A DNA stretch of 64,000 nucleotides. Origin: Alistipes sp. GTDB taxonomy: Bacteria > Bacteroidota > Bacteroidia > Bacteroidales > Rikenellaceae. The position numbers and the translations under genes were made by a program. The stretch is from the NCBI GenBank assembly GCA_045637085.1, contig JAZTYW010000036.1, positions 51,220-115,219 on the forward strand, in the 5' to 3' direction. The notes beneath the pieces are model-generated. The model was not told the origin of the DNA. It was given only the letters and a program-made list of their open reading frames with translations, and did no database searches. Positions 1 to 64,000 of the stretch are shown piece by piece. Position 1 is the stretch's first letter; the number at the start of each line of letters is the position of its first letter.

Positions 1-530
1 CGTGGATTAAGCATCAATGCCTGATAACCGAGCATGATGTCGTATTTGCAGTGGCTGTCGGGGGTCTGGATGCGGAAACCGACACCGCCAGCACCTGTAG
101 CACCAAAGCGCAAGCCCTTGTCGAAGAGTACGTTAGTACCCAGGTTCAAGAAGTTGAACAGGCAGTTCTTGCGTGTGCCATAGAAGTAGTGTGCTGTAGC
201 GTAGATGGGCACCGATGTGTAGTCATACTGTATCTGCGCGCCGAGCTCCATGCCCACCTTCCAGTGGTTGTTGATGTAGTAGCCACCATTGAGCATGATG
301 TTGCCACCGAACTTGGCGTGTGCCTTATATGCACTCACGGGTGACTCGTTTGCCACGCGCATGTAGTCGAGCTCGTAGAATATGAGGTTGGCACGACCTG
401 CTGCGCCCCACTCCCAACCGGAGTAGTGTCGTGTTTTACGCTCAATCTCCTCGGCTGTCTCGCGACGCTTGGCATCGGCATTGGTAATGCCCACAAGTGC
501 AAGTAGTATAAAAAGTAGTATCTTCTTCAT
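1..530 (-). CDS. Exported, probable outer-membrane beta-barrel protein (partial, runs off the window start)
   Basis: Manual translation from ATG at 530: MKKILLFILLALVGITNADAKRRE...GGNIMLNGGYYINNHWKVGMELGAQIQYDY...; signal peptide followed by alternating beta-strand pattern; lies downstream of galE; not in the ORF track. Confidence 0.65.
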   Translation of the reverse strand, partial: MKKILLFILLALVGITNADAKRRETAEEIERKTRHYSGWEWGAAGRANLIFYELDYMRVANESPVSAYKAHAKFGGNIMLNGGYYINNHWKVGMELGAQIQYDYTSVPIYATAHYFYGTRKNCLFNFLNLGTNVLFDKGLRFGATGAGGVGFRIQTPDSHCKYDIMLGYQALMLNP

Positions 531-585
531 GTCTAAATTGATAGTGTTTGTCTATATATAACGACAGAGTTATTCACTCTATTGC

Positions 586-1608
586 CTAAATTCCTCTTAC
601 GTGGCGCTCCCATGCCCATGCTGCACGCAGTGTGTCGCGCAACTCGCGCTCTGCACGCCAGCCAAGAACCTCGTTTGCACGTGTTGTGTCTGCCCATACG
701 GCTGTTACGTCACCTGCACGGCGGGGTGCAACCTTGTAGTTGAGTTTCAGGTTGTTGGCCTCCTCGAAGCCGTGCACAAGCTCAAATACCGATACGGGCT
801 TGCCAGTGCCGATGTTGAATACCTCGTAGCGTTCTGTGTTACGCTTGTTCACCATGCGGTCGATAGCCACGACGTGAGCGCGTGCGAGGTCCACGATATC
901 GATGTAGTCACGGAGGCATGAACCGTCGGGTGTGGGGTAGTCGTCACCGAAGATGCTCAGACACTCGCGGATGCCTGCGGCTGTCTGCGTGATGTAGGGT
1001 ACAAGGTTGTTGGGTACACCGCGTGGTAGCTCGCCGATGAGCGCCGTGGGGTGTGCACCGATGGGGTTGAAGTAGCGCAAGGCAATGCCCGAGAGACCCT
1101 CTGTTGCAGCGACCATATCGCGGAGGATATCCTCGCTCATCTGCTTGGTGTTTCCGTAGGGTGATGTTGCGGGCTTGCGTGGTGTTAGCTCCGTAACGGG
1201 GAGCACATCGGCATCACCATATACCGTAGCCGAACTTGAGAATACCACATTCTTGCGCTCGTACTCCTTCATCAACTCGAGGATGTTGACCAACGAGACG
1301 AGGTTGTTGCGGTAGTATTTCATGGGCTCTGCCACCGACTCGCCCACAGCCTTGAATGCGGCAAAGTGGATAGCCGAGTCGAAGTCGTGGGCCTCGAAGA
1401 TGCGGCGCATAGCCTCCTTGTCGCAGCAGTCTGCCTCGATGAAGGTGGGTGCTACGCCCGTAATCTTGCGGATGCCCTCTAATGATGAGGCATCGCTATT
1501 TGAGAAGTTATCGACGATGATAACCTCATATCCTGCATTGATAAGTTCAACGGCGGTGTGCGAACCGATATATCCTGCGCCACCTGCCACTAATACTCTT
1601 TTGTTCAT
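586..1608 (-). CDS. galE: UDP-glucose 4-epimerase
   Basis: GGAGYIGSH NAD-binding motif, FSSSATVYG, YGNTK catalytic YxxxK, LRYFNPIGAH; start taken at MNKRVL (1608), downstream of a -7 box at 1630-1637. Confidence 0.95.
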   Translation of the reverse strand: MNKRVLVAGGAGYIGSHTAVELINAGYEVIIVDNFSNSDASSLEGIRKITGVAPTFIEADCCDKEAMRRIFEAHDFDSAIHFAAFKAVGESVAEPMKYYRNNLVSLVNILELMKEYERKNVVFSSSATVYGDADVLPVTELTPRKPATSPYGNTKQMSEDILRDMVAATEGLSGIALRYFNPIGAHPTALIGELPRGVPNNLVPYITQTAAGIRECLSIFGDDYPTPDGSCLRDYIDIVDLARAHVVAIDRMVNKRNTERYEVFNIGTGKPVSVFELVHGFEEANNLKLNYKVAPRRAGDVTAVWADTTRANEVLGWRAERELRDTLRAAWAWERHVRGI

Positions 1609-1629
1609 AGATCCACAATTTTCATCATA

Positions 1630-1740
1630 CAAAGATAAAAATTTTATCGCAAACAGCGGCTCTTCGGTGATAGATTTTTGTGTGTAACTCAAAAATAGTG
1701 CATGGCGAGGATAATTTATGAAATAAATTTAATAACTTTG
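1630..1740. promoter_or_regulatory. Divergent Bacteroidetes sigma-A promoters for galE and lysC
   Basis: TATCTTTG on the minus strand (1630-1637) and TAACTTTG on the plus strand (1733-1740) match the TAnnTTTG -7 consensus. Confidence 0.6.
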
Positions 1741-1780
1741 TAGTTAGTAAATGAACATAATTTTATAATCATAAATATTT

Positions 1781-3034
1781 ATGAAAGTATACAAATTTGG
1801 AGGTGCTTCGGTTAAGAATGCGGATGGTGTGCGCAACCTCCTCAATATAGTAAGTGGCGAGAGTGAACTATTTATCATCGTCTCGGCGATGGGCAAGACT
1901 ACAAATGCCCTTGAGGGTGTCTTTGCCGCTATGCAGCAGGGTGACGAGGCGTTGGCTATGAGCCGCATTGACGAGAGCTACGCCTATCACCGCACAATTA
2001 TCGACAACCTTATGGGTGCCGACATCACCATTGACCAGGTGGACTCGCTCTTTGGGCAGTTGCGCAACATCGTGCGTAACACCATCTATCGTGCTTCGGA
2101 TGCCGAGTTGTGGTACGATACTATCGTAGCCTTTGGCGAGCTGGTATCTACGACAATCATATCGAACTACCTCAATGGCCATGGCGTAGCGAACCGCTGG
2201 GTCGATATGCGTCGTGCCTTCCTCACTGAGCAGCGACATAAGGATGCTAACGTAAACCTCGAGGCTACGGCGGTGCGCCTCAAGCGCGAGATTGCCGACA
2301 GTCCCGTCAGCGTATTCGTGGGTCAGGGCTTTATTGGTGGTGCTCCCGATGGCACAACAACGACCCTAGGTCGTGAGGGCTCGGACTACTCGGCAGCCAT
2401 CGTGGCGAATGTCCTCGATGCGGAGTCTATGAGCGTGTGGAAGGATGTTGATGGCATCCTTAATGCCGACCCCAAGAAGTTCCCCGATGCCAAGAAGATT
2501 GAGCGCCTCAACTACATGGATACCATAGAGATGGCGTACAGTGGTGCGCAGATTATCCACCCCAAGACCATTAAGCCACTGCAGCAGAAGAACATCCCAC
2601 TCTATGTTCGCCCCTTTGGCGATAAGCATGCTAAGGGTTCGGTGATTACGGGCGATGTGGAGCGTGCCTACGAGCCCATCATGATACACAAGGAGAATCA
2701 GGTGTTGCTAAAACTCCACTCGCGCGATTTGTCATTTGTGCTTGAGGAGAAGTTCGCACGTCTCTTCGCTACCTTCGACAGCCACCGCATACGCATTAAC
2801 CTTGTGCACAACTCGGCCGTGGACCTCTACATCGCCGTGGATGCCTCATGGCATATAGACGAGGCTATCTCGGAGCTTATGGCTGATGGCTTCGATGTGG
2901 AGAAGCAGGAGGATGTAGTGCTTGTGACCATACGCTACTACAACGATGAGTTGTATCGTCAGTATGCCTTCGATGAGCGCATCGTAATCAAGCAGACTAC
3001 GCCACACTCATTACGTTTTGTTCGCACTAAATAG
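1781..3034 (+). CDS. lysC: Aspartate kinase
   Basis: KFGGASV N-terminus, VSAMGKTT, TTTLGREGSDYSA, WKDVDGILNADP, IHPKT; C-terminal ACT-like region. Confidence 0.92.
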   Translation: MKVYKFGGASVKNADGVRNLLNIVSGESELFIIVSAMGKTTNALEGVFAAMQQGDEALAMSRIDESYAYHRTIIDNLMGADITIDQVDSLFGQLRNIVRNTIYRASDAELWYDTIVAFGELVSTTIISNYLNGHGVANRWVDMRRAFLTEQRHKDANVNLEATAVRLKREIADSPVSVFVGQGFIGGAPDGTTTTLGREGSDYSAAIVANVLDAESMSVWKDVDGILNADPKKFPDAKKIERLNYMDTIEMAYSGAQIIHPKTIKPLQQKNIPLYVRPFGDKHAKGSVITGDVERAYEPIMIHKENQVLLKLHSRDLSFVLEEKFARLFATFDSHRIRINLVHNSAVDLYIAVDASWHIDEAISELMADGFDVEKQEDVVLVTIRYYNDELYRQYAFDERIVIKQTTPHSLRFVRTK

Positions 3035-3045
3035 TATAGAGGAGT

Positions 3046-3942
3046 ATGAGAAAGTTTTTTGGAACACTATTTTTGGCGCTCGCCTTCTACGGCAGTGCCA
3101 ATGCACAGTTGCTCTATAAGATTTCGGGCAACGGCCTAAAATCTGCATCGTATGTCGTTGGTACCTATCACCTTGCCCCCGCATCCTTTGCTGATGAGAT
3201 TAAGGGCATGACGGATGCTTTTGCCGCTGTGGAGCAGGTCTATGGTGAGGTAGATATGCTCGATGCGCAGGCGGAGCAGATAGCGATGATGGAGGCTATG
3301 ATGCTCCCCGAGGGTAGGTATATCGACGATATGTTCTCGGCAGAGGAGATGGAGCGCATCAACGCCTATGTGCGTGGTGTGATGGGCTTAGACCTCAGCC
3401 ACCCCATGCTTCGTGAGCAGTTGGGTCGTATGCGCCCCTCGGTGTTGGCAATGCAACTCGGACTGCTTGAGTTTATGAAGATTACGCCTAACTTCAACCC
3501 CAACGACCTCATAGATAACTTCTTCCAGAAGGAGGCGCGTAAGCGTGGCTTGGTCGTTGGAGGCTTCGAGAGTGTGGAGTTCCAGATGGAGTTGCTCTAT
3601 GGTGAGAGCACCGACGAAGAGGAGCGCGAGGCGCTGCTGAAGTTGGTAGATGACAAGGAGGCGATGCTCGCGGAGATGCAGGCGATGACCGATGCCTACT
3701 TCACGTTCGACATGAAGGGCATACACGCGCTCACTATTAAGAGCGTCGAGAATGGCGAGATGACCCCTGAGGAGTTCGCCGAGATGATTACCGACCGCAA
3801 CCGCCGCTGGGTGGAGGCTATGCCCGAGATTATGGTGGCGAAGCCCACGTTGTTTGTTGTTGGTGCTGGTCACCTGCCCGGTGAGGAGGGAGTCCTTGAG
3901 TTGCTTAAAGCCTGCGGATACAAAGTAAAGGCAGTAAAGTAA
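3046..3942 (+). CDS. TraB/GumN family exported protein
   Basis: Signal peptide, LLYKISGNGL..SY..GTYH, GFESVEFQ, RNRRW and VVGAGHLPGEEG motifs. Confidence 0.85.
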   Translation: MRKFFGTLFLALAFYGSANAQLLYKISGNGLKSASYVVGTYHLAPASFADEIKGMTDAFAAVEQVYGEVDMLDAQAEQIAMMEAMMLPEGRYIDDMFSAEEMERINAYVRGVMGLDLSHPMLREQLGRMRPSVLAMQLGLLEFMKITPNFNPNDLIDNFFQKEARKRGLVVGGFESVEFQMELLYGESTDEEEREALLKLVDDKEAMLAEMQAMTDAYFTFDMKGIHALTIKSVENGEMTPEEFAEMITDRNRRWVEAMPEIMVAKPTLFVVGAGHLPGEEGVLELLKACGYKVKAVK

Positions 3943-3965
3943 TATATTGATAATCAATCATTAAT

Positions 3966-3993
3966 AAAAATAGCCCCAAGCGGGGCTATTTTT
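3966..3993. terminator. Bidirectional intrinsic terminator
   Basis: AAAAATAGCCCC-aagc-GGGGCTATTTTT between convergent genes. Confidence 0.85.
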
Positions 3994-4756
3994 AGTTTCG
4001 TATCATCGTCAGTCGCTCCCACACACAACGGGGGATGCAGCGCCAGAAGCCGACAAGAAGTCGGTAACGCCAGTCAAATATCGTGATGCGCTCGTGGCGG
4101 CGGAGTGAACGTGCCACGAACATTGCTGCACGCTCAACGCTCATAAGCATGGGATAGCGCTTGTCGGGGTTGAGTATCTCGGTGGCGACGAAACCAGGGC
4201 GTATGTCACCCACGGTGATGGGTATGTTTTCCATGCGTGCGTGCTGCGCAAGGGCGACAAGGTAGGCACTCTGCATGCTCTTTGTTGCCGAGTATGCAGG
4301 TGCGGGGCCCATGCCCATGGTGCCCGCTACGGAGGTGATGACGGCGATGTGCGCCTTATGCTCTTTGTTGTAGGCGGGAGTGCGCTTCACATAGTTGATG
4401 AAGTGGTCTACGATGCGCACCATACCCATGCAGTTGGTCTCCACGGTGCGTAGCTCCATGGCCTCGTCGAGCGTGGGATTTTGCTTGCCTATGCCCGAGG
4501 CGAAGAGTAGTGCATCGGGTGCGCCAACCTCATCAATAAGCGCGTCGAGAGCCTCGGTGGCAGATGCCTTGGTGACATCCATAACGCAGTATCTAATACG
4601 TTCAGCACCAAAGCGTTGTTGCAACTCTTTGAGACGCTCTTCGCGTCTGCCAGCAATGCCTATTCGTACGCCTTCGTTAGCGAGCCTTTCGACCACGGCT
4701 CGACCAATGCCCGAGGTAGCACCTATAATTATAACACTTCGTAAAGGGAGGCTCAT
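3992..4756 (-). CDS. Short-chain dehydrogenase/reductase
   Basis: IIGATSGIG Rossmann motif, YSATK catalytic YxxxK, RPGFVAT. Confidence 0.9.
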   Translation of the reverse strand: MSLPLRSVIIIGATSGIGRAVVERLANEGVRIGIAGRREERLKELQQRFGAERIRYCVMDVTKASATEALDALIDEVGAPDALLFASGIGKQNPTLDEAMELRTVETNCMGMVRIVDHFINYVKRTPAYNKEHKAHIAVITSVAGTMGMGPAPAYSATKSMQSAYLVALAQHARMENIPITVGDIRPGFVATEILNPDKRYPMLMSVERAAMFVARSLRRHERITIFDWRYRLLVGFWRCIPRCVWERLTMIRN

Positions 4757-4757
4757 G

Positions 4758-4955
4758 GTAATTAGTAGTTAGTAATTAGCAATTAGTAATGAGGGGGTTA
4801 TACGACGTCATTCCGAGGAGCGAAGCGACGTGGGAATCTCCTCAATGACAACACACTATCACCGTTGTCTATGGTCGGCTTCGAGTAGATTCTTCACTTC
4901 GTTCAGAATGACATTAATAATATCATTACTAATTCCTAATTCCTCATTACTCATT
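4758..4955. repeat. Composite palindromic REP-like element flanked by inverted heptamer arrays
   Basis: (TAATTAG)n-like run 4758-4793; GTCATTCCGAGGAGCGAAGCGACGTGGGAATCTC 4807-4840; GATTCTTCACTTCGTTCAGAATGACAT 4888-4914; complementary (CTAATTm)n-like run 4924-4955. Confidence 0.75.
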
Positions 4956-4988
4956 AAAAAAATAGGGCTGCCCGCGAAAGACAGCCCT
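4956..4988 (-). terminator. Intrinsic terminator after the ferredoxin gene
   Basis: AGGGCTG...CAGCCCT stem followed by a T-run on the minus strand (A-run at 4956-4962). Confidence 0.7.
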
Positions 4989-5012
4989 GGTAATCTCTAT
5001 TTCAGAGGTTGA

Positions 5013-5183
5013 TTATGCCTCAGGAGCAATAGCCTCAGAAGGACATACGCCTGCGCAAGTACCGCAGTCGATGCACTTTGAAGAGTCGATTACATAGATG
5101 TCACCTGCTGAAATTGCCTCAACTGGGCACTCGTCGATACATGTACCACATGCAACGCAAGAATCTGAAATTTTGTAAGCCAT
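5013..5183 (-). CDS. 2[4Fe-4S] ferredoxin, 56 aa
   Basis: Manual translation MAYKISDSCVACGTCIDECPVEAISAGDIYVIDSSKCIDCGTCAGVCPSEAIAPEA, two CxxCxxCxxxCP motifs; own -7 box TATATTTG at 5233-5240; below the ORF-track size cutoff. Confidence 0.95.
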   Translation of the reverse strand: MAYKISDSCVACGTCIDECPVEAISAGDIYVIDSSKCIDCGTCAGVCPSEAIAPEA

Positions 5184-5244
5184 ATTACTTAGTTTTTAAT
5201 GAGTGTTTCTTGAATAATTCAATAATCTCGTGCAAATATACACA

Positions 5245-6516
5245 TTATTTTATAAAATCAAAGCCTGTGTAGGGAATTAATGCATCAGGAATGCGAATTC
5301 CCTCCTCAGTCTGGTTGTTCTCGAGCAGTGCCGCTACGATACGTGGCAATGCAAGAGACGAGCCATTTAGTGTGTGAGCCAACTGTGTTTTGCGGTTGTC
5401 GTCGCGGTAGCGCAACTTGAGGCGGTTAGCCTGGAACGACTCGAAGTTCGATACTGATGATACCTCCAACCAGCGCTGCTGTGCCTCAGAATATACCTCA
5501 AAGTCGTAGGTGAGTGCCGAGGTGAACGACATGTCGCCACCACAGAGACGCAAGATGCGGTATGGAAGACCCAACGATGCCACGATGGACTCCACGTGTG
5601 CTACCATAGCGTCGAGAGCCTCGTATGAGTTGTCGGGGTGTGCCACCTGCACGATCTCCACCTTGTCGAACTGGTGAAGGCGGTTAAGGCCACGCACATC
5701 CTTACCATATGAGCCCGCCTCGCGACGGAAACATGGGGTGTAGGCAGTCATCTTCACGGGCAACTCGCTCTGCTCGAGGATGACATCGCGGAAGATGTTC
5801 GTAACGGGAACCTCAGCAGTGGGCACGAGGTAGTAGCCATCGGCTGTTGCGTGGTACATCTGACCCTCCTTATCGGGGAGCTGACCTGTACCGAAGCCCG
5901 AAGCCTCGTTCACCATGATTGGAGGCTCAACCTCCTGATAACCAGCCGCTGTGTTGCAGTCAAGGAAGTAGTTGATGAGTGCGCGCTGGAGACGTGCGCC
6001 CTTGCCCTTATACACGGGGAAGCCTGCGCCAGTGAGCTTCACGCCGAGGTCGAAGTCGATGATGTCGTACTTCTTGGCAAGCTCCCAGTGGGGGAGTGCC
6101 TCGCCCGAGATTTTGCTCTCGCGCTCCACGAGCTTTACAACGACGTTATCCTCTGCTGTGCGACCCTCGGGAACAATGTCTGACGGCATATTAGGCAGTA
6201 GGACAATCTCGTTTTGTAACTCCTCGGCTACGCGGTCAGCCTCCTCCTTGAGCTCGTTTGAGCGAGCCTTGAGGCCTGCGACCTCAGCCTTCTTGGCCTC
6301 GGCAGCCTCCTTCTCTCCTTTACCCATGAGTGCGCCAATCTGCTTTGCTGCGGCATTCTGTGCTGCGAGGCAGTTGTCGAGCTCTACCTGCAATGCCTTG
6401 CGCTTATCGTCGAGTTCCTCGATGCGTGCGATGATAGGTGCAGCATCCACACCCTTCTTCTGAAGGCGGCGAATCGCCTCCTCTTTATTCTCTCGTAATT
6501 GCTTGAGTGTAAGCAT
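5245..6516 (-). CDS. serS: Serine--tRNA ligase
   Basis: N-terminal coiled coil, LVPTAEVP, FRREAGSYGKDVRGLNRLHQFDKVE (motif 2), EVSSVSN, HTLNGS; start MLTLKQ; -7 box at 6559-6566. Confidence 0.96.
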   Translation of the reverse strand: MLTLKQLRENKEEAIRRLQKKGVDAAPIIARIEELDDKRKALQVELDNCLAAQNAAAKQIGALMGKGEKEAAEAKKAEVAGLKARSNELKEEADRVAEELQNEIVLLPNMPSDIVPEGRTAEDNVVVKLVERESKISGEALPHWELAKKYDIIDFDLGVKLTGAGFPVYKGKGARLQRALINYFLDCNTAAGYQEVEPPIMVNEASGFGTGQLPDKEGQMYHATADGYYLVPTAEVPVTNIFRDVILEQSELPVKMTAYTPCFRREAGSYGKDVRGLNRLHQFDKVEIVQVAHPDNSYEALDAMVAHVESIVASLGLPYRILRLCGGDMSFTSALTYDFEVYSEAQQRWLEVSSVSNFESFQANRLKLRYRDDNRKTQLAHTLNGSSLALPRIVAALLENNQTEEGIRIPDALIPYTGFDFIK

Positions 6517-6721
6517 ATAGGAATGTTCTGTAAATTGGTTATTTTCTCTTTCAAATGACAAATATACAACTTTATTGACAATGTTGTACTGCCTCGCACA
6601 AAAAAACACATTATAAATTACCATTTTTTCTTTTTTCTGCGCGATGTAATATTATTTTATAATATTGCTCCTCATATCTACGATTTTTTTTCTATCTTTG
6701 CACAATTATATACACATGTAA

Positions 6722-8560
6722 ATGATGACCGAGAAAAAGAGATATATCGAGCTGTTATCCCCTGCCCGTAACTACGATGCCGCTATTGCCGCTATCGACT
6801 GCGGTGCAGATGCGCTATATATTGGTGCCGAGAGCTTTGGAGCGCGCCGTGGTGCTACGAACACCACCGACGACATCGCCCGCGTGGTGGACTATGCCCA
6901 TCTGTTTGGTGTTAAGGTCTTCGTGACGCTCAACACCATCCTCTACGAGCGTGAGCTCAAGGAGGCAGAGGCGTTGGCTCGCAGACTTATAGCCATAGGT
7001 GTGGATGCTCTTATCGTGCAGGATATGGCATACCGCGAGATGAACCTCCCCGTGGAGCTACACGCCTCAACACAGGTTTGCAACATGACTCCCGAGGGTG
7101 CTAAGTTCTTGGAACAGAGTGGCTTTTCACGCGTGATATTGGAGCGCGCGCTCTCGCTGGACGAGATTAAGGCCATACGCGCGGCTACGGAGGTGGATCT
7201 CGAGTGCTTCATCCATGGCGCTATATGTGTGGGACATAGTGGCCGCTGCTACCTGTCGCGTTCGCAGTCCTCGCGCTCGGGCAACCGTGGCGAGTGCTCG
7301 CAGCCCTGCCGTCTTACATACGACCTCGTTACGGAGCACGGTGAGAAGTTGATGAGTGGAAAGCACCTGCTCTCGGTCAAGGATTTCGACCTCTCGGAGC
7401 GTATCGGCGACCTCATAGATGCGGGCGTTGTGTCGTTCAAGATTGAGGGCAGACTAAAGGATGACAACTATATAAAAAATGTCGTTAGCTACTACCGCCG
7501 CAAGATAGACGAGGCGTTGGCTTCGCGTCCTGAGTGTGTGCGTGCCTCGGTGGGTCGCTCAGAGATAGAGTTCGAGCCCGATCCCAAGAAGAGTTTTACG
7601 CGCGACGGTGGCGAGTATATGTTCTCGGGTAAGAGGGCGGGTGTCGCCTCGTTCCTCACGCCCAAGGCTGTGGGTGAGTATGTGGGCTGCGTGGCTACAA
7701 CGTCGAAGCGCGACTTCAAACTTGTGGGCAAGATGCCGCTAAATGCTGGTGATGGCATCTGCGTGATTACCCCTGAGGGCATTGTGGGCACAAATGTCAA
7801 CCGCGTGGAGGGTAACCTTGTCGAGCCCAACCGCATGGATGGCATCAAGGCGGGCATGGAGGTGTACCGCAACTACGACCATCGCTTCACACAGGCCGTT
7901 GAGCGCAGTCGCACACGCCGTGCTGTCGATGCAGAGTGTCGCGTTGTGCTGACGGCCGAGGGTATAAGTGTAACCTACACCGATGAGGAGGGTTTCAGCG
8001 TGAGTGTGGAGCGCAGTGTGGCTCTGGATGCCGCAAAGAGCGTCGATAAGATGCGCTCGGTTGCCGAGGAGCAGATGGCTAAGAGTGGCGACAGCATCTT
8101 CCGCGTTGTGAGTGTCAATGTTGAGGGTGCCGAGTGGTTTGCTACGGCGAAGGTGCTGGCCGAGGTGCGCCGTGAGGCATTGTCTATGTTGGCGGTAAAG
8201 CGCATGATGCGCACCATGGAGCACGACATACGCACCGATAGTGGCGAGGCGCACTTCCCCGTGCAGAGGCTCGGTGCGGAGTATAACGTCGTAAACTCGC
8301 TTTCTCGCCGCTTCTACACCAAGCATGGCGTGGAGCATATTGTTGATGGTCTCGACCTCTGGGCTACGACCATTGGTGAGCGCGTTATGGAGTCGAGCTA
8401 CTGCATACGTCGCGAGATTGGCGAGTGTCTGAAAAAGGGTAGTAAGCTCCGCGATAGACTATACATCGAGCATGGTCGCCACCGCTACCGTCTCGACTTC
8501 GACTGCGCAAAGTGCCGCATGTCGCTTATCGATTGTACAAACAATGAAAACAGAAGATAA
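6722..8560 (+). CDS. rlhA: U32 peptidase-family protein with C-terminal extension, RlhA-like (23S rRNA hydroxylation)
   Basis: ELLSPA, GADALYIG, HASTQ, IHGAICV..SGRC, NRGECSQPCR, FKIEGR; about 610 aa, as in RlhA-type members; -7 box at 6693-6700. Confidence 0.75.
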   Translation: MMTEKKRYIELLSPARNYDAAIAAIDCGADALYIGAESFGARRGATNTTDDIARVVDYAHLFGVKVFVTLNTILYERELKEAEALARRLIAIGVDALIVQDMAYREMNLPVELHASTQVCNMTPEGAKFLEQSGFSRVILERALSLDEIKAIRAATEVDLECFIHGAICVGHSGRCYLSRSQSSRSGNRGECSQPCRLTYDLVTEHGEKLMSGKHLLSVKDFDLSERIGDLIDAGVVSFKIEGRLKDDNYIKNVVSYYRRKIDEALASRPECVRASVGRSEIEFEPDPKKSFTRDGGEYMFSGKRAGVASFLTPKAVGEYVGCVATTSKRDFKLVGKMPLNAGDGICVITPEGIVGTNVNRVEGNLVEPNRMDGIKAGMEVYRNYDHRFTQAVERSRTRRAVDAECRVVLTAEGISVTYTDEEGFSVSVERSVALDAAKSVDKMRSVAEEQMAKSGDSIFRVVSVNVEGAEWFATAKVLAEVRREALSMLAVKRMMRTMEHDIRTDSGEAHFPVQRLGAEYNVVNSLSRRFYTKHGVEHIVDGLDLWATTIGERVMESSYCIRREIGECLKKGSKLRDRLYIEHGRHRYRLDFDCAKCRMSLIDCTNNENRR

Positions 8561-8568
8561 TCTCTACT

Positions 8569-9456
8569 ATGATTAAGCAATTAACACCCCATATCCCCGA
8601 TTATGAACTCCTCGACACGGGCGAGGGCGAGAAGTTGGAGCGTTTTGGTCGCTACGTTGTGCGTCGCCCTGAGCCTCAGGCTATATGGCGCAAGAGCCTC
8701 GATAACCGCGAATGGTTGAAGGCCGATGCCTCGTTTCTGCGTGACTCGAAGAGTGAGGAGCGTGGCGAGTGGAAGTTAAAACCCGAGATGCCCTCGCGCT
8801 GGACGGTGAGATTTAACTACAAGGATATGCACCTCTCTATGCGTCTGGCGCTTACCTCGTTCAAGCATGTCGGCATCTTCCCCGAGCAGGCGGCAAACTG
8901 GGAGTTTATCTACGACACCATCCACGAGTTGCGCGATAAGGTGGGTATCGACTGCCCCAAAGTATTAAATCTCTTTGCGTATACGGGAGGTGCTACGCTT
9001 GCGGCACGCGCTGCGGGCGCTGATGTTACGCATGTCGACTCGGTTAAGCAGGTCGTTACATGGTCGCGCGAGAACATGGAGTCGTCGGGCATGGATGGCG
9101 TGCGCTGGATTGTTGAGGATGCCACAAAATTCGTGGAGCGAGAGGTGCGCCGTGGTAATAAGTATCAGGGCATCATCCTCGATCCTCCTGCCTATGGCCG
9201 TGGTGCCAATGGCGAGAAGTGGGTGTTGGAGAGCGACATCTGCCACATGCTGGAGTGTTGTGCACAGTTGCTCGAGGGTGAGAATGCCTTCCTTGTATTT
9301 AATTTGTACTCTATGGGTCTCTCGTCGATGCTGGCACGCACGGCGGTACATCAGGCCTTTGGTGTTCCCAAGCAGGAGCAGATGGGCGAGCTCTACTTCG
9401 AGGATGGCTCGAAGAAGCAGATACCATTCGGTACATACTACCGCTTCAGGAGGTAG
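8569..9456 (+). CDS. Class I SAM-dependent methyltransferase (RlmI/RlmK-like)
   Basis: VLNLFAYTG, HVDS, ILDPPAYG, GIFPEQ motifs. Confidence 0.85.
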   Translation: MIKQLTPHIPDYELLDTGEGEKLERFGRYVVRRPEPQAIWRKSLDNREWLKADASFLRDSKSEERGEWKLKPEMPSRWTVRFNYKDMHLSMRLALTSFKHVGIFPEQAANWEFIYDTIHELRDKVGIDCPKVLNLFAYTGGATLAARAAGADVTHVDSVKQVVTWSRENMESSGMDGVRWIVEDATKFVEREVRRGNKYQGIILDPPAYGRGANGEKWVLESDICHMLECCAQLLEGENAFLVFNLYSMGLSSMLARTAVHQAFGVPKQEQMGELYFEDGSKKQIPFGTYYRFRR

Positions 9457-9462
9457 CAGAGT

Positions 9463-10005
9463 ATGAGGGAGTTGCTCGAAATAGTGTGGTCTTTTTTGAA
9501 GATTGGTGCCTTCACCTTTGGTGGTGGCTACGCCATGATACCCCTTATTCAGCATGAGGTCATCAACCGCAAGAGGTGGCTCACCGAGAAGGAGTTTTCG
9601 GATTTGCTCACCCTTGCACAGGCTGCCCCAGGGCCTATATCGCTAAATACGGCGGTCTTCGTGGGATATAAGCAGCGCAAATATCTCGGCTCGTTGGCGG
9701 CAATCGTGGGCGTTGTGTTGCCCTCGTTCGTCATAATCCTGTTTGTAGCGATGTTTTTCGCTAATGTGCGCCATAACCACTGGGTCGATGCTGCATTTAA
9801 GGGCATGCGCCCCGCTGTCGTGGCACTTATCGTAGCACCCATAGTGGGACTTACGAAGGGCATGCGCTGGTGGATGGTCGCCGTGGCTTTGGCAACGGCT
9901 CTGTTGGTGTGGTACTTCGGCATCTCGCCCGTATGGTTTCTTATTGGCGGTGCTTTGTGCGGTGCTCTCTATGCCGCAAGCAGAGGAAAGGGGGTCAAAC
10001 TATGA
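9463..10005 (+). CDS. chrA: Short-chain chromate transporter, subunit 1
   Basis: FLKIGAFTFGGGYAM, AQAAPGP, LPSF motifs. Confidence 0.88.
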   Translation: MRELLEIVWSFLKIGAFTFGGGYAMIPLIQHEVINRKRWLTEKEFSDLLTLAQAAPGPISLNTAVFVGYKQRKYLGSLAAIVGVVLPSFVIILFVAMFFANVRHNHWVDAAFKGMRPAVVALIVAPIVGLTKGMRWWMVAVALATALLVWYFGISPVWFLIGGALCGALYAASRGKGVKL

Positions 10006-10547
10006 TGGGTGTGTTCGTACAACTCTTTGTGAGTTACCTTAAGATAGGCTTCTTCGGCTTCGGTGGCGGCTATGCCATGCTCTCGCTCATACATAGCGAG
10101 ATTGTGGAGCGCAATGCGTGGCTCACGAATGCCGAGTTTGCCGACATCGTAGCGGTGTCGCAGATGACCCCAGGACCTATCGCCATCAACTCCGCAACCT
10201 ATATCGGCTATGAGGTTGCAGGTGTGTGGGGCTCTATAGTGGCTACGGTTGCGGTGTGCCTCCCCGCGCTTACAATCATGATGCTTATCACGCGCTTCTT
10301 TTTGAAACTCCACGACAATCTCTATGTCAAGAGTGTTGTGGGTGGTATGAAGCCCGTTGTTGTGGGCATGATTATCTCTGCGGCGTTGCTGCTTATCTTC
10401 CCCCACTCGGCTGATGGTCGCAGCTTTATCGACGGCTGGAGCTGGGTGATTTTCGCCGTTGTGCTCGGTGCCTCGGCGCGCAAGGTAAACCCCATACTGC
10501 TCATCGTGTTGTCGGGCGTTGCGGGTGTATTAATTTATGGAATGTAA
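10002..10547 (+). CDS. chrA: Short-chain chromate transporter, subunit 2
   Basis: KIGFFGFGGGYAM, SQMTPGPIAINSATYIG; ATG overlaps the upstream stop (ATGA). Confidence 0.88.
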   Translation: MMGVFVQLFVSYLKIGFFGFGGGYAMLSLIHSEIVERNAWLTNAEFADIVAVSQMTPGPIAINSATYIGYEVAGVWGSIVATVAVCLPALTIMMLITRFFLKLHDNLYVKSVVGGMKPVVVGMIISAALLLIFPHSADGRSFIDGWSWVIFAVVLGASARKVNPILLIVLSGVAGVLIYGM

Positions 10548-10555
10548 ATACTACT

Positions 10556-12955
10556 ATGAATCAAGATAATAACATATTGGAGGGTTTGAGTTCGGTGCAG
10601 CGCGACGCTGTTGTCAACTACGATGGCCCCACGCTCATCATTGCGGGTGCTGGCTCGGGTAAGACGCGCGTACTGACCACGCGTATCGCCTATATGCTCT
10701 CGCAGGGCGTAGACCCCTCATCCATCCTTGCTCTTACGTTTACCAACAAGGCGGCACGCGAGATGCGCGAGCGTATCGAGAAGTTGGTTGGACCCAAGGC
10801 GCGCTTCATCCGCATGGGTACCTTCCACTCGGTCTTTGCCCGCCTGTTGAGGGAGAATGCCGAGCGCATAGGCTACACGTCAAGCTACACCATCTACGAG
10901 CCGAGCGATGTCAAGAACCTTATCAAGGCTATCATCAAGGATAAGAACCTCAACGAGGAGCGCTACAAGCCGCAGAATGTCGCGGCTCGCATCTCGATGG
11001 CGAAGAACTGCCTCATAACCCCTGGTGCTTACATTGCCAATGCCACTATTGTCGCTGAGGACCGCGAGGCCAAGATGCCCGAGATTGGCGACATATACAA
11101 CGAATACTGCATACGCTGCAAGCGCAATGGCGCTATGGACTTCGACGATCTGCTGTTGCAGACCAACATCCTTTTGCGCGACGCCCCCGATGTACTGGAG
11201 CAGTATCAAGACAAATTTAAATACCTCTTGGTTGACGAGTATCAGGATACCAACATGGCGCAGTATATCATCGTGCGCCGCTTGGCGTTGAAGCACTCGA
11301 ATGTCTGCGTTGTGGGTGACGATGCGCAGAGCATCTACGCATTCCGTGGTGCAAAGATTGAGAATATCCTATCGTTCCAGAGGGACTATCCCTCTGCCAA
11401 GGTGTATAAATTGGAGCAGAACTATCGCTCTACGCAGACCATCGTCGAGGCGGCAAACTCGCTCATCAAGAACAACTCACGCCGTCTGGATAAGAAGTGC
11501 TTCTCGGCAGCGGCTATGGGTGATAAAATATCGCTTGTCCGCGTGTTGGAGGATAGCTACGAGCCTGTTGAGGTGGCTATGGACATCAAGAACAAGGCGC
11601 GTGAGGGAGCCCAGTGGAGCGACTTCGCAATTCTCTACCGCACCAACAAGCAGCACGGTCTCTTTGAGTCGGCACTCGCCCGTAGGGGTATCCCTTATCG
11701 AGTTTATAAGGGCATGTCGCTGTTGGAGCATAAGGATGTCCGTAATCTCATTGCCTACTTCAGTGTCATTCTCAATCCCAACGACGACGAGTCGTTCAAG
11801 CGCATCGTGAACTACCCTGCGCGAGGTATTGGTGACACCACCATCGCCCGCATCGCGGAGATTGCCGCGCAAAAGGGTACGTCTATGTGGCACGCCGTGC
11901 ATGAGCTTGTATCATCTGCCGCGCCCATGGAGCAGGTTGAAAAGGTCGTGGTACGCAAGGTTGGCGACTTTGTGCGTCTTATCAACGAGCTCTCGGCACT
12001 GCGCACTGAGATGGGTGTATGCAACTTCGCCAAGGAGGTTATGGCGCGTTCGGGAATTCTGCACGCTCTTGAGGCGGAGAAGAAGCCCGAGAACGACACG
12101 GCAAAAGATTATCTCGACCAGCTCCTTGCTATGATGAGTTCGTATGAGGATGAGTGCAACCGCGAGATGGAGGATGGCCTGCGTGAGGAGAATTACACGC
12201 CCTCGATTGATGAGTGGATGCAGAATATGATGCTTCAAAACGACCAGGACACCGAGGATGACGGCAACAAGGTTACGCTTATGACCGTGCACTCGGCAAA
12301 GGGCTTGGAGTATGACTATGTATATATCGTGGGTATGGAGGAGAGCCTCTTTCCCTCGAGTCGTTCGGCAGAGTCGTTGGCCGACCTTGAGGAGGAGCGC
12401 CGATTGATGTATGTAGCCATCACACGCGCCAAGAAGGGTCTTATGCTCACCTTCTCGGAGATGCGACGTGTGTGGGGTAAGACAGAGAACACATCGCCCA
12501 GCCGCTTCCTTAAGGAGATAGACTCAGAATACCTCGAGGCCAACTTCGACATCGAGGAGCTCTCGGGTCGTAATCGCTGGGAGCGTGCCCTTGGCGATAG
12601 TGAGGGCGCACGCCCCAAGTTCGAGTCGCTCAAGAGCCGCTATGGTGGAGGTAATGCCCGCCCAGGTGGTGCAGGTCGCAGTGAGCGTCCCCGCCCTGAG
12701 GTTGTAAACACGCCACCTCCAATCGATCCTGCTCGTGCAGGCATGCGCTCTGTGGGTGTGCATCGTGATGGCGCGGCATCGACGCTCGGCGACTGTGCCT
12801 ATAAGGTTGGTGACCGCGTGTTACACCCCAAGTTTGGCGCCGGCAGGGTGGAGCACATAGAGCCCCTTACAACCGACCACAAGGTATCTATCATGTTCGA
12901 TACCTATGGCTCGAAGACTCTGCTTGCAAATTTTGCTAAACTTACTAAATTGTAG
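10556..12955 (+). CDS. pcrA: ATP-dependent DNA helicase PcrA/UvrD
   Basis: AGAGSGKT, LTFTNKAAREM, VDEYQDTN, VGDDAQSIYAFRGA, LEQNYRS, TVHSAKGLE, EERRLMYVAITRA, C-terminal Tudor-like VLHPKFG. Confidence 0.95.
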   Translation: MNQDNNILEGLSSVQRDAVVNYDGPTLIIAGAGSGKTRVLTTRIAYMLSQGVDPSSILALTFTNKAAREMRERIEKLVGPKARFIRMGTFHSVFARLLRENAERIGYTSSYTIYEPSDVKNLIKAIIKDKNLNEERYKPQNVAARISMAKNCLITPGAYIANATIVAEDREAKMPEIGDIYNEYCIRCKRNGAMDFDDLLLQTNILLRDAPDVLEQYQDKFKYLLVDEYQDTNMAQYIIVRRLALKHSNVCVVGDDAQSIYAFRGAKIENILSFQRDYPSAKVYKLEQNYRSTQTIVEAANSLIKNNSRRLDKKCFSAAAMGDKISLVRVLEDSYEPVEVAMDIKNKAREGAQWSDFAILYRTNKQHGLFESALARRGIPYRVYKGMSLLEHKDVRNLIAYFSVILNPNDDESFKRIVNYPARGIGDTTIARIAEIAAQKGTSMWHAVHELVSSAAPMEQVEKVVVRKVGDFVRLINELSALRTEMGVCNFAKEVMARSGILHALEAEKKPENDTAKDYLDQLLAMMSSYEDECNREMEDGLREENYTPSIDEWMQNMMLQNDQDTEDDGNKVTLMTVHSAKGLEYDYVYIVGMEESLFPSSRSAESLADLEEERRLMYVAITRAKKGLMLTFSEMRRVWGKTENTSPSRFLKEIDSEYLEANFDIEELSGRNRWERALGDSEGARPKFESLKSRYGGGNARPGGAGRSERPRPEVVNTPPPIDPARAGMRSVGVHRDGAASTLGDCAYKVGDRVLHPKFGAGRVEHIEPLTTDHKVSIMFDTYGSKTLLANFAKLTKL

Positions 12956-12961
12956 TGTGTT

Positions 12962-13897
12962 ATGCGTGAGGTGATGCTTTCGGTGGTCATGACCACCTAC
13001 AACCATGAACGATATATCGCCACGGCGATAGAGAGCGTGCTGCGTCAGCAGACCGACTTCCCCGTTGAGATTGTCATTGGCGAGGATTGCAGCACCGACC
13101 GCACGCTCAACATCGTGCTGGATTACCAGTCGCAGTACCCCGAGGCGATACGCATTGTTCGCTCGGAGAGCAATGTGGGCTGGCGAGAGAACTATCGTCG
13201 AACCATTGCTGCGGCGCATGGTCGCTACATAGCCATGCTCGATGGCGACGACTACTTCACCCACCGCAAGAAGTTGCAGATGCAGGTAGACCTCCTGGAG
13301 GCTAACCCCGATGTCGGCATGTGCTATGGTCGCTCGGAGCGTGTGGACGAAAATGGCACTACCACAATATACCCTGAGGGAGATTGTGTGACTACTTTTG
13401 AGGATATGTTGAGGCGTAATCCTGCGGAGAACTGCACCGTCGTGGCACGCAAGGAGCTTGTTGAGCGATACTACGAGGAGATACGCCCTGCGGAGCACCC
13501 CGAGTGGCTGACGGATGATCTGCCTATGTGGCTATGGTTTGCTGCAAATAGCCGCTATATGGCAATAGACTGCCCAATGTCGGTACACCGTGTGCTTACA
13601 TACAGCGTGAGCCACAACCCCGACTACCGCAAAAAGATGGAGTTTGTGGATTCGCTATACAATATCAGCCTCTGGTACGACGAGCGATACAACGACTCGA
13701 AGATGCGCAATGAGCTGCTCACCACGAAGCATAACACCGCGCTATGGGTATTGTCCTATAATGGTGGTGTGGGTGAGTACATCAGGCGTTGGAGAAGAGA
13801 TGTCAAGGAGTATCAGCCATTAGTGAAAAATATAGCCTCATACGGACTATTTGCGAAGAAGATATTTTGGCGTATGTGGCGCAAAACAAAGCGATAG
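12962..13897 (+). CDS. Glycosyltransferase family 2
   Basis: SVVMTTYNHE, EDCSTD, LDGDD (DxD) motifs. Confidence 0.88.
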   Translation: MREVMLSVVMTTYNHERYIATAIESVLRQQTDFPVEIVIGEDCSTDRTLNIVLDYQSQYPEAIRIVRSESNVGWRENYRRTIAAAHGRYIAMLDGDDYFTHRKKLQMQVDLLEANPDVGMCYGRSERVDENGTTTIYPEGDCVTTFEDMLRRNPAENCTVVARKELVERYYEEIRPAEHPEWLTDDLPMWLWFAANSRYMAIDCPMSVHRVLTYSVSHNPDYRKKMEFVDSLYNISLWYDERYNDSKMRNELLTTKHNTALWVLSYNGGVGEYIRRWRRDVKEYQPLVKNIASYGLFAKKIFWRMWRKTKR

Positions 13898-13899
13898 CA

Positions 13900-14547
13900 A
13901 TGACTACAAAGGAGCGATATAGAGGTGTTGTGGAGTATTTCTCTGTGGCTATGCCCACGGCGGAGAGCGAGCTCGACTTTCGAAATCCGTTTGAGCTGCT
14001 CGTGGCCGTTGTGCTCTCGGCACAGTGCACCGACAAGCGAGTCAACCTCACTACACCCGCACTGTTTGAGGCTTATCCCAATGCCGAGGCGATGTCGAAG
14101 GCTACGGCAGAGGAGATATACGAGTATATAAAGAGCATATCGTACCCCAACAATAAGGCGAAGCACCTTGCCGCCCTCTCGCGTCAGATAGTGGAGCGGT
14201 TTGGTGGCGAAGTGCCCACCGACCCCGATGACCTGCAATCGTTGCAGGGCGTAGGACGCAAGACTGCAAATGTTGTGGGTGCTGTGCTGTGGGGCAGGGA
14301 GGTTATGCCTGTCGATACCCACGTCTTTCGTGTTGCGGCGCGCATAGGCCTCAGCCGTAATGCCAAGACTCCACTGGCCACGGAGCGTCAGTTGGAGAAG
14401 GGCTTTCCCAGTGAGTTGCTACCCATAGCGCACCACTGGCTAATTCTCCATGGTCGTTATGTATGTATGGCGCGTAAGCCCAAGTGTGAGGCGTGTGGCA
14501 TAACCGAGTATTGCAAATATTTCAATGACAATAGAGTAATAAAGTGA
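13900..14547 (+). CDS. nth: Endonuclease III
   Basis: LSAQCTDKRVN, HhH LQGVGRKTAN, VDTHV, C-terminal CxxxxxxCxxCxxxxxC 4Fe-4S motif; start MTTKER. Confidence 0.95.
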   Translation: MTTKERYRGVVEYFSVAMPTAESELDFRNPFELLVAVVLSAQCTDKRVNLTTPALFEAYPNAEAMSKATAEEIYEYIKSISYPNNKAKHLAALSRQIVERFGGEVPTDPDDLQSLQGVGRKTANVVGAVLWGREVMPVDTHVFRVAARIGLSRNAKTPLATERQLEKGFPSELLPIAHHWLILHGRYVCMARKPKCEACGITEYCKYFNDNRVIK

Positions 14548-14548
14548 T

Positions 14549-15979
14549 ATGAAACGAATTATTTTTATACTTTTAGCTGTGCTTGTTGTGGCGTGTACTT
14601 CGCCCTCATATCCAGGTGTTGATTATCCAAGTTTCAGTCAGAACACACAGGTGGACAAGGATATTATAGCCTATATTGACCAGCGTCTTGAGCAGGAGTA
14701 CTACTGGCTCGATGAGGTCAAACAGAAGAGCTATCTATTCGACCGAGAGTATAAAAAGTGGAACGAGTATCTCGCTTCGTCACTCAATATGCTTGAAACA
14801 AATATGGATGATGGCTATGTGAATGATAATGGCCGACGCTCGTTCTATTCATATATTACAGAGTATCAAACATCTACGCGAGCTGAGATGTCAGGACTCG
14901 GTATTGTTCTTCACTATACGGTAGTTTTCGGCAATAGCGAAAAGAGCTACTACTATTTTATTGTCGATCATGTATATCCAGATTCTCCTGCCGACAAAGC
15001 GGGCATTAAGCGCGGTGATTTGGTTACAAAGGTGGATGGTGGCTATATAACAGACAAGAACTACGCGGGTCATTTTACAGCAATACAGGCCAACACCAAG
15101 CAGAACATGAAGCTATCCCTCAAGCGCCAGACAACAAAGGAGAGTTTCGATGTTACTCTTGACAAGTCATCCTACGATGCAAACCCCGTGGCTTATAGCA
15201 AGGTGATAGATGCAGGAGGTAAGAAGATAGGCTACCTCGCCTACATAAGTTTTGATTATGAGTATGATGAGAAGCTGCTCAGCGCACTTCAGACGCTTGC
15301 CGCGGAGGGTGCTCAGGAGGTGGTGCTCGACCTCAGAATAAATCGCGGTGGCTCGGTAAACTCTGCCGTTGTGCTATGCTCGGCACTTATGCCTCAGCGC
15401 CTTGAGGGTGGTGTCTTCTGTAGGCTGGAGCGCAACCCCAATAATATGAGAACGCAGCAGTCGTCTGTATATAACCTTACGGAGACGGGTTCTGTCTTTA
15501 GCCTCGACAAGCTGACGGTGATATGCTCGAACTATTCGGCCTCTGCCTCGGAGCTTGTGGTGATGGGTCTGCGCGGTCTTGATGTGCCTGTGACGCTAAT
15601 CGGTTCACAGACCGAGGGTAAGAACTGCGGTATGGATGTAACACGCAAAAATATCAGTGGCAAATATATCGAGTTTGCACCCATCACGTTTATGTGTTTC
15701 GACGCCAAAGGTTGTGGTGATTGGGGCGAGGGTATAGTGCCTGATGTAAATCTCAATGATGAGAATAATAGATATGGTCTTCACGATGATAACTATCCCA
15801 TGCCACGTTGCGATTGGGGCGATGTGCAGAATGACCTTGCTCTCAAGGTTGCCATAGCATCTATCACGGGTGTGGAGCCTGCAACAACGCGACAGGCCGA
15901 GACCCCAGCGGTGTTTGAGACTATCGCCATGGATTATCCCGTGTTGGGCATCCGTCATTATGCTTTCGAGGCGGAATAA
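14549..15979 (+). CDS. S41 family peptidase lipoprotein with PDZ domain
   Basis: Lipobox VVAC, PDZ SPADKAGIKRGD, LDLRINRGG, SASASE, IGSQTEGK. Confidence 0.88.
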   Translation: MKRIIFILLAVLVVACTSPSYPGVDYPSFSQNTQVDKDIIAYIDQRLEQEYYWLDEVKQKSYLFDREYKKWNEYLASSLNMLETNMDDGYVNDNGRRSFYSYITEYQTSTRAEMSGLGIVLHYTVVFGNSEKSYYYFIVDHVYPDSPADKAGIKRGDLVTKVDGGYITDKNYAGHFTAIQANTKQNMKLSLKRQTTKESFDVTLDKSSYDANPVAYSKVIDAGGKKIGYLAYISFDYEYDEKLLSALQTLAAEGAQEVVLDLRINRGGSVNSAVVLCSALMPQRLEGGVFCRLERNPNNMRTQQSSVYNLTETGSVFSLDKLTVICSNYSASASELVVMGLRGLDVPVTLIGSQTEGKNCGMDVTRKNISGKYIEFAPITFMCFDAKGCGDWGEGIVPDVNLNDENNRYGLHDDNYPMPRCDWGDVQNDLALKVAIASITGVEPATTRQAETPAVFETIAMDYPVLGIRHYAFEAE

Positions 15980-16080
15980 TTACAATAAATTTTATAACTT
16001 TGCAATATTTGGAGTGTAGACTGCGTTTTGGTCATACACAAACTATCAATGTTTGAGAATTTAAAACAAGACATAATACA

Positions 16081-17079
16081 ATGAACGAAGTAGTTAATAT
16101 CAAAGAACTCAATGCTCAGATTCAGGAGGAGTCGATATTCGTTGACACCTTGCGCAAGGAGATTTCGCGTGTAATCATCGGTCAGCAGCACCTCGTAGAT
16201 ACGTTGCTCATCGGTCTTTTGTCTGATGGTCACATCTTGTTGGAGGGTGTGCCAGGTTTGGCTAAGACATTGGCTATCACCACGCTCTCAAAGGCCGTAG
16301 ATGCCAAGTTCGCGCGTATTCAGTTTACTCCCGACTTGCTCCCCGCCGACCTTATCGGTACGCTCATCTACTCGCAGCGTAATGAGGAGTTCTCTGTAAA
16401 GCGTGGTCCTATTTTTGCCAACTTCATCCTCGCAGATGAGATCAACCGTTCGCCTGCGAAGGTGCAGTCAGCGCTTTTGGAGGCTATGCAGGAGAAGCAG
16501 GTGACAATTGGTGATACGACATATCCTCTTCCTCAGCCCTTCCTTGTGTTGGCAACGCAGAACCCCTTGGAGCAGGAGGGTACATACCCATTGCCCGAGG
16601 CGCAGGTGGACCGTTTCATGCTCAAGGCTAAGATATCGTACCCCAAGCGTACTGAGGAGTTGGAGATTGTGCGTCTTAACATCTCTGGTGCCGGCATGCC
16701 TGAGATTAGCAAGGTGGTGTCGCCCGAGGATATTATGCGCGCCCGTGAGATTGTCGGCAAAGTATACATGGACGAGAAGATAGAGAAGTATATTATAGAT
16801 ATCATCTTCGCCACACGCGAGCCTGCGGAGTACCACTTGGGTCATCTTCAGTCGCTCATCGCCTATGGTGGCTCACCTCGTGCCTCTATCGCTTTGGCAA
16901 AGGCAGCGCGTGCTTACGCCTTCATCCAGCGTCGCGGTTATGTCATCCCAGAGGATGTGCGCGCCGTGTGCCACGATGTATTGCGCCACCGCATAGGTCT
17001 TACTTACGAGGCGGAGGCTAACAACATCACCTCAGAGCAGATTATTACCGATATTCTCAACAACGTTATTGTACCCTAA
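16081..17079 (+). CDS. moxR: MoxR family AAA+ ATPase
   Basis: LEGVPGLAKT, RIQFTPDLLPAD, ADEINR, ATQNPLEQEGTYPLPEAQVDRF; -7 box TAACTTTG at 15995-16002. Confidence 0.95.
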   Translation: MNEVVNIKELNAQIQEESIFVDTLRKEISRVIIGQQHLVDTLLIGLLSDGHILLEGVPGLAKTLAITTLSKAVDAKFARIQFTPDLLPADLIGTLIYSQRNEEFSVKRGPIFANFILADEINRSPAKVQSALLEAMQEKQVTIGDTTYPLPQPFLVLATQNPLEQEGTYPLPEAQVDRFMLKAKISYPKRTEELEIVRLNISGAGMPEISKVVSPEDIMRAREIVGKVYMDEKIEKYIIDIIFATREPAEYHLGHLQSLIAYGGSPRASIALAKAARAYAFIQRRGYVIPEDVRAVCHDVLRHRIGLTYEAEANNITSEQIITDILNNVIVP

Positions 17080-17963
17080 TGCACCTTACCGAGCAAGACA
17101 TACTCAAGCGCGTACGCCAAATTGAGATCAAGACGCGCGGACTCTCCGACGATATCTTCGCGGGTAAGTACCACTCTGCCTTCCGTGGTCGTGGTATGTC
17201 GTTCGCGGAGGTGAGGGAGTATCGCATTGGCGATGATGTGCGCGATATCGACTGGAACGTCACAGCACGCTCGGAACGCACCCATGTAAAGGTCTTTGAG
17301 GAGGAGCGCGAGCTTACGATGATGCTTATTGTGGATGTCTCGCCCTCGCGAATGTTCGGCTCGAAGGAGCTCACAAAGAAGAATGTAATCACGGAGATTG
17401 CAGCGACATTGGCCTTCTCTGCCGCGAAGAACAACGACAAGATTGGTTGTATACTCTTCTCTGACAGGGTCGAGAAGTTCATCCCTCCGAAGAAGGGTCG
17501 TGCTCATGTCATGATGATTATCCGCGAGCTTGTCGGCTTCGAGCCTACGGGCACATCCACCAATATCTCAGAGGCCTTACGCTATCTTGTGGGTGTAAAC
17601 AAGAAGCGTGCAACGTGCTTCCTGCTCTCCGATCTTATCAATGCCGAGGGCGATATGACAAAACTTGATGATGCACTGAAGATTGCATCGTCGAAGCACG
17701 ATATCATGGCCATCAAGGTCTATGATGAGCGTGATGGTGAGTTACCCAATGTGGGTATCGTTGAGGTACAGGATGCCGAGACGGGTCGCAAAGAGTGGCT
17801 CGATACCTCGTCGCGCAGCGTGCGCCGCTTCTGGAAGGAGACCCATGAGGAGCGCAATGCCGTGATGAAGTCGCTCATGCAGCAAAATCGTATCGACGTG
17901 GCAGAGGTTGCTACGGGCGAGGATTATGTTGTGGAGCTTATAAAGATGTTTAAGCAACGATGA
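17079..17963 (+). CDS. DUF58 family vWA-like protein
   Basis: GRGMSFAEVREY..GDDVRDIDWNVTAR, FEEERE, VDVSPS; directly follows moxR. Confidence 0.9.
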   Translation: MHLTEQDILKRVRQIEIKTRGLSDDIFAGKYHSAFRGRGMSFAEVREYRIGDDVRDIDWNVTARSERTHVKVFEEERELTMMLIVDVSPSRMFGSKELTKKNVITEIAATLAFSAAKNNDKIGCILFSDRVEKFIPPKKGRAHVMMIIRELVGFEPTGTSTNISEALRYLVGVNKKRATCFLLSDLINAEGDMTKLDDALKIASSKHDIMAIKVYDERDGELPNVGIVEVQDAETGRKEWLDTSSRSVRRFWKETHEERNAVMKSLMQQNRIDVAEVATGEDYVVELIKMFKQR

Positions 17964-19108
17964 AACAACGACTTATAAATAGCTTGAGGGTAGTGCTTAT
18001 GGCGGTTGCCATGGTTGTGGCGTGTGGCGTGGATGCTTCGGCGCAGCGACCCATAGTGAGTGGTGCCCTATCAAGGGATAGCATCGAGGTGGGTGACCAG
18101 TTCGACTATACGATTGATGTGGAGGTGGATAGAGCAACGCTATGGGCTCCTCCATACTATGGCAAGATGCTCTCTAAGGAGCAGCGTGACAGCCTCAATC
18201 GTGCGAAGTTGTCGATGTCCACATATACCGACTACAACGAAGATGTGTTTGAGGTTATCAAGGACTATCCTATCGACACGCTTAAGGTGAACGAGCGTCG
18301 TTTGCACCTTCGCAAGCGTTATCGCATGGCGGCAATGGAGACGGGTGAAATACCCATCGTTCCCGTGATTATCTACTTCGAGAAGAATCGCGATGTGCCC
18401 GATACGCTCTTTGCGCATGATACGTTGCGCCTCAATGTCAAGAGCTACGAGGAGCTTGACACCACACTCTTTATGACGTTTGACCCTGTGACAAGTGGTC
18501 TGAAGGTCGACAGCCTCGCGGCGCGCGAGAAGTTGCGCGATGTGGGACTCTTTACGCAGAAGGACCTGCCATTTATCTTTGCCGAGATCAAGGATTATGT
18601 AACCTACGGCGCTATCGCATTGATTATCTTTGGTCTGTTGATGTGGCTGATCGTATGGTTGATTATTCGTCACATGCGTAGCCGCAGTGTGATGCCACGT
18701 CCTGCACCAAAGATTCCACCACACGTTGTGGCTAACAAGGCTCTTGTGGAGTTGGGACACCGCAAGTTGTGGCAGAAGGGCAAGGTCAAGGCCTACTACA
18801 CAGCGCTGACATCTATTTTGCGTACCTATATCTCGGGACGATGGGATGTTGGTGCGCTGGAGATGACTTCGGATGAGATTATAGCAGCTCTGCGCGATGT
18901 GGAGATGCCAACAGCAAGCCGCACAGACCTTATCACAATCCTCCGCACCGCCGACATGGTTAAGTTTGCAAAGGCTGAGCCCGAGGCTGAGGAGAATGAG
19001 GAGTCTATCAATCGTGCGCTCTACTTCGTGGAGAATACGAAGCTTGTGGATGGTGAGCGCTACGAGGGTAAGCATGATATAAATATCGAGACAAACATTG
19101 AAGACTGA
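17960..19108 (+). CDS. Bat-operon-associated membrane-anchored protein
   Basis: Signal peptide, one TM helix, C-terminal YY..L..ILRTYI, ALEMTSDE, ADMVKFAK, typical of the gene after DUF58 in Bacteroidetes bat operons. Confidence 0.75.
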   Translation: MKQRLINSLRVVLMAVAMVVACGVDASAQRPIVSGALSRDSIEVGDQFDYTIDVEVDRATLWAPPYYGKMLSKEQRDSLNRAKLSMSTYTDYNEDVFEVIKDYPIDTLKVNERRLHLRKRYRMAAMETGEIPIVPVIIYFEKNRDVPDTLFAHDTLRLNVKSYEELDTTLFMTFDPVTSGLKVDSLAAREKLRDVGLFTQKDLPFIFAEIKDYVTYGAIALIIFGLLMWLIVWLIIRHMRSRSVMPRPAPKIPPHVVANKALVELGHRKLWQKGKVKAYYTALTSILRTYISGRWDVGALEMTSDEIIAALRDVEMPTASRTDLITILRTADMVKFAKAEPEAEENEESINRALYFVENTKLVDGERYEGKHDINIETNIED

Positions 19109-19995
19109 TGAGACTATATCGCTACATATATACCGCACTATGCCTTATGCTTCTCTGCGTTGCCATGCCTGAGAGAGCTGTGGCGCAGTACCACAAGGAG
19201 CGAGCCCTGGTACGTGAGGGTAACGAGCAGTTCGACAAGCGCAACTATCGTAGCAGTTACAATCGCTACAACGAGGCTCTCGACCACGACTCGACAAGCT
19301 ATGAGGCGCTCTACAATCGTGCCAATGCCTTCTATCAGTACAAGACCAACACGCCCGAGGATGAGTCGCTGGACTATAAGACCTCGAACGTATATTACGA
19401 ACAGATTGCAGCCGACACCCTGCTTACGGATATGCAGCGTGCCGAGATATACAGAAACCTCGGCGAGAGCCTCTTTACACAGCAACAGTATGAGGCAGCA
19501 CTCAATTCGTTCCGCGAGTCGTTGCGTATGAATCCCGACGACAAGGAGGTCAAGTATAACTATGTGCTTACCAAGCGTATTGTGGATCAGAAGCGTGCGA
19601 TGCAGCAACAGCAGCAACAGCAGAATCAGGATCAGCAGCAGAACCAGGATCAGAACCAAAATCAGGATGGTGGGGGAGAGAATAACCAGAACAACGAAAA
19701 CCCCAATCAGAATGATAATAATGGTGGTGATAACAACCAGAATAACCAAAATAATCAGAACAATCAGGGCGAAAACGACCAGAATGACCAGCAGAACGAC
19801 CAGCAGAATGGCGGCAACGACAATAGGGACGACCAGCGCGACGACCAGCAACAGAATGGCAATCCCCAGCCGCAGGAGTTAAGTCGTGAGAAGGAGCGTA
19901 TGCTCGATGCTATTCAAGCGCAGGAGGATAAGACACAGGATAAGCTCAACGAGGGTAAAAAGGCCGTTGTAATCCCAGGAAAGAAGAATTGGTAG
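19108..19995 (+). CDS. batC: BatC TPR protein with Q/N/D-rich linker
   Basis: REGN..F...Y and YNRANAFY TPR helices, NPDDKEVKYN, low-complexity Q/N linker, C-terminal KNW. Confidence 0.8.
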   Translation: MRLYRYIYTALCLMLLCVAMPERAVAQYHKERALVREGNEQFDKRNYRSSYNRYNEALDHDSTSYEALYNRANAFYQYKTNTPEDESLDYKTSNVYYEQIAADTLLTDMQRAEIYRNLGESLFTQQQYEAALNSFRESLRMNPDDKEVKYNYVLTKRIVDQKRAMQQQQQQQNQDQQQNQDQNQNQDGGGENNQNNENPNQNDNNGGDNNQNNQNNQNNQGENDQNDQQNDQQNGGNDNRDDQRDDQQQNGNPQPQELSREKERMLDAIQAQEDKTQDKLNEGKKAVVIPGKKNW

Positions 19996-19996
19996 T

Positions 19997-20977
19997 ATGA
20001 CATTTTTGTATTCACATATATTGTGGTTGGCCATAATAGTGCCGCTTATAGCAGCCTACTACATCTTTGTGGCACGACGTGAGGCTGCACTCACCGTATC
20101 GGCCATAGGTGGCAGACGTGTGCCCCGCACATTGCGCTATTGGTTGCGACCACTGCCCATCGTGTTGCGTCTTGCAGCATTGGTGATGTTCATAATCGCC
20201 TTGGCGCGCCCCGTGAATGTCACCAACGAGAGCGAGGCTACGGCAGAGGGTATCGACATCGTGTTGTCGATGGATATCTCGGGTACGATGCTTGCGCGCG
20301 ACTTCAAGCCCGACCGTCTTACGGCAGCAAAGCGCCTCGCCGCCGAGTTTGTGGCGGAGCGTCGTGGAGACCGCATCGCCGTTGTGGCATTTGCTGGTGA
20401 GGCCTTCACGCAGGCACCATTGACATCCGATCAGGCGACTGTCGAGACTATGCTTTCGCGCCTGCGCAGCGGCGTGGTGGAAGATGGCACGGCCATAGGT
20501 AATGGTCTGGCTACGGCAATAAACCGTTTGCGCGAGAGTAGTGCAAAGTCGAAGGTCATCATCCTCCTTACGGATGGTGTCAACAACCGAGGTCAGATAT
20601 CGCCAATCATGGCGGCGGAGATAGCGCGTGATATGGGTGTTAAGGTCTATACCATTGGTGTCGGTACGCGTGGTCGTGCGCCATATCCCGCAGTCGATAT
20701 GTTCGGCAATCAGACTACTGTGATGGCCGATGTGGAGATTGATGAGGAGTTGCTCGAGGAGATCGCCTCGATGACAGGAGGTAAGTACTATCGCGCTGTC
20801 AACGACGAGGCTCTGCGTGAGATATATGCCGAGATTAACACGCTCGAGAAGAGCAAGGTGCAGGTTACGCACTATCAGACCTACGAGGAGTTGTTCCTGA
20901 TGTGGGTGGTGCTGGGTCTCTTGCTGCTGGCAGTGGAGTTTGTTGTGGATAAGTGGATACTCAACCGCTTGCCTTAA
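19997..20977 (+). CDS. batA: BatA vWA domain membrane protein
   Basis: ALARP, MIDAS DISGTM, DFKPDRL, GTAIGNGLATA, LLTDGVNN. Confidence 0.88.
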   Translation: MTFLYSHILWLAIIVPLIAAYYIFVARREAALTVSAIGGRRVPRTLRYWLRPLPIVLRLAALVMFIIALARPVNVTNESEATAEGIDIVLSMDISGTMLARDFKPDRLTAAKRLAAEFVAERRGDRIAVVAFAGEAFTQAPLTSDQATVETMLSRLRSGVVEDGTAIGNGLATAINRLRESSAKSKVIILLTDGVNNRGQISPIMAAEIARDMGVKVYTIGVGTRGRAPYPAVDMFGNQTTVMADVEIDEELLEEIASMTGGKYYRAVNDEALREIYAEINTLEKSKVQVTHYQTYEELFLMWVVLGLLLLAVEFVVDKWILNRLP

Positions 20978-20983
20978 AATTTG

Positions 20984-22042
20984 ATGATGATGACTGAAAC
21001 AAACATATTTGAATTTGCATCTCCCGAGAGACTTTGGCTCTTGGTTGCCGTGCCACTAATCATCGTGGCCTATTGGTTGGCGCGCCTATGGGCAAACCGT
21101 AAGTTGCGTCGCTTTGGTAATCCAGCTACGTTGCGCGAACTCATGCCCGAGCGCTCGGGTGTACGCGGCTGGATTAAGGTGTCGCTATTTGCTCTTGCCG
21201 TGGGCTTCGCTATCCTTGCCCTTGCCCGTCCGCAGACAGGCTCCAAGTTGCGTAGCGTGGAGACCAAGGGTCGAGAGATTGTGCTTGCGGTGGATGTCTC
21301 TAATTCGATGCTTGCCGAGGATACCAAGCCGAGCCGTATGGCACGCACACGTCATGCAATACAGCAGCTCACGCAGCACATGACCGAGGATCATGTGGGC
21401 ATTGTTGCATTTGCCGATGATGTGGAGGTGTTGTTGCCCATTACGTCGGACTACAAAATGGCGGAGTCGAAGTTGCGTAGTCTCTCGCCCTCGCTTATCG
21501 CAAATCAGGGTACCGACATCGGCGAGGCATTGGAGGTGGCATTGCTCTCGTTCTCGAACAATACACGAACAACGCGCAGTCGTGTTATCATCCTTATAAC
21601 GGATGGTGAGGCACATGATGATATGGCGTTGGCTGTTGCGGAGCGAGCAAAGGCTGAGGGTGTCATTGTCTGCTGTATAGGCATCGGTACACCTGAGGGT
21701 ACGGCACTCCAGATAAATGGCGAGATGATTGAGGATGAGGATGGCAAGATGGTTGTAACGAAGCTCAATGAACAGCTTCTCGATGAGATTGCCTCGATAA
21801 CAGGTGGTATCTACATACGTTCGACAAATTCAAGCTTCGGTCTTGATGAGGTTGTTGCCGAGCTGGACAAGATGGAGACCACGCAGCTAACGCACCGCAA
21901 CTTCGAGGAGTACGACGAGGAGTATATGTGGTTCCTGGGCGTGGCACTCATGTTGCTTGTTGTCGAGAGCCTTGTGCTTGGTCGCCGCAACCCATTACTC
22001 AAGGGTGTGACACTCTTTGAAAGAGAGAACAAACAGAACTAA
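20984..22042 (+). CDS. batB: BatB vWA domain membrane protein
   Basis: LARPQTG, DVSNSMLAED..PSR, LPITSDY, ITDGEAH, GIGT..G; start ambiguous among TTG/ATG codons at 20981-20990. Confidence 0.85.
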   Translation: MMMTETNIFEFASPERLWLLVAVPLIIVAYWLARLWANRKLRRFGNPATLRELMPERSGVRGWIKVSLFALAVGFAILALARPQTGSKLRSVETKGREIVLAVDVSNSMLAEDTKPSRMARTRHAIQQLTQHMTEDHVGIVAFADDVEVLLPITSDYKMAESKLRSLSPSLIANQGTDIGEALEVALLSFSNNTRTTRSRVIILITDGEAHDDMALAVAERAKAEGVIVCCIGIGTPEGTALQINGEMIEDEDGKMVVTKLNEQLLDEIASITGGIYIRSTNSSFGLDEVVAELDKMETTQLTHRNFEEYDEEYMWFLGVALMLLVVESLVLGRRNPLLKGVTLFERENKQN

Positions 22043-22078
22043 TAACAATACAATTATAACACTTAAAAAACTACTACT

Positions 22079-23536
22079 ATGACAATTAGAGAGTTGGAAC
22101 CCAAACTTATTTGGGAGCAGTTTGATGACATCACACGTGTTCCCCGTCCCTCAAAGAAGGAGGAGAAGATTATTGCATGGCTTCAGGAGTTCGCTGTTAA
22201 GCATGGCTTCGAGCATGAGACGGACGCTACTGGCAACGTAGTTATCCGCAAGGCGGCTACTGCTGGCTATGAGAACCGTCCCGCGGTAATTCTTCAGTCA
22301 CACATGGATATGGTGTGCGAGAAGCGTTCAGATGTTGAGTTCGATTTCGACAACGACCCTATCCGCACATTCATCAAGGATGGCTGGGTATATGCCGAGG
22401 GCACAACACTTGGTGCTGACTGTGGTATTGGTATGGCTGCTGCTTTGGCAGTCTTGCTCGACGAGTCGTTGGAGCACCCCGCAATCGAGGCGCTCTTCAC
22501 CGTTGACGAGGAGACTGGTCTTACTGGTGCTTTCGGTCTTGGCGAGGGCATGCTCACAGGTAAGTACCTCATCAACCTCGACTCTGAGGATGAGGGTGAG
22601 TTGTTCATCGGCTGCGCTGGTGGTATCGACACCGTAGCACACATGGAGTATGAGACCGAGGAGGTTCCCGAGGGCTACTCTTTCGTACGCCTTGAGGTTG
22701 GCGACTTGTTGGGTGGTCACTCTGGTGACGACATCGACAAGGGTCGTGCAAACTCTAACAAGCTCCTTGCTCGCTTCCTCTATAACGCTATCGACACATT
22801 CCAGCTTGTGCTTGCAGACTTCAATGGTGGTAACTTGCGTAACGCCATTCCTCGTGAGGCATACGCTATCGTAGGTGTGCCCACGGAGTCGAAGGAGGAC
22901 TTTGAGGAGCGCTACCTGGAGTTCGGTCAGGCATTGATGGAGGAGTTCAAGCACACTGAGCCCGATATGCGCTTTGCTGTTGAGGATGTCGAGAAGGCGC
23001 CTGCTGTTGTTATGTCAAACGACGACCTCTGCTATTTGCTCCTCACTATCGTAGGTCTTCCTAACGGTGTATTGGCTATGTCATTTGCTATGCCAGGCTT
23101 GGTTGAGACATCGTCAAATCTTGCATCTGTTAAGTTCAACCACGATGAGCAGAAAATTACTGTTACAACATCACAGCGTTCGTCTGTGGAGAGCGCTAAG
23201 CTCTACGCAGCACAGACTATCGAGTCGGTATTCTACCTCTCAGGCTTCGATGTTGAGCACTCTGACGGCTACCCAGGTTGGGCTCCTAATCCCGACTCAC
23301 AGTTACTCAAGACCTCTGTAGATTGCTACCGTCGTCTCTTCGATGCAGAGCCTAAGGTGCGCGCTATCCACGCTGGCTTGGAGTGTGGTCTCTTCCTTGA
23401 GAAGTATCCTCACCTCGAGATGGTGTCGTTTGGCCCTACTTTGCGCGGCGTGCACTCACCTACCGAGCGCCTTGAGATCGCTACTGTTGACAAGTTCTGG
23501 AAGTTGCTTGTTGAGCTTTTGAAGGTTATCGAGTAA
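22079..23536 (+). CDS. pepD: Aminoacyl-histidine dipeptidase (M20)
   Basis: PRPSKKEE, LQSHMDMV, TTLGADCGIG, DEETG, NLDSE, GGHSG, IHAGLECG. Confidence 0.93.
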   Translation: MTIRELEPKLIWEQFDDITRVPRPSKKEEKIIAWLQEFAVKHGFEHETDATGNVVIRKAATAGYENRPAVILQSHMDMVCEKRSDVEFDFDNDPIRTFIKDGWVYAEGTTLGADCGIGMAAALAVLLDESLEHPAIEALFTVDEETGLTGAFGLGEGMLTGKYLINLDSEDEGELFIGCAGGIDTVAHMEYETEEVPEGYSFVRLEVGDLLGGHSGDDIDKGRANSNKLLARFLYNAIDTFQLVLADFNGGNLRNAIPREAYAIVGVPTESKEDFEERYLEFGQALMEEFKHTEPDMRFAVEDVEKAPAVVMSNDDLCYLLLTIVGLPNGVLAMSFAMPGLVETSSNLASVKFNHDEQKITVTTSQRSSVESAKLYAAQTIESVFYLSGFDVEHSDGYPGWAPNPDSQLLKTSVDCYRRLFDAEPKVRAIHAGLECGLFLEKYPHLEMVSFGPTLRGVHSPTERLEIATVDKFWKLLVELLKVIE

Positions 23537-23551
23537 CGAATATCGCTTAAT

Positions 23552-24382
23552 GTGGCAACACTATTAGATTTGGTGGCTGCGTTTCGCTCCTCCAGTGTCA
23601 CATTTAAGACTCTTGCACCACAGCCTATTACCCATGATGATATCTTCGTGGGTAATCATGCTGTGGTGTGTCGTTGTGTGGATAGTGGTAGTGGTGAACT
23701 GATATCCCTGAAGTGCTATCCGCACCGCAGACGCAACAGCTCTGCGATATATGGCATGGCCTACCTGCCCGACGAGGCGCAGATACACTCTATGAGGGGT
23801 GTTGAGACGGTTGATGTGGTCGCTCTGCCATGGATAGAGGGTTCCTCACTTGATAAACTGTTTCGTAATCCGAAGAGTGATTATCGTCGTCTCTCGCGGG
23901 CCTTCGATATTATGGCGTATGGTATGCTCTGCGCTCCGCGAGCTCATGGAGATATCAAGCCTGGAAATATAATCGTTGCGCCGACGGGCGAGATGCATCT
24001 TATAGATTATGATGCTGCGTGGGTTCCAGGTTTTACCGAGAGGGATATCGAGGAGGTGGGTACGCCCGCCTTCAGCCATCCGCAGCGCAATGGCAGGTGC
24101 TTCGATAAAGGTATTGATGACTTCTCCATCGCACTTATAAGCATTATGCTTGCGGCAATGGCATATAGGCGTAACGAGTTTGAGCCGCACCTCAAAGGTG
24201 ATGACTCACTGTTCTGTCCGCGAGATGTGCTTACGGATGACGACGCGCTGCTTAAGGTCGCTATCAGGACCTTTGAGCGTAAGCACGACATGGCGCACTA
24301 CCACATTGCTCGCTCACTATATGGGTGCGATGGGCGTATTGATGGACTTCAGGATGCTCTGCTCGCTGCTATCAAGCGCTGA
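23552..24382 (+). CDS. Protein kinase-like fold protein
   Basis: LKC, catalytic loop HGDIKPGNII, LIDYD, EVGTPAFSHP, IDDFS; GTG start. Confidence 0.7.
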   Translation: MATLLDLVAAFRSSSVTFKTLAPQPITHDDIFVGNHAVVCRCVDSGSGELISLKCYPHRRRNSSAIYGMAYLPDEAQIHSMRGVETVDVVALPWIEGSSLDKLFRNPKSDYRRLSRAFDIMAYGMLCAPRAHGDIKPGNIIVAPTGEMHLIDYDAAWVPGFTERDIEEVGTPAFSHPQRNGRCFDKGIDDFSIALISIMLAAMAYRRNEFEPHLKGDDSLFCPRDVLTDDDALLKVAIRTFERKHDMAHYHIARSLYGCDGRIDGLQDALLAAIKR

Positions 24383-24386
24383 GAGG

Positions 24387-24818
24387 CTACTTTGTGGCTA
24401 CGACGTGCATGATGGCTACGAGCATGCCGTTGCTTAGAAGTATCATGTTCTCGCCATCCATCTCGTAGTGGGTGACTCTCTCCAACATATCGTAGTATGC
24501 ACTCTCCGCGATGTGGTTCTCGCAGTAGCGGCGTGTGGATCCGAGGTTATCGATTGTTAGCGCACGCGAGGGTGTCACGGTGTATGTTGCGGTGAAGCGG
24601 TTGCAGTCGCCTGCGCCCGTTGCTGTGCCGTTGTTGTGAAAGAGGATGGTGTAGCTCTCTCCCTCGGCCGCCACCTCCTTGCCCATTATCTGCACAAGCT
24701 GCCATGTGGTGCCCACAAGTGGCTTTTCGAGCTTGCTACGCTTGCGGCAGTCGCAGCAACTTACGGCAAGGATGAGTGAAAAGAGAAGGGCAAGTGAAAA
24801 TAAAATCGTGCGTTTCAT
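24387..24818 (-). CDS. META/HslJ domain lipoprotein
   Basis: Lipobox AVSC, LVGTTWQL, GDCNRF..TY, GSTRRYC; start MKRTIL. Confidence 0.85.
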   Translation of the reverse strand: MKRTILFSLALLFSLILAVSCCDCRKRSKLEKPLVGTTWQLVQIMGKEVAAEGESYTILFHNNGTATGAGDCNRFTATYTVTPSRALTIDNLGSTRRYCENHIAESAYYDMLERVTHYEMDGENMILLSNGMLVAIMHVVATK

Positions 24819-24886
24819 AATATTATTCCAAATTATCGTTATCTTTGCAACAAAGATAATACAAATCAATTAAAACTTATAAAGAT

Positions 24887-25261
24887 ATGAAAAAAGTTAT
24901 CGCTTCACCCAAGGCTCCTAAGGCTGTAGGTCCCTACTCACAGGCTATCGCACACGACGCAACACTCTATATCTCTGGTCAGTTGCCCATCGACGGCGCA
25001 ACAGGCGTTATGGCAGAGGGCGTAGAGGCACAGACTCGTCAGGCACTCACAAACCTCGGTTACATCCTCGAGGAGGCTGGTTACACATTTGATAACGTAG
25101 CAAAGACTACTGTATTGTTGGCAGACATCGCAGATTTCGGTGCAATGAACGCTATCTATGCTGAGTTCTTCACAGGCGACAAGCCCGCACGCATCTGCTA
25201 CCAGGTTGCAGCATTGCCTATGGGTGCGCGTGTTGAGATCGACGCTATCGCTATCAAGTAA
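24887..25261 (+). CDS. ridA: RidA/YjgF family enamine deaminase
   Basis: APKAVGPYSQA, SGQLP, KTTVLL, F..MN.IY, PAR, LPMGARVEID. Confidence 0.92.
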   Translation: MKKVIASPKAPKAVGPYSQAIAHDATLYISGQLPIDGATGVMAEGVEAQTRQALTNLGYILEEAGYTFDNVAKTTVLLADIADFGAMNAIYAEFFTGDKPARICYQVAALPMGARVEIDAIAIK

Positions 25262-25386
25262 AGAAGCCGTCTAACAAAGTTATTTTGGCGTTGCACTCAT
25301 TCTCGAAATCCTCATTTACGCCTTAGTAAACTCCGGTTTCTCGAATTTCGTGCGCCTAAAACTAACTCTTGTTATACATCTTCTTA
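25259..25386. repeat. About 125 bp palindromic MITE/RPE-like element
   Basis: Imperfect terminal inverted repeats AAGAAGccGTcTAACAA-AGTTA and TAACTcTTGTTAtACatCTTCTT, with nested inner pairings and an apical TTTAC-gcctta-GTAAA. Confidence 0.7.
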
Positions 25387-25393
25387 GAAGAGC

Positions 25394-25425
25394 AAAGGGG
25401 TTGTCCAAGTGGACAACCCCTTATT
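25394..25425. terminator. Bidirectional intrinsic terminator
   Basis: AAGGGGTTGTCCA-ag-TGGACAACCCCTT between ridA and the convergent lipoprotein cluster. Confidence 0.85.
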
Positions 25426-25427
25426 CG

Positions 25428-26288
25428 TTACTCTATCTTTCGTTTGAAAATCTTGCGCATATTATCACCGTGATATACATAGTCACACACGATGTAGTCA
25501 CCCTTAAATCCTGCGACCTTATACTCTGCATTAAAGTCCCCGCTAAGTGTTAGTATATGACTATCAGCATCATACTGCCACTCGAAGGTCATTGTCTCAG
25601 GCTCTTCACCTGGTTCGGTAAATTCCACATATCTATGACCCGTACCATCGGCATTGAATGTGAGCTTGCTATATCCGAGGCCCTCAGCATAGTCAACACC
25701 CATAACTCTATGAGGTTGTTCAATCTTTGCCCACTCGGCATCGTACTCCAACATTGAGTCCATCTCCCACTCTCCTGCAAGGCCCTCAACAAGTGCAGTG
25801 GCATCAAAATCTTTGCACTCCTCTACAAACTCTGCAATCGCAGAAGTCTCCAGGTACCACTGAGGATATATGCGTAGTAGCATCTCACGGTGGTGCTCTG
25901 CGTGAACCTCATTTCCGAAACCTACATATAGATATGCGCATACCTCTGAGGTAATCTGCTCGGCATTGATATGCATGTCGTAGTATAGCGTACCATCCTC
26001 GGCTACCTCCCATTTCACATATGTTGGTATAGCAACTATGGTCTCAATGTTCGGAGTGGACTTTTGAGCATCATACATAAGGTGTACATAGCCATATCTA
26101 TCTTCGCTTGGCTCCTCGGTGTAGTACATCTCTATGCGCACTGTCTCGGTGTTGGGTGTTAGCTCGACAATCTGCTCGCTCTGTTTGAAGGCGAGTTGGC
26201 CATCATCTACGATGAAATCATCTGGATTCTTCTCTTCGCACGCCACAATAGCCATTGCCGCCATAATGCTAAAAATAAGTTTTTTCAT
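25428..26288 (-). CDS. Lipoprotein with C-terminal lipocalin-like domain
   Basis: Start MKKLIFS, lipobox IVAC; C-terminal GLAGEW...TFNADGTG...WQYD...LTL, homologous to the N-terminal domain of 26441-27742. Confidence 0.75.
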   Translation of the reverse strand: MKKLIFSIMAAMAIVACEEKNPDDFIVDDGQLAFKQSEQIVELTPNTETVRIEMYYTEEPSEDRYGYVHLMYDAQKSTPNIETIVAIPTYVKWEVAEDGTLYYDMHINAEQITSEVCAYLYVGFGNEVHAEHHREMLLRIYPQWYLETSAIAEFVEECKDFDATALVEGLAGEWEMDSMLEYDAEWAKIEQPHRVMGVDYAEGLGYSKLTFNADGTGHRYVEFTEPGEEPETMTFEWQYDADSHILTLSGDFNAEYKVAGFKGDYIVCDYVYHGDNMRKIFKRKIE

Positions 26289-26306
26289 AGTTGTATTTTT
26301 ATAGTT

Positions 26307-26444
26307 AATATTAGGATATGCTCGTTCTAACTCAAACCAATCGCCAGCATTTATAAGGCTCCCCACCATTACATCTTCTTGCTGAGCAAACACCGATGTA
26401 ATAGCAAAGGTTATTGAAAGTAGTGTGGCATAGAGTCTTTTTAT
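26307..26444 (-). pseudogene. Relic 5' end of a paralogue of the aspartyl protease gene
   Basis: Reads (ATA)KRLYATLLSITFAITSVFAQQEDVMVGSLINAGDWFELERAYPNI versus MKRLYATLLALTFALTSALAQQADMLVGRLINGGDWFELERVYPHI at 30134. Confidence 0.85.
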
Positions 26445-27742
26445 TCTTGTTTTAGAATTACACCTAACTTGATTTGAGTCTGATCACTTAACTTCTCTGT
26501 TATAAATGCATAAGTCCAAGGACTCATCACACAAGCTAAATTTGGGGTTATTTCAATTAATAGTTCATAATATGCCTCAGATACTTTTTCGAAATCGACT
26601 AAGTGTATGCTTTCAATACCAGAATTCTGGCTGCCATATGTAATTACTAACGACTGTTTCGTAAAATCTATATCTGGATAGCTGGCGTTATTCTCAGATT
26701 TGATATACTTACTTAGCTCCTCATCACTGTTAACAATGACTGCATCAACAATCTCGTCAAAATCATATGGGAAGTTCCACTCACATGATGTCCCTTCTAA
26801 TGAGTATTCAGTGTATGGTAAACTTGACATAACAGATGCATATTGCGTAGCCTCACCTTGCTTTGCTCCCTGAACAATAGTTATACAGCCAAACACATTG
26901 CCACACTGTACATCGATAATAGCAGTTCGTGGTTGTATGCTATTATTTCCATTAACAACAATTAGTATTTCATTAGGGCTGTCTTCAAGAACAGTCGCAC
27001 GATACCAACCTCCATCTACATCCATTCCATTATCAGAAGACCTAACATAGTTCACATATTCTGTGTTGCCATTTGCATCATCTACGACCTCATAACCACC
27101 TACTATAGATAGTTGATCGTAATTCTGTACAGTCACATTACACTCACCGCCCTCAGAAGGTATGTTAAATTCGGTTTCACTCAACTCTATGGGCTGCCAC
27201 TCCTCATCCACGCTATTACGCTTGAGTATGGTGCGCTGATTTTTATTATTATAAACTCTATCCGATATGATGTAGTCTTTGTTGTATCCTGAAACTATAT
27301 ACTCGGCATTATGCTCACCGCTTAATAAGAGTTTTCTATTTATTACATCATAACTCCAGTTAAATCTTATAGTATCTGGCTCCATTGTTTTTGGATCTAT
27401 ACAAAAACTAAAACCCGTAGCATCACCTTTGAAAGTGTATCTGTTATGCTGCAGCAATGGGGTATACTCTATACCCATAAACATATAAGGCATTATAATC
27501 TCTTGCCAATCCTCGTTGTATGCTAACTCAGAGTCCAGTGCCCACTCACCAGGTAAACCCTTAGTGACATCATTTGGCGCAAAGTCTTGACACTTCTCTA
27601 TTAATTCAGATACGACATCATTAATTTCGTTTAGATCAGCTTCGGGATTAGAGTGATTCTTGTGCCCACTCGAATTCTCGTTGTTGCATGCTGTGGATAA
27701 TGCCATGACTATTGCCATAAGGCAGTAAGTTAGTTTTTTCAT
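26441..27742 (-). CDS. Modular lipoprotein (lipocalin-like, BACON-like and C-terminal domains)
   Basis: Lipobox STAC; GLPGEW...WSYD domain; BACON-like PSEGGECNVTV...N...PRTAII.VQ...ITIVQG; C-terminal VNSDEEL...YPDIDFTKQSLV; visibly AT-rich. Confidence 0.7.
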   Translation of the reverse strand: MKKLTYCLMAIVMALSTACNNENSSGHKNHSNPEADLNEINDVVSELIEKCQDFAPNDVTKGLPGEWALDSELAYNEDWQEIIMPYMFMGIEYTPLLQHNRYTFKGDATGFSFCIDPKTMEPDTIRFNWSYDVINRKLLLSGEHNAEYIVSGYNKDYIISDRVYNNKNQRTILKRNSVDEEWQPIELSETEFNIPSEGGECNVTVQNYDQLSIVGGYEVVDDANGNTEYVNYVRSSDNGMDVDGGWYRATVLEDSPNEILIVVNGNNSIQPRTAIIDVQCGNVFGCITIVQGAKQGEATQYASVMSSLPYTEYSLEGTSCEWNFPYDFDEIVDAVIVNSDEELSKYIKSENNASYPDIDFTKQSLVITYGSQNSGIESIHLVDFEKVSEAYYELLIEITPNLACVMSPWTYAFITEKLSDQTQIKLGVILKQE

Positions 27743-27769
27743 AGGTGTTTATTTTTAAGTTGTATATGA

Positions 27770-28840
27770 TTATTTGATATGTTCTCGGAGGACTCTATCA
27801 ATGTTGTCACCGCGTAGGTTTCTCGCTACGAGTTTGCCCTCTGGCGAGTATAGGAAGTTAGCCGGAATACCATCAACATTAAACTCCTCGCCAGCCCTCC
27901 ACGAGCCATCCTCATCCGTGCCCCAGACATTTATCCATGTCATATTATTCTCCGCTATAAACTCTCTCCAGCGAGCCTCTGTGCCTGGGTAGTCGAACGA
28001 CACGCCATAAATCTCCAATCCCTGAGGTGCATACTTGGCATATGCCTCCACGAGGTAGGGTATCTCGCCACGACATGGACCACACCATGTAGCCCAAAAG
28101 TCGATGAGTACCCACTTGCCACTCTTGCATAGGTCCGACACGCGGATTACCTCGCCCTCGGCATTGGGTAGCGCAAGGTCGATAAGTTCCGCACCCACAA
28201 TCGTTGTCTTTAGGCTCTTATAGGACTTAAGTACGGCAAAGCGCCTATCAATCTTATTGAAGATGTTGGAAGCCACGGCATCATCGCCGCCAAAGTTAAT
28301 ATACGAAGAGAGCACGTTGAGTGACAATACACTATCCATATTGGCGTACATAAAGTCAACCATGTGTTGTAGAACTGCCTGATACTTAGCCTCGGCCTCC
28401 TCCTGGGTTGCCGAATTATAGATATTTGCAATCATAGTGGCAATATCGTTGCAGTATGCGCCCCACTTATCATTCAATGCCGAGCCAATAGGCATAAGCG
28501 TCTCATCCTTATATACAAAACTTACATCGCTGCCATCAGCAAGGCACCATGAGTGAACATCATCGTTGACAATGACATGGATACCATCTCCCTCGTATGT
28601 GTCAACTATTGTGAGAAACTTGCCGTTCTCGTCAATGCTAACTTCGGCGCTGCCCTCCTGCCACTCGATGGTTATGGAAGAGGGGATTTCAGCGAGTGCC
28701 GATAGGTCACCACTAATCTTGTTTGATATCGTGGTCGCCCCAGCCTCTTGCGCCGTCTCATTCTCAGCGCCCCTCTTTCCTCCGTTGGCGCATGCTGCAA
28801 GCATTGTCGCACAACATAAAAGTGCAAATAACCTCTTCAT
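27770..28840 (-). CDS. TlpA-family thiol:disulfide oxidoreductase lipoprotein
   Basis: Lipobox LAAC, LIDFWATWCGPCRGE, GIPANFL, NLRG; start MKRLFA. Confidence 0.9.
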   Translation of the reverse strand: MKRLFALLCCATMLAACANGGKRGAENETAQEAGATTISNKISGDLSALAEIPSSITIEWQEGSAEVSIDENGKFLTIVDTYEGDGIHVIVNDDVHSWCLADGSDVSFVYKDETLMPIGSALNDKWGAYCNDIATMIANIYNSATQEEAEAKYQAVLQHMVDFMYANMDSVLSLNVLSSYINFGGDDAVASNIFNKIDRRFAVLKSYKSLKTTIVGAELIDLALPNAEGEVIRVSDLCKSGKWVLIDFWATWCGPCRGEIPYLVEAYAKYAPQGLEIYGVSFDYPGTEARWREFIAENNMTWINVWGTDEDGSWRAGEEFNVDGIPANFLYSPEGKLVARNLRGDNIDRVLREHIK

Positions 28841-28856
28841 AAGTAAAATGTAATAT

Positions 28857-30134
28857 CTATTCAATCTTTACGAACATGTCATCAAAATTGAGCGTTACCC
28901 TCTCTACGCTCTTTAATAATCCCATTCCGAGGCTGCCATGATGGGGTGAAGTTACGATGTCGCCACTGGGGATGGTTGCTGGAGTGGCATGTAGCGTAAC
29001 TGCTCTATCCCCAATTCTCATTGTGTATTCGGGTACTCTGACTATCTGTTGCACTACGATGCCGCCATGTCCCCATGTGTTTTGTGTCTCAGTGGGGAGG
29101 GTGCTTAGTAATTCTCTATTCTTATCAAACCACAGGTCGAAAAAATCTGCGCCGCTATTACCCGTATCGAGGATAAATGTCATCCTATCGCCCCCTTCAT
29201 CAATAACCTCTATAATAGGAATATTCTGCTCAAGGAGAATATTCTTACCATATTCGGGTGCAGCGCTCTTCTTTGCGGGAATTCGCAATGTGTGATTTAC
29301 CATATCAATCTGAACCTCGCCAAGTCGCTTGATAAAGTCCATGCCGAGTACAGTATCTACCTTGAGTGGGTCACCCTCTGCGGAGTTCTCATTTACAAAG
29401 ACTAAGACATTCCTCAATGTAATTGGGCCTATATCCATCCTCTCTATAAGTGCTCGTTCAAGATAACCACCACCCGTCGCACCACCAACAAATATGGGCT
29501 CGCCAACGCTTTGTGCCCCTATCTCCGTCGCTATCTCCGAGGTTATCAGCGATGATGATGCTCCAGTGTCGAAGATAAAGTCGTATATCTTGCCATTTAT
29601 GCTCACGGGGAGCTTGATGTGCAGGCCCGAACTATCTGAAAAGCCTATCGTAACATCTGTGTCGGGCTTGTCAATCGTAGGTGCGGGTAGCTCGCGCACA
29701 GAGTCGTAGCACACCAACAACTCCTCAACACCCGTCTCCTCCAAAGAGCCAGTGGCAACCATGATAATATCTGCCATGCTCTTTACCATGTCGGCGGCAG
29801 CTCCGTAGTTGCCGTTAAAGTATTCTGCGGCAGCTCCGAGATTTATTAAGTTGCATACGCTCTCATAGCCCAACCTATCCTGATGCTCGGCAATGAGCTG
29901 TGGTAGCTTGTTGTTTAGCTCATCCCAACGGTTGAAGTTGTATGCAAGGAGCACCTCGGCCATCTGTTTCAACATTGGCGTCTGCACATCATCTTTAATA
30001 TGCGGATAAACCCTCTCAAGTTCAAACCAGTCACCACCATTTATGAGCCTTCCCACCAGCATATCTGCCTGTTGGGCTAATGCAGATGTGAGGGCAAATG
30101 TTAGTGCGAGGAGCGTGGCATAGAGGCGTTTCAT
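28857..30134 (-). CDS. Secreted two-domain retropepsin-like aspartyl protease
   Basis: Signal peptide; two catalytic motifs FIFDTGAS and FILDTGNS; VLGMDF and SLGMGL flaps. Confidence 0.88.
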   Translation of the reverse strand: MKRLYATLLALTFALTSALAQQADMLVGRLINGGDWFELERVYPHIKDDVQTPMLKQMAEVLLAYNFNRWDELNNKLPQLIAEHQDRLGYESVCNLINLGAAAEYFNGNYGAAADMVKSMADIIMVATGSLEETGVEELLVCYDSVRELPAPTIDKPDTDVTIGFSDSSGLHIKLPVSINGKIYDFIFDTGASSSLITSEIATEIGAQSVGEPIFVGGATGGGYLERALIERMDIGPITLRNVLVFVNENSAEGDPLKVDTVLGMDFIKRLGEVQIDMVNHTLRIPAKKSAAPEYGKNILLEQNIPIIEVIDEGGDRMTFILDTGNSGADFFDLWFDKNRELLSTLPTETQNTWGHGGIVVQQIVRVPEYTMRIGDRAVTLHATPATIPSGDIVTSPHHGSLGMGLLKSVERVTLNFDDMFVKIE

Positions 30135-30232
30135 ATCTACTTAAGTCTATTTATTTATACAAACGATTTACTATCTTGAAATGTTACATAGTGAGACCAT
30201 TTATTTTATCACGAAGTCAAATTTTTACGGTA

Positions 30233-30294
30233 CAAATTTACCCCCTCCATCAAATTCCCAAACTTTTGGTTAAGAAATTGATGGTAGGGGGTAA
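30233..30294 (-). promoter_or_regulatory. Promoter of the protease-TlpA-lipoprotein unit embedded in an inverted repeat
   Basis: TAAATTTG (-7, 30233-30240) and TTTG (-33, 30259-30262) on the minus strand; arms TTACCCCCT-CCATCAA and TTGATGGtAGGGGGTAA. Confidence 0.55.
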
Positions 30295-30359
30295 TATTTA
30301 CGCATATTGCATTAATATGCAAGGATATAACTATATTATTGACTACTTCTATCTATTGA

Positions 30360-30809
30360 CTATGCCGCTTGTACGCCGCGCCAGACGGTCTCCCAATCCT
30401 CCCACTGCGACTCACTGAGGTTTGTCCACCAACACTTGCCCGTAGAGTCGAGCTTGGTGTTGTGGAACTTCTTCGCCTTAGATATCTGAAGCTTCACATC
30501 ACGCACCTCGCCAGTGTGGTTTGCGGGAACTTCAAACTCAATAACCATGGTGTTGTCATGCCTTTTCTTGGTTGTTTTATCTCCAATTTGTAGGCGGTAG
30601 CGGTAGCACTTATGCGTCTCGCCGGGTTGAAATCGCGTATTGTCTGTCCACCAGGTGTCGAAGTCGTCGAAGCAATATGTTCCGCCCTTCTGTGGTATCT
30701 GTACAACCTGTGAGTTGGGTATCGCATCCCAGTCGTAGTATTCTGTGCACGCGGTAAATGATACCAATGCCAACGCAACGGTTACAAGGTGTAAAAGAGG
30801 GCCTTTCAT
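30360..30809 (-). CDS. Hypothetical lipoprotein, last gene of the radical SAM operon
   Basis: Lipobox FTAC followed by TEYYDW; BACON-like VPANHTGEVR...VQ end. Confidence 0.75.
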   Translation of the reverse strand: MKGPLLHLVTVALALVSFTACTEYYDWDAIPNSQVVQIPQKGGTYCFDDFDTWWTDNTRFQPGETHKCYRYRLQIGDKTTKKRHDNTMVIEFEVPANHTGEVRDVKLQISKAKKFHNTKLDSTGKCWWTNLSESQWEDWETVWRGVQAA

Positions 30810-30820
30810 AGCATTTTGTG

Positions 30821-31897
30821 TTATTTTGTTAGGCGGTGGTAGTGGCAGACGAGCAGGTTTTCGTCATCGTCGTAGAGGTGCATGCCGCTGCCCTCGCAGT
30901 ATTGCCACATCTTGCAGTCGGCACACTTACCCTTCTTCGCCCATGCGCGGTTGCGGAACTTCTCGAAGCGGTTTTGCCAGACATCCCAGAAGTTATCTTT
31001 GTAGATGTTACCCTGCGTGAAGTTGGCGCGTACACTTGTGCAGCCCGAGATATCGCCATTGACACGTATCGAGGCGGTGCCGACACCTGCGTAGCACTCG
31101 AAGGGGTTGGTGCGCACGCGCATCTCATAGCCCGCGAGGAAACCTTCGCAGCCATATGCGGCCTTTACGCGACCCTCCTTACGGCACTTCTCGATAAACT
31201 CCATAAGGTAGGTGAACTCCTCGTTGTTGAGCTGCAGCGTGGGGTCGGTTGCGGCGCGGCCTACGGGGAAGATGGTGAACAGTCGCCAACGGCGCACACC
31301 GAGTGAGTAGAGGAACTCCTTGAACTCCTCAAGGCGTGGCAGGAGCGCGGGGGTTACGCATGTCACGACATCCGAGGCAAGCTCCTTATCTGCCGATATC
31401 ATGCGCACAGCCTCCACGGCGCGTGCGAAGCTCTCCTTGTTCTGGCGTATGTGGTAGTGGTGCTCCTCGAAGCCGTCGAGCGAGACGGTGATTGAGTGCA
31501 GACCCGCGCGGATAAGTGAGTCTAAACGCTGACGTGAGAGTCCCAAACCGTTTGTCACCATGCCCCAGGGGTAGCCGCGGCGGTAGAGGTTGATGCCTAT
31601 CTCCTCGAGGTCCTTGCGCACGAGCACCTCGCCACCCGAGAGGATGATAAGGACCTTATGTGGGTCGACGTTTGGTGTAATCTCGTTGTCCAGCACGCGG
31701 AAGAAATCCTTTGCGGGCATATCCGTGAGCGTGGTATCCACCTTGCAGTCGCTACCGCAGTGGCGGCACTGGAGGTTACAGCGCAGTGTGCACTCCCAAA
31801 AGAGAGTATTTAATACATGCTCGTCGCGGCGTATCTGACGTAACTTTTTGAATAGCTTCAACGCCATCCACTGGCGTAGTCCAAGTCGTTTTCCCAT
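30821..31897 (-). CDS. Radical SAM/SPASM maturase, rSAM/lipoprotein-system type (TIGR04133-like)
   Basis: FWECTLRCNLQCRHCGSDC, SGGE, WGMVTNG, SLDG, WRLFTIFPVGRA, SPASM CYAG...NGDISGC...CADCKMWQYC...C. Confidence 0.85.
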   Translation of the reverse strand: MGKRLGLRQWMALKLFKKLRQIRRDEHVLNTLFWECTLRCNLQCRHCGSDCKVDTTLTDMPAKDFFRVLDNEITPNVDPHKVLIILSGGEVLVRKDLEEIGINLYRRGYPWGMVTNGLGLSRQRLDSLIRAGLHSITVSLDGFEEHHYHIRQNKESFARAVEAVRMISADKELASDVVTCVTPALLPRLEEFKEFLYSLGVRRWRLFTIFPVGRAATDPTLQLNNEEFTYLMEFIEKCRKEGRVKAAYGCEGFLAGYEMRVRTNPFECYAGVGTASIRVNGDISGCTSVRANFTQGNIYKDNFWDVWQNRFEKFRNRAWAKKGKCADCKMWQYCEGSGMHLYDDDENLLVCHYHRLTK

Positions 31898-31903
31898 AGT
31901 ATC

Positions 31904-32089
31904 TTATTCGTTTTGTATGTCGTTGTTAGCCTCCTCTGCGAGGGCCTCCTCAGCTGGTGCCTTCTCGCTATACTCCTCATGTAGGGGTGCATAGGCAGGT
32001 GCGGGGTATATCTGCTGGTCGCCCTCGGGCTCACAACTTACGAATGTATAGCCTAACGCTACTAATCCAAAGAGAATCAATCGTTTCAT
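31904..32089 (-). CDS. 61-aa lipopeptide, candidate radical SAM substrate
   Basis: MKRLILFGLVALGYTFVSC lipoprotein signal, then EPEGDQQIYPAPAYAPLHEEY and an acidic tail; tightly packed between two rSAM genes. Confidence 0.75.
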   Translation of the reverse strand: MKRLILFGLVALGYTFVSCEPEGDQQIYPAPAYAPLHEEYSEKAPAEEALAEEANNDIQNE

Positions 32090-32108
32090 AGTTCGTATAG
32101 TTTAAGGT

Positions 32109-33137
32109 TTATAAATCTAATATAGGGTCGGCAATGTCGAACGTTCCGTATAGCTGCTCCGAGGCGGCACGGCAGCCACCACGGCAGCGCTGCCACAGGT
32201 CACACGCTACGCATCGCTCGGGCATGGTGTTATAGATACCCTCCTCTGTTGTACGCTTGAGGATGTCATCGAGGTGCTCCTTGTGTATGTTGCCCAGCAC
32301 GCGGGGCGAGTGGTTGCAGAAGCGCACATCGCCACGGTAGTTGATGGTCAACGGACGCGAGGTAAGCTCCGTTGTGCAGTGCGTAAATGTTATGTTGGGG
32401 TAGTCGCGCGGCTCGAGCACACATAGCGGCGTGCATACGCCATTGTGGGCACGCATGCCCAACTCACCAAGTTTGGCATCGGCACGACGAAAGGCATCGC
32501 GCAACTCCGCATGCGAGAGTGTCAACTCCGCGGCATACTTACGCCCCAAGCCACCGATATTGAAGCGGTTAAGCATTATCCTTTTGACCCCCATCGCGGC
32601 GTACATCTCCAGCGTAGGCTCTATATCGTTGACATTCAAACGGCTGAGGATGAATACAGGAGTTAGCCATGCGGGGTCCACCTCCGCGATGCGCTTGGCA
32701 CTCGCCATAGCGCGCTCCCATGAGCCCTCAAGCTGCGTTATGTGGTCGTGCACCTCGGCACGGTGCGAGAGAAGCGGTATCTGTACCACGCCAACACCGA
32801 GGTTACGGATGATGTCTATGTCCTCAGCCTTGAGTAGCGTGCCGTTTGTGAGGAGGTTTACGTTAGACCCTCCGAGGCGCGCCTTGAGTATAAGGTCGTG
32901 GATGCGTGGCATAAGCATAGGCTCGCCACCCGAGAAGGATATGCTACCGATGTTGGCCTCGTTTAGCAGGCGCTTCAGCGTGCGGCGTGCCATGCGGAAG
33001 TCGGGCGCAGCAACCGAGCATGGCTCAGCCCCACCCTTGAAGTGGTTATAGCAGAATCTGCACGCCTGGTTACAAGCATCCGTAAGCTCAAAGACCGCAA
33101 AGCCGAGCTCCACCTTTTTTCGTCGCGAGAAGAGCAT
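32109..33137 (-). CDS. Second radical SAM/SPASM enzyme
   Basis: FELTDACNQACRFCYN, SGGEP, LLTNG, SPASM C...INYRGDVRFC...CVACDLWQRCRGGC. Confidence 0.88.
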   Translation of the reverse strand: MLFSRRKKVELGFAVFELTDACNQACRFCYNHFKGGAEPCSVAAPDFRMARRTLKRLLNEANIGSISFSGGEPMLMPRIHDLILKARLGGSNVNLLTNGTLLKAEDIDIIRNLGVGVVQIPLLSHRAEVHDHITQLEGSWERAMASAKRIAEVDPAWLTPVFILSRLNVNDIEPTLEMYAAMGVKRIMLNRFNIGGLGRKYAAELTLSHAELRDAFRRADAKLGELGMRAHNGVCTPLCVLEPRDYPNITFTHCTTELTSRPLTINYRGDVRFCNHSPRVLGNIHKEHLDDILKRTTEEGIYNTMPERCVACDLWQRCRGGCRAASEQLYGTFDIADPILDL

Positions 33138-33140
33138 AAC

Positions 33141-33653
33141 TTAGTCAACTATAGCGATATAGATATGGAGACGCTGGGGCTCAATATCGCCCTCATAGAC
33201 CACATACTCTGCACACAACTTCGCTCTACCGCGATAGTCGCCTGCATCGATAGTGAATTCCAACTGATTGTCACCCTGCTTTACTGCGTAAGTCTTACTG
33301 CAAAGCACCCTTTCAGGCTCATTGTCATCACTAACCAACGATAATGTCACCTCCTCACCAAATATACATTCGTAGTTCAATATCACAATGTCGCCATTAC
33401 GCAACTCGCTATTTACGACACCGTCAGACCAATAGTGGTGATTTGATGGGGGTGGCGCAGGGTCGTAGCATGATGTAATAAATCCGCCACCTTCGCAGGC
33501 TGTCGATGCCAATGCCGTAAGGCCAATCAGCATACCACCCAAACGGTACTTAAGGTTTGTGGCGCGCTTGCTACGGCCACCGCTCAATATGAGCCACAAC
33601 GACACAGCAGCGAATGCCACGCTCAGTGCCACTATAAGAATTGTTCGTTTCAT
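33141..33653 (-). CDS. Membrane/lipoprotein with extended leader and SCYDPAP motif
   Basis: Two hydrophobic segments separated by a basic linker, lipobox-like STAC, then GGGFITSCYDPAPPP and a beta-rich domain; 3 bp upstream of the rSAM gene. Confidence 0.7.
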   Translation of the reverse strand: MKRTILIVALSVAFAAVSLWLILSGGRSKRATNLKYRLGGMLIGLTALASTACEGGGFITSCYDPAPPPSNHHYWSDGVVNSELRNGDIVILNYECIFGEEVTLSLVSDDNEPERVLCSKTYAVKQGDNQLEFTIDAGDYRGRAKLCAEYVVYEGDIEPQRLHIYIAIVD

Positions 33654-33671
33654 AGTATTAAGTTTTTAATT

Positions 33672-33836
33672 CGTCATTGCGAGAGCCTTTAGGCTCGTGG
33701 CAATCTCATTCACGTTGTATGTCATGCTGAGCGAAAGCGAAGGATCTATACGGGATAGCACAGTAGTCGAACGTTAGTACATACCGAGAGATTCTTCACT
33801 TCGTTCAGAATGACATAGATAGCGTTCAGAATGACA
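33672..33836. repeat. REP-like palindromic element, copy 2
   Basis: CGTCATTGCGAG..GTGGCAATCTC; TGTCATGCTGAGCGAAAGCGAAGGATCT paired with AGATTCTTCACTTCGTTCAGAATGACA; extra partial CGTTCAGAATGACA. Confidence 0.8.
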
Positions 33837-33855
33837 ACCACTCTGCCTATACTAA

Positions 33856-34212
33856 TTACTTGCGCTTGAGTCTAACATCGCCGAGGTCAACACCATCGAG
33901 TGTGGCATCGTTGCAATTTAGGTCAATGGACTGTTGCTCAAACTCTCCTCCATTCTCCGCGCCATCAACATCGGTGAACTCCACTGAGGGTATCTCGCCG
34001 CGGATGAAGAAGCGTCCATCGCTGTCTGTGTAGCACTCCGAGCTGTTGGTGTTCACCTTGATGCCCTCGATTGCTGTGCCCAACTCATCGACCACGCGTC
34101 CTGTTGCGCTAAATCGGGGGTTGTACTCGGTGTACTCTACGCCATAGCACGCCACGCAAGTGAGTGTCATGCCAAATAGCGCAAATAGTCGTGTTAATAA
34201 CTTGCCAGTCAT
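33856..34212 (-). CDS. rSAM-associated lipoprotein paralogue 4 (TIGR04134-like)
   Basis: LTCVACYGVEY; GRVVDELG.AIEGIKV; FTDVDGAENGGEF; DLGDVRLK. Confidence 0.8.
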   Translation of the reverse strand: MTGKLLTRLFALFGMTLTCVACYGVEYTEYNPRFSATGRVVDELGTAIEGIKVNTNSSECYTDSDGRFFIRGEIPSVEFTDVDGAENGGEFEQQSIDLNCNDATLDGVDLGDVRLKRK

Positions 34213-34230
34213 AATATTACGATTTTATTA

Positions 34231-34492
34231 GTCATTGCGAAGAATTGCATCTGCTTACCGCGCTGATACGCAAATCTTTTCATGCAATTCTGTGGCAATC
34301 TCCTCGCTGTGCTTAGTCATCCTGAGCAGCGCGAAGGATCTCCTCCAAGCCGACCAGAAACAACTTTGATCGCATATTGTCCGCGAGGGGATTCTTCACT
34401 TCGTTCAGAATGACATTCTAAGTATTACTAATTGCTAATTACTCATTACTAATTATTTAAGATCCCCACAGTCACTGTCCCTCCTCGGAGTG
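34231..34492. repeat. REP-like palindromic element, copy 3, with heptamer array
   Basis: GTCATTGCGA..GTGGCAATCTC; GTCATCCTGAGCAGCGCGAAGGATCTC paired with GGGATTCTTCACTTCGTTCAGAATGACA; (CTAATTr)n-like run 34423-34455; decayed half-site 34461-34492. Confidence 0.8.
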
Positions 34493-34493
34493 T

Positions 34494-34952
34494 TTACTCC
34501 TCGGGGGTTTCGTCAGGGGTCTCCTCGCTCTTCTTCTTGAGTTTCATAGTCACGGTGCCCAAGTCGGCGGTGTAGGCGCCCTCATACCAGTTGCCACTGC
34601 CCTCCTCAGTCTGTGTAGCGTTCTCTATATCCATGGTGAGCGTCTCGAACTCACCGCCATTGGCCTCGCCATCTATGTCGATAAACTGCACCTTGCCTTG
34701 CTCCGTTCCTGGCCAGAAGCTACCTCGTGCATCAATATAGCCCTGATAGTCCGAGAAGCCCGTGTTGTACTCGAAGCGTCCGCCCTCCTCGGTGCGCACC
34801 TCGATACCCTGAATGGGTGCGCCCGCCTCATCCACAACGCGCGCCTTGAGCGAGAAGCTAACATTGGGACAGCCATACTCCGCAGCACCAATAAAATGCT
34901 CGCAGCTTGTAAGGCCAAGCAGGCCTAATAGTATATAAATCAGTCGTTTCAT
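34494..34952 (-). CDS. rSAM-associated lipoprotein paralogue 3 (TIGR04134-like)
   Basis: Lipobox LTSC, AAEYGCP, ARVVDEAGAPIQGIEV, FIDIDGEANGGEF, DLGTVTMKLK. Confidence 0.85.
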   Translation of the reverse strand: MKRLIYILLGLLGLTSCEHFIGAAEYGCPNVSFSLKARVVDEAGAPIQGIEVRTEEGGRFEYNTGFSDYQGYIDARGSFWPGTEQGKVQFIDIDGEANGGEFETLTMDIENATQTEEGSGNWYEGAYTADLGTVTMKLKKKSEETPDETPEE

Positions 34953-34975
34953 TGCATATAAGGTTTTACAGGTTA

Positions 34976-35389
34976 TTACTTAAGCGTCATCACCACATCG
35001 CCGAGGTCTACCACATCGCTACCGACATAGCCCCACTCGTCGGGTTTGTTATTGAGGCCTGCGAGCTGCTCGCGGATGTTAACCGTGATGGTCTCGTACT
35101 CGCCACCATTGTATTCACCGTCAATATCCTCAAACACAATATTATGCAACTCGCTGGGGTGGAGGTGTGCAAAGCCCGAAATCACACCCTGATAGTCGCT
35201 ATATCCCGAGCGGCCATAGAAGGCACTCGTCTCGGGGTATGAGTAGATGCCCTGAATGGGGTTGCCCGCCTCATCTACCACATGTGCCGAGAAGTAGAGC
35301 ACATAGTATGACCTATGCTTTGGCTCCTTCTCGCACGACGACAATGCCAAGCCACACAGCACCATCGCCAAAAGTATCAATCGTTTCAT
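34976..35389 (-). CDS. rSAM-associated lipoprotein paralogue 2
   Basis: Lipobox LSSC, HRSYYV, AHVVDEAGNPIQGI, FEDIDGEYNGGEY, DLGDVVMTLK. Confidence 0.8.
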   Translation of the reverse strand: MKRLILLAMVLCGLALSSCEKEPKHRSYYVLYFSAHVVDEAGNPIQGIYSYPETSAFYGRSGYSDYQGVISGFAHLHPSELHNIVFEDIDGEYNGGEYETITVNIREQLAGLNNKPDEWGYVGSDVVDLGDVVMTLK

Positions 35390-35410
35390 CGCTATACTAT
35401 ATTTATATTA

Positions 35411-35800
35411 TTACTCCCTCTTTTTGAGAGTTACATCAATCGAGAGAATGCCATCCTCTTCAACATCCGCCTTTCTCGCATCGCTCATCTTGATACTCTT
35501 GTTGATAAATTCACCACCATTTGCCTCGCCATCGACATCCGTAAACTTGAACATATTAATATTTGGATGCTCATCGAGCGACACGCTACAAAAGCCATTC
35601 TCATCAGTATATCCCGCCGACGTAAACTCCCAGTTCTCTCTTACCGACACCTCGATGCCAGCAATGGGGTTACCCTCTTGGTCAACCACGCGAGCATCTG
35701 CCCTGTAAACCCTAATCAATGGTCCATACATCACAGGCATATCTTCAACTGTACAACTAAAACCGAGTGCCGCAATCAATAGATAAATTAGCTTTTTCAT
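35411..35800 (-). CDS. rSAM-associated lipoprotein paralogue 1 (TIGR04134-like)
   Basis: Start MKKLIYL, lipobox GFSC, MPVMYGP, ARVVDQEGNPIAGIEV, FTDVDGEANGGEF. Confidence 0.85.
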   Translation of the reverse strand: MKKLIYLLIAALGFSCTVEDMPVMYGPLIRVYRADARVVDQEGNPIAGIEVSVRENWEFTSAGYTDENGFCSVSLDEHPNINMFKFTDVDGEANGGEFINKSIKMSDARKADVEEDGILSIDVTLKKRE

Positions 35801-35853
35801 AGTTCGATATTTTATTTGTTTAAATGACTCCCAGAATAGGTATTTTCCTACTG

Positions 35854-35861
35854 CAAATTTA
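35854..35861 (-). promoter_or_regulatory. -7 promoter box of the rSAM/lipoprotein operon
   Basis: TAAATTTG on the minus strand, about 55 bp upstream of the ATG at 35800. Confidence 0.6.
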
Positions 35862-36125
35862 CGAAACAATATAGCCTTCACCAAATTTTTTGACCGAAAT
35901 TATTTCCGCACCCCGCCCTTTAAGATATTGATACTCAGATAGATACAAAAGCCAATTTTGCGAATTTTTCATCTTGCTGATTATCAGGCAGTTACAAATA
36001 TGATACGTGAAACTTTATAACTCATTGATAATCAACATTGTTTTTCGTTGATTAATTTATTTAGGTTTGGCGCGACGCTATTCGCAAAAAAAGAGTTACC
36101 TTTGCTACAAAACACAAAGATATCT

Positions 36126-37610
36126 ATGAAAACAACACTAAAATATGGTCGTCGCGAGGCGCATGAGGTGACATTTGGAGGTGTCAAAATTGGCTCGACA
36201 CACCCCATCGCGGTGCAGTCAATGACCAACACACCAACGGCAGATGTGGCGCTCTCGGTGGAGCAGACAAAGCGCATCGCCGAGGCGGGAGCAGAGATAG
36301 TTCGTCTAACTGCACAGGGCAAAAAGGAGGGCGAGGCACTTGGTCCAATCATGGAGCAGTTGCGCAAAGATGGATGCACGGCGGCCATAGTTGCCGACAT
36401 ACACTTCACGCCCGAGATAGCGATGATGGCAGCCGAGGTTGTGGATAAGGTGCGCATCAATCCCGGTAACTTCCGCACCTCGAATGGCGAGTTGGAACGC
36501 CTCATAGATATATGTCGCCGCCGTGGCGTGGCGCTGCGCATAGGTGTCAACCACGGCTCGTTGGCAAAGCGCATATTCGATGAGTATGGCGACACCCCTG
36601 AGGGCATGGTAGCCTCGGCGATGGAGTTTTTGAGGATGTGTCGCGAGGCAGACTTCCATAACGTAGTTGTGTCGATGAAGTCGAGCAACACGCGCGTGAT
36701 GGTTCACGCCTACCGCCTCTTGGTTGAGGCTATGGCGCGCGAGGGTATGACCTACCCACTGCACCTTGGTGTAACGGAGGCGGGTGACGGCATTGAGGGT
36801 CGCATAAAGAGTGCCGTGGGCATCGGAGCGTTGCTTGCCGATGGCATTGGCGACACCCTCCGCGTATCGCTTACGGAAGATCCCGAGAATGAGGTTCCCG
36901 TGGGTCGCATCATTGTGGAGCACTTTGCGAAGCGCAGTGGCGAGTTCGAGGTGGCATCATTGGAGGGTTACTCTCCCACTTCGTTCAAACCACGCACAAA
37001 TGCTAAACCAATAGTACACAGCGAGATAACAGAGGAGTACGACATCGTGGATGCAGTGAGCGCCAACCCAACGCATGAGTGGCGTGCAGCAATCCTAAAC
37101 CGCACAGACAACCGCCCCGTGGTATTGCGTCGCCGCTATGAGGAGAGCGACCCCACGCTTGTGGCAATATACGCAGCGGCAGATATGGGTCAGTTGCTTA
37201 TCGACGGTCTGGCAGATGGCGTGTGGATTGATGCCCCAGCACTCGATGCAGAGGTAGTCAACAACATAGAACTCATACTGTTACAGGCCTCGCGCCTACG
37301 CTTCTCGCGCACGGAATATATAGCCTGCCCAAGTTGCGGCCGTACGCTCTACGACATTCAGTCTACGCTCGCAGCAATCAAGGCGCGCACCTCGCACCTC
37401 AAAGACCTCAAAATAGGTGTTATGGGCTGTATAGTGAATGGTCCAGGCGAGATGGCAGATGCCGACTACGGCTATGTTGGCTCCTCGCCCGAGCATATCA
37501 CCCTCTACCGCGGCAGAGAGGTTGTGGAGCGTAATATCCACCAGTCTGAAGCACTCGATCACCTTATCGAGATTATCAAGGCAGACGGCAAGTGGCACGA
37601 CCCCGAATAG
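36126..37610 (+). CDS. ispG: 4-hydroxy-3-methylbut-2-en-1-yl diphosphate synthase
   Basis: VQSMTNT, VADIHF, RINPGN, RIGVNHGSL, HLGVTEAG, GIGDTLRVSLT, ACPSCGRT, VMGCIVNGPGE; -7 box TACCTTTG at 36097-36104. Confidence 0.95.
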   Translation: MKTTLKYGRREAHEVTFGGVKIGSTHPIAVQSMTNTPTADVALSVEQTKRIAEAGAEIVRLTAQGKKEGEALGPIMEQLRKDGCTAAIVADIHFTPEIAMMAAEVVDKVRINPGNFRTSNGELERLIDICRRRGVALRIGVNHGSLAKRIFDEYGDTPEGMVASAMEFLRMCREADFHNVVVSMKSSNTRVMVHAYRLLVEAMAREGMTYPLHLGVTEAGDGIEGRIKSAVGIGALLADGIGDTLRVSLTEDPENEVPVGRIIVEHFAKRSGEFEVASLEGYSPTSFKPRTNAKPIVHSEITEEYDIVDAVSANPTHEWRAAILNRTDNRPVVLRRRYEESDPTLVAIYAAADMGQLLIDGLADGVWIDAPALDAEVVNNIELILLQASRLRFSRTEYIACPSCGRTLYDIQSTLAAIKARTSHLKDLKIGVMGCIVNGPGEMADADYGYVGSSPEHITLYRGREVVERNIHQSEALDHLIEIIKADGKWHDPE

Positions 37611-37619
37611 CGAAACACT

Positions 37620-38348
37620 ATGGCGCTGAAGTCGTATAAAGCACGCGGTATCGTTCTCGGCACACTCAAGTATGGCGAGAAGGGGCTCATTGTGCATATG
37701 TTCACCGACACACACGGTCGTCAAAGTTATATGGTACAGGGTGTTAAGCCCTCGGCAAAGGGATCAAAAATGGCGTTGCTGCAACCTATGTTTGCCGTGG
37801 AGTTCGAGGGGCTGCAATCCTCGAAGATGTCGATGCACCGCATGAAGGACCTTGTGCCAGGCATAGTGCTGCAATCAACGCCCTTCGACATCCGCAAGTC
37901 CACGATGTCGCTATTCATGGCGGAGGTACTCTACCGCCTTATCAGGGACAATGAGTCTGCACACGAGCTCTTCGATTTTGTGTGGGGTTGCGTGGCAGCA
38001 CTCGATGCCATAGATGAGGGTATAGCGAACTTCCACCTGTGGTTTCTTGCAAACTTAAGTCGCCCATTGGGCTTCTCGCCCGATAATGAGTATACCGATG
38101 GCGCGTGGCTCGATATTCGTGATGGTCATTTCACGCCCCATGCACTGATTCCGAGTGCTGCACTTACGCCCGAGAATGCTCGCATATTGCACGATATGCT
38201 GGAGTGTGATGTGCGATACCTCGCAGAGATAGGTCTCAACCGTACGGAGCGCGTAGAGTTTCTCGATGCGATGCTCAAATATTACGCCTACCACCTCGAG
38301 TCAATACGAGCAGTGGAGTCTATTCGCGTGCTGAGAGAGGTCTTTTAG
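37620..38348 (+). CDS. recO: DNA repair protein RecO
   Basis: GIVL..LKYGE..LIV..FT...GRQSY OB fold, FDIRKS...LF.AEVL, ANFHL.FL, LGFSP, as in Bacteroidetes RecO. Confidence 0.85.
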   Translation: MALKSYKARGIVLGTLKYGEKGLIVHMFTDTHGRQSYMVQGVKPSAKGSKMALLQPMFAVEFEGLQSSKMSMHRMKDLVPGIVLQSTPFDIRKSTMSLFMAEVLYRLIRDNESAHELFDFVWGCVAALDAIDEGIANFHLWFLANLSRPLGFSPDNEYTDGAWLDIRDGHFTPHALIPSAALTPENARILHDMLECDVRYLAEIGLNRTERVEFLDAMLKYYAYHLESIRAVESIRVLREVF

Positions 38349-38360
38349 TGTGCGAGATAT

Positions 38361-38402
38361 AAAAATGATGAAAGGAGGCGTCTTCACAGATGGCCTCCTT
38401 TC
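38361..38402. terminator. Intrinsic terminator hairpin
   Basis: GAAAGGAGGC...GCCTCCTTTC with short T-runs available on both strands. Confidence 0.8.
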
Positions 38403-38492
38403 GAACTTAGTTAGGTTAATGAGAATTGAGTCGATGAGCTAATTGGTGTGTCCATGAGAATTATTGAGATGTATGCTCATCAACTCCTGTTT
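38361..38492 (-). ncRNA. Candidate small RNA of about 130 nt
   Basis: Minus-strand promoter TTTG-N20-TATATTTG (38530-38499), 12-bp stem GAGTTGATGAGC/GCTCATCGACTC, then the terminator; only 13-14 codon ORFs inside. Confidence 0.45.
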
Positions 38493-38635
38493 GCAGTGCA
38501 AATATAATAATAAATAATTGAATTTGCAAAATAAATTCAATAAAATGCCATATTTTTAGCATATATGCACTAATAATTGCATATACAACCTGTTTATGCA
38601 AACAATTAAATTGCTGTTTTAGTTGAGTTGTGTTG

Positions 38636-39616
38636 CTAAAGAGCCGCTGCGATTGCGAGCGAAGATAGTGCCACATAGCCCACAACGCCAAGCAGAGCGC
38701 CGCTGCGTATAAAGTATACCGACAGCGTAGACGATGCAGTGACTGCGAGGGCTGTAAGCATCGAATCAGATGCAGAGGGGAGTAATAGTACCGCGCAGAG
38801 CTCGACAATAAAGAGCAGTTGCAGTGCTCGCCACGACCCTCGTACAACTGACGAATCGGAGTCGCGCTGCGCGAGTTGAAGGATAGACGCAGTTGCGTGC
38901 AAAATCACAATATAGGCAATGAATACCAGACGAGTGAGTGTGATGTTATCAAGAATGTTCGATGACAAAGGTGTTGTGAAACTGCGCCACCAGAGTAGTG
39001 TTGTAGATGAGAAATCTGTGCCCAAAAGCCACTCTATGTAGTAATAAGCGAAGAATGGTAGCAACATTCCTACAACCACGACAATAGCTTCACGGAACTT
39101 TTTGCGTGCTGCGATAAGTGCAAGACACATAGCCACGGGAACAACAACCATCGCAGCCTCGACAACGGCAAGTGTGCTGGCGGCAAACATAGCGGTAAAG
39201 AGCCTGTGAACACACTTTCGATGGCTGAAGCAGTGGAACATATTGCTCAATGAGTATGTCATGAGCATAATGATAACTGCCTGATGTAGAGCATCGCCCG
39301 TAGTAATCATTGGCATCATCATCACGGCACACAGTGCCATGGGAGCCATGGTGCTGACAGGGTAGATGTGTGCGCGCAGGGTGGCTCGCGAGAGCGATAA
39401 CACGCTCGCAGCGTAGATAAGTACAACGACAAGTCCCTGTAAAAATCCAGAGCCAAAGGTTGCAGATTCGATAAGCTGCATGAGGGGTGAATCGACTGCA
39501 GGCTCAATGCCGCTATCGCCCGTGTGTGTGGCGAGAAGTGTAACGAGAATAATGGTCGTTACAAAGAGCGTTATTAGACCCTCGTAAAATTTATGTCTGG
39601 CAATATCTAATATCAT
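38636..39616 (-). CDS. Polytopic membrane protein (DUF6427-like)
   Basis: About 9 hydrophobic helices; RE..V...G.LLP motif; -7 box TACCTTTG at 39657-39664 on the minus strand. Confidence 0.65.
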   Translation of the reverse strand: MILDIARHKFYEGLITLFVTTIILVTLLATHTGDSGIEPAVDSPLMQLIESATFGSGFLQGLVVVLIYAASVLSLSRATLRAHIYPVSTMAPMALCAVMMMPMITTGDALHQAVIIMLMTYSLSNMFHCFSHRKCVHRLFTAMFAASTLAVVEAAMVVVPVAMCLALIAARKKFREAIVVVVGMLLPFFAYYYIEWLLGTDFSSTTLLWWRSFTTPLSSNILDNITLTRLVFIAYIVILHATASILQLAQRDSDSSVVRGSWRALQLLFIVELCAVLLLPSASDSMLTALAVTASSTLSVYFIRSGALLGVVGYVALSSLAIAAAL

Positions 39617-39834
39617 TGTCGCTATCTCAATTGGTTGTATGACCCCTATTTCCCGACAAAGGTAACCTAAAAATTGTTAATCACGAGCCTTGAACTGAAA
39701 ATATTATACACTTTTCGCACTCTTAATTTCCGAATTAACATTTTTTTATTACCTTTGCGCGGCTTATACCTATATAAGTAGGTAGATGGCTGAAAATAAG
39801 AGTAAAGACAAGACAAATAAACTAAAATAGAGTT

Positions 39835-41163
39835 ATGAATATTACAAGAGAACAGCGTGAGGGCGGCCTTTCAATCTTGAAGGTCGTTGTTGGCGAGGCT
39901 GACTACGGTCAGGCAGTTGAGAAGCAGTTGCGTGAGTATAAGCGTAAGGCTAATGTTCCTGGTTTCCGTCCAGGCATGGTGCCTATGGGCATCGTTAAGA
40001 AGATGTATGGCAAGCACGTAGTTGCTGAGCAGTCATATCATCTTGCATCAACTTCAGTATTCGAGTACTTGCAGAAGGAGAACATCGACTATGTAGGTGA
40101 TGTAATCCCATCAGAGGAGCAGGGCGAGTTCGATTTCGAGAATAAGACTGAGTTCGAGTTCGTATTCGAGATTGGTGAGGCACCAAAGATCGAGTTGGAG
40201 CTCTCAGCTAAGGATAAGGTTACGTACAACACTATCAAGGTAGACGAGAAGATGCACAGCGACTACCGCTCTAACTACTTGCGCCGCTATGGTCGCCTTG
40301 TAGAGGTAGAGAAGGTGGAGAAGGATGAGGCTCTTAACGTAACTTTGGACAACGGTGACATCCGCATCGAGGAGGCATACGTAGGTCTTATCTCTATGAC
40401 TGATGAGGAGCGTGCTCCATGGATCGGCAAGGAGGTAGGTTACAAGACTACTGTAAACATCAACGAGCTCTACAAGAAGCCTGAGCAGCGTGCTGCAATC
40501 CTCTCAGTTAAGGAGGATGAGCTTGAGAGCATCAAGGCTGAGTTCGAGTTGGAGATCACTAAGATTCGTCGTTTCGCAGATCCAGAGCTTAACGAGGAGT
40601 TCTTCAAGATGGCGTTCCCTGCAGGTAATGTAACATCTGCAGAGGAGCTTGATAAGTTCATCAGCGAGGAGATCGAGCGTGAGCTTAAGCGTGAGTGCGA
40701 CTTCATGTTCGTTAACCAGATGCGTAACTACGTTGTTGAGAAGGCTGGCTTGCAGATGCCTGAGGAGTTCTTGAAGCGTTGGTTGTATGTTATCAACGAG
40801 GGTAAGTTCTCACGCGAGGAGATCGAGAAGGATTTCCCAGCATTCATCAAGATGTTTACTTGGAACTACTTGCAGAAGCACTTCATCACTGAGGGTGAGC
40901 TCAAGGTAACTCCTGAGGAGGCAAAGGCTGAGGCTATGTCATTCGCACAGATGCAGTTCGCACAGTATGGTATGCCATCTGCACCAGCAGATATGCTCGA
41001 GAACTTCGCAAAGCAGATCATGGATAACAAGGAGCAGATCCAGAAGATCTATGAGAAGCTCTTCGAGGAGAAGGTTGTTGAGTATCTCCGTGGCAAGGTA
41101 AAGGTTACCGAGAAGGCTATCTCTGCTGACGAGTTTGCAAAGTTCGCACAGGAGCTCGCATAA
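39835..41163 (+). CDS. tig: Trigger factor
   Basis: ANVPGFRPGMVP ribosome-binding signature, LPEEFLKRWL-like motif; upstream of clpP-clpX; highly biased codon usage. Confidence 0.93.
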   Translation: MNITREQREGGLSILKVVVGEADYGQAVEKQLREYKRKANVPGFRPGMVPMGIVKKMYGKHVVAEQSYHLASTSVFEYLQKENIDYVGDVIPSEEQGEFDFENKTEFEFVFEIGEAPKIELELSAKDKVTYNTIKVDEKMHSDYRSNYLRRYGRLVEVEKVEKDEALNVTLDNGDIRIEEAYVGLISMTDEERAPWIGKEVGYKTTVNINELYKKPEQRAAILSVKEDELESIKAEFELEITKIRRFADPELNEEFFKMAFPAGNVTSAEELDKFISEEIERELKRECDFMFVNQMRNYVVEKAGLQMPEEFLKRWLYVINEGKFSREEIEKDFPAFIKMFTWNYLQKHFITEGELKVTPEEAKAEAMSFAQMQFAQYGMPSAPADMLENFAKQIMDNKEQIQKIYEKLFEEKVVEYLRGKVKVTEKAISADEFAKFAQELA

Positions 41164-41195
41164 GTTCCTAACCCGCGAATAGCGATATAAAGGAG

Positions 41196-41235
41196 GCAAT
41201 TCCCGGGCGATTTGTGGCTCGGGAATTGCTTTGTT
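41196..41235 (+). terminator. Stem-loop between tig and clpP (terminator or stabiliser)
   Basis: GCAATTCCCG...CGGGAATTGC followed by TTTGTT. Confidence 0.6.
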
Positions 41236-41262
41236 AATAAGCCTACATAATAAATATATAAT

Positions 41263-41925
41263 ATGAGAGAATTTGATAAGTTTGCACGTCTGCACTGCGG
41301 CATCAACTCTATGACCTTGCACGACTTCCGTGCCCAGGCACAGGGCTATGTGTCACCCACAATCATCGAGGAGCGACACCTTAATGTAGCTACTATGGAT
41401 GTATTCTCTCGCCTTATGATGGATCGCATCATCTTTCTCGGTGCCCCAATCTACGATGATGCTGCAAACATCATCCAGGCGCAGTTGCTCTTCTTGGAGT
41501 CGGTAGATGCTGACAAAGACATTCAGCTATATATCAACTCTCCAGGAGGTTCGGTATCGGCAGGCTTGGGCATCTATGACACCATGCAGCTTATTTCGTG
41601 TGACGTAGCCACTATCTGCACCGGCATGGCGGCATCCATGGGTGCTGTGTTGCTCACGGCGGGTGCTGCGGGCAAGCGCTCGGCATTGCCACACTCGCGA
41701 GTGATGATTCACCAGCCTCTTGGTGGTGTGCAGGGTCAGGCGTCGGACATCGAGATTACGGCACGCGAGATTGCAAAGACAAAGCGCGAACTATACGAAA
41801 TTCTCGCGTCACACTCTGGTAAGTCCATCGAGAAGATTGAGGCGGATGCCGACCGTGACTACTGGCTTACGGCTGCCGAGGCGCAGGAGTATGGCCTTAT
41901 TGACCGAGTGTTGACCCGTAGATAA
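41263..41925 (+). CDS. clpP: ATP-dependent Clp protease proteolytic subunit
   Basis: [42 protein letters not shown]. Confidence 0.97.
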
Positions 41926-41942
41926 TATCCAAAGAGAGATAG

Positions 41943-43205
41943 ATGACACATAAATCACGAAAGACAACAGAGCGTAGTGGCAATTGCTGTTCGTTCTGCG
42001 GAACACCTGCCGAGGAGGCTCCATTGATGTTTAATGGTGGTGATGGCGCCTGCATCTGCTCGTCGTGTATCGAGCATGGCTATGAGCTTCTCGTGGAGCA
42101 TAACATCGTGGCTGGTGGCAAGAAGAGGGGTGGCGGCGTAAAGTCGAAGTTTGCACCCTTGAAGAAGAGCGACCTGTTGCGTCCCAATCAGATAAAGAGT
42201 TTCTTGGATGATTACGTAATCGGTCAGGATGCTGCTAAGCGTTATATGTCGGTTGCTGTATATAACCACTACAAAAGATTGCTCTCTAAGGGCAAGACCG
42301 AGGATGTGGAGCTGGATAAGTCGAACATCGTGCTCGTAGGTCCTACGGGTACGGGTAAGACGCTTATGGCACGCACCATCGCGCGTTTGTTGCATGTTCC
42401 ATTCTCGATTGTGGATGCTACGGCACTTACACAGGCGGGTTATGTGGGTGAGGATGTTGAGAGCATCTTGTCGCGTCTGTTGCAGGCTGCGGACTATGAT
42501 GTTGAGGCTGCGGAGCGTGGCATCATCTTCATCGACGAGATTGACAAGATTGCCCGTAAGGGTGACAATCCCTCAATCACACGCGATGTGTCGGGTGAGG
42601 GTGTGCAGCAGGCGTTGCTCAAAATCTTGGAGGGCACAGTGGTAAACGTGCCACCTCAGGGTGGTCGTAAGCACCCCGACCAGAAGTATATTCAGGTAGA
42701 TACATCCAACATTCTGTTCATCTGTGGCGGTGCATTCGATGGCATCGAGAAGAAAATTGCTATGCGCTTGAATACCAATGCTATCGGCTATGGTGCGCAG
42801 AACAAGCAGCGCATCAACGAGACCAATATCATGAGCTATATTCAGCCTCAGGATTTGCGTTCGTTTGGCCTTATTCCCGAGCTTATTGGTCGTCTTCCGG
42901 TGCTTACCTTCATGGAGCCTTTGGAGCGTGAGGCATTGCGTTCTATACTCACCGAGCCTAAGAACTCTATTATCCGTCAGTATGAGACCCTGATGTCGCT
43001 GGACGATATCAAGTTGAGGTTTGAGGATGAGGTTCTCGACTACATCGTCGACAAGGCGTTGGAGTTTAAGCTTGGTGCACGCGGTTTGCGCACTATCTGC
43101 GAGGCGATAATGATGGATGTTATGTTCGATTTGCCCGAGGGTGAGAACAATGAGTTTGTCGTGACTTTGGACTACGCGAAATCAAAGATTGACAAAGCTG
43201 CATAG
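41943..43205 (+). CDS. clpX: Clp protease ATP-binding subunit ClpX
   Basis: CSFC...C..C zinc finger, [48 protein letters not shown]. Confidence 0.97.
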
Positions 43206-43308
43206 CTTGTCAGCACAAAAGAGCCAATAAGAGAGAGGTTTACGCACGAAATATCAAATTTTTGTGTAACTTTGTAGCATTGAATATAAATAATTAAAAT
43301 CATATAGT

Positions 43309-45036
43309 ATGAATATCGAACTCAGTGAACAGGAACAGTTGCGCCGTCAGTCGCTTAAGGCATTGCGCGAGTTGGGCATCAACCCATACCCCGCAGCACG
43401 CTTCGAGGTGAACGCTTCAGCGCGCGAGATTGCCGAGAACTACGACGCCGAGAAGGGTAACTATCAGGAGGTTACAATCGCTGGCCGTATCATGAGCCGC
43501 CGTATCATGGGCTCTGCATCGTTCTTCGAGCTTCAGGACTCAACAGGTCGTATTCAGGTGTATATCCGCCGCGATGACATCTGCCCCGAGGGTGATCCTA
43601 CGCTCTACAATACAGTATTCAAGAAACTCTTGGATATCGGTGACTTTATTGGTGTTGAGGGCTTTGCGTTCCTTACAAATACTGGCGAGTTGTCTGTACA
43701 CTGTAAGAAATTTACAGTGCTCTCGAAGTCTGTACGCCCTCTTCCTGTTGTTAAGCAGAAGGATGGCCAGACCTTCGATGCTTTGACCGACCCTGAGGTG
43801 CGCTATCGTCAGCGCTATCTCGACCTTGTGGTTAACCCACACGTGAAGGATACCTTCATTAAGCGTGCCAAGATCATGCAGACAATGCGTGACTTCTTCA
43901 ACGAGCGCGGCTACCTCGAGGTGGAGACTCCTATTTTGCAGCCCATCCCTGGTGGTGCGGCAGCACGTCCATTCATCACACACCACAACGCTCTCGACAT
44001 CGACTTCTACATGCGAATAGCTACGGAGTTGTACCTCAAGCGTCTCATCGTGGGTGGCTTCGATGGCGTTTATGAGTTCGGTAAGAACTTCCGCAACGAG
44101 GGTATGGACCGTACGCACAACCCAGAGTTCACATGTATGGAGATCTACGTAGCATACAAGGACTACATCTGGATGCAGGAGTTCACCGAGCAGATGTTGG
44201 AGCGCGTAGCGATGGCTGTTAATGGTACAACTGATGTTGTGCTCGATGGCAAGACTATCTCGTTCAAGTCGCCTTTCCGTCGCGTGACAATGACAGATGC
44301 TATCCGTGAGAAGACTGGCTACGACATTACAGGTCAGAGCGAGGAGCAGTTGCGCGAGGCTTGTAAGCGACTCAATGTTGAGATTGACGATACTATGGGT
44401 AAGGGTAAGCTTATCGATGCTATCTTCGGTCAGTACTGCGAGGGCGACCTTATCCAGCCTACATTCGTAACAGACTATCCTATCGAGATGTCGCCATTGT
44501 GTAAGCGTCACCGCGATAACAACGACCTTACAGAGCGTTTCGAGCTCTTCGTAAATGGTAAGGAGTTGTGTAACGCATACTCGGAGCTTAACGATCCTAT
44601 TGATCAGCTCGAGCGCTTTGAGGAGCAGATGCGCCTCTCGGAGAAGGGCGACGACGAGGCTATGGTTATCGATATGGACTTCGTGCGTGCATTGGAGTAT
44701 GGTATGCCTTCATGCTCAGGTATGGGTATCGGCATCGACCGCCTCACAATGTTCATGACAGGCGAGACATCTATCCAGGACGTGTTGTTCTTCCCTACAA
44801 TGCGTCCCGAGAAGAAGGTTGTTGCTGATGCTGAGGAGGTATACACAGAGGCTGGCATTCCCGCTGAGTGGGTTGCAGTTGTTCAGAAGATGGGTTACAT
44901 CACACTCGAGGCGTTCAAGAATACCGCTTCGACAGGTGGCATGAAGCTCTTCAACGACCTTTGCGGCTTCAACAAGAAGAACAAGCTCGGTCTCGCGACT
45001 GCAGAGATTAAGGCTTGGATTGAGGCTCAGGCATAA
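43309..45036 (+). CDS. lysS: Lysine--tRNA ligase (class II) with Bacteroidetes C-terminal extension
   Basis: [52 protein letters not shown]; -7 box at 43267-43274. Confidence 0.97.
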
Positions 45037-45047
45037 GAAGACTTCTG

Positions 45048-46037
45048 ATGCAGACAACCGATAGCAACATAGCAATATATCAGACCCCCGATGGCGAGAC
45101 GATTATAGACGTCCGCCTCGAGGGGGATACTGTGTGGTTGTCTAGAATGCAGATAGCACAACTGTTGCATACTCAACCTCAAAATGTTAGCCTTCATATA
45201 GGCAACATTTATCGAGAGAAAGAGTTAGATGAGGCTTCAACTCGAAAGGATTTCTTTCTAGTTCAAAATGAGGGCAACAGAAAGGTAAGTCGACTTACAA
45301 AATTTTATAACCTTGATGTAATCATATCTGTAGGTTATCGTGTTAAGTCTCAACGTGGTACTCAATTCCGCATTTGGGCAAATAAAATCCTCAAAGATTA
45401 TATAATTAGAGGTTATGCCATAAATCAAAATGCCAAGGTGGAGCAGTTGGATGAGCTGAAGCAGACGATTGCTATCATGCGTAATGTGCTTGCTCATAAG
45501 AGTATAACGCAGGATGAAGCAGTAGGACTTCTGAGGGTTATCAGTGATTACTCGTATGGACTTGATACCTTAGATAGGTATGACTACCAAACATTGGATA
45601 TTACAAAAACTACCAAGAGCGAGGTATTTAGGGCGACATACGAAAATGCTATTGAGGCTCTCGCGATATTGAAAGATAAGTTTGGTGGAAGCGACCTTTT
45701 TGCGCATGAAAAGGATGACTCTTTCAAAAGCACCATGGGTGTGATATATCAGACATTCGATGGTCAGGAGTTATATCCAAGTATCGAGGAGAAGGCGGCA
45801 AACTTACTATATCTTACGGTTAAGAACCACTCGTTTAGCGATGGTAATAAGCGTATAGCTGCATTTCTCTTCTTGTGGTTCATGGAGAAGAATGGTATAT
45901 TGTACCGAGAGGATGGCTCTCGACTTCTCGACAACAATACGCTGGTAGCCTTGACGTTAATGATTGCTCAAAGTAAGGTAGAGGAGAAAGATATAATGAC
46001 AAAGGTTGTTGTTAACCTAATTAATCAGAACAATTAA
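45048..46037 (+). CDS. RhuM-like / Fic-Doc fusion protein
   Basis: N-terminal TVWLS..QIA.L, YNLDVIISVGYRVKSQRGTQFRIWA; C-terminal YPSIEEKAA.LLY..KNHSFSDGNKRIA. Confidence 0.88.
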   Translation: MQTTDSNIAIYQTPDGETIIDVRLEGDTVWLSRMQIAQLLHTQPQNVSLHIGNIYREKELDEASTRKDFFLVQNEGNRKVSRLTKFYNLDVIISVGYRVKSQRGTQFRIWANKILKDYIIRGYAINQNAKVEQLDELKQTIAIMRNVLAHKSITQDEAVGLLRVISDYSYGLDTLDRYDYQTLDITKTTKSEVFRATYENAIEALAILKDKFGGSDLFAHEKDDSFKSTMGVIYQTFDGQELYPSIEEKAANLLYLTVKNHSFSDGNKRIAAFLFLWFMEKNGILYREDGSRLLDNNTLVALTLMIAQSKVEEKDIMTKVVVNLINQNN

Positions 46038-46056
46038 ACTAAAAAAAATATAGACA

Positions 46057-46809
46057 ATGAGAAAGAAGATTGTTGCGGGTAACTGGAAGATGAACACCTT
46101 GCCCGCGGAGGGTGTAGAGCTCGCTAAGGGCGTTGCAGCAGGCAAGAGCGATGTTTGTGACTGCGTAACTCTTATCGTATGTCCTCCATTTACACACCTT
46201 CACAGCGTTATCGAGACTTTGAAGGGTTCTAACATCGCTGTTGGCGCACAGGATTGTGCTACAGAGGTTAAGGGTGCTTACACTGGCGAGGTATCGGCAG
46301 AGATGATCGCAGCGCTTGGTTGCGAGTATGTTATCCTTGGCCACTCTGAGCGTCGCCAGTACTATGGTGAGACTTCTGAGACCTTGAACAAGAAGATGGC
46401 ACGCGCTTATGAGAACAACCTAAAGCCTATCTATTGCGTAGGTGAGAACCTCGAGGAGCGTGAGGCAGGTCGCCACTTTGAGGTGTGCAAGCAGCAGATC
46501 GAGGAGGTTGTATTCAACCTCACTGAGGAGCAGTTTGCCCAGCTCGTTATCGCATATGAGCCTGTTTGGGCTATCGGCACAGGCAAGACTGCTACTGCTG
46601 AGCAGGCAGAGGAGATTCACGCTTATATCCGCGAGGTGTTGCGCTCGAAGTTCGGCGCTGCAGCTGAGGAGTGTGCTATCCTCTATGGTGGCTCATGCAA
46701 GCCTACAAACGCTGCTGAGATCTTCTCTAAGGAGAACGTAGATGGTGGTCTTATTGGTGGTGCTGCCCTCAAGGCTGAGGACTTCCTCGGTATTGCAAAG
46801 GCTTTTTAA
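46057..46809 (+). CDS. tpiA: Triosephosphate isomerase
   Basis: [43 protein letters not shown]. Confidence 0.97.
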
Positions 46810-46855
46810 TTTGCAGTGATAAGGTAAGGAGTTATCTCCCAAAATCCTAAATATT

Positions 46856-46904
46856 AAAGCGTCAATGGAGTGTGCGTTAAGTACCATCCATTGATGCTTT
46901 TTTT
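46856..46904 (+). terminator. Intrinsic terminator after tpiA
   Basis: AAAGCGTCAATGGA...TCCATTGATGCTTTTTTT. Confidence 0.8.
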
Positions 46905-47068
46905 ATGTTGCAAAGTAATTGAGAAGCCTTAAGTATATAGTTACAGTTGTACTCTGTTGAGGGGGATTTATATCAATTATTTAGTCTAAAAGTGTTGGTT
47001 GACATGCAAATGTCGAAAATAATGTTTAATTTTGTATATAACTCCTAAATCAAATAAACAGTATAACC

Positions 47069-49468
47069 ATGAAAAGGGTGCTTGGGTTTGTAGCTGCCAT
47101 CGTGGCAGTTGTTGTTGTGTCGTGCAATAGTTACGATGACACACCTCTTTGGGATGCAATCAGGGATCATGAGGCACGCATATCTGCACTTGAAGAGCTG
47201 TGCAGAGAGATAAATACCAATATAGAGTCGCTGCAAAGTATCGTTAAGGCTTTACAGGACAACGACTACATCACATCGGTTGTGCCTGTAACAGAGGATG
47301 GTAAAGTTGTAGGTTACACCATATCCTTTGTTAATAGCGCACCCATAACTATCTATCATGGTGAAGATGGCCGTGACGGTGAAGATGGTTCGGATGGCGC
47401 AGATGGTGCCGCTGGAGAGGATGGAAGTGCTCCACAAATAGGTGTAAAAGAGGATGTCGACGGTGTCTATTATTGGACTGTTAATGGGGTGTGGATGCTT
47501 GATGACGCAGGTAATAAGGTTAAGGCTGTGGGTGAGAATGGCAAGGATGGTGAGAATGGCGATTGTGGCGATGATGGTGTCACTCCACGACTGAAAATTG
47601 AGAATGGTTATTGGTATGTGTCATACAACGAAGGTCAGTCGTGGAGCATGCTTGGTCAGGCTGCGGGTGATGATAGCATAGTGGTAGGGTCTATCTTCGC
47701 GAGTGTAACTGAGGATGATGAAAATGTCTATTTTACGCTTGTCGATGGAGGTGTCATCACCATTCGCAAGTATAGTGCTACACAGCGTATCGACATATCG
47801 TTCAGCACTACGGAGGTGTTGGCGTGTTATGCAGGTGCGAGTGTCGAGATAGGCTATACTATCGTTGGTGGCGACGAGGATAATGCCATTGAGGCCTTTG
47901 GTAATGGTGGCTGGGATGCTACGGTTATCAAGAATAGTAGTACGGAGGGATGCATAAGGGTTACTGCTCCGCTGAGTGGCGCAGGCGGAAAGGTTGTTGT
48001 GTTGGCGACATCTGGAGCGGGCGCTGTCGCTATGAAGTCGCTCTATTTCGATGAGGGCGTGCTTGCCGATATTCTCGACAGTTATGAGGTGGGCTGGGAG
48101 GCAACCACTCTTGATGTTGTGATAAGGACAAATATCAACTTTAGTGTAGTCATCACGGGAGGTGCTGCGAATTGGCTCTCTGTTGCTGATACGCGTGCGT
48201 CGCTACGAGAAGATGTGGTCAGGTTTAGCGTGGCGGAGAACGATAAGGAGGTTTCTCGCACGGCAACTGTAGAGTTGCATGGCGAATGTGGCGATGTGCT
48301 GCGCAGATTTGAGATAATCCAGAGCCCCAATGCTGCTACACCTGTGGAGTATGGTGCTGTGACAGTGTCGTTTAGAGAGCTCGGTTACTATAGTTGCGTG
48401 GAGGTTGGCGAGTATCCAAACTATCAACACTTTGCAAGTTATAGCGGTATGGCAGTGATGCCCATAGAGTTGGAGTTTAGTGCCGAGGAGCATGGTGCGT
48501 TTGCGTGGGATATCATTAACATTACGGACGATATGTCGCTGTGGTCAGATGCCGAGTGTGTTGACTATCTGATGTGGAATATGCAGAATTCTGGGGTTGC
48601 GTCGTCTACATATTCGAAGATTGTGGTGGACATGAACAAGAGTTATGAGTTGATAGCCATAGTCTTTGATGCCGAGGGTTTGTGTAGTAAGGTGTGTCGC
48701 AGAGTGGTCGATACGTTGGATACTGGTTGTGGTGATGCTGCGGACTACATTGCATGGTGGGAGTCGCACAATGGTAGTGGTTCTGCGGAAAAGCCAACAG
48801 AGCTTGCAACACCCGTTGTTACTGTCTGTGTCGAAGGAAATAGTGCCACTGTAAGTTGGCAACAGGTTGCAGGGGCAAAGGGTTATGCCGTATCGCTTGA
48901 TGGCGGTGTAGAGGAGTTTGTTAGCAATACGTCAATCACATATTCTGATTTGGAATATAATACCTCATATAGTGTTGCTGTTGTTGCAATTCCTGTTGAT
49001 GCAACTGCTCATAGCAGTTCCATGGCGGGTGTTGTGCAGTTTGTGACGGATGTTGAAGCTGATGGCGGAGATGATGATGTGAGTAACGAATATATCCTGT
49101 TGACAAGCTGTGCCTATGTGGGTGATTACATGGATGCTGGCATGGCGGAGGAGTTTGTTCTGCGTAGTGATGATGGTGATCATGTGCTCTACTTCAATGT
49201 TAGTGTAATATTGGCAGATGCAGACTATATAAGTGCGGGAGAGTATAGCATTGCCGCGTTTGGTCAGTCAAACTACAGCTTCAACATGAGCAAACTTAGT
49301 GGTATGACGATAATTGATGGCGTTGAGTACCCCAATGGCATTGCCGATAGTTCGGCGAGTACGATGAGTGTCCTGTCAGAGGGGCATGGAGGAGTCCACG
49401 AAATTAGATTGACGATTAACAGCAATCAAGGCACAATGAAGTATTACTTTATTGGCACGATAGATTAA
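47069..49468 (+). CDS. Large surface lipoprotein (DUF4988/PL29-N-like N-terminus, collagen-like repeats, BACON, Fn3-like)
   Basis: Lipobox VVSC, YDDT.LW..I.DHE.RI..LEE.C...N.NI coiled coil, (GxD)n repeats, YYWT.NG.W, TPRLKIENGYWYVSY, BACON WLSV..TR...F.V.EN...RTA.V, Fn3 ATVSW..V.GA.GY...LEYNTSY.V.V.A. Confidence 0.75.
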   Translation: MKRVLGFVAAIVAVVVVSCNSYDDTPLWDAIRDHEARISALEELCREINTNIESLQSIVKALQDNDYITSVVPVTEDGKVVGYTISFVNSAPITIYHGEDGRDGEDGSDGADGAAGEDGSAPQIGVKEDVDGVYYWTVNGVWMLDDAGNKVKAVGENGKDGENGDCGDDGVTPRLKIENGYWYVSYNEGQSWSMLGQAAGDDSIVVGSIFASVTEDDENVYFTLVDGGVITIRKYSATQRIDISFSTTEVLACYAGASVEIGYTIVGGDEDNAIEAFGNGGWDATVIKNSSTEGCIRVTAPLSGAGGKVVVLATSGAGAVAMKSLYFDEGVLADILDSYEVGWEATTLDVVIRTNINFSVVITGGAANWLSVADTRASLREDVVRFSVAENDKEVSRTATVELHGECGDVLRRFEIIQSPNAATPVEYGAVTVSFRELGYYSCVEVGEYPNYQHFASYSGMAVMPIELEFSAEEHGAFAWDIINITDDMSLWSDAECVDYLMWNMQNSGVASSTYSKIVVDMNKSYELIAIVFDAEGLCSKVCRRVVDTLDTGCGDAADYIAWWESHNGSGSAEKPTELATPVVTVCVEGNSATVSWQQVAGAKGYAVSLDGGVEEFVSNTSITYSDLEYNTSYSVAVVAIPVDATAHSSSMAGVVQFVTDVEADGGDDDVSNEYILLTSCAYVGDYMDAGMAEEFVLRSDDGDHVLYFNVSVILADADYISAGEYSIAAFGQSNYSFNMSKLSGMTIIDGVEYPNGIADSSASTMSVLSEGHGGVHEIRLTINSNQGTMKYYFIGTID

Positions 49469-49469
49469 C

Positions 49470-49511
49470 AAAAAAGAGAGGTGCTGCCCAATTTTATGTT
49501 GGGCAGCACCT
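49470..49511. terminator. Terminator between convergent genes
   Basis: AGGTGCTGCCCAA-ttttatg-TTGGGCAGCACCT with an upstream A-run. Confidence 0.8.
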
Positions 49512-49545
49512 GCTATCTTGTTACGCTTGTGAGAGGTTGTTATCT

Positions 49546-50964
49546 CTATTCAGCACAGATATTTTCAAATTGTAGGTCCTGAGTCTTCTCTGACTCTTCA
49601 TCAACCGTTTCAACCATTGTTGTGTGTGTTGTTTCATCAATCGCCGCCGCCTCGGCCTTAGGCGTTGGGTCCACCACGATAAAGAGGTACTTCAACACAA
49701 AGAGTATGGCGAGGATGTACATCACGATGGTGAGTCGCTTGAACTTGCCACATAGCATATTGAGCACTACGTAACATATCATGCCGATAAGTATGCCATC
49801 TGAGATTGAGTATGACAGCGGCATGAGGATGATACATATAAACGCGGGGATTGACTCGGTGTAGTCACTGAAATTGATATTGCGGATTGGCTCAAGCATC
49901 AGAAGACCCACTATGATAAGCACGGGTGCTGTTGCTGCCGATGGGATAGAGAGAAATAGAGGCGAGAAGAAGAGTGACACCGCAAAGCAGCATCCCACAA
50001 CAAAGGCAGTCAAGCCCGTGCGGCCACCCTGTGCTACGCCTGCGGCACTCTCAACGTATGTCGTGGTGGTAGAGGTGCCGAGAAGTGCACCGCATGTTGT
50101 GGCGATAGCGTCAGCCATGAATGCCTGATTAAGACGCTCAATGCGACCATCTTTGTTTACCATGCCTGCGCGCTGGCACACACCGATAAGTGTACCCACG
50201 GTGTCAAACATATCGATAAACAGGAATGTGAATACCACCACCAGCATATCAAGTGTAAAGATGTTCTCCCACTGGAACTGGCAGAAGATAGGCTCGATAG
50301 AGGAGGGCTGTGATATCACGCCCCTGAACTCGGTAATGCCCATAGGAATACCTATAAGCATGGTGATAAGCACACCGATAAGCATTGCGCCTGTAACCTT
50401 CTTGATATACAACACACTCGTGATTGTAAGGCCAATAATACCGAGTAGTGCGGGGCCTTTGGTAATCTCACCCAGTGTCACGAGCGTAGCATCACTCTTA
50501 ACGACTATGCCTGCGTTCTGCAAGCCGATAAACGCAATAAACAGACCGATGCCAGCACCTATGGCATAGCGCAGGTTGGTGGGGATGGCATTTACGATTG
50601 CCTCGCGTACGTTGGTTACAGTAAGCAGAATGAATATTAATCCTTCGAGGAATACGGCGGTAAGGGCGAATGACCAATCGTAGCCCATGCCCAGGCAGAC
50701 CGTATAGACGAAGAAGGCGTTAAGTCCCATGCCTGGCGCAAGACCAAATGGCAGTTTGCCCCATATTGCCATTGCAAAGCAACCGATGATACCAGCAATG
50801 GCTGTTGCGGTGAACACAGCACCGCCGGGCATATCCAACTTGCTGAAAATGTCGGGATTAACGGCGAGGATGTATGACATTGTAAGGAATGTCGTTATAC
50901 CAGCCAGGATTTCAGTACGCACGTTGTGGTGCTTGCTGTCGAAGCCGAATAGTTTGTTGAGCAT
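49546..50964 (-). CDS. NCS2/AzgA-family purine permease
   Basis: EILAGITTFLTMSYILAVNP, LAPGMGLNAFF, FDTVGTL, YVESAAGV..GGRTGLTA; -7 box at 51002-51009. Confidence 0.92.
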   Translation of the reverse strand: MLNKLFGFDSKHHNVRTEILAGITTFLTMSYILAVNPDIFSKLDMPGGAVFTATAIAGIIGCFAMAIWGKLPFGLAPGMGLNAFFVYTVCLGMGYDWSFALTAVFLEGLIFILLTVTNVREAIVNAIPTNLRYAIGAGIGLFIAFIGLQNAGIVVKSDATLVTLGEITKGPALLGIIGLTITSVLYIKKVTGAMLIGVLITMLIGIPMGITEFRGVISQPSSIEPIFCQFQWENIFTLDMLVVVFTFLFIDMFDTVGTLIGVCQRAGMVNKDGRIERLNQAFMADAIATTCGALLGTSTTTTYVESAAGVAQGGRTGLTAFVVGCCFAVSLFFSPLFLSIPSAATAPVLIIVGLLMLEPIRNINFSDYTESIPAFICIILMPLSYSISDGILIGMICYVVLNMLCGKFKRLTIVMYILAILFVLKYLFIVVDPTPKAEAAAIDETTHTTMVETVDEESEKTQDLQFENICAE

Positions 50965-51052
50965 GTGGCTTAATTGTTTGGGTTAAATAGTGTTAATGTG
51001 CCAAAGATACGAAAATTTCTTAGTTTGACCAAGCCTGACAACCTATTCATAC

Positions 51053-51098
51053 AAAACAGAGAGGGTTGCCCAATAGTATCGGGCAATCCCTCTCTGTT
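51053..51098 (-). terminator. Intrinsic terminator after the peroxidase gene
   Basis: AACAGAGAGGG.TTGCCC...GGGCAAT.CCCTCTCTGTT with an A-run at the left end. Confidence 0.8.
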
Positions 51099-51115
51099 AT
51101 ATGCGAGCCTCGCTA

Positions 51116-52540
51116 TTAATGCTCGTGATCCTCGTCGTGGTCAAGTGTAACGCCATACTCGTTGTGGTTGGTGAGCAACTTGCCGTCATGCTCGCCAGTG
51201 AGTGTGCGTAGGAATGCAACCATGGCATTGGTCTCGGCATCAGTAAGATCAACATCGCACTGATAGAGTGCCATGTCGCGGACAGCCTCATCCATTGTCG
51301 CGCGTGTGCCATCGTGGTAGTATGGCCATGTAAGCTCCACGTTGCGCAAGCCAGGCACCTTGAAGCGGTGGCGGTCACGCTCCTCCTGAGTCTGCTTGTA
51401 GCGGCCATTATCCTCCTCGGTAAGCTCCATGCCGCGAGCATCGAAGTAGTGGCGGCGGAGACCCATAAGCTCATACGACTGACCACCGAGGTTAGGACCT
51501 ACGTGGCAGGTTGCGCAGTTGTACTGCTTGAAGAGCTCATAACCCTTCAACTCCTCCTCGTTGAGTGCGCTGTCGTCGCCGAGCAACCATTTGTCGAAGC
51601 GTGAGTTAGGTGTTGTGAGCGTACGCTCGAACTCCTCAATAGCGTTTGTTATTGTAGCCTCGGTGATACCCTCGGGGTAGAGCTTCGCAAACTGCGATAC
51701 GTATGCCTCGTCTGCTGCCAACTTGGCGATAATCTCATCGAACGATGTAGATGCCATCTCCACGGGGTTGAGTGGAGGACCTGCAGCCTGCTCTGCAAGG
51801 GTCTTGGCGCGACCATCCCAGAACTGAACGAAGTTGTAAACGGCATTGTACACGGTAGGTGCATTTACACCGCCCAGGCGCTCCTCAACACCGTGTGAGT
51901 ACTGATGGTTGTCAACACCGCCAGTGTTGAGACCATGGCACGATGCACATGAGATGGTGTTATCGACAGATAGGCGTGTGTCGTGGTAGAGTGCGAAACC
52001 GAGCAGCGCCTTCTCCTGGTTGATATCGGTTGGTGGCACGATGGGTCGCACGGGCTCACCTGCGCGCTTGCCTGTAAGACCGTCGTTGTAGAGCGCTGTG
52101 CGATATGTTGTTGCCCAGTCGGTGATGATGTCGCTCTTGGCATCGGTCATCTGACTGCCCCAGTGCATGAGGTAGTACTTAGCCTCGGGCATGCTCTTGT
52201 CTGCGGCAACCTTCTCCACCTTGGCTACATCCACGGGGTTAGGCATCTCGCCATTGAGCAAAGCCTCCACAAGAGGTGTTATGTCGAAGGCACGGTAGCC
52301 ATCCTTGATATCCTCCTGCACCAACTTGCCTGCTACGGGCACGTCGGCATAGAAGGGTAGTGTTGGGTTAGCAGTGTGGCAATCGATACAACCACCCTGT
52401 TCCAGAATTGCTGCAACACGTGCCTCGGGTGCAAGATCCTCAGCAGGTGGACGGATAGATACTCGATATACGACAAACATCACCACGATGATGGCAAGTG
52501 TCGCAATGAGAAACAGCTGTTTTTTCTTTAAGTTTTTCAT
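51116..52540 (-). CDS. ccp: Tri-haem cytochrome c peroxidase (YhjA-like)
   Basis: N-terminal TM anchor; three CxxCH motifs (CIDCH, CASCH, CATCH); NAPTVYN, QFWDGRA, NPVEM, FKVPGLRNV, PYYHDG. Confidence 0.92.
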   Translation of the reverse strand: MKNLKKKQLFLIATLAIIVVMFVVYRVSIRPPAEDLAPEARVAAILEQGGCIDCHTANPTLPFYADVPVAGKLVQEDIKDGYRAFDITPLVEALLNGEMPNPVDVAKVEKVAADKSMPEAKYYLMHWGSQMTDAKSDIITDWATTYRTALYNDGLTGKRAGEPVRPIVPPTDINQEKALLGFALYHDTRLSVDNTISCASCHGLNTGGVDNHQYSHGVEERLGGVNAPTVYNAVYNFVQFWDGRAKTLAEQAAGPPLNPVEMASTSFDEIIAKLAADEAYVSQFAKLYPEGITEATITNAIEEFERTLTTPNSRFDKWLLGDDSALNEEELKGYELFKQYNCATCHVGPNLGGQSYELMGLRRHYFDARGMELTEEDNGRYKQTQEERDRHRFKVPGLRNVELTWPYYHDGTRATMDEAVRDMALYQCDVDLTDAETNAMVAFLRTLTGEHDGKLLTNHNEYGVTLDHDEDHEH

Positions 52541-52582
52541 AAGACTTTTTATTTGGTTGTTCTTGTAGTTCAGGTCTTTACG

Positions 52583-53380
52583 CTACTGGTTGTAGGTGTG
52601 TACACTCGCTGCGGCTGTGGGTAGGTAGTTGACGCCCCACCAGCACATTTGCAGTGCAGTGAATGCCACTATTATAACTATGTAATAGATACGTTTCTGC
52701 CATAGCGAGGTGTATGTCGAAGGGCGTAACGCAAGGTGTATGGCAACAAGGTAGAGACCCCATGTCACTGCCGCCCACGCCTCCTTGGCATCCCAGCTCC
52801 AGTATGCTCCCCATGCATCCTTTGCCCATATAGCACCCGTAAGCATGCCGATGGAGACAAAGGCCACGCCTCCGTAGAGCAGTCGCTCGATGGCGTTGTC
52901 GAATTTGTCGCTCTTGGCCGTAAGTGCAGCTATGGCGAGTATTGTGGCGCAACCAAGCAGTGCGTATGAGAACATATATACCGATACGTGTGGTACAAAC
53001 CATACGCTTTGCAATGCAGGCATGAGTGTCTGGTCGTGAATCTCTGGTTTGAGGATGTTGATAACCATAAACACCGTGGCGAGGAGCGTCGAGAAGGAGA
53101 GTATCCATCGGAACCTCCAGCGTGCGTAGGTGAATAGTCCCGCTATGAGCAGAAATAGCGAGTACCACAAGCGTGTCTCGCCCATGGTGCGTAGCGGAGG
53201 TCGCTCGAGGGTTACCCAAAGGGATGCGATAAATAGCATGAAGAGGGCAATCGCCGTTGCACTACAAGCAATGGCGGCGTTGCTGCGCTCGCGGTTGCGA
53301 AGCGCTGCTACTGCCGAGCAAAGCGATAGCACAAAGACTGCGGCGGCAATCCATGGAAATATGTTCCAACCTAACACCAT
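52583..53380 (-). CDS. ccsA: System II cytochrome c assembly protein
   Basis: RPPLRTMGETRLWYS, PALQS.WF.PHV, WWD domain GAIWAKDAWGAYWSWDAKE. Confidence 0.9.
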   Translation of the reverse strand: MVLGWNIFPWIAAAVFVLSLCSAVAALRNRERSNAAIACSATAIALFMLFIASLWVTLERPPLRTMGETRLWYSLFLLIAGLFTYARWRFRWILSFSTLLATVFMVINILKPEIHDQTLMPALQSVWFVPHVSVYMFSYALLGCATILAIAALTAKSDKFDNAIERLLYGGVAFVSIGMLTGAIWAKDAWGAYWSWDAKEAWAAVTWGLYLVAIHLALRPSTYTSLWQKRIYYIVIIVAFTALQMCWWGVNYLPTAAASVHTYNQ

Positions 53381-53381
53381 A

Positions 53382-54239
53382 CTACTCTATCTGTTTGTTT
53401 GCAGCGTGGCGCGGGCCACGAATAAATAGCATCACAGCACCCACAAGCAGCATCACGATGCCTGTCAGTGAGAGCCACTGCCATGGCTCATGCACAATCT
53501 CTACAACGCAGTAGGGTGAACCATTATCGGGCGATTGACCCACGCTTACAAGGTATATCTTCTCGCTTAATGTCCTGTTATGTGGGTGGTTTACACGTAG
53601 TGTAACCAACTCATTTTCAATCTCTAATGTAGCATCGAAATATGTGGGCATGCCACTCTCGTTATACTCGGCATTGAGGCTGCGAAGCGTGATAGCGTGG
53701 TCGAGTTGTGTCGCCGTGCCGTTGATGTGGTATGCCGTTTCGGTGGGCTTATTCTCCATAAGTGCCATGCGCAACTGCTCTCTGTCGGGTGCCCCCCAGA
53801 AGCCTGCTCCAAGGGCTAAGATAAGACCCACGTGCAGAAGTGTGAAGCGCCAACGTATGCCACTAGGTGTGCGCCAGCCACGCAGGGTTATAAGCAGAAG
53901 GTGTGTGAGGGTGAAGAGTATGCCAGCAACCACGAGCCACGATGTGCTGCTTGGCTCACGCTCCAGACCGAGGTATATACCCGTAGCAACCATGCTGCCC
54001 AACGAAAGCCATGTGGCGCGAATGGAGAGCAGTGATTTTGCTACTGCGAGATTACTGCGATTTTTATATAGCACGCCAACGATGACGAGCCATAGAGCTA
54101 TGATTGCGATGTTGAGTGGAAAGGCGAAGATAGCCAATGGAATGTCCCCCACCGTACTCTGCAAAAGGAGGGCTATTGCCACGACTGCGGCAACTGCAAC
54201 ACTCTCAATAACAGATGTTTTACTCACGTTACACAACAT
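53382..54239 (-). CDS. ResB/CcsB-like cytochrome c biogenesis membrane protein
   Basis: FAFPLN, FTLLHVGL (conserved His), LRVNHP, EPW..L...GI; 1 bp upstream of ccsA; -7 box at 54259-54266. Confidence 0.75.
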   Translation of the reverse strand: MLCNVSKTSVIESVAVAAVVAIALLLQSTVGDIPLAIFAFPLNIAIIALWLVIVGVLYKNRSNLAVAKSLLSIRATWLSLGSMVATGIYLGLEREPSSTSWLVVAGILFTLTHLLLITLRGWRTPSGIRWRFTLLHVGLILALGAGFWGAPDREQLRMALMENKPTETAYHINGTATQLDHAITLRSLNAEYNESGMPTYFDATLEIENELVTLRVNHPHNRTLSEKIYLVSVGQSPDNGSPYCVVEIVHEPWQWLSLTGIVMLLVGAVMLFIRGPRHAANKQIE

Positions 54240-54419
54240 TTTGTATAAATATTTGCATCAAAGATAAGAATTTATTTCCAAAATCGAGCTGTTTTTTGTA
54301 TAAAAAAATCATAAATATAACGAAATCACATTACTCTTATATGTTGTGCTAATTGGAAAAAATGTGGTCGATTTGGATAAATCACTATTTTTATCTACAT
54401 TTGCCATTAAATATAATGT

Positions 54420-55358
54420 ATGAAGATGCCGTTTATAAGTATTGTCGTACCCATCTACAATGCAGAGAACTATCTACAGCGATGTGTAGATAGCATACTT
54501 GCACAGACGTATGGTGACTTTGAACTATTGCTGGTCAACGATGGCAGCTGCGATGGCAGCCTGGATATTTGTCAGCGATATGCAGCCGAAGATAGTCGCG
54601 TGAGGGTGATAGACAAACCCAATGGCGGTGTCAGCTCGGCTCGTAATATGGGCATCGAGAGCGCAACGGCTGAGTGGGTGATGTTCGTCGATGCAGACGA
54701 CTGGATTGAACCAAATACCCTCGAACTTGCTGTGCCATATATTGGTGAGTGCGATATTGTACGTTTGGCATGGGTGGCGCATCTGCCTGATGTGGTCAAG
54801 AATAAACGAGTGATGAATGCCGAGACACCCAGTCAGCTTCTTAAACAACTTCTCCGTCGCAGAACGAAACTTGCAATATGGGGCACGCTCATACGTCGTG
54901 ACCTCTTCATCAGTAATAACATACGCTTCGACGCGTCGTACAACTATGCAGAGGATTGGCTTGCCCTGTTGAGAGTGGTATGCAGGTGCAAGAGCATAAA
55001 GACGCTTCCCGAAGCCTTTGTCTATCACTACGATATGACTAACATGGCAAGTTGTATCAACAATATGTCGATAGCCAAGATGGCGTGCAACATACGCCTC
55101 TGCCACGATATACGCCCCGAGTTGCCCCGTAAGTTTATCGCCGATTTGCGTGATACGCGACTGGAGCTCTACCGCCTGCTTGTAGAGGCGTATGGCTATG
55201 AGGCGACCTGTGACCATATACGCGCTATTCGCTCTAAGGTCGATTTTTTTGGAGTGTGGGATGTGCTTGTGGCAAACTTTGGATGGGGTAAAAAGCGCCA
55301 GCTGATAGAGTTCTGGCTCTATGCCCGCAAGAGAGGATTAACAAACAAACTCAAATAA
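54420..55358 (+). CDS. Glycosyltransferase family 2
   Basis: ISIVVPIYN, VNDGSCD, NGGVSSARN.G, FVDADD, AED; -7 box TACATTTG at 54396-54403. Confidence 0.9.
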   Translation: MKMPFISIVVPIYNAENYLQRCVDSILAQTYGDFELLLVNDGSCDGSLDICQRYAAEDSRVRVIDKPNGGVSSARNMGIESATAEWVMFVDADDWIEPNTLELAVPYIGECDIVRLAWVAHLPDVVKNKRVMNAETPSQLLKQLLRRRTKLAIWGTLIRRDLFISNNIRFDASYNYAEDWLALLRVVCRCKSIKTLPEAFVYHYDMTNMASCINNMSIAKMACNIRLCHDIRPELPRKFIADLRDTRLELYRLLVEAYGYEATCDHIRAIRSKVDFFGVWDVLVANFGWGKKRQLIEFWLYARKRGLTNKLK

Positions 55359-55384
55359 ATATTATTCACTTAAACAAAAAGCTT

Positions 55385-58081
55385 ATGAAGAGACTTTTAC
55401 TTTTGATGCTTGGTCTCGCTGTTGGCTATATTGCCTCGGCTCAGATTATCGTCACAGGTATTGTTGTTGACGAGAACGACCAGCCTCTTATCGGTGCTAC
55501 AGTCGTAGTTCCCGAGACAACTCAGGGCACATCAACTGATGTTGCGGGTAATTTCCGCCTTGAGGCACGTGGTGCAGAGGCTATTCAGGTGAGCTACTTG
55601 AACTACAAGACGCTCACACTCGCTTTGGATGCCAAGGCAGTACGTCAGGATTTGGGTACCATCAAGATGGAGCCCGAGGCTATTGCCATGGAGGATGTTG
55701 TGATTACACAGTCGGTGGCTGTGCAGCGTCGCACTCCTGTTGCGGTATCTACAGTTGCTGCAAGCGAGATCGAGTTCAAGCTTGGTGGACAGGAGTTCCC
55801 CGAGATCTTGAAATCGACACCTGGTGTCTATGTTACAAAGGATGGTGGTGGTTTTGGCGACTCGAAGATCAACATGCGTGGTTTTAAGTCGGCTAACATC
55901 GCGGTGATGATCAATGGTGTTCCCGTGAACGATATGGAGTGGGGTGGTCTTTACTGGTCTAACTGGGCTGGTCTTTCGGACGTTACTCGCTCTATGCAGA
56001 CACAGCGTGGTATGGGTGCATCGAAGATCTCATCTCCCTCTGTTGGTGGTACTATCAACATCGTGACCAACACTATCGACGCAAAGCGTGGCGGTAGCGT
56101 ATCGTATGGCGTAGGTAACGACGGTGCAAACACTATGTCTGTAAGCCTCTCGACAGGTCTTATGGATAATGGCTGGGCTGCAAGCTTGTTGCTTGGTAAG
56201 CGTTGGGGTGACGGTTACATTCAGGGTACTGGTTACGAGGCATACAACTGGTTTGTAAACTTGTCGAAGCGCATCAACTCTAACCATCAGATTTCATTGA
56301 CAGCCTTTGGTGCTCCACAGAAGCACAACCAGCGTAAGCCTCTTTACGCAGGTCTCTCAATCGAGGGTTGGGATCAGGTTGCTAAGTGGACTGGCGAGAA
56401 GAACAAATATCGCTATAACGCAGTATACGGTTTCGACAACAATGGCAAGGAGCGCTCGTCAATGACTAACGAGTATCACAAGCCACAGATTTCGTTGAAC
56501 CACCAGTGGCAGATTGACCGCAAGTCGTCACTCTCTACTGCTCTCTACATGTCTATCGGCCGTGGTTCTGGTTACTCTGGTCAGGGTCGTACATCTGCCG
56601 ACCGCGCAATGTGGAACGGCTCATCTAACGGTCAGTTGCTCTACAACTTCCGTAAGTCGGATGGTACATTTGACTATGGTGCAATTCAGGATATGAACGC
56701 AGCGAGCCTCGATGGTTCAAAGATGGTCATGTCTAAGTCGGTAAACAACCACATGTGGTATGGTTTGCTCTCTACATATACCAACGAGTTGCTCCCAGGC
56801 TTGGAGCTTTCGGCGGGTGTTGACGTGCGTTACTATGTTGGTAAGCACACCAATGAGATTATCGACCTCTACGACGGTGCATACTTCATCGATGATGGTG
56901 ACCGTAAGAACGTGAAGGCTGAGAACAATGCTGCTGCGGCAGATCCTAACTGGAAGTATGAGAAGCTCTCTGTGGGTGATATCGTTTATCGTGATTATGA
57001 TGGTCACGTACACCAGGAGGGTGTATTTGCACAGTTGGAGTACTCACGCAACAAGCTCAGCGCATTCGTTTCAGGTTCAGTTTCAAACACTGGCTACTGG
57101 CGTGTTGACCGCTTCTACTACGACGAGGCACATCAGCGCTCTGAGACCATCAACTTCACAGGTTTCACTGCCAAGGCGGGTGTAAACTACAACGTAACCA
57201 AGGCTTCAAATCTCTTCCTTAACATCGGTTACATCTCACGTGCTCCATTCTTCTCTGGTGGTGCATTCTTGCAGTCTACAACCAGCCATATGACCAACCC
57301 CGATGCTGTTAACGAGAAGGTATTCTCTGTTGAGGGTGGCTATGGTCTCCGTACTGAGCAGTTCGCACTTAACTTGAACGCTTACTACACATTGTGGATG
57401 GATAAGGCTGATGTACGCTCTAAGCTTATGTCTAATGGCGACTACGCTCGTGTGAACCTCACAGGTATCGACGCACGTCATACAGGTGTTGAGCTCGACC
57501 TCCGCTACAAGCCTGCACGCTGGGTAAATATCACCGGTATGCTCTCATGGGGTGACTGGATCTGGTCAAGCAACGCTCGTGGTTACTACTACGACTCTCA
57601 GGGTCAGCCTATGACAGCGAAGATGGACGGTACCGTAGCTTCAGGCATCATGGCTGAGGATCACGCATGGATTGAGCTCGATCAGAAGGGTGTTCACGTT
57701 GCAGGCTCGGCACAGACAACTGCTGCTGTGGGCGCAGACTTCTTCCCATTCAAGGGCATGCGCTTGAGTGCTAACTTCAACCTCTATGCTAACAACTATG
57801 CAGATTTCTACCTCGGTTCAACAGCTGTGGCTAACACCACAACTACTGTTAACGATCCTTGGAAGATCCCTGTAGGTCACCAGCTCGACCTCTCGGCAAG
57901 CTACTCATTCAAGCTCGGTGGTCTTAATGCTACTATCTACGGTAACGTAAACAACCTCTACGACTATAACTACGTTATGGATGCACAGTGTGCTACTGAC
58001 GCTAAGGGCTGGCAGGATTGCTACGCTGTTATGTACTCATTCGGTCGCACATACACTGTTCGTCTCAAGCTTAACTTTTAA
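55385..58081 (+). CDS. TonB-dependent receptor (non-SusC type) with N-terminal CarboxypepD-like domain
   Basis: Signal peptide, GIVVDE..PLIGATV, plug LKSTPGVY...NMRGF...VMINGVP, SVGGTINIVT, C-terminal NVNNL.D..Y...GRTYTVRLKLNF. Confidence 0.92.
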   Translation: MKRLLLLMLGLAVGYIASAQIIVTGIVVDENDQPLIGATVVVPETTQGTSTDVAGNFRLEARGAEAIQVSYLNYKTLTLALDAKAVRQDLGTIKMEPEAIAMEDVVITQSVAVQRRTPVAVSTVAASEIEFKLGGQEFPEILKSTPGVYVTKDGGGFGDSKINMRGFKSANIAVMINGVPVNDMEWGGLYWSNWAGLSDVTRSMQTQRGMGASKISSPSVGGTINIVTNTIDAKRGGSVSYGVGNDGANTMSVSLSTGLMDNGWAASLLLGKRWGDGYIQGTGYEAYNWFVNLSKRINSNHQISLTAFGAPQKHNQRKPLYAGLSIEGWDQVAKWTGEKNKYRYNAVYGFDNNGKERSSMTNEYHKPQISLNHQWQIDRKSSLSTALYMSIGRGSGYSGQGRTSADRAMWNGSSNGQLLYNFRKSDGTFDYGAIQDMNAASLDGSKMVMSKSVNNHMWYGLLSTYTNELLPGLELSAGVDVRYYVGKHTNEIIDLYDGAYFIDDGDRKNVKAENNAAAADPNWKYEKLSVGDIVYRDYDGHVHQEGVFAQLEYSRNKLSAFVSGSVSNTGYWRVDRFYYDEAHQRSETINFTGFTAKAGVNYNVTKASNLFLNIGYISRAPFFSGGAFLQSTTSHMTNPDAVNEKVFSVEGGYGLRTEQFALNLNAYYTLWMDKADVRSKLMSNGDYARVNLTGIDARHTGVELDLRYKPARWVNITGMLSWGDWIWSSNARGYYYDSQGQPMTAKMDGTVASGIMAEDHAWIELDQKGVHVAGSAQTTAAVGADFFPFKGMRLSANFNLYANNYADFYLGSTAVANTTTTVNDPWKIPVGHQLDLSASYSFKLGGLNATIYGNVNNLYDYNYVMDAQCATDAKGWQDCYAVMYSFGRTYTVRLKLNF

Positions 58082-58095
58082 TAGCTGCAACTACT

Positions 58096-60765
58096 ATGAA
58101 AAAGAATATTTTTAGCAAGATTGCTTTGTTGGCAGGTGTGGCTCTTATGGGCATTAGCTGTCAGACAGACTACTTCAACGAGCACTATCTCCCTGGCTAT
58201 GAGGGTGAGAGTGAGATTACCAATACACAGAGCATGGAGTTCACACTCTCGGCTGATGACTACGCTGCCATAGCAAAAAATAACGATAACAAGGCTATTG
58301 TAGAGGCTGCGGGTGAGGAGGCTGTTGAGGCTCTTGCGGCTATCAGCAAGAACAAGTATTTCGCTAACCAGGATGAGGCTGCTGCATACATTCCTGCATG
58401 GCTTGCTGCAAGCTATCCTACCTACGACAATGGCTCTTTGGCGTTGATTACCTACACAATGGCCCTCGATATCCCTGCTGATGTTGCGGCGATGAATGCA
58501 GCGACAGAGTACACCCTCACTGAGGAGGATTACAAGGCTATCTGGGACTCAGAGGAGGACTACGCTACGGCTGTTACTCCCAAGACTGTGAATAAGCTCA
58601 AGAGTGTTATCCCCGTTGCAGACGATGCTCGCGAGGGTGAGTATGTTGTTGTAACATACAACTACTCAGCGGAGGAGCCTGCAACTGAGGAGCCTGAGAC
58701 TCCCGAGACTCCAGAGCAGCCCGAGGCGCCTGCTTACACTTCAGTGCTTGGCACAGCAGTTAAGGACGATGTGGTTGAGGTTAAGGGTTATATCTCTGCT
58801 GTATCATCGCAGGGCCCTATCCTCACTGATAACGGTGGCTCTGTATTGCTCTACAAGACCAGCGGCTATGAGATTGGTGACGAGGTTACTGTAAATGGTA
58901 AGATTTCATCATACAACTGCGGCTTCCAGATTGGCACTGACGGTATCTCTATCGAGAAGACTGGCACTACTGAGGTGGTATATCCTGAGCCTATGGATAT
59001 CACAGGTGCTTTGGCTGATGAGTTGCTCACTACTCGCGTAAACGACGAGTATGCATACTTCGCAAAGATGACCGGTACAGTTGCTGTTAGCGGTAACTAC
59101 TACAACTTTATCCTTCCTGGTGCCGAGACTGCTCAGGGTAGCATCTATGGTGCTACTGATGAGGTTAAGGCTCAGTTGGCTGATGGCATGGAGTGCACAC
59201 TCTACGGCTACTTCTGCGCTATTGCAAAGCAGAGCGGTGCACCAAAGTTCATCAACTTCATCGTTGTTAGCGTGAACGAGGCTCCTGCAATCGGCGGTGG
59301 CGTTGCTAACGACTACACATCAGTGCTTGGCGCGGCTGTTTTGGACGATGTTGTAGAGGCTAAGGGTTACATCTCTGCTGTATCTACTCAGGGTCCTATC
59401 CTCACAGATAACACTGGCTCAATCATCATCTATAAGGCTGCCGACCTCGGTCTCGCAGTGGGTGATGAGGTTACGGTTAATGGTCCTATCCGTGCCTATA
59501 ACTGCGGCTTCCAGTTCGACTACTCGAAGGGTGATGTTACCGTTGAGAAGACCGGTACAACAACCGTTACCTATCCCGCTGCATTGGATATCACAGGTGC
59601 TTATGCTGATGAATTGCTCACCTCACGAGTTGAGAACGAGTATGCTTACTACGCGAAGATGACTGGTACAGTGGCTGTTAGCGACAACTACTACAACTTC
59701 AACATCCCTGGTGCTGAGACCGCTGTAGGTAGCATCTATGGCGCTACTGACGAGGTTAAGTCATGGTTGGAGGATGGCATGGAGTGCACACTCTATGGCT
59801 ACTTCTTCTCAATATCTAAGACTGGTGGTGCGCCCAAGTACATCAATATCATCGTTACCTCTGTTGAGCCTGCTGCAAGTGTAAGTACTCTCGCCCTCAA
59901 GGTTAATAGCGAGAAGCGTTATGCTTACTTCAAGTTCAACGGCACGGGCTACGAGGCTGCAGATGTTGTTGCTGTACAGCCTGCTGACTACACAGCAATG
60001 GGTCAGAACTATGGCAACTTCACCAACCCTGCACAGGATAACTACCTCCCAGCATTCCTCGGCGAGAAGTATCCATACGCACAGGTTGATGATAAGGTTT
60101 ACGTAGGCTATCGTTGCTACGCTGGTGGTGCTACATCTTGCAAGGTCGATGAGTATGTCTTCAACGGCGAGTGGGTTAAGACCATCTACTTTGGCGAGAA
60201 GCAGGATCAGTTCCGCAAGGCTGAGGGTGTATGGAATGTTGACCGTACCCTTGAGCTCGACTATACCAACACATCAAGCGCCGAGACTAAGGCATTCTAT
60301 CAGTACTGCGTAAACTGGGTTTACGACTTCAAGGATGTGCCTATGGGTGCTCCTGCGCGTGACAATGCTGGCGAGATTATCTCTACCGACATCGTTACTA
60401 TCAATGGCGAGAAGCCTGCAGGTAACTACTGGGTATCTAACTACGGTAACAACGAGTTCTACACTGGTGCTTCGGCATACTACGGCAACGTTGATTGGCG
60501 TCCATCAGCTGTTAAGGGTGGCTTCGCGGCTGCAGGCATGGGCGACCTCTCTGACGATGAGATCCTTGCAAAGCTCAAGGAGAACACCGCTGAGGTATAT
60601 ACTGAGGTTCTCGGCTATATGTATCCCGAGATGACCCCCGAGCAGTATAAGAAGGTGGTTATCAAGGTTTACTGCTACGGTCCTAACAAGAACTACTCGT
60701 TCACATTCAACGTAGTTGAGGCCGGCAAATTTGCTTATGTTGCCGACTCAATCACCGAGTTGTAA
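58096..60765 (+). CDS. Surface lipoprotein partner of the receptor (DUF5017-like ends) with duplicated OB-fold-like module
   Basis: Lipobox GISC; recurring TL...DY..I motif; two copies of about 185 aa starting YTSVLG.AV.DDVVE.KGYISAVS.QGPILTDN. Confidence 0.75.
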   Translation: MKKNIFSKIALLAGVALMGISCQTDYFNEHYLPGYEGESEITNTQSMEFTLSADDYAAIAKNNDNKAIVEAAGEEAVEALAAISKNKYFANQDEAAAYIPAWLAASYPTYDNGSLALITYTMALDIPADVAAMNAATEYTLTEEDYKAIWDSEEDYATAVTPKTVNKLKSVIPVADDAREGEYVVVTYNYSAEEPATEEPETPETPEQPEAPAYTSVLGTAVKDDVVEVKGYISAVSSQGPILTDNGGSVLLYKTSGYEIGDEVTVNGKISSYNCGFQIGTDGISIEKTGTTEVVYPEPMDITGALADELLTTRVNDEYAYFAKMTGTVAVSGNYYNFILPGAETAQGSIYGATDEVKAQLADGMECTLYGYFCAIAKQSGAPKFINFIVVSVNEAPAIGGGVANDYTSVLGAAVLDDVVEAKGYISAVSTQGPILTDNTGSIIIYKAADLGLAVGDEVTVNGPIRAYNCGFQFDYSKGDVTVEKTGTTTVTYPAALDITGAYADELLTSRVENEYAYYAKMTGTVAVSDNYYNFNIPGAETAVGSIYGATDEVKSWLEDGMECTLYGYFFSISKTGGAPKYINIIVTSVEPAASVSTLALKVNSEKRYAYFKFNGTGYEAADVVAVQPADYTAMGQNYGNFTNPAQDNYLPAFLGEKYPYAQVDDKVYVGYRCYAGGATSCKVDEYVFNGEWVKTIYFGEKQDQFRKAEGVWNVDRTLELDYTNTSSAETKAFYQYCVNWVYDFKDVPMGAPARDNAGEIISTDIVTINGEKPAGNYWVSNYGNNEFYTGASAYYGNVDWRPSAVKGGFAAAGMGDLSDDEILAKLKENTAEVYTEVLGYMYPEMTPEQYKKVVIKVYCYGPNKNYSFTFNVVEAGKFAYVADSITEL
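58735..59877 (+). repeat. Intragenic tandem duplication
   Basis: Copy 1 about 58735-59289 and copy 2 about 59314-59877 share long identical peptides (KGYISAVS, YNCGFQ, AKMTGTVAVS, GSIYGATDEVK, DGMECTLYGYF). Confidence 0.9.
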
Positions 60766-60817
60766 TTTCTTGTGATAAATTTCTTGTGATAGTGGCGCTA
60801 CTTCGCCACCTCAATCC

Positions 60818-60868
60818 AAAGCCCGAATGGAAAATACGTCAAGTATGTCCCATTCGGGCTTTCTCTTT
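60818..60868 (+). terminator. Intrinsic terminator after the receptor/lipoprotein operon
   Basis: AAAGCCCGAATGG...CCATTCGGGCTTTCTCTTT. Confidence 0.8.
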
Positions 60869-60879
60869 ATCGGTGGTAA

Positions 60880-60985
60880 AAGGAGTTTAGGGAGTTTAAG
60901 GAATTTAGGGAATTTAGGGCGGATTTTCCTTAAGTTCCTTAAATTCCCTAACCTCCCTATGTTTCCTAGCCTCTCTACGCTTCCT
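60880..60985. repeat. Inverted arrays of 9-bp units
   Basis: (ARGGARTTT)x4 followed by complementary (AARYTCCYT)-like units that decay to the right. Confidence 0.75.
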
Positions 60986-61219
60986 CCCCTTGTTCTACTC
61001 CCGTTCACCGTTTATTTGTGGCGGTTCGCCCTATTTTCTTTGAAAATATGAGGTTGTTTGCAGAAAAATCACTATCTTGCGCACAAATAAAATAGTTAAA
61101 TGTATCTCGGTGGCTGTTTTGATAGGAGAAAGATTGATGTAAGATACTGAATGTTAATGAGATAGTCGCAGAGATCTGAAATAGGAATAATAATTAACTT
61201 AAAAACTTCATTATTAATT

Positions 61220-61702
61220 ATGAAAAAGCTATTGTTTTTGATGCTCGCCGTAATGGTTGGCGTAAGTGCTTCGGCTCAGAGTTTGCCCGATGTAAAGATT
61301 GAGAACCAGGAGGGTAAGGTTATCTCTACTAAGTCACTCGCTGATGGCACTCCTATGATTATCTCATTCTGGTCAACTACATGTAAGCCTTGCATCATGG
61401 AGCTTAACGCAATCAACGACAACCTCTACGACTGGATGGAGGAGGTAGACATGAAGGTTGTTGCAATCTCTGTTGATGACGCTCGTACTGTTAGCCGTGC
61501 ACGTGCTATGACCAAGGGTCAGGGTTGGGACGACTATGTATGTCTCTACGACAAGAACCAGGACTTCAAGCGTGCTATGAACGTGAGCCTCACACCCCAC
61601 ACCTTCATCGTTGATGGTAAGGGTAACATCGTCTACTCACACTCTGGTTACACTCCAGGTAGCGAGCAGGAGTTGTTCGAGAAGATCAAGGCATTGAAGT
61701 AA
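61220..61702 (+). CDS. TlpA-family thioredoxin-like exported protein
   Basis: Signal peptide, ISFWSTTCKPCIMEL, AISVDD, cis-Pro TPHTF. Confidence 0.9.
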   Translation: MKKLLFLMLAVMVGVSASAQSLPDVKIENQEGKVISTKSLADGTPMIISFWSTTCKPCIMELNAINDNLYDWMEEVDMKVVAISVDDARTVSRARAMTKGQGWDDYVCLYDKNQDFKRAMNVSLTPHTFIVDGKGNIVYSHSGYTPGSEQELFEKIKALK

Positions 61703-61778
61703 TATTTTAAGAAAAACATTGGGAGAGGGAGCTACGTCACTGTGGCTCCCCTTATGCCCGAAAAATAGACTATAAAAG

Positions 61779-63491
61779 ATGAAGAAATTTATACTTTTGC
61801 TCGGCGTGGCTGTGGCCACTGTTTTTGCTGTTGAGGAGGCCTCAGCACAGATCAAGGCTGGCGAGGGTCAGGTATCTATCGCTTTGGAGAGTAACAACTC
61901 ATACTATGCTCCCGACAAGAAACTCGAGGATATTGGCCTCGTGTTGCCAGAGAAGCGTGTACGTGGCGACTTCGGTTCAAACGACTACCTCAAGGTGGAC
62001 TACAACATCGGTCGTTTCTCTGCTGGTGTTCAGGTAGATGGCTACCTTCCTGCAATGTATGGCTACGACTTCTACGACTACTCACAGCGCGACTCAAAGC
62101 TTAACATGTTCCTCACAAAGTATGTTCAGTGGGAGGATACTAACTGGGGTGTTCGCTTGGGTGATATCTATGATCAGTTCGGTAACGGTCTCATCTTCCG
62201 TGCTTATGAGGACCGCGCATTGGCGTTCAACAACTCGTTGGCTGGTGCTCGTGCCTACTACAACTTCAACAATATGGTGAACGTTAAGGTCTTGGCAGGT
62301 ATGCCTCGCCTCTACGATATGCGCTCAAAGACAGCCATCTGGGGTGCAGACCTCTCGCTCTCTATCTCTGACATGGCTGGTTGGTACGATGGTATGGCAT
62401 CTATCGAGGCAAGCTATGTAGGTCGTAACCAGGATGTTGCTCCAGAGTACCTTTTGAAGGGTGTTGACTGCAATGTCCTCAACATGGTCTCTGGTCGTGT
62501 AAACTTCGAGTATGCAGGCTTCTCACTCCGTGGTGAGTATGCACAGAAGCTCAATGATGATATCTACAACCCTATGTACAATGCTGCTAAGGGTAGCGCT
62601 GTTACTCTCGACCTCGGTTATAGCGTTGGTCGCTTCTCAGCTTCGGCTTCGTTCCGTCGTCAGGAGAACATGACAACATTCATCGAGTACCGTCCTATGG
62701 GTATCGGTGGTGGTAACACAATGACTTACCTCCCCTTGCTCACTCGTCAGCACACCTACTCACTCGCAAACCTTAACCCCTACCGTGGTTCAAGCGTTCA
62801 CACTGGTGGCGAGATAGGTGGTCAGATTGACTTGTACTACTCATTACGTAACCCTAAGGCTCGCGGTAAGTACTGGAACTTCCACGTGAACTACTCTATG
62901 TTCAACACTATCGACCACAAGAATCCTATGACAGGCCTTGATATGGAGGGTCGCAACGTGTGGATTGACTTCAACTTCGATGTAGAGCGTCAGTGGAACA
63001 AGCAGCTCAAGACTACGTTCCTCTACTCTTTCCAGCGTTGGGATGAGGAGATTAACCACTACGATGCTGCACACTCACACTATTGCCGTTCACACATCTT
63101 CGTGGGCGATGTTACCTACAAGATCAACAAGAAGCACTCTATGCGCTTCGAGCTTCAGTACCTCGCATCAGAGGACTACGAGGGTGACTGGGTTGCAGCA
63201 ACCATCGAGTACAATCTTGCTCCTAAGTTCAGCTTCTACGTAAGCGATATGTGGAACTGCGAGAAGATGCAGGATGGTGCTTATGGCAACTACTTTATGA
63301 ATGTTAACACTTATGAGTATCAGCACGAGCTCTTGCACTACTACCAGGTTGGTGCAAGCTTCACACACAACAGCCTCCGCGCACAGCTCTCATATGGCCG
63401 TAACCGCGCAGGTTATGTATGCTCTGGTGGTGTTTGCCGCTTCCAGCCAGCTTACACAGGTGTTAACCTCGCTTTGACACTTTCATTCTAA
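61779..63491 (+). CDS. DUF6029-like outer-membrane beta-barrel protein
   Basis: Signal peptide, FGSNDYL, GDIYDQFGNGLIFR.YEDR, C-terminal YGRNRAGYVCSGGVCR..PAYTG..L.L..SF. Confidence 0.75.
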   Translation: MKKFILLLGVAVATVFAVEEASAQIKAGEGQVSIALESNNSYYAPDKKLEDIGLVLPEKRVRGDFGSNDYLKVDYNIGRFSAGVQVDGYLPAMYGYDFYDYSQRDSKLNMFLTKYVQWEDTNWGVRLGDIYDQFGNGLIFRAYEDRALAFNNSLAGARAYYNFNNMVNVKVLAGMPRLYDMRSKTAIWGADLSLSISDMAGWYDGMASIEASYVGRNQDVAPEYLLKGVDCNVLNMVSGRVNFEYAGFSLRGEYAQKLNDDIYNPMYNAAKGSAVTLDLGYSVGRFSASASFRRQENMTTFIEYRPMGIGGGNTMTYLPLLTRQHTYSLANLNPYRGSSVHTGGEIGGQIDLYYSLRNPKARGKYWNFHVNYSMFNTIDHKNPMTGLDMEGRNVWIDFNFDVERQWNKQLKTTFLYSFQRWDEEINHYDAAHSHYCRSHIFVGDVTYKINKKHSMRFELQYLASEDYEGDWVAATIEYNLAPKFSFYVSDMWNCEKMQDGAYGNYFMNVNTYEYQHELLHYYQVGASFTHNSLRAQLSYGRNRAGYVCSGGVCRFQPAYTGVNLALTLSF

Positions 63492-63511
63492 AACAACGAT
63501 AAACGAAAAGT

Positions 63512-64000
63512 ATGAAACTTACAAAATTCTTTGCCCTCGCACTTGCGGCTCTCGCATTTGTTGGTTGTGGCGAGCCCACACCCGACGGCCCAGATGTTAA
63601 GCCTACGGGCGATGCTGTGCTTGCGGCAAACAACAACTCTGTGGAGGTTAACACCCCCATCGAGTTTACTGTAACAGCGGCTGATGGCACAGACCTCACT
63701 GCTGAGGCTGTAATCTATGACAAGAGCCACGACTACGCAGTGGTTGAGAACCCCTTTACCCCCACTATGGATGGTGATTATGAGTTCTACGCTGTTGTGG
63801 GTAGCATCATTACCAATACTATCAAGGTAAGCGTTGTGCCTACAATCCCCGCTTTGCCTGAGGATGCACAGCCTGCAAACACTTCGTTCAACCACCGCAT
63901 CTTGCTCGTTGACCACACTGGTAACACTTGTGGTTACTGTCCTCAGATGATGAAGGCGCTCAAGACTGTTTCGGAGACTGGCGACTACCACTCTAAGTAC
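63512..64000 (+). CDS. Omp28-related lipoprotein with CxxC (partial, runs off the window end)
   Basis: Manual translation MKLTKFFALALAALAFVGC...FNHRILLVDHTGNTCGYCPQM; not in the ORF track. Confidence 0.8.
   Translation, partial: MKLTKFFALALAALAFVGCGEPTPDGPDVKPTGDAVLAANNNSVEVNTPIEFTVTAADGTDLTAEAVIYDKSHDYAVVENPFTPTMDGDYEFYAVVGSIITNTIKVSVVPTIPALPEDAQPANTSFNHRILLVDHTGNTCGYCPQMMKALKTVSETGDYHSKY

Follow-up and report, generated by a model that had tools for sequence, protein, structure and literature searches.

A candidate two-module radical SAM/SPASM operon with Tyr-motif lipoproteins in an Alistipes-like gut bacterium

Related systems and the genes of the operon

The closest described system is the TIGR04133/TIGR04134 pair (rSAM_w_lipo and lipo_with_rSAM, both hypothetical equivalogs), for which no assigned function or chemistry was found in the searchable literature. 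The spliceotide systems, PlpX/PlpY/PlpA (type I, IPR026482) and the binary RhaX/RcsX/RasX (type II), are also related; for the binary spliceases, XYG splicing and helix-mediated leader activation are described in the accessible text of PMC11414181. SPASM enzymes acting on a Cys of a neighbouring protein include QhpD on QhpC, CrpC on CrpA/B (in the available part of PMC13692751) and anSME on sulfatases. Tyr-directed or adjacent-residue cross-links are made by PqqE (Glu-Tyr carbon-carbon link), RrrB (Arg-Tyr) and TqqB (ether between adjacent Thr and Gln), according to the accessible portion of PMC9389541.

The window analysed is a stretch of 64,000 nucleotides from an Alistipes sp. assembly (GCA_045637085.1), and all positions refer to it. 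As read from the sequence of this Alistipes-like gut bacterium, nine co-oriented minus-strand open reading frames (30360-35800) form one predicted operon behind one conserved promoter. The promoter (35854..35885, minus strand) is of the Bacteroidetes type by sequence and conservation: TAAATTTG occupies positions 35861-35854 and TTTG (35885-35882) lies 20 nt upstream, in the arrangement TTTG-N20-TAAATTTG, which we take to be the Bacteroidetes promoter consensus. The 8-mer by itself is frequent (0.89 per kb of genome); all 8 related loci examined have the two-part element ahead of the operon. The first gene, lipo1, starts at an ATG, the TTG at 35884 given by the ORF finder falling within the promoter.

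Four lipoproteins, lipo1 (35411..35800, 129 amino acids), lipo2 (34976..35389, 137), lipo3 (34494..34952, 152) and lipo4 (33856..34212, 118), are mutually 30-45% identical, in agreement with their earlier description as four paralogs. They are followed by the CY protein (33141..33653, 170 amino acids, with a CYDP motif), the radical SAM/SPASM enzyme rSAM-2 (32109..33137, 342 amino acids), which starts 3 nt past the CY gene, a 61-residue lipopeptide (31904..32089) made up of a signal and a core without a folded domain, the radical SAM/SPASM enzyme rSAM-1 (30821..31897, 358 amino acids) and a last lipoprotein (30360..30809, 149 amino acids) that belongs to no family. The lipobox Cys ending the signal peptide is present according to sequence reading and a pattern filter, rSAM-2 has no signal peptide, and neither enzyme has a hydrophobic amino-terminus. 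The nine genes, the lipoboxes and the promoter of the original prediction are all real. Its observation of a lipobox-like Cys, with a Tyr at most 15 residues on, likewise holds for all seven non-enzyme genes. As a criterion it is weak, being shared by 90 of the 285 lipobox ORFs in the genome; a YG within 20 residues of the lipobox Cys occurs in only 6 of these 285. No leader peptidase, ABC exporter or PqqD/RRE family of Pfam or NCBIfam is matched by the nine proteins, consistent with the reported absence of such genes.

rSAM-1, lipo1 and lipo3 are members of the TIGR04133/TIGR04134 pair and lipo2 and lipo4 are sub-cut-off paralogs; what differs here is that four paralogs and a domain-less stub are joined to a second, unrelated module. 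With the spliceotide systems the locus shares the radical SAM/SPASM enzyme, XYG with variable X and a helical amino-terminal leader, and with the binary ones also the lack of a separate RRE (as far as described in the available parts of PMC11414181, PMC11626197 and PMC11002830), whereas the precursors here, in place of Nif11, NHLP or DUF1843 peptides, are lipoproteins that combine a signal peptide with folded domains.

rSAM-1 and the Tyr-Gly lipoproteins

rSAM-1 scores 571.9 bits against TIGR04133 (cut-off 425), and lipo1 (53.1 bits) and lipo3 (82.5 bits) exceed the TIGR04134 cut-off of 39.8, which bears out the earlier identification of this pair; lipo4 (34.7) and lipo2 (26.8) fall below it, and all four are homologous. 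TIGR04133 is found in 74 of 301 sampled Bacteroidales genomes and in 138 of 201 genomes of the genus, and Bacteroides thetaiotaomicron has a copy over the cut-off.

In lipo1, Cys16 is followed by Met24-Tyr25-Gly26-Pro, and in lipo3 Cys17 is followed by Glu25-Tyr26-Gly27-Cys-Pro, which the AlphaFold2 model places in a low-confidence tether ahead of a beta-sandwich with only generic transthyretin/CnaB-like fold matches. In lipo4 the motif is Cys22-Tyr23-Gly24, so that the Cys predicted as lipid anchor also serves as the X of XYG, an arrangement seen in 29 of 63 YG lipoproteins adjoining TIGR04133-like genes. A co-encoded XYG site is thus present in lipo1, lipo3 and lipo4, which are likely substrates of rSAM-1. 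In place of YG, lipo2 contains Ser-Tyr-Tyr-Val; eight of its orthologs have YY without Gly and one (L018) has YYG, and lipo2 is likely an unmodified companion and not a substrate. The 61-residue lipopeptide contains a Gly-to-Ala variant, Tyr33-Ala-Pro, invariant in 15 of 15 aligned cluster members (Tyr28 is not), while orthologs read AYGP, EYGP or EYGV; it is missing from many close strains and is a possible substrate of rSAM-1.

An adjacent protein with a YG at most 45 residues from the lipobox Cys is present at 60 of 72 TIGR04133-like loci, compared with 26 of 285 background lipobox ORFs. Of the other 12 loci, four still have a YG-bearing neighbour, one of them with three YGxP repeats; 5 of the 72 have no YG neighbour. 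The motif is mostly YGxP, with Pro in 85-97% of cases, and the scaffolds that carry it are unrelated: beta-sandwiches, a helical protein of 89 residues, peptides of 62-75 residues and a 108-residue lipopeptide with MYGVP that adjoins the second TIGR04133 copy of this genome.

The original prediction had PlpX-type spliceases in mind for the locus, and this lead holds for rSAM-1 by its tree position, YG partners and signatures, but not for rSAM-2. The reference spliceases in our trees are TIGR04103/TIGR03913 rows, PlpX itself being absent, and only 2 of the 17 rows of the splicease clade exceed a splicease-family cut-off. The rSAM-1 clade comes out as a sister of this clade and not nested in it, with a FastTree support of 99 (169 rows) and, in IQ-TREE (46 rows), 87/86, below the starred level. 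rSAM-1 itself is about 25-29% identical to the spliceases and far under their family cut-offs (TIGR04103 96.5 of 725 bits, TIGR03913 91 of 591.75 bits). Two signatures, both chosen after inspection of the alignment, are confined to the two clades: CxxxCxHCG[SA] in 41 of 42 TIGR04133-clade rows, 13 of 17 splicease-clade rows and none of 107 others, and Gx[IV]x[GA]Cx[SN] in 40 of 42, 12 of 17 and none of 107, respectively. The complete Cx2Cx5Cx3C SPASM motif, present in 17 of 17 splicease-clade rows, is found in 0 of 42 TIGR04133-clade rows, where the fourth Cys is gone. By profile scores, rSAM-1 is only modestly closer to the splicease clade than to heme/siroheme enzymes (median 173 versus 148 bits; 220 versus 210 bits for the reverse scores).

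Because YG lipoproteins stand at 60 of the 72 loci and rSAM-1 comes out as sister to the splicease clade, our best guess, which we hold to be probable, is that rSAM-1 would excise tyramine at the Tyr-Gly of the lipoproteins in a splicease-like way. Motif and tree evidence together turn this into a prediction for a single experiment, a loss of 135 Da at YG. The pairing could also be right and the reaction another Tyr chemistry, such as a cross-link, Calpha-Cbeta scission, epimerisation or a glycyl-type modification. This would fit the sister position outside the splicease references, the different SPASM cysteines, the profile scores that scarcely split rSAM-1 from Ahb/NirJ enzymes and the conserved YA of the stub, also seen at loci L018, L019 and L184; XYG with variable X, repeated cores and the two exclusive signatures follow the splicease pattern, and we judge such other chemistry unlikely.

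rSAM-2 and the Cys-Tyr proteins

rSAM-2 is only 24% identical to rSAM-1 and, among the matches listed, passes no NCBIfam cut-off (GeoRSP 110.6 of 400, PqqE 89.6 of 381 bits); against TIGR04133 it scores 51.3 bits. Its clade is supported at 100/99 in IQ-TREE, and the splicease/TIGR04133 signatures occur in 0 of 20 rSAM-2 rows. Placement of rSAM-2 within the clade of spliceases and TIGR04133 is rejected by the AU test (p-AU 0.0116). Its grouping with PqqE, among its closest named families, is weak (87/68), with about 26% identity, a different motif and no PqqA/PqqD-like genes. On these sequence comparisons rSAM-2 is an uncatalogued radical SAM/SPASM family, as had been proposed for the second maturase. 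Neither rSAM-1 nor rSAM-2 is an anaerobic sulfatase maturase: both are distant from these in trees and profile scores, and TIGR03942 is absent from the best 25 families of either. Nor does rSAM-2 fall in the ranthisynthase part of the tree.

The model of the CY protein contains helices 2-23 and 29-51, with a K-x-x-x-G leader motif in this helical region, the lipobox Cys53, Cys62-Tyr63 in a coil tether and an Ig-like domain (residues 72-168); as for the YG of lipo3, the motif is in a tether outside the folded domain. No Pfam or NCBIfam family is matched above cut-off. Among 132 homologs (13-51% identity to the CY protein), Gly39, Cys62 and Tyr63 are the sole invariant columns, and Cys-Tyr, present in 132 of 132, is better conserved than the lipobox Cys. 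The extended signal peptide of these partners is conserved as well. The family counts 733 representatives at 50% clustering, and Cys-Tyr is carried, often repeated, by Ig-like, TonB_C, CarboxypepD and bare-peptide scaffolds. In a sample drawn evenly across the order, 12 of the 16 rSAM-2 homologs have a CY partner next to them, and similarity searches show one at 46 of 55 rSAM-2 loci; for 3 of the 16 (one partial) none was found within 12-14 kb. The CY protein is likely the substrate of rSAM-2.

The reaction may be a thioether between the Cys sulfur and Tyr, with a loss of 2 Da; this is a weak proposal, to which we give rather less than even weight. As with QhpD, CrpC and anSME, a SPASM enzyme would act on a neighbouring protein's Cys and not on a released peptide; QhpD and CrpC use an RRE and sites of the Cys-x-x-acceptor type (in the available text), whereas rSAM-2 has no RRE match and its residues are adjacent. 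Chemistry other than a thioether, either oxidation of Cys to an aldehyde (formylglycine-like) or a novel cutting or rearrangement of Tyr beside the Cys, appears, its forms summed, more likely than the thioether and falls just short of even; it competes only over the rSAM-2 reaction. rSAM-2 has eight conserved SPASM-region Cys, the count of the fully ligated anSME, with perhaps no iron site left open, which may count against a thioether. The residue after the Tyr is variable (D 23, E 12, A 5, K 4 of 58), and the partner of a Clostridia homolog reads ICYG. The distance to anSME (far apart in the tree, median profile score 47.5 bits), a CYDP motif unlike the CxPxR motif of sulfatase maturation and the rejected placement with spliceases speak against these other reactions. 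The thioether-forming QhpD and CteB have seven SPASM-region Cys (accessible part of PMC10352776), and TqqB, the adjacent-residue precedent, refuses Cys (accessible part of PMC9389541).

Two proposed modules, putative signal-region leaders and genomic context

The locus is, in the reading that we somewhat favour as a whole, chemistries included, an operon of two separable enzyme/substrate modules, each enzyme with its own Tyr motif. The likely substrates by motif are four proteins (lipo1, lipo3, lipo4 and the CY protein) and the 61-residue stub. rSAM-1 and rSAM-2 are joined in 19 of the 23 rSAM-2-bearing genomes of the genus, and in none of 16 further genomes of the Bacteroidales; 13 of these 16 have a TIGR04133-like gene elsewhere, compared with a 24% base rate, kinship and genome size being uncontrolled, and the modules may not be functionally independent. 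The alternative, a diversified pool of seven lipoproteins shared by both enzymes, which might work in sequence at one site such as the Cys-Tyr-Gly of lipo4, would account for the single conserved promoter, the joining within the genus, the genome co-occurrence and the two motifs overlapping in lipo4. However, it is common for TIGR04133 genes with no rSAM-2 in their fetched flanks to have a C-Y-G lipoprotein next to them, the K-x-x-x-G leader is absent from lipo4, and neither YG nor CY occurs in lipo2 (with SYYV) or in the tether of the last lipoprotein (with EYYD). The latter is moreover mostly unlinked: of its 12 homolog matches in 10 genomes of the genus, 3 adjoin a TIGR04133 gene and 6 are on contigs without one, and it is likely a passenger gene and unmodified companion. 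The seven-substrate pool of the original prediction is not upheld, each enzyme having its own motif and the two usually being apart, and we regard it as quite improbable.

Signal regions keep motifs over unrelated scaffolds: 27 of 34 YG partners against 33 of 285 background ORFs, and K-x-x-x-G in 28 of 40 dereplicated CY partners, compared with 21 of 1565 ORFs of the genome, the motifs of both sets having been defined after viewing and the rows being partly homologous. For this reason the earlier idea of the signal peptide as a leader gains indirect support. We infer that the signal region is bound by the enzymes as a leader and that modification precedes export, with signal peptidase and Lgt standing in for leader peptidase and exporter; the Sec/Lgt/LspA route would yield membrane-tethered modified proteins. 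Were the enzymes instead to produce a small-molecule cofactor or to act on a lipid or heme, with the lipoproteins binding or displaying the product, Ahb, NirJ, MftC and PqqE among the next-best HMM matches and the weak PqqE grouping would be explained; motifs kept on unrelated scaffolds, bare peptides, tandem repeats and unstructured tethers, and the lack of further conserved pathway genes in the loci viewed, make this very unlikely.

If the two-module reading is true, this would be a putative way of envelope-protein editing, in which each enzyme likely rewrites a short conserved Tyr motif before export. More tentatively, portable signal-peptide-guided editing may operate across Bacteroidales: TIGR04133 enzymes would place a reactive ketoamide in lipoprotein tethers (in a large subfamily, on the lipid-anchor Cys), an unrelated, undescribed rSAM family would carry out a novel reaction at Cys-Tyr in whichever exported protein bears its extended leader (Ig-like, TonB-C or bare peptide), and one Alistipes branch would have merged both in a single shuffling cassette. 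Gut commensals would then display ketoamides, which are protease-inhibitor pharmacophores, on membrane-anchored proteins, possibly with such a role. The rSAM-2 family stands apart, its target being two sharply defined residues and its leader transferable, and it is a promising candidate source of new radical chemistry and of a protein-tagging tool. The locus, which offers both enzymes together with natural positive candidates as well as negative controls, is a handy test bed.

Two intergenic gaps contain REP-like palindromic insertions: 34213..34493 between lipo3 and lipo4 (281 nt, 74 blastn hits in the genome), which folds into a long hairpin, and 33654..33855 between lipo4 and the CY gene (202 nt, 48 hits). 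Close relatives lack the elements; in them the lipo3/lipo4 gap is about 20 nt, and in other strains joints skip the insertion at 34213-34493. Both insertions have one exact 27-mer in common, which has 8 exact copies genome-wide.

Organization of the operon and family assignments

The operon (minus strand, positions 30360–35861) is a lineage-specific merger of two modules, which form a real and conserved system: rSAM-1 (30821–31897) with its Tyr-Gly (YG) lipoproteins, and rSAM-2 (32109–33137) with a Cys-Tyr (CY) partner protein (33141–33653). All nine co-oriented genes of the original prediction were found as it described them. They are separated by gaps of 3–23 nt, save for two of 281 and 202 nt; REP-like palindromic elements, repeats inserted within the operon, are located at 34213–34493 and 33654–33855, respectively. 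These inserts have 74 and 48 blastn matches in the same genome. In relatives, the closest of which are labelled Alistipes, the genes on either side of both sites are mostly about 20 nt apart, and close strains are free of the inserts. They belong to no Rfam family (a single chance match fell below threshold) and could influence read-through or transcript stability. The promoter box belongs to a two-part element, TTTG-N20-TAAATTTG, which lies upstream of the operon in eight of the eight related loci checked and matches the Bacteroidetes promoter consensus; scans for sigma-70 promoters and terminators performed no better than chance. Contigs from gut metatranscriptomes match most of the operon, being short pieces from related strains with a possible DNA origin, and demonstrate neither its expression nor its co-transcription.

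Downstream, a same-strand run of genes (26441–30262) encodes an aspartyl-protease-domain protein, a TlpA-like thioredoxin and a 433-aa lipoprotein. This run starts from a separate promoter element (30262–30233), inside a strong hairpin, and is not conserved next to the operon in relatives. The aspartyl-protease gene (28857–30134) was rejected as the leader peptidase because of this promoter element and because relatives have different genes behind the operon.

In family searches rSAM-1 is a TIGR04133 member (571.9 bits against a cut-off of 425), and the lipoproteins lipo1 and lipo3 pass the cut-off of TIGR04134, as the proposed enzyme and lipoprotein pair implies; lipo2 and lipo4 are paralogs that score below it. 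The second enzyme, rSAM-2, carries Radical_SAM and SPASM domains, is 24% identical to rSAM-1 and reaches no cut-off among the 25 best NCBIfam families listed, which agrees with its earlier description as a new maturase. No family above cut-off was found for the CY protein, the 61-aa peptide (31904–32089) or the last lipoprotein (30360–30809). Sequence searches of the PDB returned distant radical SAM enzymes only, and fold searches returned generic beta-sandwich matches, with TM-scores to the query of at most 0.45. The invert_tail family NF058595 weakly matches three of 21 CY-family members (best E 4e-4).

rSAM-1 and the Tyr-Gly lipoproteins

TIGR04133-like genes are present in 74 of 301 genomes of the order Bacteroidales; Bacteroides thetaiotaomicron scores above the cut-offs of both TIGR04133 and TIGR04134. 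The genome-neighbourhood survey proposed with the original prediction covered 70 of 88 listed places (30 as loci and 40 mostly lower-scoring) and two plasmid records. A lipobox protein with a YG no more than 45 residues from its Cys adjoins the TIGR04133-like gene in 60 of these 72 loci, against a background of 26 such proteins among 285 lipobox ORFs. The 12 misses include the operon's own locus (with a 1.5-kb flank) and two loci ended by contig edges. Four more have a YG neighbour outside the filter: a lipoprotein with three carboxy-terminal YGxP repeats, two signal-less peptides, and a protein with YG directly behind a non-lipobox signal; the remaining five have no YG neighbour. Proline occupies the second position after YG in 85–97% of the 63 distinct YG lipoproteins, and in 29 of them the tyrosine of the motif immediately follows the lipobox Cys, as in lipo4. 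The YG motif is constant across differing scaffolds beside TIGR04133-like genes. Judged by its sequence, the 61-aa peptide is a YG-type lipoprotein minus the folded domain; its orthologs contain AYGP, EYGP or EYGV, and all 15 members aligned, from a cluster of 54, keep its Tyr33-Ala-Pro unchanged. The lipo2 sub-branch has Tyr-Tyr and no Gly, and orthologs of lipo2 (34976–35389) are retained as a YG-less, TIGR04134-like paralog in most joined operons viewed, which may act as a structural partner or an unmodified decoy.

Outside the window, the same genome contains a second TIGR04133 gene (G000:C33:55175-56619); the 108-aa lipopeptide encoded before it contains MLMYGVP and lacks a TIGR04134 domain. 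In two loci the YG neighbours of TIGR04133 genes are acidic peptides that lack a signal peptide (L155:2539-2751 and L157:1387-1668), suggesting that the signal is not always the leader. A deep-branching enzyme of the TIGR04133 clade from outside the Bacteroidota (L239:3-1836, genome G347) adjoins a protein with seven YGPxP repeats.

In a FastTree phylogeny of 169 radical SAM/SPASM rows, the TIGR04133 clade is sister, with a support of 99, to a clade of 17 rows that includes a Nostoc member of TIGR04103 and an Azospirillum member of TIGR03913, both with LYG in neighbouring precursors. The same sister pair is recovered by IQ-TREE from 46 chosen rows (87/86, unstarred). Two signatures, picked post hoc from the alignment, are exclusive to the pair, occurring in 41 of 42 TIGR04133 and 13 of 17 sister rows and in 40 of 42 and 12 of 17, respectively, and in none of the 107 others. 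The trees contained no validated splicease; PlpX is presumably a TIGR04103 member. The proposed link between rSAM-1 and spliceases is supported by the sister clade and the shared signatures; however, one SPASM cysteine is missing from the TIGR04133 clade, and in profile scores the rSAM-1 family is just modestly closer to the splicease clade than to Ahb/NirJ enzymes. From these sequence comparisons, rSAM-1 likely acts like a splicease, as a putative rather than an established member of the group. An excerpt of PMC11002830 gives the PlpX-type splicease family as IPR026482. Three genomes, G343, G344 and G347, contain many splicease-clade enzymes that score below family cut-offs (loci L198, L219, L222, L228, L205, L206, L215 and L220), several of them in tandem pairs.

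rSAM-2 and the Cys-Tyr partners

The rSAM-2 enzymes form a separate clade (100/99 in IQ-TREE); their grouping with rSAM-1 and the splicease clade was rejected (p-AU 0.0116). The enzyme occurs 17 times in the same 301 genomes. A CY protein is located upstream in 12 of the 16 copies from other genomes, one more copy is ended by a contig edge, and no CY partner lies within 12–14 kb of the other three, one of which is a partial gene. In a second sample, of 55 loci collected by similarity search and many of them from close strains, a CY partner was found in 44 by script and in two by inspection; seven are cut upstream, one has a partner fragment only, and one homolog of 29% identity has no CY partner.

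Clustered at 50%, the CY partner family comprises 733 representatives. The window protein was aligned with 131 of the 150 best, found with a profile that contained the motif and is biased towards it: Gly39, Cys62 and Tyr63 are the only invariant columns, and the lipobox Cys is conserved in less than 90%; the 19 omitted rows are mostly long, multi-domain, truncated or extended, plus the top match. In the predicted structure, two amino-terminal helices are followed by a loose tether containing Cys62-Tyr63 and by an Ig-like domain. The motif K-hydrophobic-x-hydrophobic-G is present in the extended signal region of 28 of 40 dereplicated partners, compared with 21 of 1565 genome ORFs. The CY motif is also found on TonB_C and CarboxypepD scaffolds and on bare peptides. 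In L056, L265, L267, L269 and L270, motif and leader are fused to TonB carboxy-terminal domains, one also to CarboxypepD, which suggests that TonB-like periplasmic proteins are modified; a search at E ≤ 1e-4 revealed no fusions that extend the CY protein itself, which counts as weak evidence. The most RiPP-like version of module 2 is the array L058:2540-6038, in which 12 short lipopeptide-like genes precede an rSAM-2 homolog, at least nine of them with one to three CY sites. Where a short peptide gene lies between the two enzymes, as at 31898–32109, rSAM-2 is 342–343 residues long, and mostly 346–348 where there is none; the last rSAM-2 codons thus appear to have been replaced by the stub cassette.

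Predicted modification and joining of the modules

Neither enzyme has a signal peptide, and enzymes that depend on Fe-S clusters and SAM should work in the cytoplasm; the exported partners would therefore be modified before or during export. It is plausible, by analogy, that the signal region serves as leader, since it is the sole conserved amino-terminal handle on the partners and a leader helix activates binary spliceases, according to an excerpt of PMC11414181. The catalogued TIGR04133/TIGR04134 pair gains a specific predicted chemistry, in that rSAM-1 would, somewhat more probably than otherwise, excise tyramine. For rSAM-2, an uncatalogued family with a clear target motif, formation of a Cys-Tyr thioether is a tentative guess, based on the invariant non-anchor Cys, the usual hallmark of such chemistry. 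The eight conserved cysteines in the rSAM-2 SPASM region argue against a thioether, and other chemistries, taken together, are more likely.

The full-text literature searched contains no account of either module; outside this search lies a 2022 survey, by Scott et al. in Chem, which reportedly defines spliceotide types I–V, with 27 validated pairs in a set spanning 189 genera. Its tables may already list TIGR04133 members, in which case module 1 would be known. The sole mention of TIGR04134 found, in an excerpt of PMC11611037, concerns type IX secretion and looks unrelated. Parts of PMC11626197, PMC10849128, PMC9811515, PMC8939145, PMC10352776, PMC13692751, PMC5995677 and PMC9389541 provide further background.

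Within the Alistipes-type genus, rSAM-2 is present in 23 of 201 genomes; reading by eye, 19 of the 23 have a TIGR04133 gene no more than about 3 kb from rSAM-2, three have the two apart, and one is undetermined. In the 16 other genomes of the order with rSAM-2, it never adjoins a TIGR04133 gene. Thirteen of these have an unlinked TIGR04133-like gene, either on a different contig or 1.6 Mb from rSAM-2, against a base rate of 24% (Fisher p ~1e-6 for genome-level co-occurrence, uncontrolled for kinship and genome size). The original prediction had assumed a single pool of seven substrates, each with a Tyr within 15 residues of its lipobox Cys. All seven non-enzyme genes fit this description, as do 90 of the genome's 285 lipobox ORFs, which makes it no marker of substrates; the pool gives way to about four to five likely substrates in a merger of two modules. 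Joined loci differ in gene order and lipoprotein number, with unrelated lipoproteins inserted, and the last lipoprotein of the operon is such an inserted passenger. It has a paralog on contig C32, about 250 nt from the contig end, with the upstream context beyond the contig.
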